From sequence record OZ346189.1: a DNA stretch of 64,000 nt. One strand, 5' to 3'. How positions within the stretch are numbered: the first letter of the stretch is position 1; the number at the start of each line of letters is the position of its first letter. The notes below the pieces were generated by a model. It searched no databases and was not told where the DNA came from. It was given only the letters and a program-made list of their open reading frames with translations. The position numbers were made by a program, and so were the translations under genes. The stretch comes from a phage. Below are positions 1-64,000 of this stretch, piece after piece.

Positions 1-175
1 CTTATCTGGAGCCCTGTGGGTGAAATGGTGGTACATTGCTTCTGGCAAGCTTCTAAAATGATGGGAGTCCCGTTCCAGATCACAGGTGAATACTTGTGTG
101 GTCGTAATTGGGGTAATTGTCACTAATGTAAACTATCAACACATGGAAGTGTTGTTGAGCAAAGAGGAGACTTTT

Positions 176-460
176 ATGGTAGTAGAACCAACAAAAACAT
201 TTACATCCATGACTATCCCTGTTATTATGCAGGTGGAGTGTGTTCAGGTATCTCAAGTGTGGCCTGGCACCAAAATCCCAACAGGGCCTGATTTCTTTCA
301 GGTTGGGAAAGTGTACAATGTCTGGAAGGCACCAGATTGTTACCCTTTCATTAAAGATGACCGTGGGATGCTGTGGTATCTTGGAAATGACTTGACACTG
401 CACCTTGGGAATGCTATTATTGCAGTATTCAGACTTAACAAGAAGGAGACCGATCAATGA
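176..460 (+). CDS. hypothetical protein
   Basis: ORF track 86..460 (GTG); internal ATG at 176 preceded by AAAGAGGAG RBS; stop overlaps next start (ATGA). Confidence 0.4.
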   Translation: MVVEPTKTFTSMTIPVIMQVECVQVSQVWPGTKIPTGPDFFQVGKVYNVWKAPDCYPFIKDDRGMLWYLGNDLTLHLGNAIIAVFRLNKKETDQ

Positions 461-684
461 CGACTTTGGTTAAAGCCACCTTTGTAGAAGAAAAGATGAC
501 AGACATGTCATTCTTTAAAGAAGGAAAGACCTACGAGGTTTATTCCGATAAAGCTCGTGCAAACAAAATGATTAAAGACGAGGAAGGGGTTGACTGGTAT
601 ATCTCTCACCTGGCAAACGGTGAGTATCATATCTACGGAACCACTTTGCTTGCCAAGTTTGTAGTTGTTGAAGAGGACCTATGA
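457..684 (+). CDS. hypothetical protein
   Basis: ORF with RBS, translationally coupled to neighbours. Confidence 0.5.
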   Translation: MTTLVKATFVEEKMTDMSFFKEGKTYEVYSDKARANKMIKDEEGVDWYISHLANGEYHIYGTTLLAKFVVVEEDL

Positions 685-875
685 AAGTAAAGTATCTTGC
701 TGAAGGTATGAATAGGTATTTTACCCTTGGTGAAGAATATTGGCCCTTTACAAACAACGGCGATGTCTACGTGAAAGATAATTTCGGCACGCCGTGGTTT
801 CTGCACTCTAATGGGCTGGGATACTCCATTTACTGCGGTGCAGTGAACAACACAACTCTTGCAGAGTTCGTTTAG
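681..875 (+). CDS. hypothetical protein
   Basis: ORF, start overlaps previous stop. Confidence 0.45.
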   Translation: MKVKYLAEGMNRYFTLGEEYWPFTNNGDVYVKDNFGTPWFLHSNGLGYSIYCGAVNNTTLAEFV

Positions 876-885
876 AGGAGGTAGG

Positions 886-1257
886 ATGTTAGTAAAAGGT
901 ACCCACACAGTCAAACAACGTATTGAAGTTGAGATTGATGATTGTGAGCTGAAGCATATTTTACGGTCATGCTCCAACGTTTTGCTCCTTAGTATTCTTC
1001 AGGAGCGAGCGGAGAACGAGTTCTTAAATGCATTGGCAGGCCGTCCCGGTGACTTCTGTGTGCGTAAGCGTGGTGACAACAAGTCGTGGTTGTGGGAGAT
1101 CGATGCCGACTGGGATTACCACAAAAATGAGGGTATAGATGAGCCTATTCGTGAACTGACGGACAAAGAGATTCAGATGTACAATGAAGTTTGTCATTGG
1201 GCAACACGCCAACAAATTTACCTAGACCCTGTGTGGCTGATTGAAAATAGTCGTTGA
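886..1257 (+). CDS. hypothetical protein
   Basis: ATG at 886 after GAGGAGG RBS (track ORF 859..1257). Confidence 0.5.
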   Translation: MLVKGTHTVKQRIEVEIDDCELKHILRSCSNVLLLSILQERAENEFLNALAGRPGDFCVRKRGDNKSWLWEIDADWDYHKNEGIDEPIRELTDKEIQMYNEVCHWATRQQIYLDPVWLIENSR

Positions 1258-1282
1258 CAAGAAGTAAGGTTAGATGTAAGAT
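1254..1282 (+). promoter_or_regulatory. sigma70-like promoter (TTGACA-17-TAAGAT)
   Basis: -35/-10 hexamers with 17-nt spacer upstream of ORF 1334. Confidence 0.45.
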
Positions 1283-1333
1283 ACTCCTCACAAACAGAGT
1301 ATTGATTGTTAAATAATTAAGGAGACCTCTAAG

Positions 1334-1588
1334 ATGAAAATCATGTTGAAACCAGAATGCGTTGCAAACGACCGAGCTTTTAAAGATTGCACACTTGGCG
1401 CTACTTATGAAGCAGAGTTTTGTGAGAACCCTTTGGTAAAAGCCCTTTTGGAAGAAGGGGCCCCTCTATCACAAGAAGAGCTTGATGAGCTGGAAAACTC
1501 AGCACAGTGCCTTACCTTTAAAGATGATGAAGGAGACTCTGTCTGGTGCACTGTTAACGAAGTAGTTTTTGTAAAAACTGAACATTAA
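1334..1588 (+). CDS. hypothetical protein (paralog of 1652..1912)
   Basis: ORF with AAGGAGA RBS; shares KP-x-AF(K/R)DCT and DD(E/N)GD-x-V(W/F)CT motifs with next gene. Confidence 0.5.
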   Translation: MKIMLKPECVANDRAFKDCTLGATYEAEFCENPLVKALLEEGAPLSQEELDELENSAQCLTFKDDEGDSVWCTVNEVVFVKTEH

Positions 1589-1591
1589 TAC

Positions 1592-1620
1592 TTGACAACA
1601 GCGATAGGACCTAATACAAT
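1592..1620 (+). promoter_or_regulatory. sigma70-like promoter (TTGACA-17-TACAAT)
   Basis: consensus-like hexamers upstream of ORF 1652. Confidence 0.45.
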
Positions 1621-1651
1621 GGTCCTATCAAAACGAAAGGGGACCACAGCA

Positions 1652-1912
1652 ATGACCAAACAATATCAACGAATTAAAGCCAAGGTTAAGCCAGACTATC
1701 TAGAGAAGGACTCTGCTTTTCGGGACTGCACAGCTGACAAAGTTTACACAGGGGCCGTCCTGTTGAACGATAAACTTGAAGTAGATGTGCTGGGTAAAGA
1801 GGCCGTTATCGAGGATGACAACGGTGACTGTGTTTTCTGCACCACACGAGAGCTAGAAGTCTTAGAATATTTCGGTGAAATCTTCAACTCCTTAGACGAC
1901 GAGGAAGCGTGA
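1652..1912 (+). CDS. hypothetical protein (paralog of 1334..1588)
   Basis: ATG at 1652 after AAAGGGGA RBS and its own promoter (track ORF 1592..1912). Confidence 0.5.
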   Translation: MTKQYQRIKAKVKPDYLEKDSAFRDCTADKVYTGAVLLNDKLEVDVLGKEAVIEDDNGDCVFCTTRELEVLEYFGEIFNSLDDEEA

Positions 1913-2301
1913 TGAAAAATATTTGGGATATCGATATCTTTGAAGCCTCTAAGCTTGACGGTGCTGATGGAGTGATTATGGTGTCTGATGGCAAGGCAAC
2001 ACTAACTTCCGGAGATATCATCTATGCCTTGGACGAGCTGGCGCTTCTGAAATCTACCGGTAACACTTTGGAGGAGCGTCTTCAAGGATTCGCTTTCAAA
2101 GAAGGTACAAATACAGCCATGATGTGCACCACACGGACAGTTCAGGTTGGTAACGGTGTCTATATGATTATTGCTGTGTGTCCTAAATTCAGCAACGTCA
2201 ACAAAGATGATGCTGACGCGGTCAACGATGTGGTTGTTCTCTTCGTGGGTGACGCTATGGCAGATCTGATGAATGCAGGAGAAGCAGCAAATGAAGACTG
2301 A
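1909..2301 (+). CDS. hypothetical protein
   Basis: ORF, start overlaps previous stop. Confidence 0.45.
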   Translation: MMKNIWDIDIFEASKLDGADGVIMVSDGKATLTSGDIIYALDELALLKSTGNTLEERLQGFAFKEGTNTAMMCTTRTVQVGNGVYMIIAVCPKFSNVNKDDADAVNDVVVLFVGDAMADLMNAGEAANED

Positions 2302-2593
2302 AAACATCACCCCAGCAGGGTTCTTAAAAGTATACCGTGAACTGCTATATACTACAGAGGACAGTGTTCTAGAGTATCCAGAATATCTTTTGCTGTATAA
2401 GTATCTGCAGGAGGCTGGTGAAAATCTGCCAGTTAGTGCAGAAGGTGGTCCAAACTGGATATACAGCGCATGGAGAAAGGTTGACATTCTCCCAGACCCA
2501 GGTAAAGATATGGTAGTTTGGCAGCTTATCAACAACATCGGGATTCCAATCTTTGATGAAGCTGTTAAAATCTATTTTGAACTTGACGATTAA
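2291..2593 (+). CDS. hypothetical protein
   Basis: ATG at 2291 after GGAGAAG RBS (track ORF 2273..2593). Confidence 0.45.
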   Translation: MKTENITPAGFLKVYRELLYTTEDSVLEYPEYLLLYKYLQEAGENLPVSAEGGPNWIYSAWRKVDILPDPGKDMVVWQLINNIGIPIFDEAVKIYFELDD

Positions 2594-2610
2594 TATCAGG
2601 AGACCTTAAG

Positions 2611-2856
2611 ATGACTGAAGCAGTTGCTCGCGCAGGACAGAAAGTACGTTGTGTTGAAGTAGGTTTTGGTGGCAAAGGGTGTCAAAACTTGACTCAAGGC
2701 AAGGAATATGCTGTTATCTCTGGTGGTGGCGACGAAAGTATTGTGTTCGAGGGCCACATCCTGGATGCTGAAAACTTTGAAATCTTTGACGACGATGGGG
2801 ATCCGATCACCTGCCTGCTGGACGGGAATTGGGGAACTTTCGAAGTGATTGGCTAA
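2611..2856 (+). CDS. hypothetical protein
   Basis: ORF with CAGGAGA RBS. Confidence 0.5.
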   Translation: MTEAVARAGQKVRCVEVGFGGKGCQNLTQGKEYAVISGGGDESIVFEGHILDAENFEIFDDDGDPITCLLDGNWGTFEVIG

Positions 2857-2939
2857 CAAATACCTATTGTAATTTACAGAAGGGGATGCTAAAATAGTGT
2901 CTCCTTCTATGTTGTTCAAATAAAATCGGAGATTCCATA

Positions 2940-3308
2940 ATGGAACAAATGAACGATCAAGAGTCGGTTGCGATGAACGAGCAAGAACAACCTCAAGAAT
3001 TTTTCTTAGGGTTAAGTAAAGATCAAGTGTCTCTTTTGCTAGTGCTTTCTTCTTTCATGGGAAGACTTCAGGAGCTCACACAACAACCGGAGGCTGAACA
3101 ATTATTTCAGGCTCTGCGTGAAGAAGAAAAATATCGTCGTTTGGACTATGCCTTAGGTTGGGTAGCTCAACAACGAGATATGCTGATGGCCCTCTCTGGG
3201 ACCACAAGTTTTGCAATGGGCCTGTTGGCTCAAGTTCAGGACAAATTAATTCAAGCAGGGTTTGCACACACGGCAAACACTAACGAAGAACAAGGAGACA
3301 AAGAATGA
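2940..3308 (+). CDS. hypothetical protein
   Basis: ORF with GGAGA RBS. Confidence 0.5.
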   Translation: MEQMNDQESVAMNEQEQPQEFFLGLSKDQVSLLLVLSSFMGRLQELTQQPEAEQLFQALREEEKYRRLDYALGWVAQQRDMLMALSGTTSFAMGLLAQVQDKLIQAGFAHTANTNEEQGDKE

Positions 3309-4531
3309 GCGTTATTCAACAATTCGCTAACCCGATGAATCCGCGTGAAACTGTTTTACTGGCTCACGGCATGATTAAACGCGTCAGCATCAAGCCTATC
3401 AAAGGTGCTGATCCTACAACAGGTATTAAAACCACTGTGTGGCAAGGTAAGAAAATTGAATCCAGCCACACCATCTCTTTACTGATTTCTGAACTGGATT
3501 CCTCTGATAACCTACTTCAAGGTGGTGAAGAAGTTTGGATCAGTATGGGCGATAAGCTGCTTAAACCGGGTCATCAAGACTCTGTCTCTGTTAAAATTGA
3601 TGACAAGTGGGAAACCGTAACGCCAGGATGGATCGTAAATATCCCTTTGAAGGCAAACGAGCATAACGGTAAGACCTACTACAAAGGCTCACTGGCTAAG
3701 ATGGTTAAGCTGGGTGCAGGAGAGGCTCCAGCAGCGACTCAGCAGCAAAAACAGCAACAAGGTGCACAATCACAAGGCCAGAAGCAGAAACCTCAGCAGA
3801 ATGCCAATCAGGACGTTTTACGCATCTATGGTGATGTGACTCAGATTGTTGGCAACGTGGTTACTGTAAATGACCACAAGATTGGCGAAGGTGCTATGGT
3901 TGTAACTGATGAGCAGCTTAAAGACCTGGTGGTAGGTGGTCGTGTTGCAGCCATTGTTGACAAAGACACTGGAAACATTATCAGTGGTTTCAAGGCCTAT
4001 CCTCCTAAGGCAGAGAACGGCACTCAAGGCTCCGGTGGCAAGCGTAAATCCTCTTACGACCCTATCGGTGTGGAAACGGGGCATAGCATCAATGCGTTGC
4101 AGATCATCCTGGATCGCGGGTTTAAGGTAGACGACCCACTGGGCGTGGCTAAAACACTGCACGTAGTCACCATTGAGCTTAAGAAAGAGTATGCTCAAGC
4201 CACCAACCGAACTGAAGATGAAGTAGGTGCCAGTGTCGGTAATGCGGTGTTGAACGCTTGTCGCCGTATTGACAAGAAAACGAAAGTTGATGATTTTGCA
4301 GCGGCAATTACTGCAGAAGCAAAAGATGTCTTGACTAATCTGGCTGAGCCGTTGTACGATTGGATCAAGAACGGTGCTGGGTCAACTGACCATCAAGAAC
4401 CTCAGGCTGCCAAACAGGAAGCAGCTCCACAGCAAAACACTGTAGACGCTCCTCCTGTAAATGATGGGGAAGATGACCCGATGGATCAGAATCCAGCACA
4501 GTACGCCTTTGATGATGACATCCCTTTTTAA
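3305..4531 (+). CDS. ssb: single-stranded DNA-binding protein with acidic C-terminal tail
   Basis: 408 aa; C-terminus ends DDDIPF (the E. coli SSB protein-interaction tail); Q/G-rich linker; RBS GGAGACAAAGA. Confidence 0.65.
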   Translation: MSVIQQFANPMNPRETVLLAHGMIKRVSIKPIKGADPTTGIKTTVWQGKKIESSHTISLLISELDSSDNLLQGGEEVWISMGDKLLKPGHQDSVSVKIDDKWETVTPGWIVNIPLKANEHNGKTYYKGSLAKMVKLGAGEAPAATQQQKQQQGAQSQGQKQKPQQNANQDVLRIYGDVTQIVGNVVTVNDHKIGEGAMVVTDEQLKDLVVGGRVAAIVDKDTGNIISGFKAYPPKAENGTQGSGGKRKSSYDPIGVETGHSINALQIILDRGFKVDDPLGVAKTLHVVTIELKKEYAQATNRTEDEVGASVGNAVLNACRRIDKKTKVDDFAAAITAEAKDVLTNLAEPLYDWIKNGAGSTDHQEPQAAKQEAAPQQNTVDAPPVNDGEDDPMDQNPAQYAFDDDIPF

Positions 4532-4545
4532 CAATTAGTTAACAT

Positions 4546-4575
4546 AGCCCTGCCCGAAAGGGTGGGGCATTTTTG
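4546..4575 (+). terminator. rho-independent terminator
   Basis: GC-rich hairpin (agccctgccc-gaaa-gggtggggc) followed by a T run. Confidence 0.6.
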
Positions 4576-4593
4576 TATAAGGAGATCTGAAAA

Positions 4594-5010
4594 ATGACAT
4601 TAGAAGATATCATTGTTAAACCTGAGAACTATGACCAATACAACCTGTCAACTCAATCTGTAGACCTTGGATGCGCCACAGTTAGTGCGTGGCTGGTTAA
4701 TGGAAAAGAGCTGGACAAGTGCTTAGAAGCTCACATGTCTGTTAACAAGTTTCTGGATGAAAATACTCACTGGCTTGAGGGTGCTGGAGTATATGCTTCA
4801 TGGTTGGAGAGCATGGGCTTTGACTATCAATCTGATGAAGGGTGGTGGAGCTATCTGGCTATCTGTCCAGAAACACTGCAATGCTTCATGAAATACTCTG
4901 AAGATCTTGAGTACCGAGCGGTGGTTGATAGTGCTATTGCCCGTTATAGCCGTAAACCTTTTTCCCATGACATTAAAACTGTGGAAGAATTTGTTGAAGT
5001 TTTCTGTTGA
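4594..5010 (+). CDS. hypothetical protein
   Basis: ORF with TAAGGAGA RBS. Confidence 0.5.
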   Translation: MTLEDIIVKPENYDQYNLSTQSVDLGCATVSAWLVNGKELDKCLEAHMSVNKFLDENTHWLEGAGVYASWLESMGFDYQSDEGWWSYLAICPETLQCFMKYSEDLEYRAVVDSAIARYSRKPFSHDIKTVEEFVEVFC

Positions 5011-5106
5011 CACAGGTTGAAAGGTGTGCAATTATAACTTCATAAAACGGGAGGACGCGATGAACGAAGAAAACTGGGATGTATAACTAACAGGAGACCA
5101 CTGCCC

Positions 5107-5304
5107 ATGATTTATCGAATCCGTGTAAGAGAAGATGCACCAGGCTGTTACTTTGACTGGCGTGGGTGGTGGTTTCTCCACCCAATGGATGGACTCACAG
5201 ATAGAATGCTGGATGCTGCCCTTTATACAGATACCGACATAGAATATAATCTCTATCTGAAGGACGGTATAGATAACGGTCTATTTGAAGCAATTCCTGT
5301 GTAA
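5107..5304 (+). CDS. hypothetical protein
   Basis: ORF with CAGGAGA RBS. Confidence 0.45.
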   Translation: MIYRIRVREDAPGCYFDWRGWWFLHPMDGLTDRMLDAALYTDTDIEYNLYLKDGIDNGLFEAIPV

Positions 5305-5372
5305 GAGACTGTGATAGCCATGTTTTATGATCTTCCTGTAGCACCACCACCTGTTGAACCTGGAGAACTAAG

Positions 5373-5792
5373 ATGATCTATGAAATGCCAAAACTGATTC
5401 GTGACGATGCCCAAAACCACACCATTATTATGGGTAAACGCATGAATATCCTTTGCCGTAACGATTTCTGTGGTGTAGAATACGTTGCAGACTACTTCGG
5501 TGAGAATGGTAAACACCCTGTTCAGTTCTTCCTTGACCATGAGGATAACATTATCTGGGAGTTTGAAACTGAAGATATCCGCAACCTCTTCATCTTCCTC
5601 GGTGTCAAGGTTAAGGCCAATTTCGCGGAAGGTGAGTGCGACGATTGTGGATTTTATGAGGTGACAGACTTCTATCTCCCGAGTGGCAAGAACATTTACT
5701 ATGAGAGTCACTTCGGAAACACCAACATGCCTCAAAGCTGGGAAGAATTTTTCAGTATCGTAGAAGAGGAGCTGGCATACCGTGATTATTGA
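5373..5792 (+). CDS. hypothetical protein
   Basis: ORF with CTGGAGA RBS. Confidence 0.5.
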   Translation: MIYEMPKLIRDDAQNHTIIMGKRMNILCRNDFCGVEYVADYFGENGKHPVQFFLDHEDNIIWEFETEDIRNLFIFLGVKVKANFAEGECDDCGFYEVTDFYLPSGKNIYYESHFGNTNMPQSWEEFFSIVEEELAYRDY

Positions 5793-6240
5793 TACTGTAA
5801 AGGGAGATTTAATCTCCCTTTTTAAGAGCGGTGCTGGTCACCTAATCCACGGTTGTAACTGCTTCCACACAATGGGTAAGGGCATAGCAAAACAGATTGC
5901 CCGTGAGTTTCCTCAAGCATTGTCAGCCGACAAAGAGACCAGACACGGTTGCCTAAGTAAACTGGGTGCGTTCTCCCGATGGGAGCACTTATCTCCGAGA
6001 GGTATTGTCTACGGAATCAATCTGTATACTCAGTTCTACCCAGGGCCTAATGCTGAATATTTCTCAATCCTGAAAGGCTTTGAGCTAGTCAATGAGGTAT
6101 TCGAGGGATCGACTTTACCATTCTACATCCCTAAGATCGGATGCGGCATAGGCGGTTTGAAGTGGGAGCACGTAGAGGACGTTATTAACCTCGCCACTTT
6201 TGATATAGATATTATCGTGGTGGAGTACAAAGAGTGTTGA
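5782..6240 (+). CDS. macro-domain protein (TARG1/DarG-like ADP-ribose-processing fold)
   Basis: motif HGCNCFHTMGKGIAKQIAREFP resembles the TARG1/OARD1-type macro-domain signature (HC..DC.MGAGIA..F); GTG start with GAGGAG RBS. Confidence 0.5.
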   Translation: MIIDTVKGDLISLFKSGAGHLIHGCNCFHTMGKGIAKQIAREFPQALSADKETRHGCLSKLGAFSRWEHLSPRGIVYGINLYTQFYPGPNAEYFSILKGFELVNEVFEGSTLPFYIPKIGCGIGGLKWEHVEDVINLATFDIDIIVVEYKEC

Positions 6241-6266
6241 CAGCTGACTTTTGAGATGGTATAGTC
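6238..6266 (+). promoter_or_regulatory. sigma70-like promoter (TTGACA-17-TATAGT)
   Basis: hexamers upstream of ORF 6297. Confidence 0.45.
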
Positions 6267-6296
6267 ACCACAACGATTGAGAGAGGGAGCACCACT

Positions 6297-6497
6297 ATGG
6301 AGACTAAAATCTTAATTCTGGCTGTGATAGATACGACCGAAGGGGCCGTGTTCGAATCTGCAGGAGGGTATTTCTACCTGCCCTACGGAAAAATAACTTC
6401 CGAACCGAGTAAAGATTCAATCCTTAAAGTGTTCCCTTGTGCTTTCTGGCTGGAGATTCTGGTAGAAGATTGCAGAGGATTGGGGAGAGAATTATGA
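6297..6497 (+). CDS. hypothetical protein
   Basis: ORF with GAGGGAG RBS. Confidence 0.45.
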   Translation: METKILILAVIDTTEGAVFESAGGYFYLPYGKITSEPSKDSILKVFPCAFWLEILVEDCRGLGREL

Positions 6498-6688
6498 GAA
6501 ACAAGAAAGAGCTTTACTCTGGCGAGTGGATCAACGATCAACAGGTCGGAGAGGTAACCTGCTTCCGGTGTTTTACTCGGTACAATCTTAAAACTGCACC
6601 AAAAAGTGTTCCAAAGACTGACGGTTATTACATAAAAGAACCTCATTGCCCAAAATGTAAATGCCGATTGTACTGGAGCAATCTATAA
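6494..6688 (+). CDS. hypothetical zinc-ribbon protein
   Basis: ATG at 6494 after GGGGAGAG RBS; CxxC...CxxC pairs (CFRC, CPKC). Confidence 0.45.
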   Translation: MRNKKELYSGEWINDQQVGEVTCFRCFTRYNLKTAPKSVPKTDGYYIKEPHCPKCKCRLYWSNL

Positions 6689-6692
6689 GAGG

Positions 6693-6720
6693 TTGACATC
6701 TGAAAACTGCAGTGTATAGT
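6693..6720 (+). promoter_or_regulatory. sigma70-like promoter (TTGACA-16-TATAGT)
   Basis: hexamers upstream of ORF 6752. Confidence 0.45.
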
Positions 6721-6751
6721 ATACACATAAACTAACAGAGAGCGATGTATT

Positions 6752-6943
6752 ATGGTAATTTTTAACCGGGATGGTATCATAGTTAGACAGCACCCGTTCC
6801 TTGAATACTATCAAATTGAGCAATGGTGCTACGGGGATTGCAGTCACTCCTATGGGCAAAGTTGGGGATATCGTACAGTTTTTGAATCAACAGACCTTGA
6901 CAAAGTAAGACAGAAAGTTTTAGAACTTATTAACAACAAGTGA
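6752..6943 (+). CDS. hypothetical protein
   Basis: ORF. Confidence 0.4.
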   Translation: MVIFNRDGIIVRQHPFLEYYQIEQWCYGDCSHSYGQSWGYRTVFESTDLDKVRQKVLELINNK

Positions 6944-6952
6944 GTATGATAT

Positions 6953-7285
6953 ATGGTAACATTAGAAAGACGTAAAGCTATCGCCGCCACACTGGCAGAC
7001 ATCTTTTGGGATTGCAACTTAAAAGATACCAGAAATTGTGGCGCATCTGTAGATGTATTATTCCCACGGCCCACCATTGTTGCAATGGGAAACCTGTTAA
7101 ACGTAGTGTACGGAGCATGGGACAAAGAAGGTGGATTCTATATCTGGCAACCTGACTACAGAGCCTGGAAAGAGGTAAGGGGTGCGGTTGACTTTGGGCC
7201 TGCAAGTGCTAAGATGGATGGCTGGGAAATTTATGTTGGAAACGACATGAAGCTGAAAGGCGAGATTGTTTACTGGTTACCTTAA
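6953..7285 (+). CDS. hypothetical protein
   Basis: ORF. Confidence 0.45.
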   Translation: MVTLERRKAIAATLADIFWDCNLKDTRNCGASVDVLFPRPTIVAMGNLLNVVYGAWDKEGGFYIWQPDYRAWKEVRGAVDFGPASAKMDGWEIYVGNDMKLKGEIVYWLP

Positions 7286-7305
7286 GAGAATGCAGGAGAT
7301 AAAGT

Positions 7306-7551
7306 ATGAACAAAGGGTGGACATTTGTAGACGGCGTTGAAAACATGCCTCTAGGAAAGTATATTGTAGCCATGGCAGATGAGAATGGCAAGGTTGATTT
7401 CGGAGCTTGCGAGGTTGTTCTTGCAGGATCTGGTGACTATGCTCACAAAACTGGGATAATTAACGGTCATTTCTACTTTGATTACAACCCTGTTGTGGCG
7501 TATATGGCTATGCCAGAGTTCGAGCTCCCAAAGGAGGGTGCGGATGTTTAA
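7306..7551 (+). CDS. hypothetical protein
   Basis: ORF with CAGGAGA RBS. Confidence 0.45.
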   Translation: MNKGWTFVDGVENMPLGKYIVAMADENGKVDFGACEVVLAGSGDYAHKTGIINGHFYFDYNPVVAYMAMPEFELPKEGADV

Positions 7552-7741
7552 GCTTAAATCTGCATGGAACATCGCTGTGGGGGACGAGATCCGCATCCCA
7601 GGTGGAAAGACCATTATGAAGATATCTCGTATCGAGTACGAAGGTGATCGTGTATTTCATATCTTTGCAGAAGATGGTCGAGAAATTTATATACAGGCAG
7701 GCTCTCACATCTATATTCGTAAGAAAGGGGACGACAAATGA
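7544..7741 (+). CDS. hypothetical protein
   Basis: ATG at 7544 after AAGGAGGG RBS (track ORF 7478..7741). Confidence 0.45.
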   Translation: MFKLKSAWNIAVGDEIRIPGGKTIMKISRIEYEGDRVFHIFAEDGREIYIQAGSHIYIRKKGDDK

Positions 7742-8067
7742 CAGAGATCATCATTTCAACTGCAGGGTATGTGTTCCTGACAATCATTGCACTGACCATT
7801 TTGGTGGTGGTATATGGAATTGTTATTCTCCCTATTCTTGAGACAATTAGTTTGTGTCGGTGTTGGAGAAAGGCTTACGGTCCACAGCCGTGGAAGGACT
7901 GGCCCCACCTGGTGCACATAGCGTTCTCTTATGCTTATGATCACGCCAGCAGTGCATGCATAACCGGGTATCACGCCCACAACTGGAGCTGGGAAGGGTT
8001 GAGGAAATGGAATGTTACAAAGACCATACCTCTGCGCATGTACAAACCTAAAAACAAAGACAGCTGA
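7738..8067 (+). CDS. hypothetical membrane protein
   Basis: hydrophobic N-terminal segment; start overlaps previous stop. Confidence 0.45.
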   Translation: MTEIIISTAGYVFLTIIALTILVVVYGIVILPILETISLCRCWRKAYGPQPWKDWPHLVHIAFSYAYDHASSACITGYHAHNWSWEGLRKWNVTKTIPLRMYKPKNKDS

Positions 8068-8099
8068 TACTTGAAAATCCCTGGCATATCAAGTGTAAG

Positions 8100-8600
8100 G
8101 AGGATTTCTAAAATGGATTTCCTCCTTTTGATATTTCACCGGGCCAGATATTTTAAAATTCTTAGAAAATCAGAAAATGGATCGAAAACTAAAATGGATT
8201 TTTCAAGACAGGCACGATAAGATGTGCTGCTCATTCTATCGTTCGCACCGTACTTTAAGTCACTATTCCAGATTTTTCCGCACATACTCTCACCCTTCTA
8301 CCAGAACTTTCCCAGCTTACCTCTGACCTTTTATAACAATAAGTCCATTATTATCAGAAAGTTTCGGCACATCTCTTTCGGTACTCGATCTGTTTTTCAT
8401 TTCAAAGACCTGATTTTCTGAAAATTTTTCTCGATAAATTTCTTAGTACTCGATCTGTTTTTCGTTTTCTGAATCGGATTTTCTGGAAATCGTTCCAGCC
8501 CTCGACCTGAAATTTTTGGGGACGAAATCGATTTTTCGTTTTCAGAAATGGATTTTTAAAATTTCTATATGGGAATATTTTATGGGATACTGTTTTATAG
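8100..8600. repeat. iteron-rich AT-rich non-coding region
   Basis: repeated short motifs (aaatggattt x4, tactcgatctgtttttc x2, cgatttttcgttttc) with no convincing ORF. Confidence 0.5.
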
Positions 8601-8617
8601 GAAATTGTTACGGAGGG

Positions 8618-8635
8618 TAATTAGCATGCTAATTA
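8618..8635. promoter_or_regulatory. perfect 18-bp palindrome TAATTAGCATGCTAATTA
   Basis: perfect inverted repeat seen directly; operator-like. Confidence 0.4.
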
Positions 8636-8671
8636 AATTTATTAAATGCGAGGAGTTCTCATTTAGAATTT

Positions 8672-8745
8672 TGAATGATAATCATTCTCGTTTGCAGAAT
8701 AACGGGCAGGCCCGGTGATTGTCTCCCGGCCCCTGTTGCCCCGGC
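8672..8745 (+). repeat. repeat element R1 (core GGCAGGCCCGGTGATTGTCTCCC at 8705..8727)
   Basis: related direct copy R2 at 8803..8880; inverted copy of the core at 18492..18514 (22/23 nt identical). Confidence 0.55.
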
Positions 8746-8802
8746 TTGTTATTATAGTATCACACAGGACAAAGAAAGCAAGGATTTTTTGCATAAATTT
8801 TT

Positions 8803-8880
8803 AAATGATAATGATAACCGTTCTCATTTTATGCAGCGCCCATCCCCGGTGGTTGTCTCCCCCGTCACCGGTGCCTGCCG
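8803..8880 (+). repeat. repeat element R2 (R1-like)
   Basis: shares AATGATAAT...TCTC.TTT...CCGGTG.TTGTCTCCC with R1. Confidence 0.5.
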
Positions 8881-9344
8881 TCCTTTCGATAGGTATATTG
8901 TGCCACCTGGCGGGGCCGCTGTCAACACTTCTTCAAAAATTTTTTCTAACATAATGCACCAACCGCTGCAACCTGGCGGGGCCAGCCTGGCAGGACCTGA
9001 CTGACCAGGTAGGAGAGAGTGAAAACTTGCAAACCTGGTAGGCCTATGCTACAGGGCAGGTAACAATTGAAGAGGAGGTACAAAAATGAAAAGTAATATA
9101 ATCCCCTGGAAAATGTAGCGATCAACGCCGCTGAAGTTATCACCCTGGTTGAAAAGGCTATGGCGGGAGCGTTGGAACATAAAGAAGAGTACGAAAAATG
9201 ATGGTTAACCTGGCAGGGGCGGCGGCTGGAGAATTCTTCCCAAAAAATAATTCTAACTAATGGTTGACAGCTCGGAGAGTTCTGTTATTCTTATCCTCGC
9301 AAGGTGAACAACACCACACTAATTAACAGAGAGGATAAAAAATC

Positions 9345-9542
9345 ATGAACGCCTACGGAATTAAAGTACGTCGCAACACTCACCAGGCCGTCACCGATCA
9401 AATGGTTTGCCAGGTGGACGTAACCATCAACAACGGGCAAGGCCTTTATAAATTCCGTCGCGGTCAGAGCTATACCCGGCAACAGCTTAATCGTTGCGCC
9501 CTGACAAAAGGCCAGATCAACCACTGGTTTAATAAAAAATAA
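9345..9542 (+). CDS. hypothetical protein
   Basis: ORF with AGAGGA RBS. Confidence 0.5.
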   Translation: MNAYGIKVRRNTHQAVTDQMVCQVDVTINNGQGLYKFRRGQSYTRQQLNRCALTKGQINHWFNKK

Positions 9543-9606
9543 GTATTGACATATAGTCTGACACCAAATACACTAAAAGCACAAAAGACACTAAGAGGAT
9601 AAAATC

Positions 9607-10005
9607 ATGAAAACCACTACCTTTAATTTTGATAATGCGGACTTTTCTTTTTCTGATGTCAAGAACTGCCGCCGGGATCGTGGATTTTACAAGGCTTATA
9701 ATCTGGTGGGCCTGGACGATGACAATAATTTGCACGAAGTAGCTGAGATCCGGTATTATGCCGCCGCCAGCGGGAACACTCAATACTGCGTTTTTTGGAT
9801 TCACGACAACAAGAACAATAAGTACGGTTATACTGGCGGGAAGGCGAGCGGTCACGGTTACGATAAAGCTAATGCAGCACTTGAGAGCGCATTAAATGCT
9901 ATGGGGATCACTGCCAACGGCTGGATCTATGAAGAAGAGTTTTTGTCGGCACTTGCTGACCACCTGGGCTATAAAAAGCACATTGTAACATGCGCCCACG
10001 AATAA
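9607..10005 (+). CDS. hypothetical protein
   Basis: ORF with TAAGAGGA RBS and upstream TTGACA promoter. Confidence 0.5.
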   Translation: MKTTTFNFDNADFSFSDVKNCRRDRGFYKAYNLVGLDDDNNLHEVAEIRYYAAASGNTQYCVFWIHDNKNNKYGYTGGKASGHGYDKANAALESALNAMGITANGWIYEEEFLSALADHLGYKKHIVTCAHE

Positions 10006-10011
10006 AAATTG

Positions 10012-10039
10012 TTGACACGCTGCAAAATTCAAGTAAACT
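10012..10039 (+). promoter_or_regulatory. sigma70-like promoter (TTGACA-16-TAAACT)
   Basis: hexamers upstream of ORF 10088. Confidence 0.4.
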
Positions 10040-10087
10040 AGTCACAAAAGGCGGGAATGTTTCCCGCCAACACAAAGGAAAAAGATC

Positions 10088-10492
10088 ATGAATAAGAACG
10101 TACGCCGCATCATGAACGAACTGGCAAACGATGAAAAAATTATTGACATGCATTTGATCAACATTTGCCGCCGTTGTGTAACATATAACAACCGCGCCGC
10201 AAAAGCGCGTGAGATGAACGCAAAAGGCACCTTAAAGCCATTCCAGGTGGTGGTAAAGGCCATTAAAGATGTAGCTAATACGGCAAACCAGGTACAGGGG
10301 AACACCAACGAGAGTACCAATATTGATCCGGCTTACATCATGAAACGGATCCGGACCTGCAAGAACAAAGAGCAAGTGTATAATGTCATAGACTGGTTGG
10401 ATTCTATGGGCGATGTGGTGTACAATAGATTCTCGGCAGCTATTGAGATCCAGCTTGACAGGTTAGACGGTAAAGTACTTAAAACTTACTAA
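10088..10492 (+). CDS. hypothetical protein
   Basis: ORF with AAAGGAAAAAG RBS. Confidence 0.5.
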   Translation: MNKNVRRIMNELANDEKIIDMHLINICRRCVTYNNRAAKAREMNAKGTLKPFQVVVKAIKDVANTANQVQGNTNESTNIDPAYIMKRIRTCKNKEQVYNVIDWLDSMGDVVYNRFSAAIEIQLDRLDGKVLKTY

Positions 10493-10493
10493 A

Positions 10494-10539
10494 TTTATTT
10501 TTAGATGGCCTTGACTCCAGGGCCATCAATAAAGTAAAT
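10494..10539 (+). promoter_or_regulatory. repeated hairpin-promoter element, copy 1
   Basis: TTTATTTTTAG + ATGGCC/GGCCAT stem with TTGACT in the loop, then CAATAAAGTAAAT; near-identical copies at 11117 and 14853. Confidence 0.45.
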
Positions 10540-10771
10540 TAATCTCAGCTAAGCGAAAAAGGGGGCTTTAAGATGAGCACTACACGCCAATACACAAAGG
10601 TAACTATTATCGCCTGCGTTGTCGGTTACATCCTGGCGCAAATGTTAATGAGTAGCGCTAACAGTTTTGCAAAATTTTTCTTAAATTTTTAATTGACAAG
10701 CTAACTTAGATTGATATACTTAAACACGTAAACGGGAAAACTTCCCAGAACACACAAAAGGAGAAAACACC

Positions 10772-11113
10772 ATGACTACTATGACCGCCGCAGAAAAAGC
10801 TATTCAGATCGCCGCACTGAAAAAACAGATCGCAGACCTTGAGAACAAGATCGATAACTTTGAAATCGACGAGGACAAGTACGACGAAAACTATGATGAA
10901 TGGTTAGACGAGATCTACGGCGAAATTATGATCGGAAACATTTCTTTTCTTCCGTCGCGTATCCTCAAGGAGCTAGATCCTATCACTTACCGCTGCGGAT
11001 TTAGCGACTACATCGACAGCCTGGATATTGAGGACGATGAAGAATACCAGGAATTACAGACAGAGTTAGAAGAAGCAAAAGAAGAGCTTGCAGAACTGGA
11101 AGAAAACGAGTAA
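10772..11113 (+). CDS. hypothetical highly acidic coiled-coil protein
   Basis: ORF with AAAGGAGAAAA RBS; runs of D/E (DEDKYDENYDEW, DIEDDEEYQELQTELEEAKEELAELEENE). Confidence 0.5.
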   Translation: MTTMTAAEKAIQIAALKKQIADLENKIDNFEIDEDKYDENYDEWLDEIYGEIMIGNISFLPSRILKELDPITYRCGFSDYIDSLDIEDDEEYQELQTELEEAKEELAELEENE

Positions 11114-11116
11114 GAT

Positions 11117-11159
11117 TATTTTTAGATGGCCTTGACTCCAGGGCCATCAATAAAGTAAA
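11117..11159 (+). promoter_or_regulatory. repeated hairpin-promoter element, copy 2
   Basis: near-identical to 10494..10539. Confidence 0.45.
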
Positions 11160-11202
11160 CTTTATACTGTTAACACTGAACTAATGCATAGGAGTTAAAA
11201 CC

Positions 11203-11448
11203 ATGGCAGCACTAATCACCAAATATTATGCCCCTACCAACACCAAAAGCGCCCGTATCATGGTAAAAGGCTTCGGACGTAAAAAGGTGTACACCTGGGA
11301 TTATGCCTTAGACACGGAAGACAACTACACCAACGCGATGACCGATTTTATTAATGATCTGAACACGCGGATCTTGACAAATTATAAAATTACCGATATT
11401 GCCTATATAGGGGAAGGCGGGATCTGTTTTGTCGGTATCGTCAAATAA
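11203..11448 (+). CDS. hypothetical protein
   Basis: ORF with TAGGAG RBS. Confidence 0.5.
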   Translation: MAALITKYYAPTNTKSARIMVKGFGRKKVYTWDYALDTEDNYTNAMTDFINDLNTRILTNYKITDIAYIGEGGICFVGIVK

Positions 11449-11523
11449 GCTGTTTTTTCGGTGGTCCTGGTAGCAGGGCCATCTATAAAGATAGTTTATC
11501 AATACAATGAAAGGAGAAAGTAC

Positions 11524-11877
11524 ATGATCAGCGGGGCAAGTTTTATTATTGGCGCTATTGCTACGGCTTTAATTGTAAACAAGATCCAATCTAAAAACGA
11601 AAAAGATAGCAACGCCCTTACAGAATACCCGTTTTGGGTATTCAACGACAATGAAGACTATATTATCAAGTACAAGAATGAGAAGGGCGACCAGGTAACA
11701 CCGCGACCGATCCCGGCTTACAAGATGCAAGAAACACTATACCGCCTAAAGGCTGGAGGCGCAAAAATCGTAGACTTTTGGGGATACGATCACACAGATC
11801 AGGAAGTTATAAAGCGCCGTATCCGGGCTATTCAGGCCAATATTGAAGTTAGCAAGGGGGGAATATATGAAGATTAA
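11524..11877 (+). CDS. hypothetical membrane-anchored protein
   Basis: ATG at 11524 after AAAGGAGAAAG RBS; N-terminal TM segment (track ORF 11461..11877). Confidence 0.45.
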   Translation: MISGASFIIGAIATALIVNKIQSKNEKDSNALTEYPFWVFNDNEDYIIKYKNEKGDQVTPRPIPAYKMQETLYRLKAGGAKIVDFWGYDHTDQEVIKRRIRAIQANIEVSKGGIYED

Positions 11878-12064
11878 TTTTGAGAAGATTGTAAAGCGAT
11901 CTCATGCTTCCGAAGAGCTGCCGGAACGCCGCCAGCGCAACAATAAACTGAATAAGCCAAAAAGATTTGGGAAGATCTGGCGGAATCATTATGATCGCAA
12001 ATTACCGGGCCTGCTTTTGGAACGTGAACGACAGGCGGAACGATACCGCCACAAAGGCAAATAA
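11867..12064 (+). CDS. hypothetical basic protein
   Basis: ATG at 11867 after AAGGGGGG RBS; K/R-rich. Confidence 0.4.
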   Translation: MKINFEKIVKRSHASEELPERRQRNNKLNKPKRFGKIWRNHYDRKLPGLLLERERQAERYRHKGK

Positions 12065-12071
12065 CAACCAA

Positions 12072-12100
12072 CGCCCCGCCATTGTGCGGGGCTTTTTATT
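12072..12100 (+). terminator. rho-independent terminator
   Basis: hairpin CCCCGC-cattgt-GCGGGG followed by TTTTT. Confidence 0.65.
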
Positions 12101-12245
12101 TCTATCCTACGAATAGCGCCCCCGGTTGGCCCTGTAAGCGCCAAAAAGGCCCCACCTATGCAATCGCCCCCCTTTAACCTGAAAACATCGCTTAGGGCCG
12201 TTTTATGGCGTTAAAAATATCATTGATAGTGATTTTATTTAAAGC

Positions 12246-12273
12246 TTGACATCTTAAACAGGTTAGCTATACT
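12246..12273 (+). promoter_or_regulatory. sigma70-like promoter (TTGACA-16-TATACT)
   Basis: hexamers upstream of ORF 12306. Confidence 0.45.
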
Positions 12274-12305
12274 AACCACATCAAAGAGAGAAAGGAGTAA
12301 ACGCC

Positions 12306-12566
12306 ATGCGTAAATTAAAAAATTTTGATAAAGTTGATGTTGTCCTGAATAATTTTTACTACTGCAACAACAAGGCCATTTGGTGGCGTGATAGTTCCAC
12401 CGATAAAGTCAAGGCGCGCTTTCTCCAGGGGCACTGGCAAGGCCGTCCAGTGATTAAAATCATGGGGCAATTGGTAGCGTTTAAAAATTGCCGCCGTGTT
12501 GATGACGTTGAGGAGATTTTAAACATTTTGCGCCACAATAATTTAAAAAATAGTGTTGACAAGTAA
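12306..12566 (+). CDS. hypothetical protein
   Basis: ORF with AAAGGAG RBS. Confidence 0.5.
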   Translation: MRKLKNFDKVDVVLNNFYYCNNKAIWWRDSSTDKVKARFLQGHWQGRPVIKIMGQLVAFKNCRRVDDVEEILNILRHNNLKNSVDK

Positions 12567-12583
12567 ATCTCAATAAGTATAAT
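12556..12583 (+). promoter_or_regulatory. consensus sigma70 promoter (TTGACA-16-TATAAT)
   Basis: perfect -35 and -10 hexamers upstream of ORF 12641. Confidence 0.55.
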
Positions 12584-12640
12584 TAAACACACAGGCGGGA
12601 AAACTTCCCGCCACTAACAAAGAAAACAGGAGAAAATATC

Positions 12641-13264
12641 ATGACCACCGTTAACATTACCACAGGTTACAATTTAGCTTTCGACGTGCTGACCGACGAA
12701 CAAAAAGAAAAAGCCGTTGAAATGGTCCGCGAAAGAGAAGAACACAGCGGGGATAACTTTTTTGCAGAAAGTGTAATTGAAGACTATAAAGAATATATCT
12801 TTCCAGAGTATGGCCTTGAAGATACCGAAGTACATTGGTCCGGCTTTTGGTGCCAGGGCGACGGCGCATCAATCAGTGCGGAAAACGTGGATTTAGAAAA
12901 ATTCTTGCGTAAAGTCAAGTCTCTGACTAAATTCCGCTCAATTCGTCACTTGTTCGGCACAATGCACGATGGCGAGCTATCCGCAAGTGTTGAGCGCGAT
13001 CCATATAGCCGTTATAGTCACGAAAACACTGTAAGCGGGTACATCGATACTACATGGCTAGACCTGACCGCCAAACAAGAAAACAAAGTGGAAGACCTGG
13101 AAGAACTGATCACCGAGACGGTACGGGAGCTATCCCGCAAGGTTTACGTAGACCTGGAGGAGGCCTATCTAGAACAGTTCACCGCAGAAAACCTGATCGG
13201 CCTTATCGAGGCCAATGATTGGCGGTTTGATGTCGATGAATATGGTGAGATGACTTTTTCATAA
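12641..13264 (+). CDS. hypothetical acidic protein
   Basis: 207-aa ORF with AGGAGAAAA RBS; no family recognised. Confidence 0.5.
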   Translation: MTTVNITTGYNLAFDVLTDEQKEKAVEMVREREEHSGDNFFAESVIEDYKEYIFPEYGLEDTEVHWSGFWCQGDGASISAENVDLEKFLRKVKSLTKFRSIRHLFGTMHDGELSASVERDPYSRYSHENTVSGYIDTTWLDLTAKQENKVEDLEELITETVRELSRKVYVDLEEAYLEQFTAENLIGLIEANDWRFDVDEYGEMTFS

Positions 13265-13354
13265 ATAAAGTGTTGCAATAGCCTAAAAACCTGCTATATT
13301 AAAACTCAAGGGGGCAAGACGTTTGCCCCCACACAAAACAAAGAGGAAAACATC

Positions 13355-13735
13355 ATGAAAAACACTACTAAAGCTATTGACACTGTTATGTTTAACCTGG
13401 TTACATTCCGTGAAGATATGAAAGATCTTCCACGTGAAACAGTGTGCGATCACATTGAAAACTATCGCAAACTAATCAAAGAGTTGCCTTTAAAACGTGA
13501 CCAGTATGCGGCTAACGCTATGCTTAACGCCATGATCAAAAAGATGATTCAGTGTGATTTAACTCTGGCCTATGATTATGCAGGTGGTCGTTTTGCAGTA
13601 TACAATCAGCCCGTGCCTGGTATGAGCACCACCGAAGAATTGCACGCGTTAAATCTGAAACAAGATGTATGGGATAACATGCCCCGCGTGGTGGTGTGGG
13701 CAGAAAGCGGAAAGATTTACGGCGATAATTTTTAA
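13355..13735 (+). CDS. hypothetical protein
   Basis: ORF with AAAGAGGAAAA RBS. Confidence 0.5.
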   Translation: MKNTTKAIDTVMFNLVTFREDMKDLPRETVCDHIENYRKLIKELPLKRDQYAANAMLNAMIKKMIQCDLTLAYDYAGGRFAVYNQPVPGMSTTEELHALNLKQDVWDNMPRVVVWAESGKIYGDNF

Positions 13736-13799
13736 TCAGGTAACAGGCGGCATATTTGCCGCCTTATTGTTAAACAGAACTGCAAAAGAGGTACATAGA

Positions 13800-14171
13800 A
13801 TGGAATTTATTATTTTGGCTGTAGTAGTTGCCTTGTTCAACGCCTGGATCGCTGGCAAGATAGGTAGATCCGCTTTTCTATGGTTTGTTATATCTATTTT
13901 CCTGGGAGTGGTTGCAACTATTGTATTGGTTATCCTTGCAATTGTTGACAAGGGCGATAATAGAAAGGGTAAAGTGTTTTCCGACCTGTATGACGCACAA
14001 ACGTTTGTCAACGCCTATTATAGTGATCTTCCAGTCTCCCTACGCTGCAGCCTGGCACAACAGGTTTTTGATGAGGCTAAAACCAGAGACCAAGCCCATG
14101 AGATATGTTTAACTGAAGCGGATCGCCTATTTGAGAGGAATAGAAAATATGTGGACCAGCCGTTTAAATAA
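13800..14171 (+). CDS. hypothetical membrane protein
   Basis: ATG at 13800 after AAGAGG RBS; two predicted TM helices (track ORF 13665..14171). Confidence 0.45.
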   Translation: MEFIILAVVVALFNAWIAGKIGRSAFLWFVISIFLGVVATIVLVILAIVDKGDNRKGKVFSDLYDAQTFVNAYYSDLPVSLRCSLAQQVFDEAKTRDQAHEICLTEADRLFERNRKYVDQPFK

Positions 14172-14511
14172 CGCCACGTTAATTAATCCCTTTAGTGAAG
14201 ATTTGAAGCCAGCCGCCTGGCGTGACGGATTCAATAACGAACGCTTTATTTTCAGGCCTGATCTTGAGGAATTTTATAACAATGGATCGAACAACAGCGG
14301 AGATAATTTTTCTTGTGGTGTGCGTGGTGATAGGACTCCTGGGGGCCATTGTAAACCACGTCACTACTAACAGGAGGGAAGGGGGAGACGATGACAACCA
14401 AGGATAAGCCATGCGCTGATAAGGTGCGCCGTGTTATGGTATGGCTTGAGATTATCGCCCTTGAAATATTGTTAGGCGTAGGGATGTACTTTATCGCTGT
14501 AAGTAACTAAG

Positions 14512-14545
14512 AGCGGCCCCCGATCATGGGGGCCTATCTTTTTAA
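14512..14545 (+). terminator. rho-independent terminator
   Basis: hairpin GGCCCCC-gatcat-GGGGGCC followed by a T run. Confidence 0.6.
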
Positions 14546-14649
14546 AAAATTTTTCTTCCGGGGTGTTGCAATCCGGTCCGGAATGTGGATAATAACAATC
14601 AACGGGGAGCTAATCCCCACCACCACAAAAACCAGAAAGGAGAAACAAA

Positions 14650-14850
14650 ATGAGCAACAATATCCGCGTTATTAACTTCAAAAAAGAAGAAAAAATTGCC
14701 GTGCTGATTGACGGTCAAGAAATCTTCAAGGGCGACTATGAAGATCATCAAACGGCGATTAGTATCACTCGCGTGATTGGTTATCATAATTTCTACCCCC
14801 AAGGCGCTGAGGCAGCAGTTAAACGAATCAAAGAGATTGTAGGCCTGTAA
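14650..14850 (+). CDS. hypothetical protein
   Basis: ORF with AAAGGAGAAA RBS. Confidence 0.5.
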   Translation: MSNNIRVINFKKEEKIAVLIDGQEIFKGDYEDHQTAISITRVIGYHNFYPQGAEAAVKRIKEIVGL

Positions 14851-14852
14851 AA

Positions 14853-14898
14853 TTTATTTTTAGATGGCCTTGACTTCAGGGCCATCGATAAAGTAAAT
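14853..14898 (+). promoter_or_regulatory. repeated hairpin-promoter element, copy 3
   Basis: near-identical to 10494..10539 (TTGACTTCAGGGCCATCGATAAAGTAAAT). Confidence 0.45.
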
Positions 14899-14943
14899 TT
14901 AAACCCTGTTAAAATACCACGCAGTTAACAAGGAGTGATAGAC

Positions 14944-15243
14944 ATGTTTATCCAGGCTAATAATCTTTATTTCTTTGATGGTCAGATCGTAGATGGTGTG
15001 GAAGTGGAGATCACCGGGTGCCCTGGCGGTCAGGCTATGACTTTTCGGAATAATGCCTTTGATGATTCTCATATCGTTATGAGAATGGAAGTTACGAAGC
15101 TGGACGACAAGAAAACACTTATTGACTATTCTGTGAAAGATCATCCAGACTACCGCATGATCCATGGTGATTTGTGCATTGTTGACCGTGACAAGGTGGG
15201 CGGCATTGTGATCGCTATTGTGAACGATGTTTTCTCAAACTAA
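14944..15243 (+). CDS. hypothetical protein
   Basis: ATG at 14944, 11 nt after AAGGAG. Confidence 0.5.
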   Translation: MFIQANNLYFFDGQIVDGVEVEITGCPGGQAMTFRNNAFDDSHIVMRMEVTKLDDKKTLIDYSVKDHPDYRMIHGDLCIVDRDKVGGIVIAIVNDVFSN

Positions 15244-15260
15244 TTTCAGCAGGCGATTTT

Positions 15261-15611
15261 ATGAAAGTCAAACTATATTACCTTAATGAGCTTAACCCCC
15301 TTGCCCAGGTCCGCGCCCTAGCTAATACCTTGATTTGTGAGAAATCTGTATATTGTGTTGAGCTTAACGCCATGCGTGAACGTCTCAAAGGTGGTTACTT
15401 TGACATCCATGCTGCAATCAACGGCCTGAATATGGAATTTATACGCTTACGTAACAGCCGCCGGAATCTGGCAAGAATGGAACAAGATCCGGCCCACCTT
15501 CGTAAGCTGGTTATTGAAAATCATCTGATGTTTAATGCCGAGGGTGATTATTACCATTTTCACCGCAAACGCTGGTACCGTGGCGGCAATACAGGCAAGA
15601 ATGCAAAATAA
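15261..15611 (+). CDS. hypothetical protein
   Basis: ORF. Confidence 0.45.
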   Translation: MKVKLYYLNELNPLAQVRALANTLICEKSVYCVELNAMRERLKGGYFDIHAAINGLNMEFIRLRNSRRNLARMEQDPAHLRKLVIENHLMFNAEGDYYHFHRKRWYRGGNTGKNAK

Positions 15612-15647
15612 GGCCCCTAGCAGGGCCTGCAGCAATATAATCACATA

Positions 15648-15680
15648 AAGGCCATGCGGTTGCATGGCCTTTATTATTTT
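15648..15680 (+). terminator. rho-independent terminator
   Basis: 10-bp stem AAGGCCATGC/GCATGGCCTT followed by a T-rich tract. Confidence 0.65.
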
Positions 15681-15813
15681 GGCGTTACAACGGCATACGG
15701 GGCGCTTAAAAAATTTTTAAAGAAGTACTTGCATCATTCCCGACAATATGGATAATAAGAGTTGTCGAGGGGGAGGCCCCCAATCGTTGACCAGATAGAT
15801 AGGAGTTAAAATC

Positions 15814-16098
15814 ATGGCTATTGTTACCGCTGGCGATGTAGTAGAAATGGAAGCAAAATACTTAAAAGCGGGTATGCACATCCTACGGAATGATCAAGAG
15901 TTATTATTAACGATGGTTGACTATAATCACGGCCAGGATTATCCAAGCATCGACTACTTTTTTGAGTATGTTGATGAAGAGTTGAAAGAGGATGAGGCCT
16001 ATTGCGGTGAGTTCTGCAACTTCTTTTGTCCTGATGAGGTTGTAAAGGTTATTTATCAACCTGGCGTAGCTTTCCCGCTGCACGCTATCAATAAATAA
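15814..16098 (+). CDS. hypothetical protein
   Basis: ORF with TAGGAG RBS. Confidence 0.5.
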   Translation: MAIVTAGDVVEMEAKYLKAGMHILRNDQELLLTMVDYNHGQDYPSIDYFFEYVDEELKEDEAYCGEFCNFFCPDEVVKVIYQPGVAFPLHAINK

Positions 16099-16153
16099 AC
16101 CTGGCGGGGCCGAAAAGGCCCCCAATTATGAAAATAAAGAGAGGCAAATCATC

Positions 16154-16387
16154 ATGATGGAACAAATTAAACGCGCCGAGGCTATTAATGGCAACGTGAT
16201 CTATTTTGTCAGCAAAAACGAAAAAGGCGTACCATATGCGGCAGTAATAGTACAACCTGACGGCGATTATTGGTTTACTGTGTACGGCGCTTATTCTTTT
16301 GGGCGTCCAGTGCATGATAAAATTTTGAAAGTAGCGAACCCTACCGGGAAGAATATCACAGCAGAAAAATTTTTTGAAAATAGTTGA
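16154..16387 (+). CDS. hypothetical protein
   Basis: ORF with AAAGAGAGG RBS. Confidence 0.5.
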   Translation: MMEQIKRAEAINGNVIYFVSKNEKGVPYAAVIVQPDGDYWFTVYGAYSFGRPVHDKILKVANPTGKNITAEKFFENS

Positions 16388-16462
16388 CATGACCATATAA
16401 GACTGTAATATATAAATCAAAGGGGGCAACTAACCCCACCAACTACAAAGAGGATAAAAATC

Positions 16463-16642
16463 ATGGCTATTATTGCAAAGACTGAGATCGTAGGCTTAGA
16501 TTCTATTCTCCTCGCATATGAGGAAGCTATAGAAATGTATGTGGTTTCCTATGGTGAGTATATCCGTGAATATAAATCTATTGATCTGGCTTTTGAATGT
16601 TATATCCGCCAGGTTAATAAAGCGTACGATGATTATCGTTAA
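16463..16642 (+). CDS. hypothetical small protein (59 aa, below the ORF-track cutoff)
   Basis: ATG after AAAGAGGATAAAAA RBS and TTGACA-16-TAATAT promoter at 16384..16411. Confidence 0.4.
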   Translation: MAIIAKTEIVGLDSILLAYEEAIEMYVVSYGEYIREYKSIDLAFECYIRQVNKAYDDYR

Positions 16643-16729
16643 AATAGTTTGACAACAGCCATCTTACAAAGCATAATACATAAGGCGGTGGAATGGTCCG
16701 CCACCTGGAACAAAGAAGAGGTAAACACC

Positions 16730-16975
16730 ATGAAAAGCAATAAAGGTTATAACGGTTACAAAAACAAAACTCATTGGAATGTAAGCCTTTGGATTAATAA
16801 CGATGAGTCATTGTACCGGTTGGCCCAAGGCTTTATTAACGCCAATGCTAATCGTAATGATGCGGCGCGGGATATGATGCTTTTTCTGGAGCTAACCGGA
16901 CAAGATAAGACCCCGGACGGCTTCAAGTACAGCACTACGGCGATCCGTGCCGCGATGGTTGGAATGAAACACTAA
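16730..16975 (+). CDS. hypothetical protein
   Basis: ATG at 16730 after AAGAGG RBS (track ORF 16649..16975). Confidence 0.45.
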   Translation: MKSNKGYNGYKNKTHWNVSLWINNDESLYRLAQGFINANANRNDAARDMMLFLELTGQDKTPDGFKYSTTAIRAAMVGMKH

Positions 16976-17166
16976 AAGCACATAGCTGCCTTACCCTGGG
17001 GCTGTGGTAGCGGCCCCATGAATAAGGTTACTAACAGAAGAGAATAAACACCATGAAACAGAAATTAATCGATGCAGTGATCTTGGTTATTGCCCTGGGT
17101 ATTGGCCTGATTGCAACCATGTCTAATATGATCTTGTCTTCCAACGGTATCGGGTGAGGTTGGCAA

Positions 17167-17382
17167 ATGATCACTAACAAAACAGGCAAAACGGAATTTT
17201 TACGCAACTTACAGATCGGCAAGCCTGAGATCTGGTACTGCACTAAAACACCACGTGACGAAATGAAAGACTTCACCGCCACGCTGCAACGGGTAAAGAT
17301 ATCTATCACGCAGAAAAAGGCCTTACTAGTGGTGGAAGGGGAGATCCCCCAAACCGTTGTTATAGTTGAGCGTACAGCATAG
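17167..17382 (+). CDS. hypothetical protein
   Basis: ORF. Confidence 0.4.
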   Translation: MITNKTGKTEFLRNLQIGKPEIWYCTKTPRDEMKDFTATLQRVKISITQKKALLVVEGEIPQTVVIVERTA

Positions 17383-17473
17383 TTTAATTTATACAGATAC
17401 CTGAAAATTAACCAACAAAGCATAAACAGGCGGTTACCGCCGCCTTAAACGTAGCAGAAAGAGGATAGACACA

Positions 17474-17758
17474 ATGAAAAAGATGATCGCAGTGGTTACC
17501 CTGGTTGTTGGACTTAATGCGCCTGTAATGGCTAAAGAGCTGGCAAAAGAGGTTAATCTAACGGATATTCATGCCGTCAATCAAATCGGGGTTACTTATC
17601 GCTTATGCCTTGCCGCTAAAACTTTTAAGGACGGCACAACAGAGTACTACGGATTCGAGGGTATCCGGTGCGGTGAGCTTGCTCGCGACCTTAAGGAAGA
17701 TCCAGACCTGGAGGATCTGCCCATAACCGTGAACGGAAAAACTTACGTGAACCGTTAA
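17474..17758 (+). CDS. hypothetical secreted/periplasmic protein
   Basis: N-terminal signal peptide (MKKMIAVVTLVVGLNAPVMA); AAAGAGGA RBS. Confidence 0.5.
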   Translation: MKKMIAVVTLVVGLNAPVMAKELAKEVNLTDIHAVNQIGVTYRLCLAAKTFKDGTTEYYGFEGIRCGELARDLKEDPDLEDLPITVNGKTYVNR

Positions 17759-18092
17759 CCATGAGAAAGATAATTATTACCATGGGGATCGTGGCGGCAA
17801 TGTTGGCGATCTTTCCCTTTATGGTTAGGTATGTGCTGATTAATGTTGTCCTGGTAGTCAGCGATCTGGTGTTATATATTAACTCATTGTTTTAGGCGCG
17901 ATAATGACAGCGGAAGAAGTTAAAAAAAGTACTGGCGGTACTGCGTTATCATAATCATTGCAAGGTGAAGAATGATCCTGATTATCTTGATTCATCCCTT
18001 GAAGAGGATACACTACAAGCCATAAGCAACATGCAAGAATTGCTTAAGCGTATGACAGAGAAAAACCGACCGGACTACATAGGGGGTAAAAT

Positions 18093-18404
18093 ATGATCGC
18101 TATTACGCCAACCGTTTTAGATTGGTATCGGCAACGCATAGCGCCTCCGCTGGCTATCTTCAAAGATGCGGAAGCAAAACAACGCCGGATCTCAATACAT
18201 GAGATCATCAACCTTAACGCTGGAGGCACACCATACCGCCCAGGACCTGGCCGTGAGATGGACAATACATTGGCGATCCTGAAGATACGCCGTAAACGGT
18301 CCTCCCTTACGCTGGATTCATTACACACAATGCAGTCCCCGTTCCAGGTGACTGGGAAACGGATCGCCAGGTCCTGGACAAAGGCCAATGACCGGACCGT
18401 ATAA
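18093..18404 (+). CDS. hypothetical protein
   Basis: ORF with GGGGG RBS; preferred over the antisense ORF 18044..18568. Confidence 0.45.
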   Translation: MIAITPTVLDWYRQRIAPPLAIFKDAEAKQRRISIHEIINLNAGGTPYRPGPGREMDNTLAILKIRRKRSSLTLDSLHTMQSPFQVTGKRIARSWTKANDRTV

Positions 18405-18491
18405 ATAAAAAGTGTTTTGGTACTGATTTTGGGGTTGACTTGTTCGGCCCCTTTTGCTATTCTTATTAAACGGGCGGCACTTGGGAACAGG

Positions 18492-18514
18492 GGGAGACAA
18501 TCACCAGGCCTGCC
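18492..18514 (-). repeat. inverted copy of the R1 core (GGCAGGCCTGGTGATTGTCTCCC on the minus strand)
   Basis: 22/23 nt identical to 8705..8727 in inverted orientation. Confidence 0.55.
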
Positions 18515-18539
18515 TGTCATATAAGAACTATAAAAACCG

Positions 18540-18568
18540 TTGACATCTGCCAGGGGGTGGGGTAACAT
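18540..18568 (+). promoter_or_regulatory. sigma70-like promoter (TTGACA-17-TAACAT)
   Basis: hexamers upstream of ORF 18623. Confidence 0.4.
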
Positions 18569-18622
18569 TTATCTTGAAGGGGCAAAGGTGCCCACACAAC
18601 AACCAGAAGAGAGGAAAACACT

Positions 18623-18895
18623 ATGTCAAGCTGGATTAATCAAGAAGTCGAATCACGTTTTAATGCTATTTGGGATCTCATCGAAAAAGAAGACGGCACA
18701 TCAAGCCCCTACCTCAACAATTTGGAATTCCATTTTGTGGAAGCGATGAACGCAGAACATGATCACGAAGGTGGTGCGGACGAGTTCGCTAAAGGGTATG
18801 GCTTCAACAATGCCAACGAAATGATCGAGGCGGTTGTACTCCAGGCTGAGGAAGATTATCAATTAAAAACGCTTGAATTCTGCCGCCGTAAGTAA
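18623..18895 (+). CDS. hypothetical acidic protein
   Basis: ORF with AGAGAGGAAAA RBS. Confidence 0.5.
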   Translation: MSSWINQEVESRFNAIWDLIEKEDGTSSPYLNNLEFHFVEAMNAEHDHEGGADEFAKGYGFNNANEMIEAVVLQAEEDYQLKTLEFCRRK

Positions 18896-18955
18896 TAAGA
18901 TAATGACACGGGCCGGGAGGCCCACTAATCAGAACCACACAAAGAGGTAAACATC

Positions 18956-19219
18956 ATGAAACGTCTTGATCAGCTTAAACTAGTTCAGTACATGGCCTAC
19001 AAAGTTCTTGAAGTCCAAAAAGGTAGCAAAAAAGAGGTTTGCGAGAAAGCATATAAGATCTTTACCCGTAAAAAAGATGATTGGATGTTACGCCAGACCA
19101 AAAAAGCCGATATCCTGGGATACCTGGAAGAAGAGATCCGACTTGAAGAACAAGAAGAGATCCGCCGTAGTGAGGCAGATTATCAGGCAGCTTGGGAAAA
19201 CTGGATGAGCAACAAATAA
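18956..19219 (+). CDS. hypothetical protein
   Basis: ORF with AAAGAGG RBS. Confidence 0.5.
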   Translation: MKRLDQLKLVQYMAYKVLEVQKGSKKEVCEKAYKIFTRKKDDWMLRQTKKADILGYLEEEIRLEEQEEIRRSEADYQAAWENWMSNK

Positions 19220-19285
19220 TACAACAAGTTACATGGTCAGGGGCAATAAAGCCCCTTGATCACATAAAAATTATGCTATCCCTGG

Positions 19286-19314
19286 TTGACAGGGATCGGC
19301 AGTTTTGCTATATT
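19286..19314 (+). promoter_or_regulatory. sigma70-like promoter (TTGACA-17-TATATT)
   Basis: hexamers upstream of ORF 19364. Confidence 0.45.
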
Positions 19315-19363
19315 CTTTTTTGAAGGGAAGTTGTAAGAAAATTAACTAAGAGGTAAAAACACC

Positions 19364-19783
19364 ATGAACATTAAATCTAATAATCCGGCATATAGCTTTG
19401 ATAACGCTTTTTGTCACGGTCCGGCGGCGAAAGGATTCGAAATCGATGGTAAACTAATTATTGTCAATGTTGACGGGGAAGAGGTTGCAGTATATCCGGT
19501 GGCAGACGTAAAAAGCCGTTTACAATGCCGCATGGATGTTACCGCCTATCAGCTTGATCCGGTCCGCATAGTTGCCCTGGTCCTGGAAGAAGAAATTAAA
19601 GCCATGCACCATAGCAACAGATTTATTGGTGACGCGCAGGATAATATGAAAGTATGCCGCCATAAAGTTAATGAAGTGCTTAAAGAGTACGGCTATAAAG
19701 ATCTTATGATCAAACGTGAGGAAAAATTCCGCTACCGTAACGACCTGGCAAATCGGATTTTTGAAATATACGAATCATTATAA
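19364..19783 (+). CDS. hypothetical protein
   Basis: ORF with TAAGAGG RBS. Confidence 0.5.
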   Translation: MNIKSNNPAYSFDNAFCHGPAAKGFEIDGKLIIVNVDGEEVAVYPVADVKSRLQCRMDVTAYQLDPVRIVALVLEEEIKAMHHSNRFIGDAQDNMKVCRHKVNEVLKEYGYKDLMIKREEKFRYRNDLANRIFEIYESL

Positions 19784-19801
19784 TTTTTTAACTGAATTAT
19801 C

Positions 19802-19826
19802 AAGGGGCTTAGGCCCCTTTCTTTTT
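19802..19826 (+). terminator. rho-independent terminator ending the plus-strand block
   Basis: hairpin AAGGGGC-tta-GCCCCTT followed by TTTCTTTTT. Confidence 0.65.
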
Positions 19827-20212
19827 GTCTGCTCTTCCTCCTACCACAAACGGCCCAGCCTGGCAAGTGGAATAATTGACTAGCCATCAATCCCACACAC
19901 TGTACAAATATACATGGAAAATAACTATTGCATAATTTTTCATTGTGTGGTAGCAGGTCCATTTTTACCCGTTTTCTCTCTCAAAATTGCACGTAATGCC
20001 GCTATTGCACAAAATTTAACCTGATGCACATCTTCAATATCTTGTCAACAACTAAAAATCTTTATAAGTCATACACTTACACACTCACAAAAGCGTGTTC
20101 TACGTGAAAAATCGAGTATAACTATAGCCGCCAGATCTCAGAATTTACAAAGGCCATCATTAAAGCTTCAGTAAAATCAGTCATTCCTCACCTCTTGTTA
20201 GTCACTATACTA

Positions 20213-20476
20213 TCATTTATCCTTGTCGTCAAGAACTTTTTTAAATCTTTCAGGGATATCTCCCGTTCTTAGATAGTTCATGACCTCGCAAGGTTCCCAC
20301 TTGAATTTCTTACAGAGCAGGGCGGCTGAGATTGTTTCATTGCGAAAAGAAAGGATATTAATATCCCACTCTGAGAACCCCAACTTCCGAAGGGTAGCTA
20401 CAGAAATCCTCACCGCAACCCAGCAGCAAAAACATGCAACAAACGCCACTGCTACAACCCACATCAGGATGTTCAT
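20213..20476 (-). CDS. hypothetical membrane protein
   Basis: ORF with N-terminal TM segment. Confidence 0.4.
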   Translation of the reverse strand: MNILMWVVAVAFVACFCCWVAVRISVATLRKLGFSEWDINILSFRNETISAALLCKKFKWEPCEVMNYLRTGDIPERFKKVLDDKDK

Positions 20477-20565
20477 ATAAGCACCTTACTGAAATACAAG
20501 ACACAGTGTTAAGGTTACTGACCAGCAAATAATTAACAGTGCCGTTGCAACCTTGGCAAGATTTA

Positions 20566-20853
20566 TCATAGTGCCTCTAAGATTTCATATCCTTCGGGTC
20601 GGAATACAAGCCACTCCGTGGCTCCGTTTGGTCGATACGCTTTATACAGAACAACCTGGTCTCGGCACATGCACATGGCTACATAGTTTTCATCCACACC
20701 TGCAGCCTGCATTGCATCTTCTTCTCCGGCAACTGCTTTGCTTACAACTTCCTTGGTAGGCAGGTGTGCGATCAGCTCGTCACCATCATTAATTCCAAAA
20801 TGGCTGAGTTCGCCGTTGGTATCTTTAATCTTAATCTTAACCAGATCTTTCAT
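20566..20853 (-). CDS. hypothetical small protein (family A-like)
   Basis: ORF in a tandem minus-strand array; C-terminal E-x-x-E-A-L resembles the family A tail. Confidence 0.45.
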   Translation of the reverse strand: MKDLVKIKIKDTNGELSHFGINDGDELIAHLPTKEVVSKAVAGEEDAMQAAGVDENYVAMCMCRDQVVLYKAYRPNGATEWLVFRPEGYEILEAL

Positions 20854-21182
20854 TAGTCTTCCCCCAGGTTCAAAGGTCCTAAGATTTCATATGCCAGATT
20901 AGAAGTTACAAGAGGGTCTTCTGCGTCTTTAGTATTATACCACCCGTGAATAACCAGAGTCCCACTTTGTTTCATGTCCAACTGGAACTCTTCTGCCGTT
21001 TCCTCATCCAGCTCCAAGATTTCCATAAGGTATTTGATGTTAGGGAGGTATGCAGCTGTTACAGTCCCCTCTACCAGACCTTCAGGCCAACCTACATCTG
21101 GATGACAAGTAGGAACCAGATTGGTCAGCTTAATGGTGTACGCTTTTTCTGCACGAGCCTTCAGTAACGGGTCAATCTTCAT
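20853..21182 (-). CDS. hypothetical protein
   Basis: ORF, coupled start/stop. Confidence 0.45.
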   Translation of the reverse strand: MKIDPLLKARAEKAYTIKLTNLVPTCHPDVGWPEGLVEGTVTAAYLPNIKYLMEILELDEETAEEFQLDMKQSGTLVIHGWYNTKDAEDPLVTSNLAYEILGPLNLGED

Positions 21183-21532
21183 TATTCGTCCTCCTCTTCG
21201 GTACCTGCTTCCAGTAATAAGTTAAGAATATCTTCTGCACAAGGCTCATAGAACTCTTGGCCTTCATTATCGATGATTTTGTAGTCATCTCCGCGAATAA
21301 TCAGAGGATCACTCTCAAAATTATCGAGACCTTTAACAACGACAACACGATCGATTGCCATCATTGTAAGAACTTTATCGACATCTTCCTCTGCTACACC
21401 ATACTGCAGCAGAATGTCTTTGGTAGGAGGAACAGCATCCACCACAACACCGTTACCAAAACCTTCCGGTAAGTTAGCTAAAATATCTTCCGGAACCACA
21501 CTAACATCAAAACCAGTAATTTCTACTTTCAT
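21182..21532 (-). CDS. hypothetical acidic protein
   Basis: ORF, coupled. Confidence 0.45.
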   Translation of the reverse strand: MKVEITGFDVSVVPEDILANLPEGFGNGVVVDAVPPTKDILLQYGVAEEDVDKVLTMMAIDRVVVVKGLDNFESDPLIIRGDDYKIIDNEGQEFYEPCAEDILNLLLEAGTEEEDE

Positions 21533-21793
21533 TTACAGCACCTCTTCGTCAACTACTTCATAAAAATGGCCTGGGATTGCAATAGCGTTCTCACCTTCAC
21601 CTACAAACACAGTTCCGTCAAGAATCAACATCATAAGAGTTTCTGGAATATCCTCTTCCTGAACGTTGCCAAAACCTTTAATCAGCTCGTAGGTTGGAAG
21701 ATTTACCTCTAAGATGTCACCATCTTTAGAGCGGAAATCAACACCATCCTGAATCTCTGCCATTTCAAGGTTTTTCAGTTTAATCTTCATCAA
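21533..21793 (-). CDS. hypothetical small protein (family A-like)
   Basis: MMKIKLKNL... ends EVVDEEVL. Confidence 0.45.
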   Translation of the reverse strand: MMKIKLKNLEMAEIQDGVDFRSKDGDILEVNLPTYELIKGFGNVQEEDIPETLMMLILDGTVFVGEGENAIAIPGHFYEVVDEEVL

Positions 21794-21869
21794 TCAGTCT
21801 CCCGTCTTGTTAAGATGAAGGTATTATTTCACACAGGGTTGGCGTTGTCAACACCTGTGTGCAAGAAAA

Positions 21870-22265
21870 TTACTGAAACAGTGCGGATAAATTACCTTCT
21901 GGTGGGAACTTATCTGCCAAAAACGGTGTTAGCACAGTAGCCTTCTGAAGATCTGGGGTCCACTCGTTGTTCAGAACATCCCAGTAGTACGCAATGTTGC
22001 TGTGTGGGTGCCGCATTACGAACTTTTTCCCTTCGTAGTCATCTGAAACCTCTACAGAAGAAATAACAACAGAATCTTCAAGGGTTTCTTCATAGAAAGA
22101 TCCACCTTCAAATTTCCAACGAGATGCAAGAGCTCCTGCCTTGAACGCTGCAGATAACGGACTGTCTGCAAGAACATACATTTCTTGCACTCTGTCGCTG
22201 CGATCTTTGCTTCTTACGTTGTATACAGTATCTGAGCTATACTCAACACGGTATAGGCTTACCAT
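21870..22265 (-). CDS. hypothetical protein, paralog family B
   Basis: shares the HP-x-S...YW....W-TP motif with 24072..24470. Confidence 0.5.
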   Translation of the reverse strand: MVSLYRVEYSSDTVYNVRSKDRSDRVQEMYVLADSPLSAAFKAGALASRWKFEGGSFYEETLEDSVVISSVEVSDDYEGKKFVMRHPHSNIAYYWDVLNNEWTPDLQKATVLTPFLADKFPPEGNLSALFQ

Positions 22266-22597
22266 TACCGCACCTCCTCAATAACTTCCACATCTGAGCC
22301 CACCACAAATGCAAAAGGACAGGTTTCATGAAAGACATCCGGATCGCCGCCAAGCTTGCTAACAATCTCTCCACCACTAATAAACACAAGCTCACCGATA
22401 TTCATCAGATTGCTGAAATAGTACCCATAATGATTAAAGAATGCAGCAGGGTCAGGTAGACTAGTAGCCTCAAGCACTACATCAGTTGAGGTTACTTTCT
22501 TATCATAACCTCTCGCCTTTTGAGATGCAAGATCTGCAGAATCCTCAGGCGACCGGAGATGCACAGGAATTGTTTCACCAATAAAGCGTACTTTCAT
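22265..22597 (-). CDS. hypothetical small protein (family A-like)
   Basis: internal start MKVRFIG at 22597 (track ORF 22265..22624); ends DVEVIEEVR. Confidence 0.45.
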   Translation of the reverse strand: MKVRFIGETIPVHLRSPEDSADLASQKARGYDKKVTSTDVVLEATSLPDPAAFFNHYGYYFSNLMNIGELVFISGGEIVSKLGGDPDVFHETCPFAFVVGSDVEVIEEVR

Positions 22598-22601
22598 ATT
22601 A

Positions 22602-22865
22602 TCACCCAACAACCATAGCTTCAAAAGGGGTCATGAACGAATAAACGGCATCATCATCTGCTTCAGGGAATGCTCCCAAAGACTTCATGTCTGAGCCCTT
22701 GACAAATACAAGGTTTTGATCAAAAGCTTCTTGAGGATCAATCCGATACATATTTCGTAGAATATCGCCTACCTCCTCATCAAGAGGTGAGTATGCTGTG
22801 CACGTTTTTCCGATCAAGCTTTGAGAATCAGGGTATCCACCTGAAGTTTTAAAATAAACAATCAT
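22602..22865 (-). CDS. hypothetical protein
   Basis: ORF. Confidence 0.45.
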   Translation of the reverse strand: MIVYFKTSGGYPDSQSLIGKTCTAYSPLDEEVGDILRNMYRIDPQEAFDQNLVFVKGSDMKSLGAFPEADDDAVYSFMTPFEAMVVG

Positions 22866-22956
22866 ATAGTATCACCTCTGGTAAGAGATTGGGATTCCTT
22901 TCCCACAAATAATTACAAACCTTCCTTATCGAGGAAGTATGCTAATCCAAGCAGGA

Positions 22957-23226
22957 TTATTCCTCTACAATCTCATACACATCCGGAGTTACAATCAACT
23001 CTTCTCCGTTACCCGGTGCAACAAACACCACCATGCCTTCAGGTGTGTGCTTTTTAGCCATCTCGATAACATCTTCTCGCAGAGCTGGCTCCATCAGATC
23101 AAAACCTTCACCCAGGGCATCACGAACCACCTTCATATAGTCAACTGGTTGTGCTTCGACAATCATACCTTCAACCAGTCCACAGTTTTTGTCTGCCAGC
23201 TCAGTTTTGAATAATTTAATTTTCAT
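22957..23226 (-). CDS. hypothetical small protein (family A-like)
   Basis: MKIKLFK... ends YEIVEE. Confidence 0.45.
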   Translation of the reverse strand: MKIKLFKTELADKNCGLVEGMIVEAQPVDYMKVVRDALGEGFDLMEPALREDVIEMAKKHTPEGMVVFVAPGNGEELIVTPDVYEIVEE

Positions 23227-23363
23227 TTAGAGGTCTCCTCAATTATTTGATATTAATAGCCGTAACCTAACACATTAACTACAACTGCGATTGCAAACAT
23301 AATTTCAAAGCATGCAATCTCTACATTTGGAACTAATTTCTTGATCACACCCATTGTAGCACC

Positions 23364-23681
23364 TCATTCTCTAAAGTCAATCTTTACTTTGCCTTTCCCC
23401 TTACCTTTCTTTCCACCGCATTTAGCCAGTTGACGTGCTGCAACATCTACCATACGGTCAGTTGCCTCGTAAGCATCACTGCCTTTAGCTTTGGCAATAA
23501 CTTCTTTTCCAGAATTGTCAAAAATGAACGCCATAACTTCCTGGTGATCATTTTCAACTTTTACACTCACACGTGCATAGTTGGCAGAGGGATGCAAACG
23601 CTCCAGCTTAGACATTTTGTGGGAAATGAAAGACACCATACCTTCAGTGATTTCTACGTTGCCAGTGATTTCAATTTGCAT
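23364..23681 (-). CDS. hpf: ribosome hibernation promoting factor (HPF/RaiA/YfiA family) homolog
   Basis: MQIEITGNVEITEGM...KLE...VKVE...G.D.Y.A.D...ARQL aligns along its length with E. coli HPF (MQLNITGNNVEITEA...). Confidence 0.75.
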   Translation of the reverse strand: MQIEITGNVEITEGMVSFISHKMSKLERLHPSANYARVSVKVENDHQEVMAFIFDNSGKEVIAKAKGSDAYEATDRMVDVAARQLAKCGGKKGKGKGKVKIDFRE

Positions 23682-23763
23682 AACGTGTTCCTTTTAAAGA
23701 AGAGGGAACCAAACCCTCTTTGAAAACAATGATACTAAATCTGAAGCGTTGTGTCAACAGTTT

Positions 23764-24054
23764 TTACAGATTGTTGTCGATAGTTTTTAAAATATCCACA
23801 GCAAGATCTGCCATTTTTCGAACATACTCTGCAAACTCAACAGGATCCTTGATCAAAGAATTCACAGGGTCGTACCCTAGAGCGTTCAAAATGGCTGCAG
23901 CATCTACAACCTTCTCATCATTTGCGAAGATCTCTCCATCAAACTTGTAGGTCCATTTTGAGTCAATCTTGGCAGGGAATGATTGGTCAACGCTTGTTAC
24001 ACCATCCTTTTTAAACGCTCCGGTGTTATCAGTGTCTAGAACTAAATCCATCAT
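23764..24054 (-). CDS. hypothetical protein
   Basis: ORF. Confidence 0.45.
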   Translation of the reverse strand: MMDLVLDTDNTGAFKKDGVTSVDQSFPAKIDSKWTYKFDGEIFANDEKVVDAAAILNALGYDPVNSLIKDPVEFAEYVRKMADLAVDILKTIDNNL

Positions 24055-24071
24055 GTTAGTACCTCACCGTT

Positions 24072-24470
24072 TCAGTTTAGCTTTTCTTCAACAACCCCAT
24101 AGCTCGGGACAGAGTCAAGAGCTTTCTGGTTTAAAAGTGGTGTAGCAGAATCTGCAAACGGTGTCCAAGTTTTTGTTCTGGCATTCCAGTAATGCTTCAC
24201 TCTGGAATCTGGATGCACTATAACAAAAACTTTTTCACTTGTCAACACATTAATTTCTTCTACACCCTTGCTGATAATTTCTCCGTCATAGCCACCAGTC
24301 TGGTATCCTTCGTACCAGGTTCTTGCATATGCATAGCCAGCCTGCCAGCATGCAGCCTCCTCCGAGGTGGAGACTACGTAGAAGTCTTTCTCAAATTCTG
24401 GGATACGCCCTTGCTTTACGCTCCAAGCTCCGCGAATTTTCATTGTAACTTTGAACAGTTTATTTTTCAC
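24072..24470 (-). CDS. hypothetical protein, paralog family B
   Basis: VIVHPDSRVKHYWNARTKTWTP matches VMRHPHSNIAYYWDVLNNEWTP of 21870..22265. Confidence 0.5.
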   Translation of the reverse strand: MKNKLFKVTMKIRGAWSVKQGRIPEFEKDFYVVSTSEEAACWQAGYAYARTWYEGYQTGGYDGEIISKGVEEINVLTSEKVFVIVHPDSRVKHYWNARTKTWTPFADSATPLLNQKALDSVPSYGVVEEKLN

Positions 24471-24482
24471 AACGGTTACCCA

Positions 24483-24737
24483 TCACAGCTCTACAATCTC
24501 TGCATCTGACCCTGCCCCAAAGGCATAATAGGATTCTTCCCCGAAATAATATTCCGGTGCACCAGCAGCGATCAGGTCTGATCCCAAGATAAACACCACG
24601 TTGTGGCCTACATAACTGTGATGTTGCCGCACAGGATCATCCCACGGCAACCCTTCAAAGTATACCGCAGGAACGACCTTTCCCTTCAGGAAGGATTGTC
24701 CCAAGTAGACGTTAGAATCAAGAATTTTAACCTTCAT
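24483..24737 (-). CDS. hypothetical small protein, paralog family A
   Basis: MKVKILDSNVYLGQ...DLIAAGA...EIVEL; close paralog of 24727..24954. Confidence 0.5.
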   Translation of the reverse strand: MKVKILDSNVYLGQSFLKGKVVPAVYFEGLPWDDPVRQHHSYVGHNVVFILGSDLIAAGAPEYYFGEESYYAFGAGSDAEIVEL

Positions 24738-24954
24738 TCTCGTCCTCCACTATCTCTACATCCTCACCAAGGGCAAAGTTGTAGGTCCACTGGCTGTCAA
24801 AGCAGTCCTGAGATGCACCAGCGGAAATAAGATCTGCACCTTTTATTTTTAAAAGGTCAGGATAATCTTCGTTAGGGATAGCGGTAAACACTTTCCCCAC
24901 TAAGGGCTCCTGACCAATATAGAAGCTTGAATCTAAAACTTTAACTTTCATCAA
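24727..24954 (-). CDS. hypothetical small protein, paralog family A
   Basis: MMKVKVLDSSFYIGQ...DLISAGA...EIVEDENEG. Confidence 0.5.
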   Translation of the reverse strand: MMKVKVLDSSFYIGQEPLVGKVFTAIPNEDYPDLLKIKGADLISAGASQDCFDSQWTYNFALGEDVEIVEDENEG

Positions 24955-25238
24955 CGGTCTCCCTCAGGCGGTTGTGGGACGTAAACACTGTTACGAATAT
25001 CGTCAGCAGTGTAGTAATAAGTGGTTCCAACCCTATCTCGGGCTGCAATGTACTCTGCTATACCAATAAGTGCCATTGATTTGGTGGCGTATCTTCCCCA
25101 CTCGTTAGCTCCCCAGTAGAATTTAGACCAGTAGGGAATAATACCGAACAAATATACCTTTTGACGAACTTCCCAGTAAGTGCCTTTTCCGACAAGTTTA
25201 AACTCTACTTCACTACTGTTAATCTTTTTCATTATCAA
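24951..25238 (-). CDS. hypothetical protein
   Basis: ORF, coupled. Confidence 0.45.
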   Translation of the reverse strand: MIMKKINSSEVEFKLVGKGTYWEVRQKVYLFGIIPYWSKFYWGANEWGRYATKSMALIGIAEYIAARDRVGTTYYYTADDIRNSVYVPQPPEGDR

Positions 25239-25531
25239 TCTCCCTCTACCGTGGTCGGATTGTCAGTAAGAAATTGAGCATTGGCTGGAGGCACGCCTGA
25301 CATTTTCCACACAACCATAAGTTTGTAACCAGGAACTCTATTAAGTGCAGATCGAGTAGAGTTTGTGCACGTATACTTTCGCTTTCCAAACCCGTTCTCC
25401 ATCATAATCCAGTACCCAGTATCTTTGTCACCAGGTATCGGTAGACCACCTTCATCAACCCACTGAATGGACCACGGCACGATGGCTACAGCTTTATATT
25501 TAAACTTTTTAAACCACTCAAAAAGTTTCAT
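25235..25531 (-). CDS. hypothetical protein
   Basis: ORF, coupled. Confidence 0.45.
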   Translation of the reverse strand: MKLFEWFKKFKYKAVAIVPWSIQWVDEGGLPIPGDKDTGYWIMMENGFGKRKYTCTNSTRSALNRVPGYKLMVVWKMSGVPPANAQFLTDNPTTVEGD

Positions 25532-25626
25532 AATTCAGCCTCGCATAGACATAATCACTATAAACAGGCAAACAATGAATCCGAATGCCACGCCACCCAT
25601 AAACGTTAATATTGATGCAATCATAG

Positions 25627-25812
25627 TCAATCAGCCTCGCTTGGCAACTCTTCTACCTTAACATGCCGAAAAGTGTTACCGTAATGGTTGATCCATGACA
25701 TCAGCTCGCTTTCTTGCTCTTCCTCTGGGATGAACTCTCGAATGCTGACAAGTTTTAAGAAAACCCAATCACAATCTGCACCCATTCTACCAGACAGGCA
25801 ATAGTGCTTCAT
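25627..25812 (-). CDS. hypothetical protein
   Basis: ORF. Confidence 0.4.
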   Translation of the reverse strand: MKHYCLSGRMGADCDWVFLKLVSIREFIPEEEQESELMSWINHYGNTFRHVKVEELPSEAD

Positions 25813-25830
25813 AAAACCCCCCCACCTGGT

Positions 25831-26025
25831 TTAGAATATTGCTTCTTCCATTGCACCTGAGAGCAACAAAGAGGTGATCTGGCTAACATTCATCTCAGAC
25901 TCTACTTCCTCCCCTTTGAAAGGTTCGCGGCAGAATAGGACTGTTTCAGGACTTTTACTTCGAACAATATAATACAAATCATTCAATGTGTTGTAGTAAT
26001 AAGTGTTAAAACGTAAGTTTTTCAT
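25831..26025 (-). CDS. hypothetical protein
   Basis: ORF. Confidence 0.4.
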   Translation of the reverse strand: MKNLRFNTYYYNTLNDLYYIVRSKSPETVLFCREPFKGEEVESEMNVSQITSLLLSGAMEEAIF

Positions 26026-26309
26026 TTTCTAGTCCCCTTCTTAGATTTTTGTGTAGAAACGCTTTCTGCAATACGAGACAAACGTTCTTCTGAAGCCTTG
26101 CCTATTCCAGGTTTTTTGAGTGGGTTATCTTTATGACCACAATCCAATTGGATATTGGATACCTCTCCAACCTTGTAAGTCAATTCTAGCAAAAGGTTGT
26201 CGTCCTTGTCAAATGTTCTTACGATAAATTTTTTATCGTTCTCCTGAACTTCGTATCGGGTACCCGCAGTATACAACATGGTGCCATCCGCATAGGATAT
26301 CCAGATCAT
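26022..26309 (-). CDS. hypothetical protein
   Basis: ORF, coupled. Confidence 0.45.
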   Translation of the reverse strand: MIWISYADGTMLYTAGTRYEVQENDKKFIVRTFDKDDNLLLELTYKVGEVSNIQLDCGHKDNPLKKPGIGKASEERLSRIAESVSTQKSKKGTRK

Positions 26310-26653
26310 TGAACCTCCTTCTGCTGCAACAGCATTAACTCTTTGTTGGAGATTTTTACTGCTGTTTTTATTGTTCCATCTTCACGAAACCACGACCAGA
26401 ACTCTACAGTGTCCCCACTGTCAAGCAAAGCATACCCGTGGTAGAAGTCTTTGTCCTTAGACAGTTTCTCATCTATGTCTGCATCGACACATTCGTGATC
26501 CATAGCATTTTGCCTGAATGCATCGGTTATACCAATGCACGCCTTGCTCTCAAGACTGGTATATCCGATATCTTTTAATTCAGTTTCCCAAGTCCAGTAC
26601 CCTATAAAAGCTAAAACAGCTACCCACATTAATAACGTTTTAATCTTTGGCAT
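26306..26653 (-). CDS. hypothetical protein with N-terminal signal/TM segment
   Basis: ORF; hydrophobic N-terminus. Confidence 0.45.
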   Translation of the reverse strand: MPKIKTLLMWVAVLAFIGYWTWETELKDIGYTSLESKACIGITDAFRQNAMDHECVDADIDEKLSKDKDFYHGYALLDSGDTVEFWSWFREDGTIKTAVKISNKELMLLQQKEVQ

Positions 26654-26715
26654 TCTCTCTACCTCTTTCTTAGTTTATTTCACTATGGCACATCCTTTGT
26701 GCCATATCTCAACCA

Positions 26716-27177
26716 CTACTTAAATAGTAGTCCAAAATAGTGCAAAATTAACAGAAGTTGAACTACACCTAGTGCAACGGCGAGTATGTTAATCTTAGAA
26801 TCGAAAAACTTCTTAACTTTTACTCTAAAAGGTTCCTTAATGTCCTTTACGATCCTATTTATAGATGATTTCATATCCCTGATTACCATCCTAAACATTA
26901 GAGACGGATCTTCCTTCTCTGTAATAGAATCGAAAACATACTCTCTTCGGTCATAAGGACCTCCAGATCTGCGTATTAACCTCTCCACAGAGACCTCGTA
27001 CGACACACCTGTAACGTAATCATCTATGATAAGTAGTGACGGGTCTTTATCGTCCAAGGGTATTAAAGTTATCTTTCCAGATTTTGTTAAAATTTCTCCT
27101 TTTTCAAGCAAGGTGTACCAATGCTCTCTACCAAGATTGTTGAGGCACGTTTTTACATATTTAACAAACATCGTCAC
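26716..27177 (-). CDS. hypothetical protein with C-terminal TM helix
   Basis: ORF. Confidence 0.45.
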   Translation of the reverse strand: MTMFVKYVKTCLNNLGREHWYTLLEKGEILTKSGKITLIPLDDKDPSLLIIDDYVTGVSYEVSVERLIRRSGGPYDRREYVFDSITEKEDPSLMFRMVIRDMKSSINRIVKDIKEPFRVKVKKFFDSKINILAVALGVVQLLLILHYFGLLFK

Positions 27178-27359
27178 CCCTCATAGCACGTCTGATATAA
27201 CCACTCTATGAAATCTTGATACCATTCGCCCTCTGAGCGCTCCGTAGGCCAATAATCTTCACCCTCTCGTGCATTAAAATCTGAGTATTCAACTTTCCAC
27301 TCCTTTACCAGCTCGTGGAGAAGGTTTTCAGCCTGCTCTAAAGATTTATTTTTTGCCAT
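27174..27359 (-). CDS. hypothetical protein
   Basis: internal start MAKNK at 27359 after AAAAGGAGACAGC RBS. Confidence 0.4.
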   Translation of the reverse strand: MAKNKSLEQAENLLHELVKEWKVEYSDFNAREGEDYWPTERSEGEWYQDFIEWLYQTCYEG

Positions 27360-27578
27360 TGCTGTCTCCTTTTTCAAGATAGTTATACATCAGAACTGCA
27401 CCACCTAAGATGGCTACCAGTAACAATATCCCAGATAGCATCTCAATAAACATGGCTTGAAACACTGGAAGGTCTCCCTAAATTAACGCACCATTTTAAA
27501 TACATGCTCTTTTCCCATAAAGGTGCCTGGCTAAGATCTGCGTAGAACGCAATCTCTTTAAGAACAGTATAGATAGTT

Positions 27579-27806
27579 TTAGGTGCGGTCTCCATCCCTA
27601 CTCTCCTTCCTGATATTCTTGTAGTAATCAACTAGGCACATTATTACGATGAAGATAACAACAGGCCAAAAAGGTGCAGCAGTGATGATGGTGATAAAAT
27701 CATCAAACTTCACCCTTCGTCTGGACACGATGCATACACCTGTCAAGAATACCGCTGTTATAACGGACATTACCAGGTAACCTATTAGCACAACATTTAT
27801 ACTCAT
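27579..27806 (-). CDS. hypothetical membrane protein
   Basis: start MSINVV at 27806 after AAAGGGGAGGA RBS; two TM helices. Confidence 0.4.
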   Translation of the reverse strand: MSINVVLIGYLVMSVITAVFLTGVCIVSRRRVKFDDFITIITAAPFWPVVIFIVIMCLVDYYKNIRKESRDGDRT

Positions 27807-27837
27807 TGGTCCTCCCCTTTGTAGGTTAAATTGTATA

Positions 27838-28371
27838 CTACAAATGGTCGCTGAGGGTGTCAAGAAAATTATCCCGTTCTTTCTCAGAGTTTTCATGTGT
27901 GTAGCTGAAAAACATATCGAGAATAACCTTATTGATATATTCCAGCTCCTCTGTGTTCAGATGCTTAGCAGGATCTACAATGACATCCCAAATATCATAC
28001 AGACCACACTCATGATACCCATAACGCCACTCAATTGTCAAGCTGAGCGGCAAATCTTTACCGTCACAAACAACCTTCCATCTACATATGTTGGTATCTG
28101 GTCGTACCTGTGCACGGTACACCTGTACAAAATCCAATTTGAATTTGAGGTACTCGTCATACAATTTAAGCACAAAGCTCTCGATTTGTGGAGACACTTT
28201 TGCAGCAAACTGTGCGTATTTGTACTTGCACTGGATGATCTTTCTGCGTTTTGCAGTTAAATTTTTTGCCGCCAGTTGTTCTTCAGTGTATCTCCACCTA
28301 CGATCAACAAACGCAACAGGGTCTTTGTCCCCATAGAGGTCTTCCCAGTTAATCAGAAGCATACCTGTCAC
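27838..28371 (-). CDS. hypothetical protein
   Basis: ORF, coupled. Confidence 0.45.
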   Translation of the reverse strand: MTGMLLINWEDLYGDKDPVAFVDRRWRYTEEQLAAKNLTAKRRKIIQCKYKYAQFAAKVSPQIESFVLKLYDEYLKFKLDFVQVYRAQVRPDTNICRWKVVCDGKDLPLSLTIEWRYGYHECGLYDIWDVIVDPAKHLNTEELEYINKVILDMFFSYTHENSEKERDNFLDTLSDHL

Positions 28372-28601
28372 TCCTCCACAACTTCAAGGCCTTTACCGCC
28401 TCGCTCTGGCAGATTACTTAAAGATAGGTAATACATATAATCAGGAGAGATCCTGCCAGACTCTGCACCTGCAGCTAGTAAATCCTTCCCTTTAACCAGG
28501 ACAACATTCTCGTTTGCAGATAGCCGTTTTGCTTCCACAATTTTACCAACACAGTCAACCAAGGAAGGGTACCCTAAATCTGTAAGAAATTTAACTTTCA
28601 T
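28368..28601 (-). CDS. hypothetical small protein, paralog family A
   Basis: MKVKFLTDLGY...DLLAAGA...EVVEE. Confidence 0.5.
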   Translation of the reverse strand: MKVKFLTDLGYPSLVDCVGKIVEAKRLSANENVVLVKGKDLLAAGAESGRISPDYMYYLSLSNLPERGGKGLEVVEE

Positions 28602-28638
28602 GCTACCTCCTACCTACCATCCCTGGTAAGATAAATTA

Positions 28639-29037
28639 TTACTGAACAGAGCGCGGTGCTGGGAAGGATAACTCTTCTAAAGAGAAGATTTCATTTCCTA
28701 CCACCCAAGTTGCTGGGTCATCTGGATCAACAGGTTGGATAATCATTACCTCATCAGCCTCGCACACACGTTTCCCACCCATAGTAGCGTCAGCCACTAA
28801 CATACGCGGCTCTTCAGAAATGCACAGGTAGCCACCTCGGCCCACTGTTCCTTCCACGGGATCCTGCCCTTTGACCACAATGAATACCTTCTCTCCTGTG
28901 GCGATATTACTTTTCACACTAACAGTTTGACCAACTTTAGATGTACCGATCTTGGTGGCTTCAAACATTAAATCCCGAATTACTGTTGCATAGTTGCCGG
29001 ACACTTTCTTACCTTCTTTAGTAATCTCAATCTTCAT
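28639..29037 (-). CDS. hypothetical protein
   Basis: ORF. Confidence 0.45.
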   Translation of the reverse strand: MKIEITKEGKKVSGNYATVIRDLMFEATKIGTSKVGQTVSVKSNIATGEKVFIVVKGQDPVEGTVGRGGYLCISEEPRMLVADATMGGKRVCEADEVMIIQPVDPDDPATWVVGNEIFSLEELSFPAPRSVQ

Positions 29038-29273
29038 AATCTAGGCTCCTTAAATGAATCTATGTAATCAATTAAATCCCAAGCATCGCGATGGGCTGTC
29101 AGAGGGTATACTTCTCCGAGAGGGATCATAGCAATAAGTCTATCAAAAACCCAGTCTGGACGCAACATTTTATGGTGATATTCCCACTCACCTTCCACAG
29201 ATTTTTTCTGAGTTATCAGGATCTCTGTGTAGTGTTTCTCCTGTCTTGAGTAGATTGAAAATGACTTGTACAT
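29034..29273 (-). CDS. hypothetical protein
   Basis: internal start MYKSF at 29273 after AGAGGGGG RBS. Confidence 0.4.
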   Translation of the reverse strand: MYKSFSIYSRQEKHYTEILITQKKSVEGEWEYHHKMLRPDWVFDRLIAMIPLGEVYPLTAHRDAWDLIDYIDSFKEPRL

Positions 29274-29309
29274 AAATGACCCCCTCTTGTTGAAAACAAC
29301 AATACACAA

Positions 29310-29594
29310 CTACCAGGTTACTGTCAAGTAGGCAACCGTATTATTTTTCTCTGGGGAGATGCCAACAACATCTACCTGCAGACCTCCTGCCCTTAAATCT
29401 CCAACAATGTGAGGGAAGTAATCTGAGAGATGCGAGGGTAGATTTATCGAAAATCCGCACCCCAGAAAGCCTGCTAACGCTTTATTTTGTATCTCCCCCA
29501 CAATCGCATCATAAATGGAGTTAAGCTCGTCAGGGAGCGTTACAGGACGTTTTAGCGCTAACTGGTGTAATTTGTCCTTAGCACTCATTTTCAT
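29310..29594 (-). CDS. hypothetical protein
   Basis: start MKMSAK at 29594 overlapping the upstream stop. Confidence 0.4.
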   Translation of the reverse strand: MKMSAKDKLHQLALKRPVTLPDELNSIYDAIVGEIQNKALAGFLGCGFSINLPSHLSDYFPHIVGDLRAGGLQVDVVGISPEKNNTVAYLTVTW

Positions 29595-30124
29595 TTCAGG
29601 TCTACCTCTGGAGGTGCCAACCACATAAACGGCGGCAAGTCTAAACGGTTTTTCTTATCCCACACAAAATATGCATATGCTTGCCCGTCAGTTCTGCCGT
29701 TTGATTGAAATGATGGACGCTTAGATATTGTGATCACAGTAGTAGGTGCATTATCAAGCCACCATTCAAATCTGGCTTTGCTTTCCAGAAAATTAAGACG
29801 CAAAAGCATAATAACTACGTCAGCATCTTTCAACGCCTTGTCTACAAACTCACGAGCCAGGCTGTATGGTGGGTTGGTGATAATACAGTCAACATGGTTG
29901 TATTCTGTATTCAGATAGTCAACACCTTCTTGTATTTCTCCCCATGCAGATCCTAACGGCATACGGGAGTAGAACACACCTGAGGCACTATTCCTGCAAG
30001 GCTCTAAGTAGGTCCAGTCTTCTGGGAACGGAATAAGGTCATACAGCCCTTCTGCACACCACTCCGGTGTCACATACTCATCGTAGGCGTTACGTTGTTC
30101 ATCAGGTTTTCGAGCACAAGTCAT
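29591..30124 (-). CDS. phage Dam-type DNA N6-adenine methyltransferase (small)
   Basis: ITNPPYS catalytic motif plus N-terminal YVTPEW...LEPC pattern typical of small phage N6-adenine methyltransferases. Confidence 0.5.
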   Translation of the reverse strand: MTCARKPDEQRNAYDEYVTPEWCAEGLYDLIPFPEDWTYLEPCRNSASGVFYSRMPLGSAWGEIQEGVDYLNTEYNHVDCIITNPPYSLAREFVDKALKDADVVIMLLRLNFLESKARFEWWLDNAPTTVITISKRPSFQSNGRTDGQAYAYFVWDKKNRLDLPPFMWLAPPEVDLK

Positions 30125-30175
30125 GCAAATCTCCAGATCATAAAAGCCCTCCGAAGAGGGCTTTAGAATTAATGT

Positions 30176-31225
30176 TTAAGCTTCTTCGACAATTCCTGCA
30201 CCCAGGATTTTTTCATTGAGCTCTTTTGCTGTTTTAATAATATTGTCCACCAGACGCTTGCGAGTCTTATCTTTTACCTTAACCTCTTCACCGCCGTTTA
30301 GGGTTGTCTTCAATTGGGACAAAATGTCTTGAAGTTCAACGACAGAGAATCGCTGCAGATCTTCTGAGGTAATCTCACCTAAGGCAATCTTAACGGTCTC
30401 ACCACTTTCCATCTGCAGGTTCAGGAACACAGTGTGAACATCACCTTTCGAACCACCAGCTTTTGCAGATTCAACAGCATGAACTAACTCATCTAAAGAG
30501 GTACACTGGTGAATCTCCGGGAGACCTGCTTCACCTAACACACCTTCTTCATCACCTTTTGCCAGAAGCTTTTTCGGTTTTTGTCCGTTCTGGATGCGTT
30601 GTATGTTACCTTCATCCAGAATGATAGCTCCAGTTCGAGCTGCCAGCTCCTCTCCGTCCAACCACACTTCACCACCAGCTGTGATGGATGCGATCTCATC
30701 TTCTGTCAGCACCCAACCGTAGTATTTTTCGATCAGGCGTTCGAAACGCTTTTTCCAGTAGCTGACCTGAGTATTCATGTTCACACCGTTACCATAAGTG
30801 CCACCTTGATAGTAGTGGAACATAAATTCTGTGTCCGGAGCCACAGTACGTTCTTTGCAACCCAGCCATAAGATTGTTCCCGCAGAGCAGCACATCCCTT
30901 CCGCATGTGCAACAACGCTTGCCTGAGACTCGCGGAATGCCTGCAGATAAGCCATCGCAATGTGCACGCAACCACCAGGGCTGTTAATGATCACTCGAAT
31001 GCTTTCTTCAGGCTGAGCCATACGGATCGTCTGCAGGCGAGACATATGATCCTGCAGGTCTTCCAAATCGTCGATATAAAGAACGTGGTCAACAACAGGT
31101 GTTGGGTAGCTGTATGTCTCCATAATACCACCCGGCATACCGAACATTTTATTACTCATAGGTTCGAAACCGTTCTGTTTTTCTTTCATGCCGTGTACCA
31201 TGGTGCTGCGAGGTGTTAAATTCAT
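30176..31225 (-). CDS. ClpP/S49-family serine protease-like protein
   Basis: INSPGG motif in the N-terminal half; acidic coiled C-terminal half. Confidence 0.55.
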   Translation of the reverse strand: MNLTPRSTMVHGMKEKQNGFEPMSNKMFGMPGGIMETYSYPTPVVDHVLYIDDLEDLQDHMSRLQTIRMAQPEESIRVIINSPGGCVHIAMAYLQAFRESQASVVAHAEGMCCSAGTILWLGCKERTVAPDTEFMFHYYQGGTYGNGVNMNTQVSYWKKRFERLIEKYYGWVLTEDEIASITAGGEVWLDGEELAARTGAIILDEGNIQRIQNGQKPKKLLAKGDEEGVLGEAGLPEIHQCTSLDELVHAVESAKAGGSKGDVHTVFLNLQMESGETVKIALGEITSEDLQRFSVVELQDILSQLKTTLNGGEEVKVKDKTRKRLVDNIIKTAKELNEKILGAGIVEEA

Positions 31226-31285
31226 GAGAAATCCTTAATATTGGAAGTTGAAAGCTATTTATTTAAACCTGATTCACATTTACCT

Positions 31286-31597
31286 TTATTTAGCAATCAC
31301 TAGTGAATACTTACGATTGTCAGAAGCATCACAGCTCAATGATTGCCAGTCTACCACATACCACGTATCATTGTCAACAATTACTTTATCGCCTGTTCTG
31401 TAGCAGGTACTGCTTTCAATAATCCGAGACTCGATAAAGAATCTGTGTCGGCGCTCACGTAGCAACGCTAAGTTGATTATATTACCACCGCTGTCCTTGA
31501 TCCACACATTCTTGGATCCTTTATTTGCCAAAATTGTCTCGCCGTTGTAGACAAACAGGCAGTATATTTTATTCAGTTTCTCTTGTATTGTAGCCAT
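31286..31597 (-). CDS. hypothetical protein
   Basis: ORF. Confidence 0.45.
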   Translation of the reverse strand: MATIQEKLNKIYCLFVYNGETILANKGSKNVWIKDSGGNIINLALLRERRHRFFIESRIIESSTCYRTGDKVIVDNDTWYVVDWQSLSCDASDNRKYSLVIAK

Positions 31598-31698
31598 ACT
31601 GTCCTTCTCTCTGTTTTGTCCGATAATAATATCTAAAGCTTACCTATTTGTCAACAACTGTTTTAGATATTTAAGGGTGGAATAACCACCCTTCTGTA

Positions 31699-32487
31699 TT
31701 ACTCGGAAACAGGGGTCCAAATATGGTTTGCACGATCCTCAATAAGATTGAGTGCGATCTGACGACCCAACCCGGAACGAACGACATCGTCTGGACTATC
31801 AAAGCTGATCATTCCAACCTCAGGATCTGGATGACGAGTAAAGAAATCCGTCACCCATGCAAGGCCAGATTTACCAGGGATGTCACGTTGGCTATTATCA
31901 CCCATAATTACAAGGGTGGCCTGATCAGAGATCCTTGTGATAATTGACAACATTTCTTCAGGGTTAGTTTGCTGTGCCTCGTCAATCAGGACAAAGCATC
32001 GCTCATCGAAACTACGACCACGAATGCTTTCAACTTCACAAATCTCGATACGACTGTTCTGACCGTCTCCCAGCATTGCGGCAAAAGCACCTTTGCCAAC
32101 ACGACGACAAATCGTGTCCATCATGCTTCGAAGATAGGGCCACAGTTTCTGCATTGCATTTCCGGGTTTAAATCCTGAAGTCTTTCCTGTCTGGACGTAA
32201 GGACGTGCAACAATGATCTTATCAATCTCGTTCTTACGCAGAAGATCACCTGCATATGCAGATGCCATAAATGTCTTACCGGATCCAAACACACCGTTTA
32301 CAATAATAATCTTACGTGACCCCAGATAATCAAGATACTTTTGCTGCTTCTTATTCATTGGTCGGAGAGCTGGAGCGGTGTGCTCTCTTTCGTCAGCAAA
32401 TTTCTCAGCAGCCTTACGCAGGCGATCAGATTTGCGAGCCTCTCTAGCTTCATCACGCATGCGTTTTGTTTCTTTAGCTCGACCCAT
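31699..32487 (-). CDS. phoH: PhoH-like ATPase
   Basis: Walker A GVFGSGKT and PhoH-like core. Confidence 0.75.
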   Translation of the reverse strand: MGRAKETKRMRDEAREARKSDRLRKAAEKFADEREHTAPALRPMNKKQQKYLDYLGSRKIIIVNGVFGSGKTFMASAYAGDLLRKNEIDKIIVARPYVQTGKTSGFKPGNAMQKLWPYLRSMMDTICRRVGKGAFAAMLGDGQNSRIEICEVESIRGRSFDERCFVLIDEAQQTNPEEMLSIITRISDQATLVIMGDNSQRDIPGKSGLAWVTDFFTRHPDPEVGMISFDSPDDVVRSGLGRQIALNLIEDRANHIWTPVSE

Positions 32488-32525
32488 GTTGGGACTCCTT
32501 TCAGATTGAGATGTGCCAAGTACTT

Positions 32526-32876
32526 TTACTGCAACAGTTTTTCAATAGCCGCTTCCATGCTGCTTGCAACAGCCTGAACTCGGATATTCATCTCTTCTTG
32601 GTGGATCAGCTCCTTAAGCTCTTTAATGGTAAATTCTTTAGAGAAACCTTCCACCATAATCTTGTGCAAGGCTTCTTGCGTGTCTACTTGCAAGAACTTT
32701 TCCAGTTTGTTGGCAGAGGCTTCTAAATCAGCCCGAATACGAGGGTCATCTGTGCGATTCAGCATTAGGCGTAAGCCATCAAGATTAGTAGAAATAGCAT
32801 CTGCATGTTGAGTAACTAACCGTGGCAAAATGAGGTCTACAAACTTATTAGCCAAATCGATACGTTCTTGTGTCAC
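32526..32876 (-). CDS. hypothetical protein
   Basis: ORF (GTG start). Confidence 0.4.
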   Translation of the reverse strand: MTQERIDLANKFVDLILPRLVTQHADAISTNLDGLRLMLNRTDDPRIRADLEASANKLEKFLQVDTQEALHKIMVEGFSKEFTIKELKELIHQEEMNIRVQAVASSMEAAIEKLLQ

Positions 32877-32986
32877 TGTTGCACCCCCTCTTCATCTTCA
32901 TGATGTTTCTTTTCACGCTTGTGTTTTTTCTTAAGCTCAAGCGCAATCTCTTTCTTGTACGCCTTCTTCAAGGCTTTTTTAGCCAT
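32873..32986 (-). CDS. hypothetical lysine-rich small protein (37 aa)
   Basis: MAKKALKKAYKKEIALELKKKHKREKKHHEDEEGVQQ; GGAGGTG RBS; not in the ORF track. Confidence 0.3.
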   Translation of the reverse strand: MAKKALKKAYKKEIALELKKKHKREKKHHEDEEGVQQ

Positions 32987-33048
32987 TTGGCACCTCCTCT
33001 GCTTTCATTACGCTAATTATAACCAACTTAACAAAACTTTGTCAACAA

Positions 33049-33522
33049 TTAGTCAACCTGAACCCAACCACCTGCTGCCTTTTTAAACATTCTTTGGTTA
33101 TCACTACCTCTGAAGGGTTTTTTGGTTGGGTTATCTTTTTCGTACTTACCATCCATAATGTAATCGACACTATCTTTAATGTAATCGGGAACCTCTTCAA
33201 ACAAATACCCTGTGTACACCCAGATAGTTTTTGTGTTGCCGAAGTGTTCACGGATAGCGCTAATGATCGAGTACATACCCTCAATATTGTAAGGCGCTAA
33301 AGGTTCGCCACCGCATAATGTAACGCCAGTAATGTGTTTCGGCTCTATAGAGTGAAGTATACTCTCAATAGTGTCATTTGTTAACGGTTCCCCTTTAGCT
33401 GGTGACCAAACACTTTTGTTTTGGCAACCGACGCAGTGATGTGGGCAACCAGAACAGAACACCGTTGTCCTAATGCCTGGGCCGTCAACCATGCTACACT
33501 CTATAATATTAACAACATTCAT
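33049..33522 (-). CDS. nrdG: anaerobic ribonucleotide reductase activating protein
   Basis: CPHHCVGCQNKSVW radical-SAM cysteine cluster typical of NrdG; about 157 aa. Confidence 0.75.
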   Translation of the reverse strand: MNVVNIIECSMVDGPGIRTTVFCSGCPHHCVGCQNKSVWSPAKGEPLTNDTIESILHSIEPKHITGVTLCGGEPLAPYNIEGMYSIISAIREHFGNTKTIWVYTGYLFEEVPDYIKDSVDYIMDGKYEKDNPTKKPFRGSDNQRMFKKAAGGWVQVD

Positions 33523-33755
33523 TCCTTATCCTCTTTTAGGTAAGGATATTCAGGCCCACAATAAGCTCTATCCAAGAAAACAGCTTCTTCCCCTCTGGAA
33601 TCAGTAGATCTATAATACCCATCACCATGGTAACTAACGAACCAGTGGCACCCATCATCGCTTTCTACTGTTGTGGCTCTGTCCGAATGAAAGATAATTT
33701 CGTAATCCTTACCGAATGTAAACCATCTGTTAGCTTTTACACAGACACCTATCAT
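33519..33755 (-). CDS. hypothetical protein
   Basis: ORF, coupled. Confidence 0.4.
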   Translation of the reverse strand: MIGVCVKANRWFTFGKDYEIIFHSDRATTVESDDGCHWFVSYHGDGYYRSTDSRGEEAVFLDRAYCGPEYPYLKEDKE

Positions 33756-34086
33756 AAGGAACCTCTCTTCTGTGGTGTGCTTCTATTCAAGATAAACCTA
33801 TAAAAGTCCATTTGATGAAGCCGTATAACTTTTTATACTTACGCTTCAGTGCTAACAATTTTATCTTGATTTTCTTGATAGATTCCCGCATTTCGACCCC
33901 TTATGCTTATAAGTACTCCGCATCGCATTCAGGGCAATGCCAAATAAAATCGTCCAGTGCCTTGCACCAACGAAGATTGCAACGACAACCACACTTGCAA
34001 ATTTTATAAATACCTTTAGACATACTGTACCCCCCAGCTCACTGTGTGTCAATAATATGCCACATCCTTGTGGCTTTTGTCAAGTA

Positions 34087-35292
34087 TCAGCAACTACAAC
34101 TTCCATAGTGCTTAACTCGCTCGATAACTTCCGCTTGCTTACCTTTATTGTAAGGACGGGAGTTAGGACTGGAAAGGTATCCAGACACACGTCGAATTAC
34201 ACTGATCGTTCCCTCTTCATGGTTTCCACACTCTGGGCATACAAAGCCTTTAGCTGTTGCACTGAACTCACCAGAGAAACCACACTTGAGACATTTATCC
34301 ACAGGTTGGTTAATACCAAAATACATAATATGTTTATACCCGAAGTCAACAAGAGCCTCTAAAGCATCCAGGTTGTTTTTCAGGTTAGGTGTCTCTACGT
34401 ATCCAATGTTGCCACCAGAGGAGATCATAGCAAAACCTTCCTCATACTCCCACTTATCAAAAGGAGAGCTATTTATCCACACTGGCTGATGGAAACTGTT
34501 GGTGAGATATTCATGCTCGTGCTTTAACACTTCTGGATATTCACGATCCAGACAGGTTGCAGCTTTATAGCATAGACTCTCAGAAGGAGTGCCGTACAAG
34601 CTAAATGCTAGTCTACTTTCCTTCTTGTATCGCTCACAAGCATCTCTCATGTGCTGAAGGATTCCAAGAGCTAAAGCCTTGTCACCTTCTCTGCCCAAAA
34701 TCTGACAGGTTTCATACACACCAATATACCCAATACTGATGGAAGCGTACCCGTCATAGAAGAGTTTATCAATACTTTCTTCGGGATCCAGGCGAGCAAG
34801 AGCGCCTTCACACCACATGATGGGGTTCTGCCCTGCCTTTGTTCCTTTTAGACGGTTAACCCTTACAAGGTGAGCCTCGTATGCAAGATCCAAGTATTCG
34901 TCAAGAACTGCAAAGAAATCAACACATTCCGTCTTAGCTTTTGCCGCAATCATTGGCAGGTTAAGGCTAACAACACCCAAGTTGAATCTGCCGAGGTATT
35001 TCTCCTCACCTGTTTCCAAGTCATTGTATTTGCTAAGAAAACTCCGGCAACCCATACTCGTTACTTTGCCATCTGTCGAGCCTGTCACTTTACGATTTAG
35101 TGGAACAGAAACAAAGTCAGGATAAATCCGCTCTGCAGAGCATTCCAGAGCTAATCGTTTCAAATCATAGTTAGGATCTCCGGGGTTCATGTTGACACCC
35201 TCTTCTAGGAAGAACAGCACTTTAGGGAACACAGGTGTGATACGTTCTTCACCAAGACCCATTTTGTGGACTTTCAAGTAATTTTTGGTAAT
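34087..35292 (-). CDS. nrdD: anaerobic ribonucleoside-triphosphate reductase, exon 2 (C-terminal part)
   Basis: C-terminal zinc ribbon (CLKCG...CPECG) and glycyl-radical motif RRVSGYL; the 5' boundary (3' splice site) is approximate. Confidence 0.65.
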   Translation of the reverse strand: MTKNYLKVHKMGLGEERITPVFPKVLFFLEEGVNMNPGDPNYDLKRLALECSAERIYPDFVSVPLNRKVTGSTDGKVTSMGCRSFLSKYNDLETGEEKYLGRFNLGVVSLNLPMIAAKAKTECVDFFAVLDEYLDLAYEAHLVRVNRLKGTKAGQNPIMWCEGALARLDPEESIDKLFYDGYASISIGYIGVYETCQILGREGDKALALGILQHMRDACERYKKESRLAFSLYGTPSESLCYKAATCLDREYPEVLKHEHEYLTNSFHQPVWINSSPFDKWEYEEGFAMISSGGNIGYVETPNLKNNLDALEALVDFGYKHIMYFGINQPVDKCLKCGFSGEFSATAKGFVCPECGNHEEGTISVIRRVSGYLSSPNSRPYNKGKQAEVIERVKHYGSCSC

Positions 35293-36143
35293 CATTCTAC
35301 CAAAGACCGAGGTATCCAGTCCTAAACTTAATGTGATGAATGGAGTCTGCTGTCTCCTCCCTGTGTTTCCACAGGGCCAGACTATCTATTACTCTACTTC
35401 AATAAGATAATAACCCTTTATTGTGAGATGCTTACCTTCGGCATTTCCTTCGATAGCCCTGTGAACGTTACCTACGTTCAAATTTAAGGCTTTTGCACAG
35501 GCGTAGAGTGAAGGATATTCACCCACCAAGATTTTCCCTTTGTATGCCTGCACTTTCCTATAGCACTTACCTGGACAAAGTCCTGTTCGGAAAGCATGTC
35601 TCTTATTATCTTCCGGCAAAACCCACTCTAGGTTAGACGGATGATCATTCAATGTATTGCCATCTTTATGATTCACTTCCCAGTTTTCAGGGTCTTCTGG
35701 GACATCTGGCAAACAATACAAGGCAACAACCCTTGAGGTTTGGATTCGAATCTTTTTACCTTTGTGGTTGAAAGAGTACATATAACGGCGTTTAACATGC
35801 TTATTACCTTTTCCATAACCTCCCCACAATATTGGGTGCAGCATTCCACGTTTTCCGTATACGTTTCCAACTTCATCAATCACATAGTTTGATTCTTCAC
35901 CATTAAGAATGATCTTTTTCATAGAGCCTCTCCATTTCGAAGTTAGTATTTCAACTAACCCCTACACTACTTGGTTCAGAAATGTTTGTCAAGCATCTCT
36001 GCCTTTCGTTAGTCGTTACAACCGTTCCAACTCCTGTAAGAACTAGTCACGGGATTGGCATAGCTTTCGCCTTAGCGTTCCCCGTTAGCCGGATTTACCG
36101 ACCCCTCTTATGAGGTTAGGAGAGTTTTACAACGGCCAGTTTG
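35293..36143 (-). other. group I intron (IA2-like) within nrdD
   Basis: exon 1 ends ...AACGGU then UAA; intron contains UAACGGGGAAC and CAAUCCCGUGACUAG as in the T4 td intron, an R-like GUAACGACUAAC element, and UAGAUAGUCUGG (S-like) after the HEG; boundaries approximate. Confidence 0.55.
35389..35922 (-). mobile_element. HNH homing endonuclease encoded within the nrdD intron
   Basis: HNH motif EVNHKDGNTLNDHPSNLEWV; GGAGAG RBS. Confidence 0.7.
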
Positions 36144-37007
36144 TTAACCGTTGACAGAAGTTAACGTATTGATTTGATAGAGCAAAGTCTGCATGCTGTC
36201 AAATACGTCTTTATCTGTCATTTGCATTGCAACAGTCTCAGCATCTGGCAACCAATGTTCCTGGCAAAATTTAAGGTTCTTCTCATAAGTCGCCTCAGCA
36301 TACTGTGCCAAATAATGGTCAATATGGCTCATAGTCTGACCCCCATATTGAGCACTAGCTACTGCACTAGAGATTTGGCTAAGGATTGTTGTTGCAACCC
36401 CTATTGACTTCGGCTTACTGACATGGGCGTTACCAATGTTGAATCCGTTTTCCAACATATCTGGATAATTTACCAAACAACAGTTTGTTAACGGACTGAT
36501 CAAGTAGTCAAGATCATGCACATGGATGAAGCCTTTATTGTGCTCTTCTGAGACACGGTCTGGCAGGATCTGTGTTGATGCAAGGTGTTTGCTAAGGATG
36601 CCTGCAAGCAGGTCACGATGAGTGTGTACATGATTGGTAGGCTTATTTGCGTTTTCTTTTGTAAATTCATCACAAGTTCGATCCAAGAAGCCACTAATAT
36701 CTGCAAGCAGTTTTCCACCTGCCTCTCTGTTATTATCTCTTGTCTGTCTATACTGGATGTATTCTCTGGCTGCACATTTTAAACCCATATCCATAAGAGC
36801 ATCTTCAACAAGGATATGGATATTTTTTACAGAGATCGTGCACTGGTCGGTTGGTAGATTGTTAGCAACAACTTCATTAACCGCACAAGCGATCCGGTAA
36901 GCTTCTTCTTCAGTATGTCCAGACTCAAGTAAGGCGGACTCTGCCGCCTTGATCACCTTAATTCCGTTATAGACCTCTTCTCTACCGTCCCGTTTTACAA
37001 CTTTCAC
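36144..37007 (-). CDS. nrdD: anaerobic ribonucleoside-triphosphate reductase, exon 1 (ATP cone and N-terminal catalytic part)
   Basis: FIHVHDLDYLISPLTNCCLVNYPDMLENGF is the NrdD signature; ORF ends in a stop at the 5' splice site. Confidence 0.75.
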   Translation of the reverse strand: MKVVKRDGREEVYNGIKVIKAAESALLESGHTEEEAYRIACAVNEVVANNLPTDQCTISVKNIHILVEDALMDMGLKCAAREYIQYRQTRDNNREAGGKLLADISGFLDRTCDEFTKENANKPTNHVHTHRDLLAGILSKHLASTQILPDRVSEEHNKGFIHVHDLDYLISPLTNCCLVNYPDMLENGFNIGNAHVSKPKSIGVATTILSQISSAVASAQYGGQTMSHIDHYLAQYAEATYEKNLKFCQEHWLPDAETVAMQMTDKDVFDSMQTLLYQINTLTSVNG

Positions 37008-37282
37008 TTTTTCTCTCCAAAACCATTCTTAACAAAAGAGATGAAATCGTCGGCACCGCCTATATGGACACTTTCAAGATTGCTTTCTAAGAAGATCTGC
37101 GGCAACGTTCTGGGGACAATTGGACTACACTTCTCAATAAGCTCTTCTTTTGTGTAGCCCTCGCCAAGTGTCTTATATACAAAAGGCAGACCTTTGCTGA
37201 TTGCAAATTCTTTTGCTCTGACACAGTGTGGGCAGTTATCCTTACCGTAAATGATGATGAAAAAAGATTTTTCGCAGCTCAT
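37004..37282 (-). CDS. glutaredoxin/NrdH-like redoxin
   Basis: CPHC active site in a 92-aa thioredoxin-fold ORF next to the RNR genes. Confidence 0.7.
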   Translation of the reverse strand: MSCEKSFFIIIYGKDNCPHCVRAKEFAISKGLPFVYKTLGEGYTKEELIEKCSPIVPRTLPQIFLESNLESVHIGGADDFISFVKNGFGEKK

Positions 37283-37285
37283 ATA

Positions 37286-38374
37286 TTAAAACTCCCAAAT
37301 TTCTTCTTCAGCGTCGTTAACAGTTGTGTTGACGCGGTAGTCAGTGTTCGACATTTCTTGGTTCGCCGTCTGTTGCAATGAAGGTTTCATCCACACCTGC
37401 ATAAACGGTAGCGGGTCCTTTGTTGGCGGCACAAAGTCTTTGTCGATGTCGTAGTAATCATAAATCGGTGAGCAGTTATAGTCAACCCATTCTTTAAGCA
37501 ACGGTGAGTTAAGACCTATAATCGCTCTTCCTTCGCTGAAAATATAGTCACTCCAACCGTACTCTTTGGTTCGCACTTCATCAAGAATCTCTTTTAACTC
37601 CCCTTTTATCTCAAGGAAGCTTTTCTCCCATGCGGGATCATTAAGCAGGATATCAATGATGGCAAAATCACCTTTCGAATGTAGCATTTCGTCAAGCATG
37701 ATTTTTTGAACAAGCTGCGCCACCTGAACAAAGATACCCTGTTCAGCTACTGCGAAAGTGCATGCAAAACTTGCAATAAACTCAATACTTTCCAGAGCTA
37801 AAAGTGCAAAAAGCGCTCTAAGAATGCATTTCCGCACAACATCTTCTTCAACACTAGAAGGATCCAGTCGGTATTTTGCACCAATAACCTCAAGCTCTTG
37901 CATGTATTTGACAATAACGCCGGATCTGCTCAGAACGTTTTGGTTTTCCTGAATCTCTTCTATAATCTCACGGGCATTGGGGAGGCATTGTCTAACAATC
38001 TCTGAGTAAGTTAGTGCGTGAAGAACTTCAATCTCCGACTGTTTCATCAATAGAGTGAAAAGCTCACTATTAGTGATGAATGGTGAAAAGAGGCAGATGA
38101 TCGATCTTGCCGCAACGCTATCAGCCTCCCATTGCCACATCAAGGTCTGAACCATCACATCATAAGTTGACTTTGAGCATGTTACAAAATCTGAAATAGA
38201 TTGCGACAAATCCACTTCATCCTCTGCCCAGTCTTGTTCTTTTTGTTTTTTGTACAGTTCGAACAGTTGTGGATATTTTTTGTTGATAGAGTCGTACATA
38301 CCCATTTGCTGTCCCAGAAACAGCGGATAGTCACCAGTTTTATGAGCGGTGTTCTCAGCATTAAATACAGCCAT
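37286..38374 (-). CDS. nrdB: ribonucleotide reductase class Ia beta subunit
   Basis: NrdB-like sequence; start MAVFNAENT at 38374 after GAGGTAG RBS (track ORF extends to 38434). Confidence 0.8.
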   Translation of the reverse strand: MAVFNAENTAHKTGDYPLFLGQQMGMYDSINKKYPQLFELYKKQKEQDWAEDEVDLSQSISDFVTCSKSTYDVMVQTLMWQWEADSVAARSIICLFSPFITNSELFTLLMKQSEIEVLHALTYSEIVRQCLPNAREIIEEIQENQNVLSRSGVIVKYMQELEVIGAKYRLDPSSVEEDVVRKCILRALFALLALESIEFIASFACTFAVAEQGIFVQVAQLVQKIMLDEMLHSKGDFAIIDILLNDPAWEKSFLEIKGELKEILDEVRTKEYGWSDYIFSEGRAIIGLNSPLLKEWVDYNCSPIYDYYDIDKDFVPPTKDPLPFMQVWMKPSLQQTANQEMSNTDYRVNTTVNDAEEEIWEF

Positions 38375-38412
38375 TATTCTACCTCTAAAATGGGGCCGAA
38401 GCCCCTTTAAAA

Positions 38413-40728
38413 TTATAGTGCACAGCTTTCGCAATACGGATCTTCAACTGAACTATCTGCAATCAAAGGATAGTTCTTTCTGGTTTCATCTTCAGCCTGT
38501 TTCTTGGCATGAAGTTCCTCTGCCAAGGAGTCACCCGCACCAACCCTAGAGTTTAAATAATACCATGTCTTCATTCCGAATTTAGTGGCACGGATAAGGT
38601 ACCCTAGCTGCTCCTTCATTGAAATTTTACCATCTTTCAACTTGGTGTAGTCTATGTATAAATCCGCGCTGATTGCCTGACCTGTGAATTTTTGAATCAC
38701 AGCATACATATCGATCATGTCGTTAGTATCAACGTCCCAAGCCGAAGTGTAATACTCTTTCAACTCATCATAGTCAGGAACGATAAACAGCACCTGCCCT
38801 TGTGGCGACTTTTTAAAGATAATGTGCTCACGGACAGGATAAACCCCGTTAGTGGTGTTTGTTGCCAGCGAAGAGCTTTCATTAGGCATATATGCTTCAA
38901 GAACGCTATTACGTAGCCCACCATTTTCAACGATTTCTTTACGTAACCCTTCCCAATCCTGTTTAAGAGAAGGATCTTTCACCACGCTATCGACCTCTTT
39001 GTTATAGGTGTCGATTGGTAACCAACCTTCTGGATATTTTGTTTTATGCATCCACTCGCAGACACCACGCTCTTTTGCCAACCGTAAACTTGCCTTATGC
39101 AAGCTGTAGCTGTGAAGTTCTGCAAGATCGTGAACGAGCTGTTTACTTTCAGGAGACCCGTAAGTAACCTTGTGGCTGGCAATAAAATGTGCAACATTGG
39201 TAAGGCCAACCCCGATGGATCTGCGTTTTTTAACTGTGCTTTCCATATTTTCATACGGATATGTCATGATTTCCATAACATTGTCAATCATAAGCACCGT
39301 ATAGTATGCAACATCCTCATACTCCTCTGGAGTAACCCTCCCAGCTACAAGAGATGACAGGAAGCACAATGCAACCTCTCCATCATCAGCATCGTACTTG
39401 AAGATATTACGCATATCTGAATAGCCTTTTGTCGGGAGGGCTATTTCTGCACACAGGTTGCTTGAATAGATCACATCTTTAAAAGGTGTATGTCTATTCA
39501 TCTCATCTGTCCAGTATACGTACAGCCTTCCCACCTCAGTGCGCTGCGTGATCAGTTCAACAGCAAGATCTCTAGCTCGGATCCATGTTTTAGGAATACT
39601 GTCATCTTTAGCAATACGATCAACCTCTGCATCAAACTCCTCTATAGACATGGTGAAGATACCCTCATGCAGTTGAGGCGCGTGCTTATAAGAAACAAGC
39701 ATCCAATCTAAATTCTTAGCCACACGGTTGATAAACGACCTATTAATACCGATGGAGTAGTCCATGGTGTTGATTCTTTTTGAAGCAACAGTCATAGGGT
39801 TTCTCAAACGGATTAGCTCATCAATCTGCGGGTCCAGTGCAAGGAATGATACTGTTGCAGAACCACCACGTGATTGTTGTCTGTTCTCCTTAACCCCAGC
39901 ATCAATACCTCGATAATATGGAATCTTACCCATATGTTTAATAGTGTTACCACGAACACCATCGCCTGCAGATCTTGAGGATAAGTAGTAGCCGATACCT
40001 GCTTGGTTAACCGTCATTGTGTACGCAACTTCACGTGCCACACCAATAGATTTTGCTGTATCGTCAGCTTTTATTACACAACAAGATGCATACCCTGTCT
40101 TACCTGTGCGCAGCCCGTTTAAGTACGGTGTCGGGGCATTGATCTTTAAGTCGGACAGGTAAGTGTATAATTTTACAACATCGTTGATACGACGTTCTTT
40201 CGGCATATTCTTCATGACAGCCATTGCTATCCCCATAAACATCATCTGGGGAGATTCAAACAAGGTGTCTTTAAGAGTATCCTTGATCCCGTATTTGTCG
40301 CGAAACTGTTTAAGGACTGCATAGCCATAACCGAGATCTTTACTGTGATCAATAACAGTGCCTAAAGTGTTTAACTCGGTAAAGCTATAACCCATATCCT
40401 CCCAATACCCTTTCTCAACCATGTCGTTGTAAAATGATGGTAAGGAAGGGATCTTTGTAAACCCTCCAAAAGCCTCTTTATAAATCTGACCAATAAGAAC
40501 ACGACCAGCCATACGGGAATGTGCTTCGTCTTTACGGCTAACACAGGAGTCTATGATAGCTTGGTTAACTTCTTTGGTTGTACATCCATCATACAGTCGT
40601 TTGTATGCATCCAGTGCAATGTGTGACCAATTGCCGTTACCGTCGTCACCGAAAATAGCTGCCTTATTTAAACGTTCTGGATCGAATGCCACTTCACATC
40701 CGTTGCTTTTAATTACCTTGGTGATCAA
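38413..40728 (-). CDS. nrdA: ribonucleotide reductase class Ia alpha subunit
   Basis: 771 aa; N-terminal ATP cone; active-site motif SNLCAEIALPT. Confidence 0.85.
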   Translation of the reverse strand: MITKVIKSNGCEVAFDPERLNKAAIFGDDGNGNWSHIALDAYKRLYDGCTTKEVNQAIIDSCVSRKDEAHSRMAGRVLIGQIYKEAFGGFTKIPSLPSFYNDMVEKGYWEDMGYSFTELNTLGTVIDHSKDLGYGYAVLKQFRDKYGIKDTLKDTLFESPQMMFMGIAMAVMKNMPKERRINDVVKLYTYLSDLKINAPTPYLNGLRTGKTGYASCCVIKADDTAKSIGVAREVAYTMTVNQAGIGYYLSSRSAGDGVRGNTIKHMGKIPYYRGIDAGVKENRQQSRGGSATVSFLALDPQIDELIRLRNPMTVASKRINTMDYSIGINRSFINRVAKNLDWMLVSYKHAPQLHEGIFTMSIEEFDAEVDRIAKDDSIPKTWIRARDLAVELITQRTEVGRLYVYWTDEMNRHTPFKDVIYSSNLCAEIALPTKGYSDMRNIFKYDADDGEVALCFLSSLVAGRVTPEEYEDVAYYTVLMIDNVMEIMTYPYENMESTVKKRRSIGVGLTNVAHFIASHKVTYGSPESKQLVHDLAELHSYSLHKASLRLAKERGVCEWMHKTKYPEGWLPIDTYNKEVDSVVKDPSLKQDWEGLRKEIVENGGLRNSVLEAYMPNESSSLATNTTNGVYPVREHIIFKKSPQGQVLFIVPDYDELKEYYTSAWDVDTNDMIDMYAVIQKFTGQAISADLYIDYTKLKDGKISMKEQLGYLIRATKFGMKTWYYLNSRVGAGDSLAEELHAKKQAEDETRKNYPLIADSSVEDPYCESCAL

Positions 40729-41033
40729 TTTGCTTCCTCCACTTCATTAACGTATTTATCAAGGCAGGTATCAGTATCTTGCTGGATAAAGGTATCCTCT
40801 TCTACAGAGATATTTATAATTTTACCTGTATACTCGTCATAATAAACATCATCATACATTTTAATATCGTTTGTCAGGCCGTTGAACCAAAGCCAACCAA
40901 CATACTCTGCCCGACTTGCAAAACCAAGATCCTTCCACTTGGAGTTATGACTCATCTTCACCACCTTAGCTTTCAATACCGAATAATTTTTCCAGGCGAT
41001 GCAGATCTTCAAAATTAAAAGGTTCATCAACAA
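40725..41033 (-). CDS. hypothetical protein
   Basis: ORF, coupled. Confidence 0.4.
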   Translation of the reverse strand: MLMNLLILKICIAWKNYSVLKAKVVKMSHNSKWKDLGFASRAEYVGWLWFNGLTNDIKMYDDVYYDEYTGKIINISVEEDTFIQQDTDTCLDKYVNEVEEAN

Positions 41034-41466
41034 TATGAATATCTTCAGCCTTTTCAGATTGTTTTGTATACTTTCTTACATTAACACGATCCTCTACAGG
41101 GATATCATACGGAAGATCTTGAACAAGCATTGCCTCACCGGGTGCTTTATCTACATCTAAAATATCTACACCGTTATACATTTGCGGGTATCTAAAGTCT
41201 GCACGCATGACACCAGCAAATACATCTGCCTTTCGATAATGTGTTGGCTTATTTTTGCATCGAACGTTTTTTCCACGAAGAACATCAATACTTTTTAAAT
41301 CAAACCCTACGGCAAAGAGTGCAGCTCGGAGACCGTTTCGTGTGCGAACGTTAAACCCGGGAACGGTAGATAGGAAATCCAAAGTAACTGAAATAAATGT
41401 CTTTTTAGGAATCATAACATTACTCATATCTGTCTCCATTTCTGGCCCACTAACAAAGTGAGCCAT
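40966..41466 (-). CDS. hypothetical protein
   Basis: ORF; start uncertain (overlaps the downstream gene). Confidence 0.35.
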   Translation of the reverse strand: MAHFVSGPEMETDMSNVMIPKKTFISVTLDFLSTVPGFNVRTRNGLRAALFAVGFDLKSIDVLRGKNVRCKNKPTHYRKADVFAGVMRADFRYPQMYNGVDILDVDKAPGEAMLVQDLPYDIPVEDRVNVRKYTKQSEKAEDIHIVDEPFNFEDLHRLEKLFGIES

Positions 41467-41525
41467 TATTATAGATTATCTAATACTATTAGTCAACACA
41501 AAAATTACCTATCGCTGTGATAGGA

Positions 41526-42509
41526 TTAACCTTTCACGAAGTGGTTATTAAGCAGTTGTCTGTGCTGAACCCACCCACAAAAGTTGGCAGACCAGAATTT
41601 ACCATCACGATCTTGATGGGTTACACCTTCCTGCCAAGTACTGATGTCTTGTGTGATTTCACATGAAGACAGGTAGTAGTTTAAACGTTCCATTGCGTTA
41701 TCGTGATCCATAGGTGTCGCCTGGTGCTCGTAAGGGCTTGCATGAATACGATCCCCACCAATCAATTTTTTAGCCACACTGTCTGCCTTTTCAAACGTGC
41801 TGTCAATATTTCGATAAGATACTTGTGCACAGCAACTAGCACTGATAGACAGAGCTTCTTTAGTATCGAGAATGCAAAGCTTTCCTTCTGTGTCACGTAC
41901 AGCGTAGTTAAACTCTCCGTCCAAATAAACGTGCTCTACATATGGGGTGTGCCATTGACCCGGTTTAAGGATTTCAGGAGTGCTATTCCCAAGAGCCTCC
42001 CACATACAATTAGCCAACATCTGAATCGTAGGATCCGCATCGTGCCAGCAACGGAGGTGGAAAAAATTATTCCACTCGGTGCTTGTTACAACTGTTTTCA
42101 TGCGCTGGAATGGCTCCACTAAGCGGTTACATACTTGCTTATGGTAACCAGCAAGGGCGAACTTCTCTGCATGCCAAGCGGCGTTTTTTGCAGCTTCTTT
42201 CCAAAACTCTTCAGGAGTTAGCTCCATGTCAGTGTACTCTACACGGATCTTTTGATCGTGTTCCCCACCATCTTCCATTCCTCGCTTATTTACACCGAAG
42301 CGAACTGGCATTGCCGGATTCTCCACAATCTGTTGCAGCATCTTGCCGACAGGTACTGCACGGGAAGACATGGCGTTTCGGCTGAACACTCGGTGCGTCA
42401 TAAGCTCTGAGTGAATAATTCGAGGATACTCTAGTTCAAAAGTGGTGATACGCTTACCTTTCTCGGAAATGCTGTCAGCAATAATCTTTGCAGTGCACAG
42501 TTTTAGCAT
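41526..42509 (-). CDS. ThyX-like protein (flavin-dependent thymidylate synthase family)
   Basis: HSELMTHRVFSRNAMSSR matches the ThyX signature (H-E-L-I-R-HR-x-FS-x-S-x-x-S-x-R) with T for the first R; 327 aa is long for ThyX. Confidence 0.45.
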   Translation of the reverse strand: MLKLCTAKIIADSISEKGKRITTFELEYPRIIHSELMTHRVFSRNAMSSRAVPVGKMLQQIVENPAMPVRFGVNKRGMEDGGEHDQKIRVEYTDMELTPEEFWKEAAKNAAWHAEKFALAGYHKQVCNRLVEPFQRMKTVVTSTEWNNFFHLRCWHDADPTIQMLANCMWEALGNSTPEILKPGQWHTPYVEHVYLDGEFNYAVRDTEGKLCILDTKEALSISASCCAQVSYRNIDSTFEKADSVAKKLIGGDRIHASPYEHQATPMDHDNAMERLNYYLSSCEITQDISTWQEGVTHQDRDGKFWSANFCGWVQHRQLLNNHFVKG

Positions 42510-42709
42510 TATTTAGCTCTCCTTGTTTTAATTTTGGAAATTTCGTCTGGGTTTATGTTGGCCTTAAATGCAAGGTATCTGTTGAACATGTCAGAGCACA
42601 TATCTTGGGTGATCCTAGAGGCATACACTAGCTTACCTCCTAGATCATACACCTCTAGCCAGTCACCGTATCTGACTACAGGATCGCCACCTTTAGAACA
42701 TCTGCCCAT
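42509..42709 (-). CDS. hypothetical protein
   Basis: ORF. Confidence 0.4.
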   Translation of the reverse strand: MGRCSKGGDPVVRYGDWLEVYDLGGKLVYASRITQDMCSDMFNRYLAFKANINPDEISKIKTRRAK

Positions 42710-42710
42710 T

Positions 42711-43304
42711 TCAAATACCTTCTAAAAATTTTCCTATTTTATACCAGCTATTAGCGGTATAGTCAACACTGACCTTTAACTCCTCGAATTGCTCATAAGG
42801 CGTATCTTTTAGGATTTTAATAACTTCAGGTCGTGAAGCGAATTGGTTCAGGTATTCATGCCTGTCGTCAATTATAACATCTACAGCCACATTCCCTTTG
42901 AAATGTGTGGCGTAGAAGCCGTGGCCCTGGGTGTGATCGTCCAGATCCATAAAATCACTGGTCCAACGCTTTAAGAACCTTGATTTAGATGCAAGGTGAC
43001 CTTTCTTGCATACCGAGATAAATGCAAGCTTGTGACCACGAGCCACCAAATCTTTCATAACCTCAATAGCCCCCTCTTCAGGCTTAAGGAAGTCGTAGAG
43101 GAACGGATCACTCCAGAAATCAAAAGGTCCTATGATGTTTTCTTTGGGACGATCAGGCCAATACTTTGACAGATCGTAGTACATTAGCCCATTAGAAGGT
43201 TTAGCTACTGTCTTACTGGCTGGACCATACAAACGCTCCAACCACTCCCACCATGCTGTTCCTGAATCTACCAGTGTCAGATCTACATCAATTCCGATTA
43301 ACAT
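42711..43304 (-). CDS. HAD-superfamily phosphatase (nucleotidase-like)
   Basis: N-terminal DxDxT motif (IGIDVDLTLVD). Confidence 0.55.
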   Translation of the reverse strand: MLIGIDVDLTLVDSGTAWWEWLERLYGPASKTVAKPSNGLMYYDLSKYWPDRPKENIIGPFDFWSDPFLYDFLKPEEGAIEVMKDLVARGHKLAFISVCKKGHLASKSRFLKRWTSDFMDLDDHTQGHGFYATHFKGNVAVDVIIDDRHEYLNQFASRPEVIKILKDTPYEQFEELKVSVDYTANSWYKIGKFLEGI

Positions 43305-43912
43305 TCTTCTTGGGCCTCTTTAGCATCAATATACTTGCACACAATCTCCGATGCACACTCCCAAGGTGCACCTTCAGGGTTTACAACATCAAACTCAACC
43401 CCTTTTATTCCGTTCTTTTCCAGACTTAGATAGGTTCTGGAATCATTTCCCCAGTCATATCCTACACGGTGAATACGGAACAACAACAGATCTCCACCTG
43501 TGCTGTATGCGTACTCGCTAAGGCATGCCAGCTCCTCTTTGAATCCCCCATCGGAGTAAACAATAACCCCTTTACCTTCAGGGAAATCTTTCTTCAAAGA
43601 TGCGACTGAGGCTTTACCGAAAGCATCTTCACCAAAGATAGGTTTAATCAGATTTTCACTACAATGGATCATCCATTCTCGCGGAGAAACATGCTTGCCG
43701 TCTATCATTAAGAAAGGGCAAGGCTCTTCTTTGTAGTGGCGGTCATAAAGTGCATTCCAGAGTTGAGGAGTTACACCAGCTGCCTTAATTGCCACACTGA
43801 AGAGCATTTCCTTAACCTCACGGTGGTGTGAGTTAGGAATAGCTTCCAACAAGAGATCTGCAATGTGATCCTTACCACTGCTGGGTGGGGCGTTAAGAAC
43901 AATAATATCCAT
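43298..43912 (-). CDS. P-loop nucleotide kinase (dNMP kinase-like)
   Basis: P-loop LNAPPSSGKD near the N-terminus, similar to T4 gp1-type kinases. Confidence 0.5.
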   Translation of the reverse strand: MDIIVLNAPPSSGKDHIADLLLEAIPNSHHREVKEMLFSVAIKAAGVTPQLWNALYDRHYKEEPCPFLMIDGKHVSPREWMIHCSENLIKPIFGEDAFGKASVASLKKDFPEGKGVIVYSDGGFKEELACLSEYAYSTGGDLLLFRIHRVGYDWGNDSRTYLSLEKNGIKGVEFDVVNPEGAPWECASEIVCKYIDAKEAQEEC

Positions 43913-44115
43913 TAAAAACCTCCGTGGTATTCTTCAACTGCATCAATAATACTTTTACACTTATCTACCAGCTCGTTAGCCACTACAGCATCGTCTTCCC
44001 AAACAGCCTCCTCAATCTGATCAAGCAATGATCGCATCTTACTCATCATTTCTGGGATAAAGTTTTCTGAAAAGCTGTCTGGAATTGTTAACTCTAGTGT
44101 CATTTCGGTCTCCAA
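43912..44115 (-). CDS. hypothetical acidic protein
   Basis: ORF. Confidence 0.4.
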   Translation of the reverse strand: METEMTLELTIPDSFSENFIPEMMSKMRSLLDQIEEAVWEDDAVVANELVDKCKSIIDAVEEYHGGF

Positions 44116-44130
44116 TCATACTATGCGTTA

Positions 44131-44589
44131 TTAGAAGTTTGTTTTTACACGTCCCTTCTCATCAACCTCGTTGTTAGCTAAAAGCGTTACAAAGTCTGTG
44201 AAACGAACATGAAGAACCCTTTTCTTATCAAGGTATCCTAAAGCCACCCCTGAGAAATTTAGCATCAAAGGGGCTAAAGAAGCTCTGGCACTGAAATGCT
44301 GTTGTTCTACCCTTCCAACACCCTTAGTGTAGGATGGGTTAAGATTGTAAGTTCTGAATCCCAGTTTTGTTGGAGCTTTAGAATTAAAAACGACTTTATA
44401 GCGTTTCTTACTCAACTTATGCTCCAGGATAAGCATTCCCTTATCACCTTTGATAAGTTGAAAATCTGTAAAGTGCTCTTTTAAGACGAAAGGTAGTGCC
44501 AGTCCCATCGCCTGTCCTCTTTGTACCGCTGTCTCACCAAAAGCTTTTGCATCAGTAAGTTCTTTGGTCAAGTCTATGCTTTTGATCAT
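44131..44589 (-). CDS. hypothetical protein
   Basis: ORF. Confidence 0.4.
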   Translation of the reverse strand: MIKSIDLTKELTDAKAFGETAVQRGQAMGLALPFVLKEHFTDFQLIKGDKGMLILEHKLSKKRYKVVFNSKAPTKLGFRTYNLNPSYTKGVGRVEQQHFSARASLAPLMLNFSGVALGYLDKKRVLHVRFTDFVTLLANNEVDEKGRVKTNF

Positions 44590-45400
44590 ACCTGGTCTCC
44601 AAAATGTATTGTAGTTCTTTCTTACCTATACTCTTCATTCCAGCAGTCTTACCTGCTTCTTCTTGAAAAGAAGAATAGCATTCAGCAAACACTCTGTCAA
44701 CACCGTTAACTAAAGATTTTATGAAATATGTTGATTCTTCAGATTTTGGGTCATCATCCCCCAATACTTTTCCAGCATTATACCCAACACGTCTTACACA
44801 GAAGTCGTAGTCATCTGGTGTGCTAAAAGAAAATAACTTATTCTCTCCAATCTCTACAGGATCCCTATTGCACGCCTTTTTCTCCCAAATTTGGAAAACA
44901 CATGGCACGTCATAAGGTTTGCCATTAAGTAAAAACGAATTCTTAGGGCACCTTTCGCTGTAGACAAGGTGCATCGACATGTCCAGTTTGTTTGCAAAAA
45001 ATATTTTTTCAAATGTCCGTGGCAAGATGAAGGCTATAGCCCCTCCAAGCTCTAGCAATGATGCACAATGGTTAAAGAATTTGCAAGCTAAGGATGAATT
45101 CTTGCCAAATGGTGGGTTACCTATGAAGACATCTGCCTTGGGATGCACCTCCAAGAAGTTTGCCTGAATGCACGGTGTTGGTCCTTCAAATTCAGGATCT
45201 GGTACTAAATCGTACGACAGTATCTCTGAAAATAGTTTTGAAAAAGAACCCCTTCCAGCAGAAGGCTCAACGTATGCACAATTCCCATACTTATCTTTTA
45301 CTTTACCAACAAGATATTCTGCATACTCAGGGTTTGTGTAGTATTTGTCGTTGGACTCTTTCTTGCTCAAAGTGCCTCCAAAAGGAAAAGGGAGGCGCAA
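44552..45400 (-). CDS. DNA N6-adenine methyltransferase
   Basis: SAM-binding motif VEPSAGRGSF and catalytic IGNPPFG. Confidence 0.6.
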   Translation of the reverse strand: MRLPFPFGGTLSKKESNDKYYTNPEYAEYLVGKVKDKYGNCAYVEPSAGRGSFSKLFSEILSYDLVPDPEFEGPTPCIQANFLEVHPKADVFIGNPPFGKNSSLACKFFNHCASLLELGGAIAFILPRTFEKIFFANKLDMSMHLVYSERCPKNSFLLNGKPYDVPCVFQIWEKKACNRDPVEIGENKLFSFSTPDDYDFCVRRVGYNAGKVLGDDDPKSEESTYFIKSLVNGVDRVFAECYSSFQEEAGKTAGMKSIGKKELQYILETRYDQKHRLDQRTY

Positions 45401-45415
45401 GCCTCCCTATAATTG

Positions 45416-46399
45416 TTAGATTATCTGAATCAGGGTATTTTTCATTTCTTCTCTGGTGCGGATGTTGTTACGGTCACGAACAACAGATCCACAACCTTCG
45501 CAGCGGTATGTTTTAAATGCACTCAGTTGAGTATACGCCAAAGCTTCTTCCTCGTGAAGGTGTTCTCCACCACAGCGTGGGCAACGAACTTTTGGCTCCT
45601 CATCCTGGTAGTACAATGACATGTTGGGGTGCTGCTTAGCAAACGGGCGAGCCAGCAAATACAGGCCTTCCAGAGATAGGATATCGCCAACATTGTACTC
45701 CCGCATCTGTTTAAACGCCTCAAGATCACCGTGAACACACTTGATCCACATTTCAAATGTGTGGTCAATCAGTTTCTGTCGGGCAAGTTGGAAGTATTTG
45801 CATGCATACTCCAAAGTGTTTGCATTCAAACGGAATGCCTTCTTGATCATTTTAAGGGTGTCAACCTCTTTGTAGGGGCTTGTTGGAGGCAATCCGTGAA
45901 ATGCAAATCGTTGGTTGGCCCACCCACAGTCAAAACCTGAATTGTGGGCTACTGCGACATCACATTTATCCAGATAATACCACAAATCCTGAATCAATTC
46001 GAGATCATTGTGAATATCCTCATCCCACATTTTGTAATCAGGAAGAGCGCAGTCAACCACACTAGGACTGTCTAACCACTTACCTGCGAAAGTTAGCATG
46101 TAGGGCATAATTTCAATACCGCAGGTTTGAATGTTGGTCTTATAGTGCCCAAAGAACCAGCCGTTTGTTGGAGATGTCTCTGTATCATACACCCAAACTT
46201 TAGCACCTTTGTGCTCTTCAAGGAAGCGCTCCGTTGCTTCTCCTACAATCTCTGACATATTCTCTTGTGCACGTTTAAGCTGTAGTCGGATCCAGCTCTC
46301 ACGTGACTCACGGCCTAAAAATTCACGAGCAATTTGTCTATTAGTGTATCCCTGTTGCTTTAGTGTTAAAATTTGCTCAAGAGTTAACTTTGTCATCAT
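45416..46399 (-). CDS. DnaQ-like 3'-5' exonuclease with C-terminal zinc finger
   Basis: Exo I VYDTETS, Exo II AHNSGFD; CPRCGG...CEGCGS. Confidence 0.55.
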   Translation of the reverse strand: MMTKLTLEQILTLKQQGYTNRQIAREFLGRESRESWIRLQLKRAQENMSEIVGEATERFLEEHKGAKVWVYDTETSPTNGWFFGHYKTNIQTCGIEIMPYMLTFAGKWLDSPSVVDCALPDYKMWDEDIHNDLELIQDLWYYLDKCDVAVAHNSGFDCGWANQRFAFHGLPPTSPYKEVDTLKMIKKAFRLNANTLEYACKYFQLARQKLIDHTFEMWIKCVHGDLEAFKQMREYNVGDILSLEGLYLLARPFAKQHPNMSLYYQDEEPKVRCPRCGGEHLHEEEALAYTQLSAFKTYRCEGCGSVVRDRNNIRTREEMKNTLIQII

Positions 46400-46411
46400 C
46401 GTTAAGATTCC

Positions 46412-46633
46412 TTAGTAAAACTGAAGAATGTCTTTTAAAGCGAAGTCACGATATTCGCCCTTGTCTACATCGAAGGCACGCATCAACCACTGCTCTTCTT
46501 TATGATACTCTGTAGAGCCAAACCATAAATTAGGCTCAGTAACGCAGCGATCTGCAACAACACCTTTCCAGTTACGGTATTTCATCCTGATCAGGACTGA
46601 GTCGCAAGGATTGAATACCTTTTTCATCCCCAT
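46412..46633 (-). CDS. hypothetical protein
   Basis: ORF. Confidence 0.4.
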   Translation of the reverse strand: MGMKKVFNPCDSVLIRMKYRNWKGVVADRCVTEPNLWFGSTEYHKEEQWLMRAFDVDKGEYRDFALKDILQFY

Positions 46634-47177
46634 AGAAATCTCTCTCCTCAGTTTTCTTTATAAACTCCTGCATGTAGGACTCAATAGCCTCATGCTTGGT
46701 GCACTCTGGATTAATGACAAGATTGAGATCTGATTCTGCTCGTGCAATGATCGTAGCTTTAGAGCATCTCCTCAAGAACTTTGTCATATCATCTCTGTAG
46801 TTTTTGTGGAGCGGGAAGTCGCTGTAGTCTTTCTCCAAATAGTCAGCCATCCGGCGCAACGCCTCTGATAAACTGCAATCTGTATACTCGTTACAGTATT
46901 TCATCCAGTATTTAAGCACATACCCCTCAAAGGTATTAGTGCATTGTGACAAAACACCCCTGCAACGACCAGTCAGATGGTCATGATCCAAACAAGGCTT
47001 ACGAAGTGGCTCGCACAAGATCGGATCAAGACCATCCTGCTCCTCTGACAATTCTTTTCGAAAGTTGGCTATGTCCTTAGAATCTTTTAGCCACCCGCTA
47101 TGAACGGGGGCTTTGACAGCTTTCTTTCTTATTTTACGCTTTGCGATAACCCCTCCAGATGCGCCCTGCCTATCCAA
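46572..47177 (-). CDS. Endonuclease VII-like (T4 gp49 family) nuclease
   Basis: CLDHDHLTGRCRGVL...C motif of the Endo VII/HNH family; true start may be internal. Confidence 0.55.
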   Translation of the reverse strand: MDRQGASGGVIAKRKIRKKAVKAPVHSGWLKDSKDIANFRKELSEEQDGLDPILCEPLRKPCLDHDHLTGRCRGVLSQCTNTFEGYVLKYWMKYCNEYTDCSLSEALRRMADYLEKDYSDFPLHKNYRDDMTKFLRRCSKATIIARAESDLNLVINPECTKHEAIESYMQEFIKKTEERDFYGDEKGIQSLRLSPDQDEIP

Positions 47178-47758
47178 TAAGCATCGGCGAGATCGGCCTT
47201 ACCTTGTACCAAATTGATCCCATCTAGGAACCCAGGTTCAGATACTTCGCAGGCCTTAACCATCAACTTTTTATCCATCGTAACAGGTTTCTTCACAGTA
47301 TGCTCTTTACCTGTCTTTTTGTCAAGCTTTTTCTTCTCCTCAAAAGCAAGTTCCTCAGGAAGATGACTACGAGCAAACTTTTTGGCAGTTGTTGGTGTCA
47401 CGGTGTGGACCTTAAACAGGCCGTCATTTTCACAATCAGCTAAAGCATCCCAAAGCATAACTTCAAGACCGTAAAACAACCCAGCCAGTTCGCGTGTGGC
47501 ATCCCCGCGTGATCCAAAGGAAAGCCCTTCCATAACCACGGTGTCAACGCCGTGCGTGTGGATGTAATATCTGACCTGTTTGCAGATCCAGTCAATACGC
47601 TCAGCAGCTGTTGCAAAAGAAACCGTCCCTGGTTTCTTCTCTTTTGCAGATGAGCTTTGAGTTCGTAACACAACCTTATGAACAGGCTTTCCATCGTCCC
47701 ATACAACGCAAGCTGTGTGTGTCAACGACTGGTCTATGGATAATAGACGCTCTCTCAT
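47129..47758 (-). CDS. RuvC-like Holliday junction resolvase
   Basis: RNase H-fold pattern LLSIDQS...VVMEGLSF...LADAYWIG consistent with RuvC-type catalytic residues. Confidence 0.45.
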   Translation of the reverse strand: MRERLLSIDQSLTHTACVVWDDGKPVHKVVLRTQSSSAKEKKPGTVSFATAAERIDWICKQVRYYIHTHGVDTVVMEGLSFGSRGDATRELAGLFYGLEVMLWDALADCENDGLFKVHTVTPTTAKKFARSHLPEELAFEEKKKLDKKTGKEHTVKKPVTMDKKLMVKACEVSEPGFLDGINLVQGKADLADAYWIGRAHLEGLSQSVK

Positions 47759-48087
47759 GCTTCCTCGTCCTCCTCTCCTTCATCAGGAGCATAAGCCTTA
47801 TCTTTGAACAAGACGAGAGAGCAAAGCTTAACATCTGTTTCCACACTGGTGAACATGCATAACCGCTCGCCCTCAATCAGCTCACAATCCTCTTTTAAAA
47901 CAGCAGACCATACACGGTCATCTGCGTAATCATCCGTGTACAGGATGTATGAAATGGTGTCATCTTCATACAACCGCCACATACCTGTGGCAACAACGAA
48001 TGTATTTTTTGTTTTAAGTGTCCCTGTTGTGTGATCATCCTCAAAAACAGCTTCCATAATTGCGTTATCTACAGCATTTTTAGTCAT
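47755..48087 (-). CDS. hypothetical protein
   Basis: ORF, coupled. Confidence 0.4.
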   Translation of the reverse strand: MTKNAVDNAIMEAVFEDDHTTGTLKTKNTFVVATGMWRLYEDDTISYILYTDDYADDRVWSAVLKEDCELIEGERLCMFTSVETDVKLCSLVLFKDKAYAPDEGEEDEEA

Positions 48088-49226
48088 CAGATTGCTCCAA
48101 CATTTCTAAGAACGTTAACAAGTTTTGTCTGGTCATTAAATGTCCGCTTCATATACAAACAGTCAAAAATTATACTCATCCATTGACCTACGGAAATTCT
48201 ACGATCAATACCATTGAAGTCAGTATACTTAACAACACCTTTCGGGAACCACTTCTTGTACTGATCAATAATAGCCACCCACATCTCCTTTGGAGTGCTG
48301 CACTGAGACAGTAGGTAGAATGCTGAGGCATCCCCGAACTTACCCTTACCGATAAGTCCTTGATACGGCTTGATGTTGTCAGCAGAGTCACCACACAGCA
48401 TTTGGTATCCGAAGAACAGCATCCCGTAACCGCCAACCTCTCCATTAGGCTTCATGAAGATGTTCCCCATACCGTTATCGATCAGCATAGGGGTTTCCCT
48501 TACAAAATCTCCCTTATCGTTTCGCATGGGATCGAACACAAGCCCCGGTAGTGTTCTTTGGTCCTTATCAATAGAGATAATAAACTTGTTGAACTTACCT
48601 GTTTTTTGGTAGTGGTTCCAACCTTCAAATTGCTGGATAGCTAACCAGTCGTCAGCCTCGATACCGTTGATCACTTGAGCATTATACTGCTTTTGGAGAT
48701 ACTGTCTTGCATCTCCAAGCAGCAGTGGTCTAAGAGTATTGTTACGGTTGGCTTTATATCTTTCCGGCATGGGAAGATCTAGTCTGAAATTACCTGTGCC
48801 TCCAAGTACCCCCACGCACCGATCTTCCGGAATACCGAGATAATTAAGGACTGCATTAGCTTTACACTTAATTGTGTGCAAGCAGTTCTCTACAGGATCA
48901 GGGGTTTGGATATCCAAGACATCGAAATCTTCTCGTGTCCACGGAATAAACTCCTTGCCAGCCTTTTTACATGCAGCTTCACGGTTGGTATTCTCAGCTT
49001 TTAACCAACCACCAACGGTGTTCTTCTGCCGCCCCCAGAACTCTGTTCGTGTTTTAAACATCTTCTTACGTCCGGAGGCTTTGTGTGTTACCTCAATTGT
49101 CCTTTTTTCACAACTTGCTGCAGCTTGATATGCAACCTGATCGAAGTCATAATAAACTATAGCGTCAGGTTCAAGAAGATCAGCTAGACAATCTATGGAC
49201 TCAATAAGTGGATATTCTCTACTCAA
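48087..49226 (-). CDS. 5'-3' exonuclease / flap endonuclease (FEN/RNase H-type)
   Basis: EADDWLA motif and H3TH-like CGDSADNIKPYQGLIGKGKFGDA. Confidence 0.5.
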   Translation of the reverse strand: MSREYPLIESIDCLADLLEPDAIVYYDFDQVAYQAAASCEKRTIEVTHKASGRKKMFKTRTEFWGRQKNTVGGWLKAENTNREAACKKAGKEFIPWTREDFDVLDIQTPDPVENCLHTIKCKANAVLNYLGIPEDRCVGVLGGTGNFRLDLPMPERYKANRNNTLRPLLLGDARQYLQKQYNAQVINGIEADDWLAIQQFEGWNHYQKTGKFNKFIISIDKDQRTLPGLVFDPMRNDKGDFVRETPMLIDNGMGNIFMKPNGEVGGYGMLFFGYQMLCGDSADNIKPYQGLIGKGKFGDASAFYLLSQCSTPKEMWVAIIDQYKKWFPKGVVKYTDFNGIDRRISVGQWMSIIFDCLYMKRTFNDQTKLVNVLRNVGAI

Positions 49227-49527
49227 AGACCCTCCTGTTAGTTATTCTGCAAGATGGTTGGATGCTGTAATGAAATGCATCATCACTCTCTGCAATAAGT
49301 GACTCAACATCCCAATACTTTTCAAAAAGGAACGGATTAGACCCCCAGTGGTGGGTTATTTTCATCAATGAGTCTGGTAGCAGATAGCCACAGATCTTAA
49401 TTACATCACCAGGTTGAATTGTGTTTTCATAGAGGTTGCTTTCCTTCTTCAGAATAATACCTTTATGATTCTCGTTTGCATACAACTGGACAATATCTTT
49501 ATCTTCAACAATAAAAATTTTAAGCAT
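49219..49527 (-). CDS. hypothetical protein
   Basis: ORF. Confidence 0.4.
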   Translation of the reverse strand: MLKIFIVEDKDIVQLYANENHKGIILKKESNLYENTIQPGDVIKICGYLLPDSLMKITHHWGSNPFLFEKYWDVESLIAESDDAFHYSIQPSCRITNRRVFE

Positions 49528-49586
49528 GTCTAGTTCTCCTAGTTTATAAATATCTGACTGATAATATCAGATTAATAACACTTTTG

Positions 49587-49883
49587 TCAAGACTTTTTAG
49601 TCTTTCTTGGAGAGCTTTTTGTTGATCTTTTCCTTTTGTGGTAGATTCCAAGTGCAGCGTTTTCTTGGGCGCACGTTTTAACAGTTCTCAGAGAAGAACT
49701 TTCAGCTTTAGGCAGGTTTAACTCCCACCAACCGAGCCAGTAAAGTTCTGATTCCGACAGCTGCTCAGATTCAGCCTTCCGATACAATGATTGCATACCT
49801 CTAATGATGTCGTCCAGAGGTGTATCGAATACAAAAGCTGTCTTATCAAATTTCTCTTTTACAGGTTTCTTAGCCATGCTCAC
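49587..49883 (-). CDS. hypothetical basic protein
   Basis: ORF. Confidence 0.4.
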   Translation of the reverse strand: MSMAKKPVKEKFDKTAFVFDTPLDDIIRGMQSLYRKAESEQLSESELYWLGWWELNLPKAESSSLRTVKTCAQENAALGIYHKRKRSTKSSPRKTKKS

Positions 49884-50754
49884 CTCTCACACAATCATCC
49901 ACTGACTTCATAAACTCTTGCACCCAAAGTGCCCCTATTTGAGGAACTATGGCGTTACCGAAGCCTTTGTGGCGAGACAATCCCATTGGGGTGGATAGCC
50001 CATCAACCAACAAGGGAATGCCGGGTTCAGGAAGTTTACGCCATTTTCCGTCTCGGCATAGATACTGTCTTGTATGCTCCCACACCCGTAATACATCCTC
50101 ACCTGCTCCCACAGATTCCCAGGACTTAATGACTTCCTGCCAGTTGCTAAGCGTTGTTGCTTGCGCCTTTCCATCGCTTCCTGAGATCTGCACCCTACCT
50201 GAGTTACCGTAGGGGTTAACCACGTTGCTAACTGCCCCGAAGTAAAGTCGTTCGCGGCGGTGCGGGGCGTTGAGGATTGCAGCATTAAGTATGGAAGCCC
50301 CGAAGCTGTAACCAGCGTTTTCCATTTCATTCTGCATATCGTCGAGCCATCCGGATTCAATCGCTTTTGCAACCTGCTCTCCAAACATGAACTCAGGTTT
50401 AAGCTGTTTAACGAGCCGGAGGTATGTTGGTGCAAGATGTCTTGGGTCAAATTTTCCACGTTGCTTACCTGCTTGAGAGAAAGGTTGGCAGCACGGAGAT
50501 CCTGTGCATACCGACCAAGTTTCTGGAATGCCAGCAAGTTTCAAGGCCAAAGGCCATCCACCTATACCAGCGAAGAAGTGCCACTGTGTGAAACCTCTAA
50601 GATCTTCTACAGTAACCTCTGTAATAGAACGATCATCCACCTCGCCTTGAGGAAGTAGTCCTAAAGATATTAGATTCTTCAACCAAGCAACTGCATCTTT
50701 ATCATTGTCATTGTAGTATACCACACTTAATTCTCCAAATACTGATGTATCCAA
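49870..50754 (-). CDS. DNA (cytosine-5)-methyltransferase
   Basis: motif I FFAGIGG, motif IV GSPCCQPFSQAG, motif VIII HRRER, motif X GNAIVPQ. Confidence 0.65.
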   Translation of the reverse strand: MDTSVFGELSVVYYNDNDKDAVAWLKNLISLGLLPQGEVDDRSITEVTVEDLRGFTQWHFFAGIGGWPLALKLAGIPETWSVCTGSPCCQPFSQAGKQRGKFDPRHLAPTYLRLVKQLKPEFMFGEQVAKAIESGWLDDMQNEMENAGYSFGASILNAAILNAPHRRERLYFGAVSNVVNPYGNSGRVQISGSDGKAQATTLSNWQEVIKSWESVGAGEDVLRVWEHTRQYLCRDGKWRKLPEPGIPLLVDGLSTPMGLSRHKGFGNAIVPQIGALWVQEFMKSVDDCVRGEHG

Positions 50755-51173
50755 GAAAAGTCAGTCTTCCATTCCGGAACCTTGCTAAGCTCCCGCCACT
50801 CTGCAAAGCAGTCTCGATAATAAGCCTCTGCCATGCCCTTGGTGATCTTATTCACCTTAGCCAACTGATTAACTGCCTGAGCATACTTTCCACGGATATT
50901 TGCTAACCCAGGGTGCACCGATGTGTGACAATCCGGGCACAACGCTATCAGTCCGACAAGACGGATCACTCCATCTTCGAAAGTGTAAAGTTCATGACAC
51001 TCCACTGGGTGTTTGCTGCCCTTACCGCCGCACACCTCACAAGTGTAGTTGGCTTCTCTGTAGCACTTCTTACGGATCTTATCCCACTCACTCTTCTTCA
51101 CAGCGTTTCGGAGGTTATTATACCAAGCTGTTTCTGGGATCAGTTGCACAATAAGCCTGCGTTCAGACTTCAT
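50727..51173 (-). mobile_element. HNH endonuclease (free-standing)
   Basis: CEVCGG...HPVECHELY...CPDCH motif; start MKSERR at 51173 (track ORF to 51242). Confidence 0.5.
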
Positions 51174-51201
51174 TAAACGTCCGTCTTCCACGTGTTCTCC
51201 C

Positions 51202-51408
51202 TCATTCAAAGAAATGGGTGCGAGGGCAGGAACCTGCCTCACCTTGTTTCACAAGCTCGTAGAGCTCACCTTGGCCTGTCTCATAAAGGCAAATACGTTT
51301 ACCATTGTCCCGATATACATCGACAAGATACGCTGTTTCACCTGCAAACACGACACCACAGGCCAGACATGCTGTCATGAACAAAATTGCCAACAGAAAA
51401 TCTTTCAT
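51202..51408 (-). CDS. small secreted protein (signal peptide)
   Basis: MKDFLLAILFMTACLACGVVFA signal-like N-terminus; immediately downstream of the endolysin. Confidence 0.4.
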   Translation of the reverse strand: MKDFLLAILFMTACLACGVVFAGETAYLVDVYRDNGKRICLYETGQGELYELVKQGEAGSCPRTHFFE

Positions 51409-51471
51409 GGTTAAACCCTCCTAAACATTTTATGAGGTAACAATACCACGTCCGTGTGGTTATGTCAATGA

Positions 51472-51942
51472 TCAATCCAGGACAACGCCACCTGCTTTTT
51501 TAAACACATCGATCAACTTCTCGATCTTCTGTTCATGCTGACCATATCCAGCACCAGGTAGCGAAGCCCAGCGGGAACGGCATTTGTGGATAGCTTCGTG
51601 GATACGCCCTTCGTCAATGTCAGCGAGAGCCTTGCACTCACGGATCAGTTGCAACGCAATCTTGTCCTGACTGGCAGGGCCAAAATCTGGTAATCCTAGC
51701 TGCTTCATATAGTGTTTAGCGAACTTCTCCAAAACCTGGTAACGCCCAGCAGCGGAGGAGGTAAGTTTAGCATTTAGCTTAACGTAAACACCGGGATGCT
51801 TGCTGTAATCGCTGAACAGCTTGCCACCGACTATGACATCGTATCCACGATCCTTGGTAGGTTGTCTACCATTATCTGTGCCTTCCGAATATGCGATCAT
51901 ATCCAAGAAAGCTTTTCGTTGAACATTTTTATCAAGTTTCAT
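51472..51942 (-). CDS. endolysin, lambda R-like lytic transglycosylase
   Basis: QRKAFLDMIAYSEGTDNGRQ...GYDVIVGG...AGRYQ...WASLPGAGYGQ closely matches phage lambda R. Confidence 0.85.
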   Translation of the reverse strand: MKLDKNVQRKAFLDMIAYSEGTDNGRQPTKDRGYDVIVGGKLFSDYSKHPGVYVKLNAKLTSSAAGRYQVLEKFAKHYMKQLGLPDFGPASQDKIALQLIRECKALADIDEGRIHEAIHKCRSRWASLPGAGYGQHEQKIEKLIDVFKKAGGVVLD

Positions 51943-52066
51943 TTTTCATACTCTCCAGTTTACTCATAACTAACCCGATCAACAACACTGCATAGTGTGG
52001 TTATGTAGGTGCCAATTGAAAAACCATCATTCAATTGACTACCGTTGCCTACTAAACCTTCCTACA

Positions 52067-53350
52067 TCATTCCAGCACCTCCCAAGTGTCTGGGTTAACA
52101 TTCCGGACGCAGATACCGACAGGGAATTGGTAGTTGTTGTCTTCTGTCCTTGCTTGATATTTGAAGGTGACAAACTTGCCGATCATTTCCTGCATTCTGT
52201 CATAGCTACGCTCCTCGTGCGTACCTTTCATCTTCATTTTAACAACAACACCTTCCTTGTCAACACAGATAAGAACACCTTCATCATTCTTATCTTTCTC
52301 AACGTCAATAACTTTCACCTCTGCGTCGTTGAACTTTTTCCATTTCAATGCTTCAGATGTTCGCTGACCATACTCATATTTACCGCAGAAATTACGCATG
52401 ATAGTACCTTCATATCCTTCGGACATGAATATACCAACAGATTCTTCGCAATGATCAACTGTGTACGCAAGCTCTGCGTCAACAACCTTGATATGATCAA
52501 GCATCAGAGTGGTAACGGTATCCTCTGCATCCATAAGATCCTTGCAGCGTCCAGACTCTGTTTCTGGATCCCACCACACCTTGTCGCTAGGAATATCAAA
52601 AATGTGATACTCCAGATCGTAGCTACAGTATCCACCGTAACGCAAATCATCACGAACAGGCTCAACATCGACAGGAATATCTACCTTGTTGAAGTTTTTG
52701 TATGTTGATAAGCCTGCCTTAATTGCTGCATGACGGCGTTTTTTATCTGCCTCATAGTCTTTATCGATCTCGGCCTGAATCTCTTCCTGTGTGCGCCACC
52801 GTTTAGCAAGAGACACTATTTTCTGCAAAGGAAGACCATGAATGTATAGTTCCCCATCAAGTTGTTTAATCCCAGTGGTAGAATGGAAAGAACGAAGTTG
52901 CTCTAAAAGCTTTCCTTGAATAGGGTAGGACTTATTACCACGGGAAATAAATTTAGGCTCACCATTTTGGAAAACAACAAGCAGACGAAGGCCATCTAAC
53001 TTACGCAAGATCCAGCAAGGTAATTTAAGTGCCTTGCCACGCTTCAGGTAGTCATGCACCAGCATAGGTAAAAGATCAACACCCTGCTCGCAATCTTCCA
53101 TGTTTTCAACATACCCCAGACGGACTTGTTTTTCCCACTTGCTGATAGCCTCAAGCTCGGCCTGTTGCTCAGCTGTAGTCTCGTTGGCACGACCTACGTT
53201 TTTAGGTGTGCATACCGTCTCTTTGTACTGCAATTTACCGTCAAGCTTGCCAAACTCTACGATAACCTTTTCGCCATCAGTGAATACTTTCCACTGTTGG
53301 TAGCTGCCATCTTTGTTCAGTGCGTACAGTGTTGTTTTGATTTGATGCAT
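52067..53350 (-). CDS. ATP-dependent DNA ligase
   Basis: adenylation motif I RKLDGLR (KxDG), motif IV EGTIMR, motif V LKWKK. Confidence 0.75.
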   Translation of the reverse strand: MHQIKTTLYALNKDGSYQQWKVFTDGEKVIVEFGKLDGKLQYKETVCTPKNVGRANETTAEQQAELEAISKWEKQVRLGYVENMEDCEQGVDLLPMLVHDYLKRGKALKLPCWILRKLDGLRLLVVFQNGEPKFISRGNKSYPIQGKLLEQLRSFHSTTGIKQLDGELYIHGLPLQKIVSLAKRWRTQEEIQAEIDKDYEADKKRRHAAIKAGLSTYKNFNKVDIPVDVEPVRDDLRYGGYCSYDLEYHIFDIPSDKVWWDPETESGRCKDLMDAEDTVTTLMLDHIKVVDAELAYTVDHCEESVGIFMSEGYEGTIMRNFCGKYEYGQRTSEALKWKKFNDAEVKVIDVEKDKNDEGVLICVDKEGVVVKMKMKGTHEERSYDRMQEMIGKFVTFKYQARTEDNNYQFPVGICVRNVNPDTWEVLE

Positions 53351-53619
53351 TACTCGGCCTCTTCCTTAAAAATTTTAAACATCTCTTCTTTACTCATTAC
53401 CAACCAGTCTCCCATAAAGTCAACTAACCAATCTCCCTGGTACAAAACCAAGTTGCCAAACGGCTCAACAAGCTCACACATGCGACGAATATCTCTGGTC
53501 CGAACAGGTGACGATGTAAACACACCTGTATCAATCCACCGTTGCAGATCAGATACTGATGAAGAGCTTCCATCAAACTGGTGTGCTTCTACAGGTTTAG
53601 CAAGATTAAATAACGGCAT
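53350..53619 (-). CDS. hypothetical protein
   Basis: ORF, coupled. Confidence 0.4.
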   Translation of the reverse strand: MPLFNLAKPVEAHQFDGSSSSVSDLQRWIDTGVFTSSPVRTRDIRRMCELVEPFGNLVLYQGDWLVDFMGDWLVMSKEEMFKIFKEEAE

Positions 53620-53914
53620 TGCAGTCCTCCTTCTGTAGTAGGTCTTTTATAGGATAAACAAGTAAGTGTGGATCGGAATAACGTATAGTCCTATTCTGCC
53701 ATACTATGAACTTTATTACAACCAAATTTACAATATCTTTATCACCATGTAGCCCAACACACACATTTGTCCATATTTTGTGGTTGAAGATCTTGCTATC
53801 GATGTAGATTTTAGTGTCAAACTTATCTTCCATTCTACCTATAAGTTTGATCAGCTCCTTCATCTGGTCGCCAAACACAGCATCTTTTTCAAGATCTCTG
53901 GAATGCTTGTACAT
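53606..53914 (-). CDS. hypothetical protein
   Basis: ORF. Confidence 0.4.
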   Translation of the reverse strand: MYKHSRDLEKDAVFGDQMKELIKLIGRMEDKFDTKIYIDSKIFNHKIWTNVCVGLHGDKDIVNLVVIKFIVWQNRTIRYSDPHLLVYPIKDLLQKEDCNAVI

Positions 53915-53976
53915 AACTAACTACCTCACTGCATACTTTCCATAATAAGTAAAGCCGGGTAATCCCGGCTATGTTG

Positions 53977-54690
53977 TTAAATATACTCTGTTACATCCTT
54001 GAAGCTCGAAGGCTTCATAATCTTACCTTTACTGTCAAGGAATATAATAGCTTTATTACCGTTGTAGAACTCCTCTTTAGCAACGAAACCTTCGTAGCGA
54101 CCACCAAAACGACGCTCAAGATCTTCAATCTCTAACTCTATGAGCAATTCAGTAGACATATCTGCACTGGCACCGTGAGAATATCGTAGATGGTTGATCC
54201 GTGCAAACTTGCTGTCATTAGATTTGAGAACCTTCCGCATCATCCCACACACATCGCCGCGAAGCTGGAACAGCAAAGCTGTTGACAACTCCGCTAAGCG
54301 GTAAGCTGACGCTCTTTGCTTGGATGTGTTTTTCGCAGCGATCAGTGTATCATAGAACTCACCGATCTTGAACTTAAGACCTCGTGGATTATCAAACAGG
54401 TTTGACCACTTTTCGTGATTATCATTAACAAGATAAGCGGCATAACTTGTGACAACGTGAAGATCGCAGGCCTCTTTTAGCAGGTGATCTCCACCATCAC
54501 CTTTCTCCAGCTCTTCCAAAACCTCATTGAACTCTTCCTCAATGAAGCTAAGCTGTAATTCGAATGGTGTGTATGATTTTTTCACTTTAGCTGCCACACG
54601 GTTCCAGTTTTCCACCCAGTTGGCAGACCAAAGGTAGTTTTCAGGCTGAGACAGTTTTTCCAGGTTGTCGATCAGTTTAGTATTCAGCAT
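53977..54690 (-). CDS. hypothetical protein (weak MazG-like EExxE pattern)
   Basis: ORF; EEEFNEVLEELEK resembles all-alpha NTP pyrophosphatases but is not diagnostic. Confidence 0.35.
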   Translation of the reverse strand: MLNTKLIDNLEKLSQPENYLWSANWVENWNRVAAKVKKSYTPFELQLSFIEEEFNEVLEELEKGDGGDHLLKEACDLHVVTSYAAYLVNDNHEKWSNLFDNPRGLKFKIGEFYDTLIAAKNTSKQRASAYRLAELSTALLFQLRGDVCGMMRKVLKSNDSKFARINHLRYSHGASADMSTELLIELEIEDLERRFGGRYEGFVAKEEFYNGNKAIIFLDSKGKIMKPSSFKDVTEYI

Positions 54691-54703
54691 TGAAGGTCTC
54701 CTT

Positions 54704-55465
54704 TTAAAGTTCCATAAAGTTTTCTACAGTTTCAATAAATGCTTTATCAGAGAAAGCGTCAACAGCACCGTTAAACCATACAGGGATCCCGCGATCCTCA
54801 TATTGATAAAGGTCGCTACGTGAAATGCCACTTCCATCTGCACTCTGCGAGTCATACTTGTTTACAATCAGCAGTTTTGTGCCTTTACAAGTAGCAGGAA
54901 ACAATTCCCAGTTAAAATTAATAACTGTGTTAGAACAACCTACTAGGATCACCATATCATTGCTTGTGAGAGATGTCAACAGGTCATACATGTCTGTATA
55001 CTTAGGAGCAACCTCACCGAAGAACACTACATTGGGCTTAACCCAGGTATACTTGCCTGTATCTACCTCCGTGTATCCGATATTTTTAATTACATCATTA
55101 CCTTCAGCATCTTCGTAGGTGATTTCAGGCAAATACCCGTGGACATGTAAAATATCTTCATGTTTTACACCAGCACGCTCCAGCAAATCATCTACATTGG
55201 TGGTAAGGTTGATCACACGACCAGACCAGCGGGAATACCACTCAGCGATCCGAAGATGTGCAAGGTTAGGATCAACACTGCCCAGAGCTACACGACGTGC
55301 ATTGTAAAAGTCATGCACCTTATAGTAATTCTTGGCAAAGGTGTGAATGTTGCACACCTCATCGATGCTGAAATTCTCCCACATTGCAGTGCTACCAGAT
55401 CGGAAAGTGGGAATACCAGATTCAGCGCTCAAACCAGCACCGGAGATAATAATCAGTCGTCGCAT
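54704..55465 (-). CDS. Sir2-family (sirtuin-like) NAD-dependent protein
   Basis: N-terminal GAGLSAESGIPTFRS matches the sirtuin NAD-binding signature (GAG.S..SGIP.FR); no obvious CxxC zinc ribbon. Confidence 0.65.
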   Translation of the reverse strand: MRRLIIISGAGLSAESGIPTFRSGSTAMWENFSIDEVCNIHTFAKNYYKVHDFYNARRVALGSVDPNLAHLRIAEWYSRWSGRVINLTTNVDDLLERAGVKHEDILHVHGYLPEITYEDAEGNDVIKNIGYTEVDTGKYTWVKPNVVFFGEVAPKYTDMYDLLTSLTSNDMVILVGCSNTVINFNWELFPATCKGTKLLIVNKYDSQSADGSGISRSDLYQYEDRGIPVWFNGAVDAFSDKAFIETVENFMEL

Positions 55466-55473
55466 AAGTGTCC

Positions 55474-55824
55474 TCAGTAGATGTTTTGTTTAATCTCTAT
55501 TCCAAACTTCTTGAATGAGTCAGCAGCAAGCATAAATTTACGAGCTGCCGATGGATTAGAAGTATGCACGAAAATAATCACGTTGTCAATAAGTGGTGGC
55601 TTTCCGAATACAAGTTTCTCCTCTAGCGCAGAGAAGCAGTCGTACCCTTCAAGCACTTCACCTAGATCATTGTCAAAATACCACTCAGATACGCGTCTGT
55701 AGAGCTTTCTCTTATCATTAAGAAAATCCATAAACTCAGAAGAATTCTTTAGCCACAGAGCGTCTGGGAGTCCATAATCTGACGGATCTCTAAAATCATC
55801 AAGCCACACAATCCACTTCTTCAT
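55474..55824 (-). CDS. receiver-like (CheY-fold) small protein
   Basis: KKWIVWLDDFRD, FDNDLGE, IIFVHTSNP and a late K resemble the receiver-domain layout; weak. Confidence 0.35.
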   Translation of the reverse strand: MKKWIVWLDDFRDPSDYGLPDALWLKNSSEFMDFLNDKRKLYRRVSEWYFDNDLGEVLEGYDCFSALEEKLVFGKPPLIDNVIIFVHTSNPSAARKFMLAADSFKKFGIEIKQNIY

Positions 55825-56756
55825 TGCATATAGTCCTCGTTGTGGAAATAGTAGTCCAGTATCTCACGACGCTCCTGCTCTAATAAGCAATTCCACACAT
55901 CTTCTGTATAGTTGCTACGAATAAATTTTACCATACCGTAAAACTCTTCGTCAACACGTTTAAAGATATCATCATCCCAAATCTTCCAAGCTTTACCCCT
56001 CATTACTGCCTTCTGTGCCAGATAGTATGGAGACTTGATCTTCAGCTGCAGATCATAAGGGTAGTAAGGCTTACGAATCATATACCCTTCACCTCTTGTT
56101 TCTGCAGCTAATTCTTTTGCATAGCTGAACGGAATTTCACGCACAGTGTTAGGACGTTTTGCACCAAGGTATTTGGCAATCCCATCTAAAGCTGCTTCTG
56201 GTAGCATTATTCCAGAATCATTATATCTGCAACCTATCAAATATGCGCCATGGTCTTCTTGAACAATATGCGGATCTGAAGGGTGACAAATTTCAAACAT
56301 GAATGTCATGTTTTCATTGCCCATAACCTTCTTGATAAGATCTAAATTACCACATTGCTCTTGGATGGTTTCCTTTGCAAGGTTACAATATGGAGAATCA
56401 AGAGACCCGGTTGTTGAGAACAATAGGTCACCTTTATGAGATGATACCACACCAAGGAATCCGTTCTTTTTCTCTACCGCAGTCACAAGCTTATTGTCAG
56501 GCAGGTTGGTGGAGTTTTCTCCCAAGTTAAACACTTTTGTGAAGGGCCATGCCACAACATTTCCTTCATTACCTACAACAATGCCTCGGCACTCCAGTAA
56601 ACGAGGGGACAAATGCCATAAATTGTTGTAAAATACTTTTCTAGCATATTTATAGATCTTTAACCCGAGATCTGGGTAATACCTACTGGTTGCAAGACCT
56701 TTGTCAACTAGGTCGTCTGCATTAAAATACTTCATTATATGTTCCTCATTTGTCAT
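55821..56756 (-). CDS. RNA ligase-like nucleotidyltransferase
   Basis: ligase-superfamily motifs KKNGF (motif I variant), EGYMIR (motif IV), LKIK (motif V); adjacent to polynucleotide kinase. Confidence 0.5.
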   Translation of the reverse strand: MTNEEHIMKYFNADDLVDKGLATSRYYPDLGLKIYKYARKVFYNNLWHLSPRLLECRGIVVGNEGNVVAWPFTKVFNLGENSTNLPDNKLVTAVEKKNGFLGVVSSHKGDLLFSTTGSLDSPYCNLAKETIQEQCGNLDLIKKVMGNENMTFMFEICHPSDPHIVQEDHGAYLIGCRYNDSGIMLPEAALDGIAKYLGAKRPNTVREIPFSYAKELAAETRGEGYMIRKPYYPYDLQLKIKSPYYLAQKAVMRGKAWKIWDDDIFKRVDEEFYGMVKFIRSNYTEDVWNCLLEQERREILDYYFHNEDYMQ

Positions 56757-56856
56757 TTTGTCAGTCTATCCTGCCACACAAATAACTTAGTGTCAACACT
56801 TGAAATTAACAAAACAGTTAGGTATACTACCGTTGAAATTAAAACGGAGGGTCGCT

Positions 56857-57267
56857 ATGTCTAAAATGCTATATATCGTGCGTGGTCTACCAGGGTCTGG
56901 CAAATCAACACTGGCAAATGCGCTATCTTTAGAGGGTCTGTATCCACATTTTGAGAACGACATGTTCTGGTATGACGATGACGGCAATTACAACTGGGAT
57001 GCAAGTAAAGTAACACTCGCAGCAAAATGGTGCAAAGATAACGTAGAAGATATGATGCGTATGGGATACGACCGTATCGTGGTAAGTAATACGTTTACAA
57101 AAGAAAAACATGTGCAGGAATATGTTGACATGGCAATCACTCATGGGTATAGTTATACCGTGATCGTGGTTGAAAACCGCCACGGCAATAAAAGCATTCA
57201 TGATGTTCCAGACAAGGTTGTGGATCGTATGGAACGCCAGCTTAAAAACTGCATTAAACTTAAATGA
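56857..57267 (+). CDS. polynucleotide 5'-kinase (T4 Pnk kinase-domain-like)
   Basis: P-loop GLPGSGKST and C-terminal HDVPDKVVDRM resembling T4 Pnk; ACGGAGGG RBS. Confidence 0.65.
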   Translation: MSKMLYIVRGLPGSGKSTLANALSLEGLYPHFENDMFWYDDDGNYNWDASKVTLAAKWCKDNVEDMMRMGYDRIVVSNTFTKEKHVQEYVDMAITHGYSYTVIVVENRHGNKSIHDVPDKVVDRMERQLKNCIKLK

Positions 57268-57274
57268 GGAATGT

Positions 57275-57829
57275 ATGAAATACTTTGTAACAAGCGACAC
57301 ACACTTTCTCCACCAGCGGGTCATGGAGTTTGATTCATGTCAAAAACACAGATCTCAGTATGATCACAATCTTGACAGTATGAATGCGGGAATCATCACC
57401 AAGTGGAACTCTGTTGTGTCACCTGCAGACACTGTGTTCCACTTGGGAGATATTGCATGCACTAATGATAAGAATATCAACAAATTGCTCCCAGATATTC
57501 TAAATATGTTGAACGGACATATTATTCTTGTTCGTGGCAACCATGACACAAGGACGACTGTCAAAATTATGAAAGAGTTCGGTCATGAGGTTGTAGATTA
57601 TTACGAGCTTCGCCACAACAAGAATTTGATCTGTATGAGCCATTACCAGTTTGCAAAGTGGAACAGAAAGCCTCACGGATCAGTCCAACTGTTCGGTCAT
57701 GCTCACGGAACCACACAACAGTTGTTTGGCAGGCAGCTTGATGTCGGTTGGGATGTGTGGGGGAGACTCTTACCATTAGAAGAGGCATACCGTATTGCAA
57801 TGAGTTTTGATATTGACAGCAGGGAGTAA
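57275..57829 (+). CDS. calcineurin-like metallophosphoesterase
   Basis: motifs SDTHF, GDIA, GNHD. Confidence 0.65.
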   Translation: MKYFVTSDTHFLHQRVMEFDSCQKHRSQYDHNLDSMNAGIITKWNSVVSPADTVFHLGDIACTNDKNINKLLPDILNMLNGHIILVRGNHDTRTTVKIMKEFGHEVVDYYELRHNKNLICMSHYQFAKWNRKPHGSVQLFGHAHGTTQQLFGRQLDVGWDVWGRLLPLEEAYRIAMSFDIDSRE

Positions 57830-57876
57830 TCCCTGCTATTTTAAAGAAAATTGCCACACAAGGAGAATCAGGAGAT

Positions 57877-58227
57877 ATGAAAGATGGGGATAAGCTGCTA
57901 TATCTTAAAGTCCCCCTTGAAATACTATCTATGTCAAAAGTTTTGAATGACACAACTGGGGAGGTTGTTGTTCTTGACTTGTATGACAAGATCGTATACT
58001 GCTACCTGCACAACTGGTATAAGCTTGGAGGAAATTCACGCTTCACACCAAGCACAAGGAAAATTGCAGCAGATGTTGGGATAAAGAAAACAAAAGCAGC
58101 AGCGTGCGTTAAAACTTTAGAATGTGCAGGAGTGGTTGAAACATCCACACAAGGGAGAGGTAAAAGATGCACATTTTCCAAAGTTTTGCCACCAGAAGAA
58201 GTTATTCGGATGTCAACAACTGGTTAG
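57877..58227 (+). CDS. putative HTH DNA-binding protein
   Basis: helix-turn-helix-like segment PSTRKIAADVGIKKTKAAACVKTLECAGVV; GGAGAA RBS; directly upstream of palindromic repeats. Confidence 0.4.
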   Translation: MKDGDKLLYLKVPLEILSMSKVLNDTTGEVVVLDLYDKIVYCYLHNWYKLGGNSRFTPSTRKIAADVGIKKTKAAACVKTLECAGVVETSTQGRGKRCTFSKVLPPEEVIRMSTTG

Positions 58228-58297
58228 ACCAGTAAAAACTTAAATATCTGTACTATAAGGATTCGTATGTTTTATGTTCGCCATGGAACGGATACTA

Positions 58298-58366
58298 TTA
58301 ACTGTCCGTGATACGGACACATCTGCCCGTAATACGGACACTAACTGTCCGTGATACGGACACATA
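58298..58366. promoter_or_regulatory. two identical palindromic sites TAACTGTCCGTGATACGGACACAT plus a related half-site, followed by an AT-rich tract
   Basis: perfect inverted repeat TGTCCG-N5-CGGACA at 58303..58319 and 58349..58365; CCGTAATACGG between. Confidence 0.55.
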
Positions 58367-58866
58367 AAGAATATAACTAAAATAACTAAATAATAAAAAA
58401 TAAAAGATCTAGTACTTATGGTACTAAGTACATATACTTAACTTATGTAGAATATACTAGATCCTAAGTACCATGTTTTAAATTTATTACTTACTATGGG
58501 CAGTGTCGGCCCTTCATTGGCACTCGCCTACGAGGGGCGAGATGCCGGGCCTCCTTGGTGCACACAATAACAGAAGTTCATACATGCAGGTCTGTTAACA
58601 TGTGTGGGAGCGAAGCGATAGCGCAGGCCAAAGGCCGAGCACTGATGTGGACCACCGACGAAAGCTTGCCAGCGCCGTAAGGAGTCGGTTGAGAGTCTCC
58701 CGCACGAGCTTGGATGAAGTTTATGTGTGGAAACTGACAAGAAGGCCCCTAAATCGCTCCACAGCTATATAAACTATACCAGGTAATGCAATCGCACCAG
58801 TTTGATAGAAAAGCTCGTTACAAAGCGATACAGTGAGTTTTTCTATAACTTGAAGAGGAGGCAGCT

Positions 58867-59445
58867 ATGGGTTCACGCAAAGATGACCGTGAAAAGATTG
58901 CAAAACGTTATCAGAATGAAGAACAGATGGAGAAAACTTTCAAGTGGAAGCCAGGTTTCCAGCGTAATCATTCTAACGCTCGTGATCGTAAGCATCCGGA
59001 TAAGTGGTTAACACCGCCAAATGATGGCATGCAGGTTGGGGATGAGAAGGAGCTGTCACCTGGAAAAGATGGCAACTACATTCGCACTAAGGAAGCAGGT
59101 CCAAAGGATGACAGCTATCTTGTAGATAAGGTTCTTGACGGTGTTGATGTAGGTGTTGACACTGTACGAAACCTTTTTCTTGGTTGGTATCGCACAGGGT
59201 TTTTCGACATCAAGGCTATTCGTCGTGTTTGTGATATTAAAAAGTCTGCCTACGATGATGATTCCCTACATCGCACTCTGAGACAATACTCAGAGAGGTA
59301 CGGTCATCCAGTTATCACTCTTGACGATATTAACGAAGTTATGTATCATGTAGAGGTTGTTGCAGGTAGGTTCGGTGATGCATATCTCGGTATTCTTTCT
59401 GCAAAGGATGAGGTAATGTTAAATAAGATTTACTATGAACGCTGA
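58867..59445 (+). CDS. hypothetical protein
   Basis: ORF with GAGGAGG RBS. Confidence 0.5.
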   Translation: MGSRKDDREKIAKRYQNEEQMEKTFKWKPGFQRNHSNARDRKHPDKWLTPPNDGMQVGDEKELSPGKDGNYIRTKEAGPKDDSYLVDKVLDGVDVGVDTVRNLFLGWYRTGFFDIKAIRRVCDIKKSAYDDDSLHRTLRQYSERYGHPVITLDDINEVMYHVEVVAGRFGDAYLGILSAKDEVMLNKIYYER

Positions 59446-59455
59446 GGGGCGATTA

Positions 59456-59644
59456 ATGAACAATCCGGTAGCAAAGAACTGTAATAAATTCAACAAGTCT
59501 GCGATTCACACTGACAGGAAAAAGAGTTGGTTTCCTGACATTGACGAGGAGCTTGAGAGTTACTTTGAAGATTTAGTCACCAATGCAGATGAGGTTGCGA
59601 TTAAAGAATACGCAGACAGGAGGGATAAGGCCGGAATCTGTTGA
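59456..59644 (+). CDS. hypothetical protein
   Basis: ATG at 59456 after GAGGGG RBS. Confidence 0.4.
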   Translation: MNNPVAKNCNKFNKSAIHTDRKKSWFPDIDEELESYFEDLVTNADEVAIKEYADRRDKAGIC

Positions 59645-59669
59645 CAAAAATAATGTTACCTGATAAGAT
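59641..59669 (+). promoter_or_regulatory. sigma70-like promoter (TTGACA-17-TAAGAT)
   Basis: hexamers upstream of ORF 59721. Confidence 0.45.
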
Positions 59670-59720
59670 CTGCAATATGATGTGATACAATTTTAACTTA
59701 CGAGGTCTACAGGTAATGCT

Positions 59721-59963
59721 ATGTTTAAGGTTAAGCTCGTTTTTCGTTCCATGAATGAGGATTATTTAGAAGATGAAGGTGAATTTCGTGCACTGGATGA
59801 TGCAATAGATTTTGCCAACGACTTAGCTTGTATGAATACGGGTTATGGGCTATGCTGTTGGGATGGTGGTGTTCAGATCGGTGATAGCAAGATCTTCTAC
59901 TTCTACCCTGAGCCTGATAACAAACAAATTAAGTATGTTTTATTTATTTGTGCTTTACAATGA
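59721..59963 (+). CDS. hypothetical protein
   Basis: ORF. Confidence 0.45.
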   Translation: MFKVKLVFRSMNEDYLEDEGEFRALDDAIDFANDLACMNTGYGLCCWDGGVQIGDSKIFYFYPEPDNKQIKYVLFICALQ

Positions 59964-60250
59964 GGTTGTTTTCGTGTATCATGATGAATATCCAATTTAA
60001 AGATGAATTTGATGGCTTTATCTCCGGATGCTTTGAAACAGGGTTCGGAGAAGGCTGAGTTCCCCTTAGAGGGCTTGATAGTGCACCACACTTAAAATGG
60101 TAGGGGCAGCCAGCACATGACGATGTGACCCCAGCCAACCTGTAATAAGGTCGAGCCAAAGTGCGGTAATGGGCTCTGGTAACCCACTTGTTGGGTCTTG
60201 CTGGTCCAGGACGCTGGACAAGTCGCAGGGAATACCACCCTGCGGCGAAC

Positions 60251-60279
60251 TTGACAATCAGTATTTGCTATGATAAAAT
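60251..60279 (+). promoter_or_regulatory. sigma70-like promoter (TTGACA-17-TAAAAT)
   Basis: hexamers upstream of ORF 60308. Confidence 0.45.
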
Positions 60280-60307
60280 CCACCTATCACGTGATAATGG
60301 AGGAAAC

Positions 60308-60646
60308 ATGGCGGATACAACTAAAAAGCGTCGCCGTAGAGGCAGACCTCTGAAAGAGGAGTCCAACGCCATTCAGCTAGAGAAGAACATCCTTGATATG
60401 AAGGAATCTTTTATAGCGATGGTTCCAGAAGCTCACAAAGTTTTAAGAGAGCTGATGTTGGACCCGAAAACCAAACAAAATATTCGTCAAAGCATTGCAG
60501 AGTATGTTCTTGATAAGGCAGACCGAATGCAGGAAGAATATGATGAGATGTTTGGTGAAGAGGAAGAGGTGGTAGTGGAAGAGGCTGAAAAACCAGCACC
60601 TTTTATGCCATTTACTACAGAAATACAGCCTGTTAGCAATAGCTAA
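60308..60646 (+). CDS. hypothetical protein with basic N-terminus and acidic C-terminus
   Basis: ATG at 60308 after GGAGGAAAC RBS (track ORF 60188..60646); KKRRRRGRP. Confidence 0.45.
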   Translation: MADTTKKRRRRGRPLKEESNAIQLEKNILDMKESFIAMVPEAHKVLRELMLDPKTKQNIRQSIAEYVLDKADRMQEEYDEMFGEEEEVVVEEAEKPAPFMPFTTEIQPVSNS

Positions 60647-60655
60647 AATATTTTC

Positions 60656-60684
60656 TTGACAAACTTTGCTTAACAGTGTAATAT
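60656..60684 (+). promoter_or_regulatory. sigma70-like promoter for the tRNA cluster (TTGACA-17-TAATAT)
   Basis: hexamers about 60 nt upstream of the first tRNA. Confidence 0.5.
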
Positions 60685-60742
60685 TGTAAACATGGTCTCC
60701 CACCTTTTCTGGCGGCTAAGGTGTAAAAGAAAGCCACCCAGT

Positions 60743-60817
60743 GCCCTGTTAGCTTAGTGGATAAAGCAGCGGCCTTCTAAGCCGTTGACACTGGTTCGAG
60801 TCCAGTACGGGGTGCCA
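60743..60817 (+). tRNA. tRNA-Arg (anticodon TCT)
   Basis: hand-folded cloverleaf: acceptor GCCCTGT/ACGGGGT, anticodon stem GCGGC/GCCGT with loop CTTCTAA, T-arm ACTGG-TTCGAGT-CCAGT, encoded CCA. Confidence 0.65.
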
Positions 60818-60821
60818 AATT

Positions 60822-60900
60822 GGGGAGTTATCCCGTAGAGGTAGCGGTGTAGACTGTAAATCTATTGTCATTGCGACTCGGGTGGTTCGACTCCACCACT
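60822..60900 (+). tRNA. tRNA-Tyr (anticodon GTA)
   Basis: acceptor GGGGAGT/ACTCCCC, anticodon loop CTGTAAA, long variable arm, T-arm GGTGG-TTCGACT-CCACC, CCA. Confidence 0.65.
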
Positions 60901-61022
60901 CCCCACCAAATTTATATTTTTAGATGCATAAATAATACAGATAATGGCATTGATATTTATCGTCGTTTATACTAGTCACTAACTGCTCGAAAATCAGTGT
61001 CATTATCAGTATAATTTATAAA

Positions 61023-61113
61023 GGAGGGTAGGGAGCAATGGTGCTCAAGCGGTCTTGAAAACCGTCCCGTTGAGGATGACTCGATGATGGTTCGATTCCA
61101 TTACTCTCCGCCA
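61023..61113 (+). tRNA. tRNA-Ser (anticodon TGA)
   Basis: class II fold: 3-bp D stem, anticodon loop CTTGAAA, long variable arm, T-loop TTCGATT, CCA; acceptor has one G-U pair. Confidence 0.55.
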
Positions 61114-61210
61114 CATTGTTGACCTTGTAATTAAGCGAAAGCCGGAAGCAGAACCGGATTATCAAATGTTACAGTCGTCATCGCCGACTAGCAACATGGT
61201 CAACATACTG

Positions 61211-61308
61211 AGCTAGGTAAGCCCTTTGGCAAGGGCGAGGATTTTTAATCCTGAAAATAGACGAGGTAGTCGTTGAATACATAGGTGGTTCGATTCCATC
61301 ACCTAGCA
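61211..61308 (+). tRNA. atypical tRNA-like sequence (anticodon loop reads TTTTTAA, possibly Lys-TTT) with an approximately 30-nt insertion in the variable region
   Basis: acceptor GCTAGGT/ACCTAGC, D-arm GCCC/GGGC and T-arm GGTGG-TTCGATT-CCATC are recognisable; anticodon stem has only 4 bp; no encoded CCA. Confidence 0.3.
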
Positions 61309-61315
61309 CCTTTTT

Positions 61316-61391
61316 GCTGATGTAGCACAATCGGTAGTGCAATTGATTTGTAATCAATAGGTTGTAGGTTCAAGTCCTGCCATCAGCACCA
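61316..61391 (+). tRNA. tRNA-Thr (anticodon TGT)
   Basis: acceptor GCTGATG/CATCAGC, anticodon stem ATTGA/TCAAT with loop TTTGTAA, T-loop TTCAAGT, CCA. Confidence 0.65.
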
Positions 61392-61392
61392 A

Positions 61393-61467
61393 GGCCCTGT
61401 AGCTGGAAGGTTCAAGCAAGCGACTCATAATCGCCAGACGGTGGTTCAATTCCACCCAGGGCCACCA
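61393..61467 (+). tRNA. tRNA-Met or tRNA-Ile2 (anticodon CAT)
   Basis: acceptor GGCCCTG/CAGGGCC, anticodon loop CTCATAA, T-arm GGTGG-TTCAATT-CCACC, CCA. Confidence 0.6.
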
Positions 61468-61478
61468 AATAGTAAATA

Positions 61479-61555
61479 CTCCGCGTAGCTCAGCTTGGTA
61501 GAGCGCCTGATTTGGGATCAGGAGGTCGAGTGTTCGAATCACTCCGTGGAGACCA
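61479..61555 (+). tRNA. tRNA-Pro (anticodon TGG)
   Basis: acceptor CTCCGCG/CGTGGAG, D-arm GCTC-AGCTTGGTA-GAGC, anticodon stem CCTGA/TCAGG with loop TTTGGGA, T-arm GAGTG-TTCGAAT-CACTC, CCA. Confidence 0.7.
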
Positions 61556-61601
61556 CTTTCAGTTATACTTTAAACATATATAAACAAAAGGAACCTTTAA
61601 A

Positions 61602-61871
61602 ATGTATACACTTAAAATTGTAGAGCGTGTAAATCCAACTCATACCGTAGATTTTCGTGACGATTTCAATCCTCTGGCTGTAAATCTTCGAGAGTCATAT
61701 CATGAACTCAGCTGCGATGCAGTGGTGGTCTTTTTTGAAGACAACTCTGAAGGGGCGGTAGCTTGTGTTGTTGATAGTGAGCAGAAGTTTTATATTTACA
61801 GAGATGTAGATGCATACTTGATGAATGAAAATGCAGTTACTGTTAGAATCATCCACCGAGTGCCTCGATAA
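61602..61871 (+). CDS. hypothetical protein
   Basis: ORF with AAAGGAA RBS. Confidence 0.45.
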   Translation: MYTLKIVERVNPTHTVDFRDDFNPLAVNLRESYHELSCDAVVVFFEDNSEGAVACVVDSEQKFYIYRDVDAYLMNENAVTVRIIHRVPR

Positions 61872-61923
61872 GTATTAGTCTCCTTTTAGTTAGTTTCGAT
61901 CTATTTAGGTTACTCAATTTTAA

Positions 61924-61958
61924 CCCGCCCCGTTAGCTGTATAGCTGCGGGGTTTTTT
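61924..61958 (+). terminator. rho-independent terminator
   Basis: GC-rich hairpin followed by TTTTTT. Confidence 0.55.
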
Positions 61959-61976
61959 CGTTTCTGGAGCCTTAAA

Positions 61977-62375
61977 ATGATTTCAGTTTTAACATGGCTG
62001 AGCAGGTATAAAGGGATCATAAAAGGTTTAGTTTTTGCAGCTGCGATAGGTACAGCTTATCTTGGGGCCGTGTATTGGTTTAACTCTAAGCTTAATGATG
62101 CCTACCAAGAAGGTGTGTCAGCAACAGAGTTAAAGTGGGAACGGATCCTTGATCAGCAACAAAAGCAGGCCGACAAAATTAAAATGGGCCACGCAGAGGA
62201 GGTTAAAAACCTTGAAAAATCCCTTTCTGATCTGCAGGATAAATTAAATATAGCTGAGAAGGCAGGTAAAGAAAAGCAGATTATCTACCTCCAGTCACCT
62301 GAAGGCAAGAAGTCAACACTTCCTGATCAGCTTATAGATATTTATAATGAGAGTATCAATCAGGAGGATCAATGA
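61977..62375 (+). CDS. i-spanin (Rz-like inner-membrane spanin)
   Basis: N-terminal TM helix then coiled-coil periplasmic domain; followed by an overlapping lipoprotein gene. Confidence 0.55.
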   Translation: MISVLTWLSRYKGIIKGLVFAAAIGTAYLGAVYWFNSKLNDAYQEGVSATELKWERILDQQQKQADKIKMGHAEEVKNLEKSLSDLQDKLNIAEKAGKEKQIIYLQSPEGKKSTLPDQLIDIYNESINQEDQ

Positions 62376-62659
62376 GAGTTGCTACACTGTTTATTGTGTG
62401 CTTGTTATTATGTGGGTGTGCAACCAGCGTTGAGAGAGAATACAAGATTGACCCTCCTGATGTAGGAAGGTTGATTGTTAAACCCCCGGAAGGTGCCATG
62501 AAACCACCTGCTAAAGCTATGCCTTTGAAGAAAGGTGCGCCAGATGCAGTGAATTCTGGCATTATGAGGGATAATAATCTGTCTTGTAGCAATGATAGAG
62601 CTAAATTGATCATTTTGCAAGACTATATTAGAACACTTTTTCCAAAGGAGAGAGGTTAA
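62372..62659 (+). CDS. o-spanin (Rz1-like outer-membrane lipoprotein)
   Basis: signal peptide with lipobox-like LLCGC; proline-rich mature region. Confidence 0.55.
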   Translation: MRVATLFIVCLLLCGCATSVEREYKIDPPDVGRLIVKPPEGAMKPPAKAMPLKKGAPDAVNSGIMRDNNLSCSNDRAKLIILQDYIRTLFPKERG

Positions 62660-63087
62660 TGTCTAAGATTTACGGACCGTGTTCTGAAAAGCAGAAGATG
62701 ATCCTAGAAAACGATGCAGATATTTTGGTAATCGGCGGTGCCGCAGGGTCTGGCAAGTCGTTCCTCTTGCAATTGATGCCACTTAAAATTATTGATGACC
62801 CCCACAGCTCTGTGGTTATGTTCCGAAGAACAACCCCACAGTTGGAAGGTGAGGGTGGATTATGGCCTAAAGCAGTAGCTATTTATAGTGATCTGCCTGA
62901 AAACATTAAGCCAAAGTTTAGAGAGAAGGATCATAAGTTCATTTTTCCACGGTTTGATCCGAACACTGGCAAGTGGGATAGAAGCAAAAAGGGAGCTGTT
63001 GTAAAATACTGCCACATGGAGTATGTACAAGATAAGCTTAACCATCAGGGGCTTGAGTACACCATGGTTTGCTTCGATGAGGGTTAA
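62659..63087 (+). CDS. terminase large subunit, exon 1 (ATPase N-terminus)
   Basis: Walker A GGAAGSGKS preceded by Q..L..DADILVIGG; RRTTPQL; Walker B MVCFDE; ORF ends with a stop directly after the exon-final GGT. Confidence 0.6.
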   Translation: MSKIYGPCSEKQKMILENDADILVIGGAAGSGKSFLLQLMPLKIIDDPHSSVVMFRRTTPQLEGEGGLWPKAVAIYSDLPENIKPKFREKDHKFIFPRFDPNTGKWDRSKKGAVVKYCHMEYVQDKLNHQGLEYTMVCFDEG

Positions 63088-64000
63088 TTTGTAGCTCTCG
63101 TAAAACCTCCCTAATTGCGGGGAAATCTTTATTATTGACACCACCAACCTGTCATGGTAACATGACAGAGGCTTCGAAGAGAGATCGAAGGTATGGTAAC
63201 AGTGTGTTAATTTAGATAATCCGCAGCGAAGCATCCGAGAGGATGAACGTTCAACGACTAGTCGAAAGACGTAGAATCAAGCGATTCGAAACGGGAGGGT
63301 GAATGTGTAATACTAAGAAATGTATGGATTGCCAAAGAGTTCTACCTATTGATGATTTCTTTTTATCATCTAAGAGCAAGGATGGATACTCAGGTACATG
63401 CAAGGAATGCTATATGTACTACAGGAAGGGTGGATCTCGTAAAAACAAAAATATGGTTAAGAGAGATGATGCAGCATTGTTTATTCAAGACTTGCTGAAG
63501 AAAGGTGAACTTTTTGAATGCAAATCTTGTCATGAAAGTATGCTCGCTGATAGTTTTTACACAAAACGTGACTATGGTAAAGTATATCTGGTTACGAACA
63601 GGTGTAAGATGTGTGAAAAGTTTTATCAGATTGAGAAGAAATTTAACATAACAAAAGATGAATACTATCGTCTACTCTCAGATCAAGATCATAAGTGTGC
63701 CATTTGTAGAATATCCCTTGATGAGTATAGGACGCAAGGGTATAGAGATTTCTTTTGTGTTGATCATGACCATAAAACTGGTGCTGTAAGAGGGTTGCTT
63801 TGTGATAAATGCAACAGAGCTTTAGGTTTCTTCCAAGAGGATGAGGAAACTATTCTTAGAGCGGCAGAGTATTTACACATTCATAAGATATAGTCTGGTC
63901 TGCATGGAGACATGCAGCTGCCTGAAAATGGCGGGGCAAGACTAGCGACCTTGCCCGAACATAAACGACACAATTCGAATGGGAGCAGATAGACTACCTG
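63088..64000 (+). other. group I intron in the terminase large subunit gene (partial; continues beyond the window)
   Basis: begins after an exon-final U; contains P element AATTGCGGGGAAA (63113..63125) and R-like GTTCAACGACTAG (63248..63260); UAGUCUGG follows the HEG stop. Confidence 0.55.
63303..63893 (+). mobile_element. Endonuclease VII-type (HNH-like) homing endonuclease within the terminase intron
   Basis: CAICRISL...FCVDHDHKTGAVRGLLCDKCN, the T4 Endo VII family motif; GGGAGGG RBS. Confidence 0.7.

Follow-up and report, generated by a model that had tools for sequence, protein, structure and literature searches.

Background

The question raised by this locus is why a short element recurs between small genes of a phage, and whether it acts as DNA or as RNA. 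The window, i.e., the whole stretch analysed, comprises 64,000 nucleotides of sequence record OZ346189.1. All four copies of the element lie within one 4.4-kb stretch in the early-gene region of this rV5-like E. coli phage. The sequence-only reading noted a -35-like hexamer enclosed by an inverted repeat, and considered a structure-gated promoter, a processing site or a protein-binding site. We believe that the second of these is the most likely: the element is predicted to be a site for RNase III-type processing or 3' stabilisation, built like the T7 R-sites. As such it adds an undescribed example to a known design and no new mechanism.

Results

The three near-identical copies and the diverged one described earlier are real and make up a single family of four 50-nt repeats: 10491-10540, 11112-11161 (94%), 14850-14899 (96%) and 11447-11496 (68%). 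Their reported siting between a stop codon and the next gene is also correct; each element starts at the TAA of the upstream ORF (Table 1), and the next ORF follows after 24-44 nt in all four cases. The 22-mer ATGGCCTTGACTCCAGGGCCAT occurs exactly at 10505-10526 and 11126-11147 and with one mismatch at 14864-14885; the chance expectation is 0, and none of 100 dinucleotide-preserving shuffles matched it. Scanning the 64-kb window with a covariance model (CM) recovers these four copies and no others, each on the + strand, with scores of 77-84 bits. No Rfam model matched the window at gathering score, nor did any match the element in 8200-15100 at E<=1. The family seems restricted to Vequintavirus, and the flanking ORFs all fall in PHROGs without known function.

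Table 1. Positions of the hairpins, promoter-like matches and exchanged segments in the window
Feature	Position	Strand	Score	Details
Copy 1 (class I) hairpin	10492..10540	+	-22.7 kcal/mol, z -6.2; CM 84 bits	Lower helix 10492-10501/10531-10540; upper helix 10504-10513/10518-10527; internal loop 10502-10503 and 10528-10530; loop ACTC 10514-10517; upstream stop codon TAA 10490-10492 adjoins helix base
Copy 1 promoter-like match	10511..10540	+	9/12 (consensus scan)	TTGACT 10511-10516, TAAATT 10535-10540
Copy 1 T-rich run	10494-10501			At UP-element position
Copy 2 (class I) hairpin	11112..11162	+	-21.1 kcal/mol, z -5.0; CM 83.8 bits	Upper helix 11125-11134/11139-11148; loop ACTC; stop codon TAA 11111-11113
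Copy 2 promoter-like match	11132-11137 and 11156-11161	+		TTGACT and TAAACT; promoter scan
Copy 3 (class I) hairpin	14850..14900	+	-24.7 kcal/mol, z -6.5; CM 82.9 bits	Upper helix 14863-14872/14877-14886; loop ACTT; stop codon TAA 14848-14850
Copy 3 promoter-like match	14870-14875 and 14894-14899	+		TTGACT and TAAATT; promoter scan
Copy 4 (class II) hairpin	11445..11499	+	-28.2 kcal/mol, z -6.4	Compensatory pairs; lower helix, 13 bp, 11445-11457/11487-11499, takes in stop codon TAA 11446-11448; upper helix GGUGGUCCUG/CAGGGCCAUC, 11460-11469/11474-11483, two G.U pairs; loop GUAG
Cassette between copies 1 and 2	10573..11113	+		39-aa ORF 10573-10692; canonical TTGACA-16-TATACT promoter 10693-10720; 113-aa ORF 10772-11113; absent from some relatives, one chimeric copy-1/copy-2 element remaining
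81-aa ORF between copies 2 and 4	11203..11448	+		Deleted in phage 241Ecol014PP
Module of promoter, 113-aa ORF and copy 2	10692..11165	+	94.7% identity	In phi92-like KKE7M

The element does form a hairpin; its anatomy, though, is not the proposed 6-bp stem around a 10-nt loop, which is only the central part of a G+C-rich upper helix of 10 bp (GAUGGCCUUG/CAGGGCCAUC) having one U.G pair and closed in the RNA by a tetraloop. Below it, the upstream T-run (U-rich in the RNA) pairs with a downstream A-rich run in a lower helix of 7-13 bp. The two helices stack across a 2x3 internal loop for a total of 20-23 bp, and the hairpin thus covers the entire element, the -10-like hexamer included. The fourth copy is diverged as stated, yet “degenerate” does not describe it: its structure is intact, and with its compensatory changes it forms a second class. 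Folding is strand-specific. Fold energies are -21 to -28 kcal/mol (z -5 to -6.5) for + strand RNA and -9 to -16 for the - strand, and the - strand of copy 4 reaches only -9.4 (z -1.2).

The search of related phages for the motif, suggested as a check, found it conserved: at least 15 genomes yielded 39 distinct copies. The alignment consists of these 39 copies and omits the variant Ga0129313 copy 1 (L004/L034), which has an extra A in the internal loop; in all of the 39, 10 bp separate the 2x3 loop from the tetraloop. Pair cells are kept paired in 96.2% of cases versus 35-55% when the partners are slid, and the covariation score is 0.183 versus 0.02-0.055 in the slid controls; neither the observed score nor the observed percentage was reached by any of 500 shuffles. 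Double compensatory changes affect four lower-helix pairs (37 cells). Independent covariation events are few, mostly one old split between classes I and II plus a few within-class events. Changes in the upper helix all keep the pairing by wobble, which is possible only in the sense strand, and G.U accounts for 102 of the 819 pair cells, where the other strand would have A.C.

In copy 4 and its orthologues CCTGGT replaces TTGACT, while the hairpin is kept by wobbles and double compensatory changes; the hairpin is maintained independently of a -35. Considering that the pairs are conserved, that the wobbles are sense-only and that the diverged copy keeps its hairpin without TTGACT, the alignment argues that selection acts on the sense-strand RNA structure and not on a DNA hairpin gating a -35. 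The gated promoter of the sequence-only reading, in which a DNA hairpin hides the -35, thus finds no support in the G.U pairs, the weak DNA fold and the copy lacking a -35. The pairing is strand-specific, and the minus strand folds far worse. Folded as DNA, the class II copy fails to adopt the extended fold, which makes a cruciform or single-stranded gate unlikely.

The other part of the earlier description, TTGACT followed by a -10-like hexamer, holds for the three similar copies, with an 18-nt gap, and fails for copy 4. There, a promoter scan of 11449-11523 gave no match and no TTGACN; the best reading is a poor CTGGTA-N17-GATAGT, and class II reaches ~8/12, unlisted by the scan. The class I match has TTGACT, an 18-nt spacer and TAAATT or TAAACT, and across copies it is of the sigma-70 type, TTGACN-N18-TAAAYT. 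Its scores are 9-10/12 with a suboptimal 18-nt spacer, and ~30 such matches are expected by chance per 14 kb. The match becomes more credible because each of the three class I loci has a perfect TTGACA in relatives and because AAGTAAACT is also the -10 region of hairpin-free promoters (window 10012, phi92, ukendt). Class I copies fill intergenic slots that elsewhere hold canonical TTGACA promoters, and are the sole promoter-like sites there, as is the copy 1 match in the intergenic region 10493-10572. We presume, from these comparisons, that the three class I copies also carry a putative sigma-70 promoter. Transcripts from it would begin downstream of the hairpin, so the RNA structure would act only on read-through from upstream.

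It is tempting to go further and propose that the element is a plain sigma-70 promoter with an incidental hairpin, or one gated by DNA structure, a cruciform or single-stranded DNA hiding the -35. The consensus with a T-run upstream, the TTGACA variants in relatives and the -10 region common to ordinary promoters are as expected, and the GenBank record of phage Gotham annotates the elements as predicted promoters (PhagePromoter). Nevertheless, we consider both versions unlikely: class II retains the hairpin and not the -35, the G.U-only and double compensatory changes mean selection for pairing in one strand, and the much weaker minus-strand and DNA folds disfavour a cruciform. In addition, rV5 has no reported N4-type phage RNA polymerase, transcription in rV5-like phages being by the host sigma-70 polymerase (PMC3606486).

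The copies also mark the ends of rearranged segments. The segment 10573..11113 is present in 113 of 121 element-bearing records. In L020 and L030 (phiWec189) a deletion runs from copy 1 to copy 2, with BLAST junction overlaps of 47-59 nt exactly on the element. In phage 241Ecol014PP (L031) the overlap is 46 nt, again on the element, and the remaining chimera (L031:2994) has a class I 5' half and a class II 3' half. In KKE7M the module stands in place of phi92 gp234, and its right junction lies in AATAAAGTAAA, common to a phi92 promoter. Judging by these junctions, the copies are crossover points for gene-cassette loss and exchange, like the T4-type PeSLs. Identical loop variants recur at different loci, which suggests gene conversion.

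One may ask whether the element is primarily a recombination or mobility signal for ORF cassettes, its RNA or promoter role being secondary. The precise copy-to-copy deletions in three genomes, the movement of a cassette into another subfamily and the shared loop variants would fit; however, ordinary homologous recombination between 46-59-bp repeats gives the same junctions, the copies have no associated recombinase or endonuclease, and the strand-specific compensatory pairing and the fixed stop-codon register would be left unexplained. We therefore regard this proposal as very improbable.

Discussion

Processing of the read-through RNA accounts best, in our opinion, for the build of the hairpin. 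Reactivity with E. coli RNase III depends primarily on a continuous helix of roughly two turns (PMC1540722), or ~22 bp (PMC6212723); with 20-23 bp the element has the required duplex length (~20-22 bp). Covariation in the weak A-U lower helix implies selection for such a continuous helix; the G+C stem alone would suffice for a terminator or an exonuclease block. Cleavage of one strand requires an internal loop about 11 bp from the hairpin loop, and the 2x3 loop is found 10 bp below the tetraloop. The distal box (UA/UG) corresponds to U-A and U.G in class I and to U-A and C-G in class II. With the site set 11 bp from the loop, the proximal box fits in part: pb2 is a good A-U, pb1 (U-A) and pb3 (G-C) are non-optimal, and pb4 lies in the internal loop. 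The box rules (UA/UG; GC, AU/UA, AU, AU/UA) come from the minimal R1.1 substrate (PMC1540722), and natural sites vary.

We propose the following course of events. Sense transcripts reading through would fold the ~50-nt hairpin from the stop codon of the upstream ORF. Host RNase III would presumably act on it or, failing that, the hairpin would block 3' exonucleases. Cleavage within or close to the 3' side of the internal loop would leave the upstream ORF mRNA with a protective 3' hairpin, and the fates of the neighbouring small ORFs would thereby be uncoupled. For three copies out of four, this DNA would double as a sigma-70 promoter, with the T-run at the UP-element position, TTGACN in the upper helix and loop, and TAAAYT within the lower helix, on its 3' arm; it would probably re-initiate transcription for the downstream ORF just past the hairpin. 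Finally, homologous recombination between direct copies sharing at least 46 identical bases deletes, converts and exchanges the ORF cassettes. The composite as a whole (RNase III-type hairpin, promoter and recombination points in one cassette) is for us evenly balanced between right and wrong.

A hairpin that terminates or attenuates upstream transcription, with the embedded promoter restarting it, would be a strict PeSL or promoter-coupled terminator. The layout of promoter plus stem-loop agrees with PeSLs, including the subclass with a stem-loop over the -35 (PMC2839356), and with promoter-coupled terminators, whose stem-loop DNA doubles as a -35 (bioRxiv 10.64898/2026.08.19.745784); the window has a clear example of the latter type elsewhere, at 18431-18463. 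What is lacking in the element is the G+C hairpin with a U-run of an intrinsic terminator: the downstream sequence is AAUAAAGUAAA (on the minus strand, then UAAAAAUAAA), with AAUAAAG after the hairpin and the U-run on the wrong (5') side. No copy of the element was picked up in the scan for terminators. The ORF at 11524 lacks its own promoter-like site and so must be read through copy 4, and an intrinsic terminator would not predict selection on the weak A-U lower helix. Judging by its sequence, the hairpin is not a strong terminator, and we find this explanation rather unlikely.

A last feature of the alignment is the 16-nt 3' half, AGGGCCAUC-N-AUAAAG, in which columns 36-44 and 46-51 are invariant in all 39 copies (column 45 is N), unlike the variable 5' arm, loop and flanks. 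This invariance, common to both classes, exceeds the needs of pairing; gene conversion or recognition by a sequence-specific protein may account for it. The element could then be an operator for a phage or host RNA- or DNA-binding protein recognising the hairpin-presented motif (acting, e.g., in translational repression, antitermination or control of the early-to-middle switch). We hold such an operator to be improbable: gene conversion among copies could equally give the invariance, no candidate protein was found, the flanking ORFs all belonging to families of unknown function, and four sites in one 4.4-kb stretch make a small regulon.

Comparison with known systems

The processing site that we favour resembles the T7 R-sites most closely. 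These are likewise mutually similar ~50-nt intergenic elements of early mRNA transcribed by the host polymerase, and they too share intergenic regions with promoters. Folded in the same way, R0.3, R0.5, R1, R1.1 and R1.3 have an upper helix of ~10 bp that includes G.U pairs and ends in a loop of 4-5 nt, and an internal loop separates it from a lower helix containing the upstream stop codon; this two-helix build is that of our element. Class I even has U.G then U-A below the loop-closing pair in the same orientation as R1.1, the canonical UA/UG distal box. However, sequence homology is not detectable, the Vequintavirus internal loop is smaller (2x3), the proximal-box positions fit only partly, the promoter is inside the hairpin and not beside it as in T7, and cleavage is here a prediction.

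The PeSLs of the T4-type phages RB49/phi1 and KVP40/nt-1 also lie in a variable early region, where they separate small ORFs of unknown function that are deleted and exchanged through the PeSL copies (PMC2839356, PMC4122927). In the Vequintavirus element we find a stable stem-loop overlapping a putative sigma-70-like early promoter (class I 9-10/12, 18-nt spacer, T-run upstream; class II about 8/12), and copies between ORFans that mediate deletion, insertion or replacement (L020, L030, L031, KKE7M). PeSL stem-loops are described as G/C-tract terminators, one of which was shown to terminate (PMC2839356, PMC4122927); no terminator or attenuator is apparent in our sequence, which has no U-run and no scan call, and has the promoterless ORF at 11524. 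The present hairpin instead has a two-helix, RNase III-like build enclosing the promoter entirely, one copy lacks a credible promoter, and the phage belongs to Vequintavirinae and not to the T4 group. The bacterial promoter-coupled terminators of Fletcher et al. (bioRxiv 10.64898/2026.08.19.745784) share with it an RNA stem-loop whose DNA doubles as the -35 of the next unit; theirs have the T-tract as spacer and the -10 after it, whereas in our element the T-tract precedes the hairpin and the features of a terminator are missing.

As to the N4 hairpin promoters, a promoter is again associated with a DNA inverted repeat, but the Vequintavirus element folds in the coding strand and relies on G.U pairs, and rV5-like phages use the host polymerase. 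The promoters of the N4 virion RNA polymerase are short hairpins with a 5-7-bp stem and a 3-nt loop, extruded in the template strand, which are read by the phage polymerase.

Results

The repeated element and its distribution

The earlier suggestion, made from the sequence alone, that a short repeat recurs between genes here is borne out. A 22-mer core occurs three times in the window (two exact occurrences and one with 1 mismatch), and a repeat search returns a single four-member family of 50 nt (starts 10491, 11112, 11447 and 14850). The search of related phages that had been proposed finds that 121 phage records conserve the element at orthologous positions; this conservation and the complete lack of core matches in shuffled sequences lead us to reject an origin by chance or artefact. 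A covariance model built from the four window copies scores 77-84 bits on the + strand and 28-39 bits on the reverse strand, and reveals no fifth copy in the 64-kb window. All four copies start at the stop codon that ends the preceding ORF.

Over 6.5 kb the window shares 94-96% identity with many rV5-like (Vequintavirus) phages of E. coli, such as AlexBoehm, isim and rV5_ev147. The element sits amid a run of small + strand ORFs, every one in a PHROG family of unknown function. Nearly all intergenic gaps of this run contain a canonical promoter-like site TTGACA-N16/17-TATAnT, which is consistent with transcription by the host sigma-70 polymerase, as proposed in the rV5 genome paper (PMC3606486).

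All genomes and contigs in which the family was found belong to Vequintavirus; pattern scans of IMG/VR and metagenomes returned rV5-like contigs only. A related-locus search with the 81-aa ORF returned only two IMG/VR loci. The E. coli genomes searched lack the element, no Rfam family matches it, and the early regions of phi92, ukendt and Av-05 give no significant covariance-model match (best 18 bits, E 0.7, in Av-05). Separately, Av-05 has two mutually related hairpins of element-like build (T-rich/A-rich lower helix, 10-bp upper helix) with unrelated upper-stem sequence. One compensatory change, G-C to A-U, sets them apart, and they read TTGTCT/TTGACT-N16-TAGAAT, so that the -10 lies in the loop. 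We also note that 17-22 GenBank records of the MG0656xx series, named "Campylobacter phage" with C. jejuni as the stated host, share 94-95% identity with this rV5-like region; mislabelling or contaminant assemblies probably account for them.

Coordinates of the element copies and of other features (window positions unless another phage is named)
Feature	Position	Description
Element copy 1	10492..10540	+ strand, class I (TTGACT embedded)
Element copy 2	11112..11162	+ strand, class I
Element copy 4	11445..11499	+ strand, class II
Element copy 3	14850..14900	+ strand, class I
81-aa ORF	11203..11448	Flanked by copies 2 and 4
Copy 1 of phage Gotham	Gotham 1634-1692	5-nt deletion in the 3' arm of the upper helix
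First Av-05 hairpin	Av-05 13320-13385	Starts at stop codon TAG, 13320-13322
Second Av-05 hairpin	Av-05 about 17548-17600	
Extra shared segment	KKE7M 4275-4468	Window 16451-16644
Extra shared segment	KKE7M 4999-5090	Window 16713-16804
Extra shared segment	KKE7M 10118-10397	Window 17102-17380
65-aa ORF	11867-12064	Pfam PF08200 (bacteriophage T7 gp1.1 family), E 2e-10; in one transcription unit with copies 1, 2 and 4
Tandem units	8371-8556	Three units of ~47 nt, period 65-74 nt (GTACTCGATCTGTTTTTC...), upstream of early ORFs; only short (<=65-aa) mechanical ORFs
24-nt array	58299-58365	Three abutting units, TAACTGTCCGTGATACGGACACAT; operator-like, as each contains the inverted repeat GTCCGTnnTACGGAC
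tRNA genes	60743-61552	Six, clustered; two low-scoring (29.9 and 35.5 bits)
Promoter with 5'-UTR hairpin	10693-10758	Canonical early promoter, then GGGAAAACTTCCC
Promoter with 5'-UTR hairpin	12556-12621	Canonical early promoter, then near-identical hairpin GGCGGGAAAACTTCCCGCC
-35 within a hairpin	18431-18463	Unrelated to the element; GGGGTTGACTTGTTCGGCCCC, then TTTTGC, then TATTCT
-35 within a hairpin	19278-19314	Unrelated to the element; ATCCCTG-GTTGA-CAGGGAT around TTGACA; -10 is TATATT

A hairpin conserved as sense-strand RNA

The 6-bp stem of the sequence-only reading is present, but it is the core of a larger hairpin and not the whole stem. RNA folding gives an upper helix of 10 bp (GAUGGCCUUG/CAGGGCCAUC, with one U.G pair) capped by a tetraloop, an internal loop (2 nt/3 nt) beneath it, and a lower helix of 7-13 bp in which an upstream U-run pairs with a downstream A-rich run. 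The predicted stability is -21 to -28 kcal/mol (z from -5 to -6.5). Minus-strand folds are far weaker (-16.4 and -9.4 kcal/mol), and the extended fold is lost altogether when copy 4 is folded as single-stranded DNA. In phage Gotham, copy 1 has decayed, since its deletion ruins both the hairpin and the -35/-10 spacing.

The region from at least 15 related genomes or contigs supplied 39 distinct element copies for alignment. The named structure has 96.2% of its cells paired and a covariation score of 0.183; sliding the partners by 1-3 columns lowers these values to 35-55% and 0.02-0.055. Four pairs of the lower helix show double compensatory changes (alignment columns 10:56, G-C/A-U; 11:55, U-A/C-G; 13:53, U-A/G.U/A-U/G-C; 14:52, A-U/U-A), and all four variable pairs of the upper helix show one-sided changes only, via wobble. 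G.U or U.G occupies 102 of the 819 cells, where the opposite strand would read A.C. Mismatches at both 13:53 and 14:52 belong to a natural class I/class II chimera from phage 241Ecol014PP, as expected if both arms co-evolved.

Class II (copy 4 and its orthologues) keeps the whole structure with CCTGGT in place of the class I TTGACN. Both classes hold the first loop base constant and let the third and fourth vary freely (class I: ACTC, ACTT, ACAC, ACAT, ACCC, ACGC, ATTC; class II: GTAG, GTAA, GTTG, GCTG). Loop conservation is thus uninformative as a test of -35 function, class II being patterned like class I with no -35. Given a class II structure that persists without the hexamer and loop positions 3-4 that vary freely, the comparison indicates that selection is acting on the sense-strand RNA hairpin, independently of the -35. 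The proposal of a structure-gated promoter is not supported, given the class II hairpin, the strand-asymmetric wobble and the weak DNA fold; the last two also disfavour a DNA cruciform or single-stranded hairpin. We consider it quite probable that the hairpin has an RNA-level function of some sort.

A proposed processing site rather than a terminator

An intrinsic terminator was rejected: a U-run follows the hairpin on neither strand, and the terminator scan called no copy. Moreover, the ORF that follows copy 4, at 11524, lacks a promoter-like site and so depends on read-through.

The early RNase III sites of T7, retrieved and folded by the same procedure, share with the element an upper helix of about 10 bp with G.U pairs, an internal loop, an upstream stop codon within the lower helix, and membership in a family of mutually similar intergenic repeats; their loop is of 4-5 nt. 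RNase III of E. coli requires about two helical turns, and internal loops confine its cutting to one strand, leaving a protective 3' hairpin (PMC1540722; PMC6212723); its cleavage sites are enriched in intergenic regions within transcripts (PMC6212723). The compensatory evolution of the weak A-U lower helix argues for a role of total helix length, a feature that suits RNase III more than an exonuclease block or a terminator. In class I, as in the T7 site R1.1, U.G and U-A lie immediately under the closing pair in the same orientation, a canonical distal box; the proximal box is only a partial fit, and class II lacks the distal-box U.G. A processing site, one of the alternatives listed initially, is the best current reading, cleavage being inferred from the T7-like build and the compensatory lower helix. 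The assignment to RNase III specifically is tentative, and we would put it slightly below an even chance.

A putative promoter embedded in class I copies

Class I copies contain TTGACT-N18-TAAATT/TAAACT, a 9/12 match to consensus whose quality alone is not above chance (~30 expected per 14 kb). A promoter is supported by other observations: relatives have TTGACA at all three class I loci; promoters without a hairpin have the same AAGTAAACT -10 region, both at window 10012 (TTGACA-16-TAAACT) and in phages phi92 and ukendt (TTGCAA-16-TAAACT); these matches are the sole promoter-like sites in their intergenic gaps; and the Gotham record annotates them as PhagePromoter predictions. We lean somewhat towards regarding class I copies as active promoters. 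The element is missing from the promoter and terminator table of the rV5 genome paper (PMC3606486), probably because the search there allowed N15-17 spacers only. Transcription from the embedded promoter would begin immediately 3' of the hairpin, which leaves only read-through RNA for the structure to act on.

Two more hairpins of the window enclose a -35, which makes promoter/stem-loop composites a recurrent design here; the one at 18431-18463 resembles promoter-coupled terminators (terminator-like hairpin, T-run, -10). The 5'-UTR hairpins behind two early promoters form a second repeated regulatory family and may be 5'-end mRNA stabilisers.

Loss and exchange of the flanked cassettes

IMG/VR contig 2051223002_000007 and phage phiWec189 lack the 621 bp that separate copies 1 and 2, and in both the two BLAST segments overlap by 47-59 nt on one chimeric element; 241Ecol014PP lacks the 335 bp from copy 2 to copy 4 in the same manner. 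Each cassette is present (at least 80% coverage) in about 113-115 of the 121 element-bearing records, so roughly 6-8 lack one or the other. In KKE7M, a phi92-like phage that belongs to another subfamily, phi92 gp234 is replaced by a segment 94.7% identical to window 10692-11165, which comprises the promoter, the 113-aa ORF and copy 2; the right junction falls in the shared AATAAAGTAAA. The same loop variants reappear at different loci, which suggests gene conversion among copies. An integron attC-like site or another site for site-specific recombination was rejected: we saw neither the conserved core sites for a recombinase nor a recombinase in the vicinity, and the junctions are consistent with plain homologous exchange. 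KKE7M shares three more short segments with the window at 83-93% identity, and these suggest repeated cassette exchange between subfamilies.

Discussion

Whether one composite explanation, an RNase III-type hairpin with a class I promoter and a recombination point, covers the whole element seems to us evenly balanced. It is tempting to propose that the overlap of promoter and hairpin is a functional two-state switch: read-through polymerase would yield a hairpin that gets cleaved or bound, and polymerase at the embedded promoter would block read-through or be displaced by it. Through such a switch, the element would determine the balance between polycistronic and monocistronic expression for each ORFan cassette in the early phase. 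Or else the AGGGCCAUC-N-AUAAAG half, which is invariant, might be the operator of a phage RNA-binding regulator. We regard these proposals as improbable.

The rV5-like phages are widely used candidates for therapy and biocontrol, and what is known of their early transcription comes only from predicted promoters and terminators; our literature search found no published Vequintavirus transcriptome study. The element is a concrete feature for annotators to mark in these genomes and a compact natural insulator-plus-promoter part, a candidate for phage engineering. Its shuffling of cassettes bears on the spread of ORFan genes among lytic phages.

The deletion and exchange of flanked ORF cassettes liken the element to the promoter-early stem-loops (PeSLs) of T4-type phages, for which the same behaviour has been described (PMC2839356, PMC4122927); PeSL-type shuffling also occurs in an unrelated myovirus lineage and across the subfamily border from rV5-like to phi92-like phages. 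That a sense-strand RNA structure is conserved where ORFs meet implies an influence of post-transcriptional processing on early gene expression in this group, as in T7. We believe that the element is previously undescribed, combining a PeSL-like organisation with an RNA anatomy like that of the T7 R sites, and is not a new principle.

Follow-up and report, generated by a model that had tools for sequence, protein, structure and literature searches.

Paralogous families of small acidic proteins in a one-strand gene cluster of an rV5-like coliphage

Twelve of the approximately 29 genes in a single cluster of a Vequintavirus (rV5-like) coliphage fall into three paralogous families, with five members in family A, two in family B, and four to five in family C. 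The window—64,000 nucleotides of sequence record OZ346189.1—comes from a phage with 99.6% identity to AlexBoehm/Bas56, and the 12 members are confined to 8 kb within a genome of 135 kb, bearing out the original prediction that expanded families of small proteins are gathered in one cluster. The roughly 25 tightly coupled, one-strand genes that it had described are here counted as about 29 small genes, all on the minus strand, with stops and starts that overlap or abut. All 12 family members are acidic (pI 4.0–5.4 in every A and C member, with computed net charges of −1 to −22). The cluster is quite possibly an early/middle accessory module whose A, B, and C proteins bind host or phage proteins, while joint action of its genes as an undescribed system, which had also been proposed, is not supported.

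Few coliphages are isolated more commonly than the rV5-like ones, which are also candidates for use in therapy and biocontrol. In them, about 40% of a conserved 30-gene module without an assigned role now collapses, as 12 genes, into three families, 10 of the 12 members appearing to share one compact fold that recurs, frequently in tandem arrays, in unrelated phages. A list of hypothetical proteins is thereby turned into a few testable units: one scaffold with a few variants.

The three families and their members

Family A comprises short, long, and more divergent forms:

28368..28601, minus strand: family A, short form, 77 residues, ortholog of rV5 ORF127 (MKVKFLTD...KDLLAAGA...LEVVEE)
24727..24951, minus strand: family A, short form, 74 residues, ORF140
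24483..24737, minus strand: family A, long form, 84 residues, β2–β3 loop enlarged by an insertion, ORF141
22602..22865, minus strand: family A, long form, 87 residues, ORF147
22265..22597, minus strand: family A, most divergent member, 110 residues, with an extra N-proximal insertion, ORF148

The genes at 24483 and 24727 overlap by 11 nucleotides, and an alternative TTG start at 24954 would make the product of the latter one residue longer. The motifs MKVK-x-L, DL(I/L)(A/S)AGA, and E(I/V)VE, attributed earlier to four ORFs, are common to 24483, 24727, and 28368, which are mutually similar (BLASTP E-values of 2e-14, 5e-6, and 8e-4 in a 29-protein set) and match phrog_5009 over their full length (E 3.6e-32, 1.3e-36, and 8.3e-36, respectively). 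The closest pair is formed by the adjacent 24727 and 24483 (41% identity, E 2e-14; shuffle z 14.7). The fourth ORF, 22265, is a member according to the core-A HMM, which recovers it among all 680 six-frame ORFs of the window (E 6.6e-5), and is similar to 24483 by BLASTP (E 3.5e-4), but its central motif is degenerate (GEIVSKLGG) and it is absent from the phrog_5009 matches listed. The four members named earlier thus stand, although the list was incomplete, as it overlooked the gene at 22602–22865, recovered from the same 680 ORFs at E 1.8e-5 and weakly matched to phrog_5009 (E 1.2e-4). Five ORFs score at E ≤6.6e-5 with the core-A HMM, compared with 1.5 for the next real ORF and 0.3 for the best reversed-sequence control; the family A HMM finds 24483 at E 4.8e-34, and its iterated search converges on the same number of members. 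Copy number varies via unequal crossover. In natural isolates, two A copies are found fused into one, and the fusion is tolerated, so there is at least some redundancy or dispensability among them.

Family B was predicted correctly:

24072..24443, minus strand: family B, 123 residues from ATG, ORF142 (HPDS...HYW...TWTP)
21870..22265, minus strand: family B, 131 residues, ORF149 (HPHS...YYW...EWTP)

A GTG start at 24470 would extend the former to 132 residues. The two proteins are 28% identical over 111 residues (BLASTP E 1.7e-9; shuffle z 9.9), and both match phrog_7379 over their full length (E 2.1e-66 for 21870 and 5.2e-74 for 24072). Homologues of 24072 were found in 117 records, exclusively from Vequintavirus. 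Designed Kelch-like proteins resembled family B weakly, at E 1.4e-3 and without a qualifying stretch, and this resemblance was judged compositional. The gene order A24727-A24483-B24072 parallels that of A22602-A22265-B21870, suggesting that the repeated A-A-B arrangement may derive from a segmental duplication. However, the syntenic pairs are no more than marginally favoured (shuffle z 5.9 and 7.1 versus 5.7 and 5.6), and the closest A pair is instead the adjacent 24727 and 24483.

The remaining members appear to form a separate, weakly defined family C:

22957..23226, minus strand: putative family C, 89 residues, ORF146 (MKIKLF...YEIVEE)
21533..21790, minus strand: putative family C, 85 residues, ORF150
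21182..21532, minus strand: putative family C, 116 residues, pI 4.05, with a C-terminal EAGTEEEDE tail, ORF151
20853..21182, minus strand: marginal family C, 109 residues, ORF152
20566..20853, minus strand: putative family C, 95 residues, represented by two ORFs (ORF153/154) in the annotated rV5 reference

Three of them (20566, 21533, and 22957) had been taken for divergent members of family A, an assignment not retained, as the A HMM scores them at E >4 even when iterated. Leave-one-out C HMMs recover 20566 (E 1.6e-5), 22957 (4e-4), 21533 (1.8e-3), and 21182 (2.7e-3), and phmmer links 21533 to 21182 (E 5e-4). The gene at 20853 is missed by its leave-one-out HMM and reaches E 0.013–0.025 in forward HMM searches, and hhalign probabilities among the C subfamilies range from 0.3 to 26%. 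Sequence kinship between A and C was rejected, with hhalign at or below 13% and limited to the N-terminal strand, and cross-family shuffle z mostly below 3; hhalign likewise gave no support for a link between the long-form A subgroup and each C subfamily. A chimera joining a DUF7399 N-terminus to a 20853-like C-terminus (P0131) lies on a 657-bp contig and is likely a recombinant or an assembly artefact.

Every cluster gene is already assigned to a PHROG labelled "unknown function". Those of 22602, 22265, and each C gene are separate single-lineage families (13920, 13661, 11868, 12359, 12155, 12457, and 12794); therefore, the paralogy among these genes is not captured by PHROG.

That the shared motifs are a product of chance or composition, and some of the ORFs not genes, is the least probable reading and is already refuted, as far as the motifs are concerned, for families A and B. 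It draws on the individually weak similarities within family C and on a cluster-wide enrichment of MK-starts and acidic C-termini: MK[VI][KRE] opens 6 of 25 cluster genes versus 2 of 91 elsewhere, and E[IV][IVL][EDG] closes 6 of 25 versus 3 of 91. Being enriched throughout the cluster, the two terminal motifs alone are therefore not family-specific markers. Nevertheless, HMM E-values fall far below those of reversed-sequence controls, dN/dS is about 0.1, the AF2 models are confident, and an exhaustive search of 1.84 billion proteins returned 45 homologous clusters at E <1e-3.

Predicted fold and relatives in other phages

The AF2 models of families A and C are confident and show a five-stranded SH3-like β-barrel, in which the MK[VI]K start of the protein forms β1 and its E[IV]VE end forms β5; in 22957, the barrel carries a helical insert of approximately 30 residues. 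Judging from these models, A and C share a fold class while remaining distinct sequence families. The top structural matches are peptide-binding SH3 domains, and the barrels have been likened to the Sho1 SH3 domain (2vkn_A), the KOW domain of Spt5, and the C-terminal domain of PhnA. They differ from SH3 and KOW domains in their added helices, which in A follow β3 and in C separate β2 from β3, and the alignments hold 8–19% identity, without sequence similarity; the Pfam SH3, SH3b, and KOW models gave no match at E ≤1 to the window members or to 33 diverse family A relatives. Searches of Pfam, NCBIfam, and PDB sequences with these same proteins and with the family profiles yielded a single match, to a cluster gene that is no family member:

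23364..23681, minus strand: homolog of ribosome hibernation promoting factor (HPF), embedded in the cluster (PF02482, E 1.8e-12; NCBIfam TIGR00741, E 6e-12, above cutoff)

The claim that the cluster matches no recognised family consequently holds for Pfam, NCBIfam, and PDB with the exception of this gene, but not for PHROG. The same gene speaks for a reading of the paralogs as small β-barrel nucleic-acid binders (KOW-, Sm-, or PhnA-like) regulating phage or host transcription or translation. This is improbable, since the acidic pI of A and C, in a cluster where 60% of the genes have a pI below 5 versus 26% elsewhere, argues against nucleic-acid binding, their net charge is negative throughout, a basic patch is not evident from sequence, no KOW or Sm model of Pfam matches, and the structural matches are headed by peptide-binding domains.

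In BFVD, 22602 matches A0A5B9MW73 from Shigella phage CM1, a Vequintavirus protein of the same length (87 residues; TM 0.73/0.66). Uncharacterized BFVD proteins of the same predicted fold occur in phages RB49 (Q76ZG7), Sf20 (A0A2K9VNT9, Shigella phage), SRT8 (A0A2D1GP41), VpV262 (Q8LT74), ZCKP1, and Merlin, with 60–90 residues, 16–30% identity, TM 0.6–0.84, and Foldseek E-values from 2e-4 to 0.1. The neighbouring accessions A0A514CYF5/CYE9/CYG1 suggest tandem paralogs in those phages too. A speculative and rather doubtful extension would unite A, C, and these proteins into one ancient, phage-specific superfamily of SH3-like mini-barrels ("MKVK...EIVEE"). It would serve Caudoviricetes as a scaffold for diversifiable binders, amplified repeatedly into tandem arrays and chains of several domains, with the variable loops tuning each copy to a different host target.

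True family A members, with the same motifs, are mEp021_40/mEp554_56 and the E. coli prophage homologs P0023, P0027, P0032, and P0035, which are 41–49% identical to 28368 over their full length. The mEp021-type homologs are present as a single copy in temperate siphovirus-like phages, among the small genes that separate Q from the lysis cassette; no function reported for mEp021_40/mEp554_56 was found in the mEpimmI paper. In IMG/VR phage contigs, family A occurs as two to three tandem copies next to genes for Pol A, primase-helicase, RecT, RusA, and 5'-3' exonuclease, and no known counter-defence genes were seen beside these loci, in an analysis that leaves aside the distant relatives P0053, P0074, and P0048, whose contigs are short. 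Several A copies are joined in a single chain in P0050, P0051, and P0074. Rosetta-stone fusions are limited to an HNH homing-endonuclease/HTH (L011) and to coiled-coil or unannotated extensions, none of them informative.

Conservation, promoters, and virion content

All three families show dN/dS of 0.04–0.12, and in about 120 genomes, with few exceptions, their orthologs retain at least 93% identity. With dN/dS around 0.1, the families are not diversifying, so that this part of the original prediction has to be replaced by strong purifying selection on near-invariant orthologs. Such genus-wide near-invariance fits housekeeping in phage development equally well as host manipulation.

Conservation also bears on the proposal that the paralogs are anti-defence proteins, each inhibiting a different immune system or variant. 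Small size, acidity, tandem duplication, and probable early expression would suit such a role, as would copy-number changes by unequal crossover and the presence of family A in the accessory regions of temperate coliphages and of prophages. However, purifying selection and near-identity across genomes are unlike typical fast-turnover loci, the neighbours of family A elsewhere are replication and recombination genes, and no similarity was found in Pfam or NCBIfam, although both libraries include known anti-restriction families; homology of the paralogs to a characterized inhibitor (ArdA, Ocr, Acr, Tad, Gad, and others) did not emerge from the searches of Pfam, NCBIfam, and PDB sequences. No link to any defence system was found, and because restriction-modification and Hachiman act markedly on these phages—the Vequintavirinae being reported as exceptionally susceptible to the former, and EdH4 as sensitive to the latter—an anti-defence role, possible but unsupported, is considered unlikely.

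Predicted σ70-type promoters are interspersed in the cluster; of the 13 best σ70-like sites, 11 lie on the coding strand. Three predicted sites match promoters already published for rV5 (P144, P150, and P156), the first two of which are listed in Table S4 of the rV5 paper:

23729..23757, minus strand: predicted σ70-type promoter, rV5 P144, 11/12 consensus match, upstream of the HPF gene
21823..21851, minus strand: predicted σ70-type promoter with extended -10, rV5 P150, 11/12 match with TG, upstream of four tandem family C genes

Promoters of the T4-late-like type occur only at the structural genes 27–66 of rV5 (rV5 paper). On these predictions, the early/middle setting proposed earlier is upheld in part, and it fits an accessory module whose expression would be early. 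No transcriptome or genome-wide screen of a Vequintavirus was found in the literature, and a preprint on an accessory-gene screen does not mention rV5-like phages.

A role of the paralogs as virion, assembly, or scaffolding components is very improbable. Mass spectrometry of rV5 virions identified 19 proteins (gp1, 27, 30, 32, 33, 36, 37, 41–43, 45, 49, 52, 53, 60, 61, 64, 133, and 228; rV5 paper), and none of ORF127, 140–142, and 146–154 is among them; moreover, the genes lie in a transcription unit with σ70 promoters, far from the structural module and the late promoters. What suggests such a role is the company they keep, since the neighbour at 26716–27171 (rV5 gp133) is among the predominant virion-associated proteins, and mEp021_41, adjoining a family A homolog, carries the annotation of a virion structural protein. 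A published EdH4 Δgp214 mutant is viable; gp214 is not a family member but a membrane-protein gene downstream of the array (20213–20476 of the window).

Proposed mode of action and comparison with known modules

The accessory-module reading would involve three ancient families of small, acidic, cytoplasmic proteins, enlarged by tandem or segmental duplication. Members of A and C are modelled as compact SH3-like β-barrels elaborated by loops or helices, in a different loop in each family, and their most likely action would be stoichiometric protein–protein binding. While the phage takes over the cell, each paralog may use its variable loops to engage and modulate a distinct protein of the host, or possibly of the phage; the conserved helix-loop of family A, G-x-(D/E)-L-I-x-A-G-A, may contribute to binding. 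Protein binding, host targets, and early expression are all inferred here. If the paralogs do bind distinct host proteins, E. coli physiology could be probed with them as a compact natural toolkit, and they would exemplify the diversification of one small fold by phages; if they prove dispensable, payloads could safely be engineered into the cluster.

Large virulent phages are known to carry modules of small early genes for host takeover, among them gp37–gp60 of SPO1 and the early small ORFs of T4 and T5. The SPO1 module is not known to consist of SH3-like paralogs, and these modules have no known relationship to the cluster in sequence or demonstrated function. As in those modules, the cluster packs about 30 small genes densely on one strand, with several strong σ70-type promoters, and its products are mostly below 130 residues, without database matches, and non-virion.

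Genomic setting of the small-gene cluster

Nucleotide comparison of window 20000-30000 gives matches to 126 phage records, the closest being Escherichia phage AlexBoehm (Bas56, MZ501048; genus Vequintavirus, rV5-like), with 99.6% identity. Every gene from ~20.2 kb to 56 kb of the window lies on the minus strand, and the AlexBoehm counterpart of 20566-29037 holds 29 annotated CDS, numbered ORF126-154 in the rV5 reference. These are "hypothetical" in 27 of the 29 cases, the exceptions being a "putative glycosidase" and a ribosome hibernation factor, which public records already annotate as HPF and which lies in the middle of the cluster:

23364-23681, minus strand: HPF/YfiA (ribosome hibernation promoting factor) homolog (PF02482, E 1.8e-12; TIGR00741 above cutoff)

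Two labels given in several public records look unsupported: "putative glycosidase" for the ortholog of 27838-28362 (minus strand) and "sigma 54 modulation factor" for that of 22957-23226 (minus strand), the latter probably copied from the adjoining HPF gene. Neither protein has Pfam or NCBIfam matches.

A 4,437-bp piece of AlexBoehm (record 90835-95271) is missing from the window at 20148-20150. The flanks are 100% identical, so a clean and recent deletion seems to have occurred immediately downstream of the paralog cluster. The absent segment comprises bas56_0130-0138, the 3' part of bas56_0139, and most of an unannotated stretch without called ORFs, probably the "non-coding" box on the genome map of the rV5 paper. 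The alignment to AlexBoehm is otherwise collinear (94-98%), with gaps at 33160-33914, 35387-36008, and 49877-50748 that are probably indels of mobile elements (e.g., homing endonucleases, introns) in the nucleotide-metabolism region. In addition, 18-19 GenBank records titled "Campylobacter phage" (MG0656xx), with C. jejuni given as host, match E. coli rV5-like phages at 95-100% identity over the cluster region, which points to wrong host labels or to coliphage contamination in that data set.

Three families of paralogs and the predicted fold of two of them

The original prediction of arrays of paralogous small proteins is largely right, and can now be drawn more sharply as five members of family A, two of family B, and four to five of family C, with a predicted fold common to A and C. 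In an all-vs-all BLASTP of the 29 minus-strand cluster proteins (named here by window start coordinate), 24483 matches 24727 (E 2e-14, 41% identity) and 22265 (E 3.5e-4), 28368 matches 24727 (E 5e-6) and 24483 (E 8e-4), and 22602 matches 28368 (E 0.005) and 24483 (E 0.014). A family A HMM, made from three core members and a temperate-phage homolog, was run, with a reversed-sequence control, over all 680 ORFs of the six-frame translation of the window. At E ≤6.6e-5 it picks out five ORFs and no others; the next-best real ORF scores E 1.5 and the best reversed sequence 0.3. Once 22602 and 22265 are added, it converges with no further recruits, and on these grounds family A has five members. The proteins first grouped by shared motifs are thus a real family, to which 22602-22865, overlooked at first, is added as the fifth gene. 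The inclusion of 22265-22597 stands, although the central motif ascribed to it is degenerate. The family B pair, 21870 and 24072, is also borne out (E 1.7e-9, 28% identity across 111 aa, shuffle z 9.9), and both proteins match phrog_7379.

On the other hand, 20566, 21533, and 22957, formerly taken for divergent members of family A, are rejected as such by every sequence test (HMM, iteration, and hhalign). Among the 680 ORFs, their top non-self matches are one another, 21182, and 20853, and leave-one-out HMMs give E-values of 1.6e-5 (20566), 4e-4 (22957), 1.8e-3 (21533), and 2.7e-3 (21182), with 20853 marginal. They are therefore grouped as family C, which would be a weak yet coherent family. 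In the rV5 reference (667-956 of that locus), the annotation divides the ortholog of 20566-20853 between two short ORFs that overlap, ORF153/154, and blastn gives it a length that differs by 2 nt; the split would come from a frameshift or from a mistake in sequencing the reference.

The remark that these proteins match no recognised family holds for Pfam, NCBIfam, and PDB sequences, where neither the A, B, and C members nor 33 diverse relatives of family A have any match, but not for PHROGs, which already contain them as proteins of unknown function, with the paralogs spread over nine families.

The confident AlphaFold2 model of 28368 (34-sequence alignment; pLDDT 95, pTM 0.82, all five models ≥93.9) has the order β1(2-5), helix, β2, β3(30-37), helix(38-43), β4(56-60), β5(72-76), while that of the family C protein 22957 (36 sequences, pLDDT 92.3) holds a helical insert of ~30 residues between β2 and β3, flanked by five strands. 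The models point to an SH3-like barrel as the fold class common to both families. β1 corresponds to the N-terminal MK[VI]K and β5 to the C-terminal E[IV]VE, which accounts for the motif resemblance between A and C noticed at first. The inserts of the two families lie in different loops; long-form A members, however, have an insertion in the β2-β3 loop, where C has its own, and the likeness of A and C may or may not reflect homology. In Foldseek searches against BFVD, the same fold is found in many uncharacterized phage proteins of 60-90 aa (RB49, Sf20, SRT8, VpV262, ZCKP1, Merlin, and others; TM ≤0.84).

Distribution, selection, and copy number

When the three profiles are run over the 1152 ORFs of the whole AlexBoehm genome, no member turns up outside the cluster. 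Families B and C are restricted to Vequintavirus. For family A, word-seeded searches returned 8 and then 42 clusters, all of close relatives (rV5-like phages or E. coli prophages), and tblastn finds it in three temperate coliphages, mEp021, mEp013, and mEp554 (41-49% identity), as a lone gene within the run of small genes that separates Q from the lysis cassette. When 1.84 billion representatives were searched exhaustively with a profile, 45 matched at E<1e-3, most of them full-length (63-90 aa), with the consensus MKVKLLNDGGY..G....GKVVEA...G.ELI.AGA...Y.F..G.E.EIVEE. A few proteins (P0050, P0074, P0051) carry two or three copies within one chain. Tandem arrays also occur in IMG/VR contigs of 44-66 kb, L010 and L009 each having three adjacent copies and L011 two. 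They lie immediately downstream of Pol A, primase-polymerase/helicase, or RecT, and close to RusA, 5'-3' exonuclease, and ASCH genes. In L011, a 219-aa ORF (5352-6011) downstream of DNA polymerase A and directly upstream of the second family A gene joins an HNH_3 homing-endonuclease domain, an HTH, and, at its C-terminus, a family A domain; it is probably a homing endonuclease that has inserted itself in or beside a family A gene.

Between the window and phage ECP26 (90.8% nucleotide identity) or rV5, dN/dS is 0.09/0.12 for A, 0.06/0.04 for B, and 0.10/0.10 for C, similar to other small cluster genes (0.08/0.13). Proteins ≥93% identical to 28368 and 24072 are present in nearly all of ~120 Vequintavirus records. 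Purifying selection on the A, B, and C genes is therefore strong, and the description of the families as diversifying finds no support, there being no sign of ongoing diversification. The paralogs, mutually 22-49% identical, are old.

The copy number of family A varies. At least two independent rV5-like contigs hold one hybrid gene in place of the adjacent 24727/24483 pair:

L017 2501-2713 and L018 2501-2713: hybrid family A gene, 70 aa (24727-type N-half, 24483-type C-half)

The crossover site lies within the conserved GADLIAAGA motif, and the hybrid is a product of unequal crossover inside it. L018 also lacks several other small cluster genes. Another apparent hybrid, P0008 (72 aa, contigs of ~1.5 kb), combines an N-half of the mEp021_40-like prophage type with a C-half of the rV5 24727 type, and would be either an assembly chimera or the outcome of recombination between a temperate-phage copy and a virulent-phage one.

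Expression context and possible roles

Between 19 and 31.5 kb, 11 of the 13 top σ70-like promoter matches are on the coding strand, and three of these top matches are the published rV5 promoters P144, P150, and P156:

P144: before the HPF gene
P150: before four tandem family C genes

A T4-late-like promoter motif was detected before structural genes 27-66 alone. Mass spectrometry of the rV5 virion detected 19 proteins, none of which belongs to A, B, or C, and a structural role is disfavoured by these data. One of the 19, and among the predominant proteins in that analysis, is gp133, whose window ortholog (26716-27171, minus strand) is a cluster neighbour and ends in a hydrophobic, transmembrane-like segment; a non-structural cluster is an odd place for a virion-associated protein. 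The cluster products have a median pI of 4.74, and 60% lie below 5 (26% elsewhere in the window), an acidity that disfavours nucleic-acid binding by the A, B, and C proteins. Taken together, the data support an early/middle accessory module in which duplicated small acidic barrels, not virion components, predominate.

The preferred reading of acidic SH3-like barrels is that they bind proteins, so stoichiometric binding to proteins of the host or the phage is tentatively favoured, with each paralog perhaps having a different binding specificity. The initial interpretation, taken broadly as a host-interaction repertoire, is plausible. An anti-defence role in particular is conceivable, but these are core genes conserved across the genus and not cargo that varies, Vequintavirinae are described as exceptionally susceptible to restriction-modification, and EdH4 is reported to be sensitive to Hachiman; neither "anti-defence" nor "system" is supported. 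No functional study touching these genes was found in the literature. EdH4 has proved open to Cas13a-assisted deletion. The viable EdH4 Δgp214 mutant removes only the membrane-protein gene downstream of the array, and no family member. The window ortholog of EdH4_00214, immediately downstream of the array (20213-20476, minus strand, 87 aa), would be dispensable in the laboratory if the gp214 of that paper is EdH4_00214, as the numbering implies.

Arrays of small early accessory genes are a familiar kind of feature, and families A, B, and C are already catalogued, albeit uncharacterized. What is modestly new is a small, predicted SH3-like barrel recurring as tandem arrays across phages, which merits experiment.

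What the first reader, a model, noticed from the sequence alone, without database searches (positions are those of the whole stretch)
23364..23681. Phage-encoded ribosome hibernation factor (HPF/RaiA) homolog inside the small-gene array
The 105-aa protein aligns along its whole length with bacterial HPF/YfiA (MQ-I/L-x-ITG-N-VEITE...KLE...VKVE...G.D.Y.A.D...RQL). HPF binds the 30S decoding region and silences ribosomes. A phage copy could reprogram or protect host ribosomes during infection or counter translation-targeting defences.
Basis: partly seen in the sequence, partly recalled or inferred. Interest (0 to 1): 0.65.

Follow-up and report, generated by a model that had tools for sequence, protein, structure and literature searches.

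The report
Known phage HPF-like ribosome factor
The gene is a real but divergent copy of the bacterial ribosome hibernation factor HPF carried by rV5-like E. coli phages. It was already annotated in 2006 and published and tested in 2019, so the finding is correct but not new, and its role in infection remains unknown.

Summary
Window 23364..23681 (minus strand) encodes a 105-aa protein of the HPF/YfiA (Ribosomal_S30AE, PF02482) family: Pfam 48.3 bits (cut-off 23.7), TIGR00741 45.9 (cut-off 40.9), and 43% identity to E. coli HPF over 88 residues. An AlphaFold model superposes on ribosome-bound E. coli HPF (TM 0.90, rmsd 1.1 A). Only residues 1-89 align; residues 89-105 are a disordered Gly/Lys-rich tail.

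The window is Escherichia phage AlexBoehm (Vequintavirus). The gene is annotated as HPF, RaiA or 'sigma 54 modulation factor' in about 119 phage records going back to rV5 (2006). Mizuno et al. 2019 (Nat Commun) described it and expressed it in E. coli. They found it in lysate but not in 500 mM NH4Cl-washed 70S/100S ribosomes, and it did not change 100S levels.

What I add:
- It is a genus-level core gene, absent from sister genera.
- It is under strong purifying selection (core dN/dS 0.04-0.17).
- It is not a recent host capture (at most 45% identity to any cellular protein; no DNA match in E. coli).
- It sits behind an invariant sigma70-type promoter.
- It keeps the central rRNA-contact residues (K22, K25, R28, R83, K87, K91), but the E-site-proximal C-terminus is replaced by a variable basic tail.

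Novelty: already known. The mechanism in infection is still open.

The parts
23364..23681 (-). CDS of the 105-aa HPF/YfiA-family (Ribosomal_S30AE) protein; identical to bas56_0150 of phage AlexBoehm and 99% identical to rV5 ORF144 (ABI79209)
   Evidence: ORF; Pfam, NCBIfam and PHROG hits; PDB hits; 100% match to MZ501048
23418..23681 (-). Folded beta-alpha-beta-beta-beta-alpha core (residues 1-88), homologous to short HPF
   Evidence: AF2 pLDDT above 90 over residues 1-88; Foldseek TM 0.90-0.94 to HPF structures; core dN/dS 0.04-0.17
23364..23417 (-). Gly/Lys-rich C-terminal tail (residues 89-105, GGKKGKGKGKVKIDFRE, net charge +5) plus the stop codon. It is predicted disordered, has no counterpart in HPF or YfiA, and varies in length between alleles
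   Evidence: Unaligned; pLDDT below 50 for residues 91-105; charge; indel, frameshift and truncation alleles of 99-106 aa
23729..23757 (-). Sigma70-type promoter-like site, TTGACA-17-TATCAT (11 of 12 matches), starting 7 nt after the stop of the upstream gene
   Evidence: The same site is annotated 'Sigma70-type promoter P144' in the rV5 record. The -35 box and its flank ACTGTTGACAC are invariant in 13 alleles, including the 64%-identical sister lineage
23682..23728 (-). Predicted 5' UTR with a small hairpin (AAGAGGG/CCCTCTT, 23698-23720) and the Shine-Dalgarno AAGGA 7 nt before the ATG. The hairpin is probably not functional
   Evidence: Sequence. Fold of -9.9 kcal/mol with z=-0.34 against shuffles. 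Some alleles weaken the hairpin without compensation, and the sister lineage lacks it
23253..23354 (-). Conserved 33-aa hydrophobic ORF starting 9 nt after the HPF stop, with SD GAGGT (phrog_15151, unknown function). It is probably co-transcribed; no functional link has been shown
   Evidence: present downstream in most alleles

Best explanation
The gene encodes a divergent, single-domain member of the HPF/YfiA (S30AE) ribosome hibernation factor family, fixed in the genus Vequintavirus. It is most likely transcribed early by host sigma70 RNA polymerase. Like its cellular relatives, the protein most likely docks reversibly into the channel between the head and body of the 30S subunit of vacant host ribosomes. 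Helix alpha1 (K22, K25, R28) and helix alpha2 (R83, K87, K91) would lie on 16S rRNA around m4C1402 and m3U1498, occluding the mRNA and tRNA sites. Its C-terminus lacks the HPF residues that contact E-site tRNA and G693 (K89, K93, H95). In their place is a flexible polycationic tail 4-11 residues longer than E. coli HPF, depending on the allele. My inference is that the protein keeps idle ribosomes as protected, monomeric, quickly reusable 70S particles under phage control, without needing RMF, rather than promoting 100S dimers. What is shown: family membership, fold, retention of the central contact residues, purifying selection, genus-wide conservation, and the promoter motif. What is inferred: early timing, ribosome binding during infection, and the physiological benefit.
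For: Family membership and fold. The protein is closer to HPF than to YfiA: NF007780 55.8 bits against NF007654 17.6 bits, PDB E=5e-12 against 0.35, and 43% against 26% identity. Contact residues are those documented in bioRxiv 10.1101/2025.10.07.680626 and 10.1101/382572. K23, K26, Q29, E60, H62, R83, K87 and K91 are kept or conservatively replaced. F54, A86 and V80 lie within the variation seen in cellular homologs. New lysines on beta4 (K64, K66) and the tail raise the pI to 9.0, against 6.5 for E. coli HPF. Selection: core dN/dS 0.04-0.17, with 44 synonymous and 15 nonsynonymous variants. The gene is present in about 119 of about 120 Vequintavirus records and at the syntenic position in a 64%-identical uncultivated lineage. 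The promoter is invariant, and TGTTGACA is about 10-fold enriched and co-oriented with genes. Constitutive expression in E. coli was tolerated and left the 70S profile unchanged, which fits a reversible binder of idle ribosomes rather than a toxin.
Against: The only experiment is Mizuno et al. 2019 (PMC6375957). It detected the rV5 protein (99% identical) in lysate but not in purified 70S or 100S, and saw no change in 100S. That test used late-exponential cells (OD600 = 1) and a 500 mM NH4Cl cushion. From my own knowledge of ribosome preparation protocols (not checked here), cellular HPF, RMF and YfiA are also stripped by high-salt washing, so the result is weak but real counter-evidence. Several contact positions differ: T53 to F52, K80 to V, K89 to G, K93 to G, H95 to G and R33 to S. 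The score is far below the HPF equivalog cut-off (55.8 against 125). No transcriptome confirms early expression. The AF2 model used an alignment dominated by enterobacterial HPFs, so its closeness to HPF is partly built in.
Confidence: 0.55

Rival explanations
1. Anti-hibernation competitor, which is the hypothesis of Mizuno et al. The phage protein occupies the HPF site, and like YfiA its extended C-terminal tail reaches the RMF site. It would block RMF-dependent 90S/100S dimer formation that the stressed host triggers on infection, or loosen existing hibernation complexes in stationary-phase hosts, so that ribosomes stay available for phage mRNAs.
For: The tail extends up to 10 residues beyond the end of E. 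coli HPF and is strongly basic. The YfiA C-terminus protrudes into the RMF site and prevents 100S formation (PMC5620043). HPF's own C-terminal contacts (K93, H95) are lost. The window has no RMF homolog, so the phage supplies no dimerisation partner. The idea was proposed in PMC6375957.
Against: The tail is not homologous to the YfiA tail. Natural alleles shorten it to 99-101 aa by truncation or frameshift, so a precise RMF-site interaction is unlikely. A protein in the HPF site still blocks tRNA and mRNA binding, so it does not in itself release translation. Expression did not measurably change the small 100S peak, although the cells were not in stationary phase.
Confidence: 0.2
2. Shield against ribosome-targeting host defences. 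By plugging the decoding channel of idle ribosomes, the protein would protect 16S rRNA (the A-site, the 3' end and the anti-SD region) from defence or toxin nucleases and from RNase-mediated ribosome decay triggered by infection.
For: Cellular hibernation factors directly block ribonucleases from entering the ribosome (title and abstract of PMC7913689) and antagonise RNase R (title and abstract of PMC8406268). The gene lies in an early-type array of small accessory genes, which is where phages typically keep host-takeover and anti-defence functions (the second part is general knowledge). The BASEL paper reports that Vequintavirinae lack effective protection against restriction-modification systems.
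Against: There is no direct evidence. The protein gives no hit to any defence-related model, and no known defence system is reported to be countered by it. Genus-wide near-invariance, rather than the patchy, fast-evolving pattern typical of anti-defence genes, argues for a housekeeping role in infection.
Confidence: 0.12
3. Exapted RNA- or protein-binding module that no longer works on the ribosome. [quoted passage not shown]
For: No ribosome association was detected although the protein was clearly expressed. The score is far below both equivalog cut-offs. The beta-sheet face has unusual substitutions (T53 to F) and new lysines K64 and K66. The lineage is isolated, at most 45% identical to any cellular homolog among 1.84 billion representatives. 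A precedent for moonlighting exists: S. aureus HPF binds YwlG (PMC9522360 abstract).
Against: The residues that remain invariant in both phage lineages are the rRNA-contacting ones of the family (K22, K25, R83, K87) plus the fold core, which is what continued ribosome binding predicts. The negative assay used conditions that are not decisive.
Confidence: 0.1
4. Decaying passenger gene with no function, a remnant of an old horizontal transfer.
For: The tail shows frameshift and truncation alleles (APECc02, Murica), and one record (inoa) carries an N-terminal 6-residue deletion.
Against: Core dN/dS is 0.04-0.17. The reading frame is intact in all 15 alleles examined. The gene is retained in about 119 of about 120 genomes of the genus and in a lineage diverged to 64% identity, with its promoter conserved.
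Confidence: 0.03

Closest known systems
rV5 ORF144 / gp144 'sigma 54 modulation factor' (ABI79209), the phage HPF homolog studied by Mizuno et al. 2019, Nat Commun 10:752
   Same: It is the same gene: 99% identical (a single G104R difference), same genomic position, same promoter P144. It is annotated as 'ribosome hibernation factor' in the identical AlexBoehm record.
   Different: Nothing of substance. The window allele has R104 where most alleles have G104.
Short HPF (YhbH) of gammaproteobacteria, e.g. E. coli HPF (PDB 2RQL, 4V8H, 6H4N) and V. cholerae HPF (4HEI)
   Same: [quoted passage not shown] 38-43% identity. N-terminal MQ(I/L)xITG motif. Conserved K23, K26, D69, Y71, R83 and K87. This is the closest cellular subfamily by every score.
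   Different: The score is well below the equivalog cut-off (55.8 against 125). The protein lacks K80, K89, K93 and H95, the last two of which contact E-site tRNA and G693. T53 is replaced by F. The C-terminus is up to 10 residues longer and Gly/Lys-rich. The pI is 9.0 against 6.5. The window has no RMF partner, and the published test saw no 100S promotion.
YfiA / RaiA / protein Y (E. coli, PDB 4V8I, 1N3G)
   Same: Same fold and presumed binding site. Like YfiA, it has a C-terminal extension beyond the HPF length, which in YfiA blocks RMF binding and 100S formation. RefSeq names the phage protein 'RaiA'.
   Different: Only 22-26% identity. NF007654 scores 17.6 bits against a cut-off of 158. 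The tail is unrelated in sequence and opposite in charge: +5 and Lys/Gly-rich, against -3 with an acidic end in YfiA.
Other phage-encoded S30AE proteins (Cronobacter phage GAP32 K4F6Q6, Escherichia phage PBECO4 L7TII8; phrog_8990)
   Same: Same fold, and found in large virulent myoviruses of enterobacteria.
   Different: Only 18-23% identity. They fall in a different PHROG: phrog_8990, against phrog_12469 for the rV5 type, which PHROGs still lists as 'unknown function'. These are independent acquisitions, according to the phylogeny in PMC6375957.

Membership tests
HPF/YfiA superfamily (Pfam PF02482 Ribosomal_S30AE; NCBIfam TIGR00741) | Profile match above the curated threshold | tested here: met
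   PF02482 48.3 bits against a gathering score of 23.7, covering profile positions 1-83 of 88; TIGR00741 45.9 bits against 40.9
HPF/YfiA superfamily (Pfam PF02482 Ribosomal_S30AE; NCBIfam TIGR00741) | [quoted passage not shown] | tested here: met
   AF2 model with mean pLDDT 83.6 and core above 90. Foldseek: 4hei_A TM 0.94, rmsd 0.9 A; 6h4n_x TM 0.90, rmsd 1.1 A; all 37 hits with E<=1e-3 are HPF, YfiA or pY. Caveat: the alignment used for modelling was dominated by enterobacterial HPFs
HPF/YfiA superfamily (Pfam PF02482 Ribosomal_S30AE; NCBIfam TIGR00741) | Conserved basic 16S rRNA contact residues on helices alpha1 and alpha2 (E. coli K23, K26, K80, R83, K87, K91) | tested here: met
   Five of the six are retained (K22, K25, R83, K87, K91). 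K80 is Val, which also occurs in 2 of 17 cellular homologs aligned.
HPF/YfiA superfamily (Pfam PF02482 Ribosomal_S30AE; NCBIfam TIGR00741) | Binds the 30S decoding channel of vacant ribosomes | not testable with these tools
   The published assay on the rV5 protein was negative, using late-exponential cells and a 500 mM NH4Cl wash. I judge those conditions not decisive
Short HPF (YhbH) equivalog, NCBIfam NF007780 | Equivalog-level profile score | tested here: not met
   55.8 bits against a cut-off of 125; it is nevertheless the best-scoring subfamily
Short HPF (YhbH) equivalog, NCBIfam NF007780 | C-terminal residues that contact E-site tRNA and stack on G693 (K93, H95), with length about 95 aa | tested here: not met
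   G93 and G95 in the phage protein; length 105 aa with a Gly/Lys tail
Short HPF (YhbH) equivalog, NCBIfam NF007780 | Converts RMF-induced 90S dimers into 100S | not testable with these tools
   The published expression test saw no effect on 100S. No RMF homolog is present in the window; the rest of the genome was not scanned
YfiA / RaiA equivalog, NCBIfam NF007654 | Equivalog-level profile score and a homologous C-terminal tail | tested here: not met
   17.6 bits against a cut-off of 158; 26% identity; the tail is unrelated and of opposite charge
Long HPF (dual-domain, self-dimerising) | C-terminal dimerisation domain after a linker (about 180-190 aa in total) | tested here: not met
   The protein is 105 aa with one domain and a 17-residue disordered tail

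The most novel reading that the evidence does not exclude
The rV5-type protein is not a hibernation factor in the cellular sense. Instead it would be a phage-evolved ribosome-hijacking variant in which the HPF core anchors at the decoding centre and the polycationic tail has replaced the E-site contacts. The phage would use it early in infection to take control of the idle-ribosome pool. It could block host RMF/HPF-driven 100S dormancy, which is a candidate dormancy-type anti-phage response, or shield rRNA from defence nucleases. It would release readily for phage mRNA translation, which would also explain its loss in high-salt preparations.
Probability: 0.2. Interest if true: 0.65.

Novelty: already known. 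Interest (0 to 1): 0.25.

Why it matters
Ribosome hibernation decides whether stressed or stationary bacteria can resume growth, and whether a phage can replicate in them. A virulent phage genus that has kept its own HPF-type protein under strong purifying selection, behind an early-type promoter, implies that control of idle ribosomes matters for infection. The existence of the gene is not news: it has been annotated since 2006, was published and tested in 2019, and was listed as an auxiliary gene of rV5 phages in 2020. The open part is the mechanism. The only experiment was negative under non-decisive conditions. The BASEL phage AlexBoehm on E. coli K-12 is a tractable system for settling it. 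The residue-level picture here (central contacts kept, E-site end replaced by a variable basic tail) gives concrete mutants to test.

Tried and rejected
1. A recent capture of host hpf is rejected. No blastn match was found in 5,426 complete E. coli genomes. The nearest cellular proteins are at most 45% identical among 1.84 billion representatives. This qualifies the 'relatively recent transfer' statement in PMC6375957.

2. The 5' UTR hairpin as a regulatory element or terminator is rejected. Its folding energy is no better than shuffled sequence (z=-0.34). Several alleles weaken it without compensating changes, and the sister lineage lacks it.

3. I looked for a functional partner in the neighbourhood. 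Ten flanking ORFs have no Pfam hits and only unknown-function PHROGs. No RMF, YfiA, Sra or bS21 homolog is present in the window.

4. A second 'sigma 54 modulation factor' is annotated on the 89-aa ORF at 22957-23226 in some records. It has no similarity to HPF (E=42; no Pfam hit), so this is an annotation-transfer error.

5. The hit to P0126 (1160 aa, 8 matched stretches) is a repeat protein unrelated to HPF (sequence) and was discarded as spurious.

6. The single-sequence AF2 model (pLDDT 52) was too poor to use and was replaced by an alignment-based model.

7. The word-indexed homolog search with the phage protein found only its own clade, and IMG/VR held only two extra loci.

8. Literature searches for newer experiments on phage HPF, or for a Vequintavirus transcriptome, found nothing beyond Mizuno 2019 and Mathieu 2020.

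9. PADLOC gave no defence-system match.

Full report
OBSERVATION.
It runs from ATG to TGA at window 23364..23681 on the minus strand and encodes 105 aa (sequence). It is one of more than 40 co-oriented small ORFs.

Profile searches are unambiguous. Pfam PF02482 (Ribosomal_S30AE) gives E=1.8e-12 and 48.3 bits against a gathering score of 23.7, covering profile positions 1-83 of 88. NCBIfam TIGR00741 (HPF/YfiA family) gives 45.9 bits against a cut-off of 40.9. phmmer against PDB sequences puts E. coli HPF (2RQL, 4V8H, 6H4N) first at E=5e-12 to 2e-11. tblastn of E. coli HPF against the window gives 43% identity over 88 residues, E=1.7e-14, whereas YfiA gives 26%, E=0.02.

One detail of the observation needs correcting. 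The alignment stops at residue 89-91. The last ~15 residues (GGKKGKGKGKVKIDFRE) have no counterpart in HPF or YfiA.

IDENTITY OF THE WINDOW AND PRIOR KNOWLEDGE.
The region is 100% identical to Escherichia phage AlexBoehm (Bas56, MZ501048; genus Vequintavirus), where this CDS is bas56_0150, 'ribosome hibernation factor'. About 119 phage records carry the gene at 94% amino-acid identity or more. They label it 'sigma 54 modulation factor' (rV5, DQ832317, 2006), 'hpf', 'RaiA' and similar names.

Mizuno et al. 2019 (PMC6375957) listed the rV5 protein ABI79209 among virus-encoded ribosomal proteins, placed it among gammaproteobacterial HPFs, and expressed it from pBAD24 in E. coli. Mass spectrometry found its peptides, including the C-terminal VKIDFGE, in crude extract but not in purified 70S or 100S, and 100S abundance did not change. 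Their methods show that cells were harvested at OD600 = 1 and that ribosomes were pelleted through 500 mM NH4Cl. Mathieu et al. 2020 (PMC6969025) again listed hpf as an auxiliary gene of rV5 phages.

I found no later experimental work and no Vequintavirus transcriptome. The finding is therefore correct but already known.

STRUCTURE.
A single-sequence AlphaFold run was poor (pLDDT 52). With an alignment of the phage clade plus enterobacterial HPFs (A2), the model reached a mean pLDDT of 83.6. Residues 1-88 scored above 90, in the order beta-alpha-beta-beta-beta-alpha, and residues 91-105 scored below 50, i.e. disordered.

Foldseek against the PDB returned only HPF, YfiA and pY chains among the 37 hits with E<=1e-3. 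The best were V. cholerae HPF (4hei_A, TM 0.94, rmsd 0.9 A) and ribosome-bound E. coli HPF (6h4n_x, TM 0.90, rmsd 1.1 A). The alignment was dominated by HPFs, so the closeness is partly built in, but the fold assignment is safe.

In BFVD only about five viral proteins share the fold confidently, including those of Cronobacter phage GAP32 and Escherichia phage PBECO4, at 18-28% identity. PHROGs places the rV5 type in its own family, phrog_12469, still labelled 'unknown function', separate from phrog_8990 (S30EA).

RIBOSOME-CONTACT SURFACE.
I took the contact list from recent cryo-EM work on Gram-negative HPF and YfiA (bioRxiv 10.1101/2025.10.07.680626) and from the E. coli 100S structure (bioRxiv 10.1101/382572). 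I mapped it through an alignment with 17 diverse cellular homologs (A1).
- Retained or conservatively replaced: K23 to K22, K26 to K25, Q29 to R28, E60, H62 to I62 (Val in YfiA), R83 (contacts m4C1402), K87 and K91.
- Within the variation seen in cellular homologs: H55 to F54, T86 to A86 and K80 to V80.
- Unusual: T53 to F52 (the m2G966 contact), and the whole E-site-proximal end, K89 to G, K93 to G and H95 to G. In E. coli HPF, K93 and H95 contact the E-site tRNA and stack on G693.

Of the four basic residues that describes as identical between E. coli HPF and YfiA and involved in binding (K80, R83, K87, K91), three are kept. The phage protein also gains lysines on beta4 (K64, K66) and a tail of net charge +5, giving a pI of 9.0 against 6.5 for E. 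coli HPF. The surface is largely intact but remodelled at the C-terminal end.

EVOLUTION.
An exhaustive phmmer search of 1.84 billion cluster representatives found only 22 hits at E<=1e-3. The phage clade collapses into one 50%-identity cluster, represented by P0004 at 65% identity. The next real hits are gammaproteobacterial short HPFs at 31-45% identity.

No nucleotide match exists in 5,426 complete E. coli genomes. This is an old, diverged acquisition and not a recent capture.

P0004 sits at the syntenic position of a similar small-gene array on uncultivated 125-137 kb contigs. It is not present in any cultured phage record.

Using NrdA (window 38413-40728) as a marker, about 120 records match at 95% identity or more, which corresponds to the genus. 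Another 62 match at 80-90%, which I take to be sister genera. The HPF gene is found in about 119 records, so it is effectively a genus-level core gene that the sister genera lack. One Salmonella phage record has a homolog below 60% identity, which I did not examine.

Across 15 alleles the core (codons 1-88) has dN/dS of 0.04-0.17 relative to the window allele, with 44 synonymous and 15 nonsynonymous variants. The tail changes by indels, a frameshift (APECc02...GRKKGKGERQSKD) and a truncation (Murica...GKGKAK), giving lengths of 99-106 aa, but it always stays Lys/Gly-rich. The fold is tightly constrained. The tail is constrained in composition, not in sequence.

EXPRESSION SIGNALS.
Seven nucleotides after the stop of the upstream gene lies TTGACA-17-TATCAT (23757-23729, minus strand; 11 of 12 matches). 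The rV5 record annotates the same site as 'Sigma70-type promoter P144'. The -35 box with its flank ACTGTTGACAC is invariant in 13 alleles, including the P0004 lineage.

TGTTGACA occurs 24 times in the window against about 2.4 expected. Strong sigma70-like sites follow gene orientation: plus strand up to 19.3 kb, minus strand from 20.2 to 56 kb, then plus again. This agrees with the 33 sigma70-type promoters reported for rV5 (PMC3606486). It supports transcription by unmodified host RNA polymerase, and therefore probably early transcription, but the timing is inferred.

A small hairpin in the predicted 5' UTR is not supported as functional (z=-0.34; not conserved). A conserved 33-aa hydrophobic ORF follows 9 nt after the stop.

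SURROUNDINGS.
Ten flanking ORFs have no Pfam hit and only unknown-function PHROGs. The window contains no RMF, YfiA, Sra or bS21 homolog. PADLOC models give no hit.

MECHANISM.
The best-supported reading is that this is a genuine S30AE-family protein that docks reversibly into the 30S head-body channel of vacant host ribosomes via helices alpha1 and alpha2. It would be expressed from a host-type promoter soon after infection. Because it lacks HPF's E-site contacts, carries a longer flexible polycationic tail, and has no phage RMF partner in the window, I infer that it holds idle ribosomes as protected 70S monomers rather than promoting 100S.

The tolerance of E. coli to constitutive expression argues against a strong shut-off toxin.

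The published negative binding result counts against this model but is not decisive, given the late-exponential cells and the 500 mM NH4Cl wash. To my knowledge, cellular hibernation factors are also removed by high-salt washing; I did not verify that here.

The rivals are:
- a YfiA-like anti-dimerisation competitor, the Mizuno hypothesis, for which the tail argument draws;
- a shield against defence or decay nucleases, by analogy with PMC7913689 and PMC8406268;
- exaptation to a non-ribosomal target;
- a decaying passenger gene, which the selection data effectively exclude.

COMPARISON AND NOVELTY.
Membership of the HPF/YfiA superfamily is met on profile, fold and core contact residues. Membership of the HPF equivalog (55.8 against 125 bits; K93 and H95 absent), the RaiA equivalog (17.6 against 158 bits; unrelated tail) and long HPF (no C-terminal domain) is not met. 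It is best described as a divergent, phage-specific offshoot of short HPF. The RefSeq name 'RaiA' should be read as the generic family name.

Because the gene, its family assignment and a first functional test are all published, novelty is 'already known'. The increments here are genus-level core status, the age of the acquisition, the selection pattern, the remodelled C-terminus and the promoter conservation. The remaining interest lies in the unresolved mechanism, for which the BASEL phage on E. coli K-12 offers a direct experimental route.

Noticed in passing
window 60743-61555 (+): A cluster of seven ARAGORN-predicted tRNA genes (Arg-tct, Tyr-gta, Ser-tga, Thr-tgt, Met-cat, Pro-tgg). It includes an odd 99-nt 'tRNA-???' at 61212-61310 with a four-base anticodon call (atcc), which could be a false call, an intron-containing tRNA or an unusual tRNA.
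   Followed up: no
whole window; e.g. minus-strand sites at 21853, 23759, 24247, 31656 and 33047: The extended -35 motif TGTTGACA occurs 24 times against about 2.4 expected. Strong sigma70-like promoters are co-oriented with genes and switch strand at about 19.3-20.2 kb and about 56 kb. This suggests a phage-specific upstream extension of host-type promoters.
   Followed up: partly
window 24727-24954, 24483-24737 and 22602-22865 (-); also 24072-24470 and 21870-22265 (-): The small-gene array contains paralog families. Two adjacent ORFs, and more weakly a third, hit phrog_5009. The 132-aa and 131-aa ORFs flanking the HPF region are 28% identical (E=7e-10). All are of unknown function.
   Followed up: partly
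window 23364-23420 (-), tail codons; alleles in L010, L011, L013, L014, L018 and L007: The Gly/Lys tail, encoded by a run of AAA/AAG and GGN codons, is a hotspot for indels, a frameshift (APECc02) and a truncation (Murica). Phage 'inoa' carries an in-frame loss of residues 2-7 (or a different start) between the two EIT repeats at the N-terminus.
   Followed up: partly
phage records MT884008-MT884011, OR062525, OR062528 and OR062530; MN8506xx records; window 22957-23226: Annotation errors in public records. The HPF gene is labelled 'ATP-dependent protease La type I' in several genomes. The unrelated 89-aa ORF downstream is labelled 'sigma 54 modulation factor' in the MN8506xx series, although it has no similarity to HPF.
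   Followed up: yes
phage records MG065644-MG065684 ('Campylobacter phage', UNVERIFIED): Eighteen records named Campylobacter phage, with host given as C. jejuni, are about 98% identical to E. coli Vequintaviruses across this region and are classified as Vequintavirus. They are probably mislabelled or contaminant genomes.
   Followed up: no
window 23253-23354 (-): A conserved 33-aa hydrophobic ORF (MGVIKKLVPNVEIACFEIMFAIAVVVNVLGYGY; phrog_15151) starts 9 nt after the HPF stop and has its own SD. It looks like a small membrane peptide, probably co-transcribed with the HPF gene.
   Followed up: no
window 23690-23720 (-) compared with L002 4985-5000: Relative to the 64%-identical sister lineage, Vequintavirus alleles carry a ~26-nt insertion between an ancestral SD-like GAGGG and the ATG. 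The insertion creates a new SD (AAGGA) and a hairpin that pairs with the old GAGGG. The functional meaning is unknown, and the hairpin is not statistically supported.
   Followed up: partly
L002-L005 (Logan and ENA contigs of 15-125 kb): An uncultivated phage lineage has a syntenic small-gene array and a 64%-identical HPF homolog (P0004). No cultured phage record carries that variant. This looks like a Vequintavirus-related lineage known only from metagenomes.
   Followed up: partly
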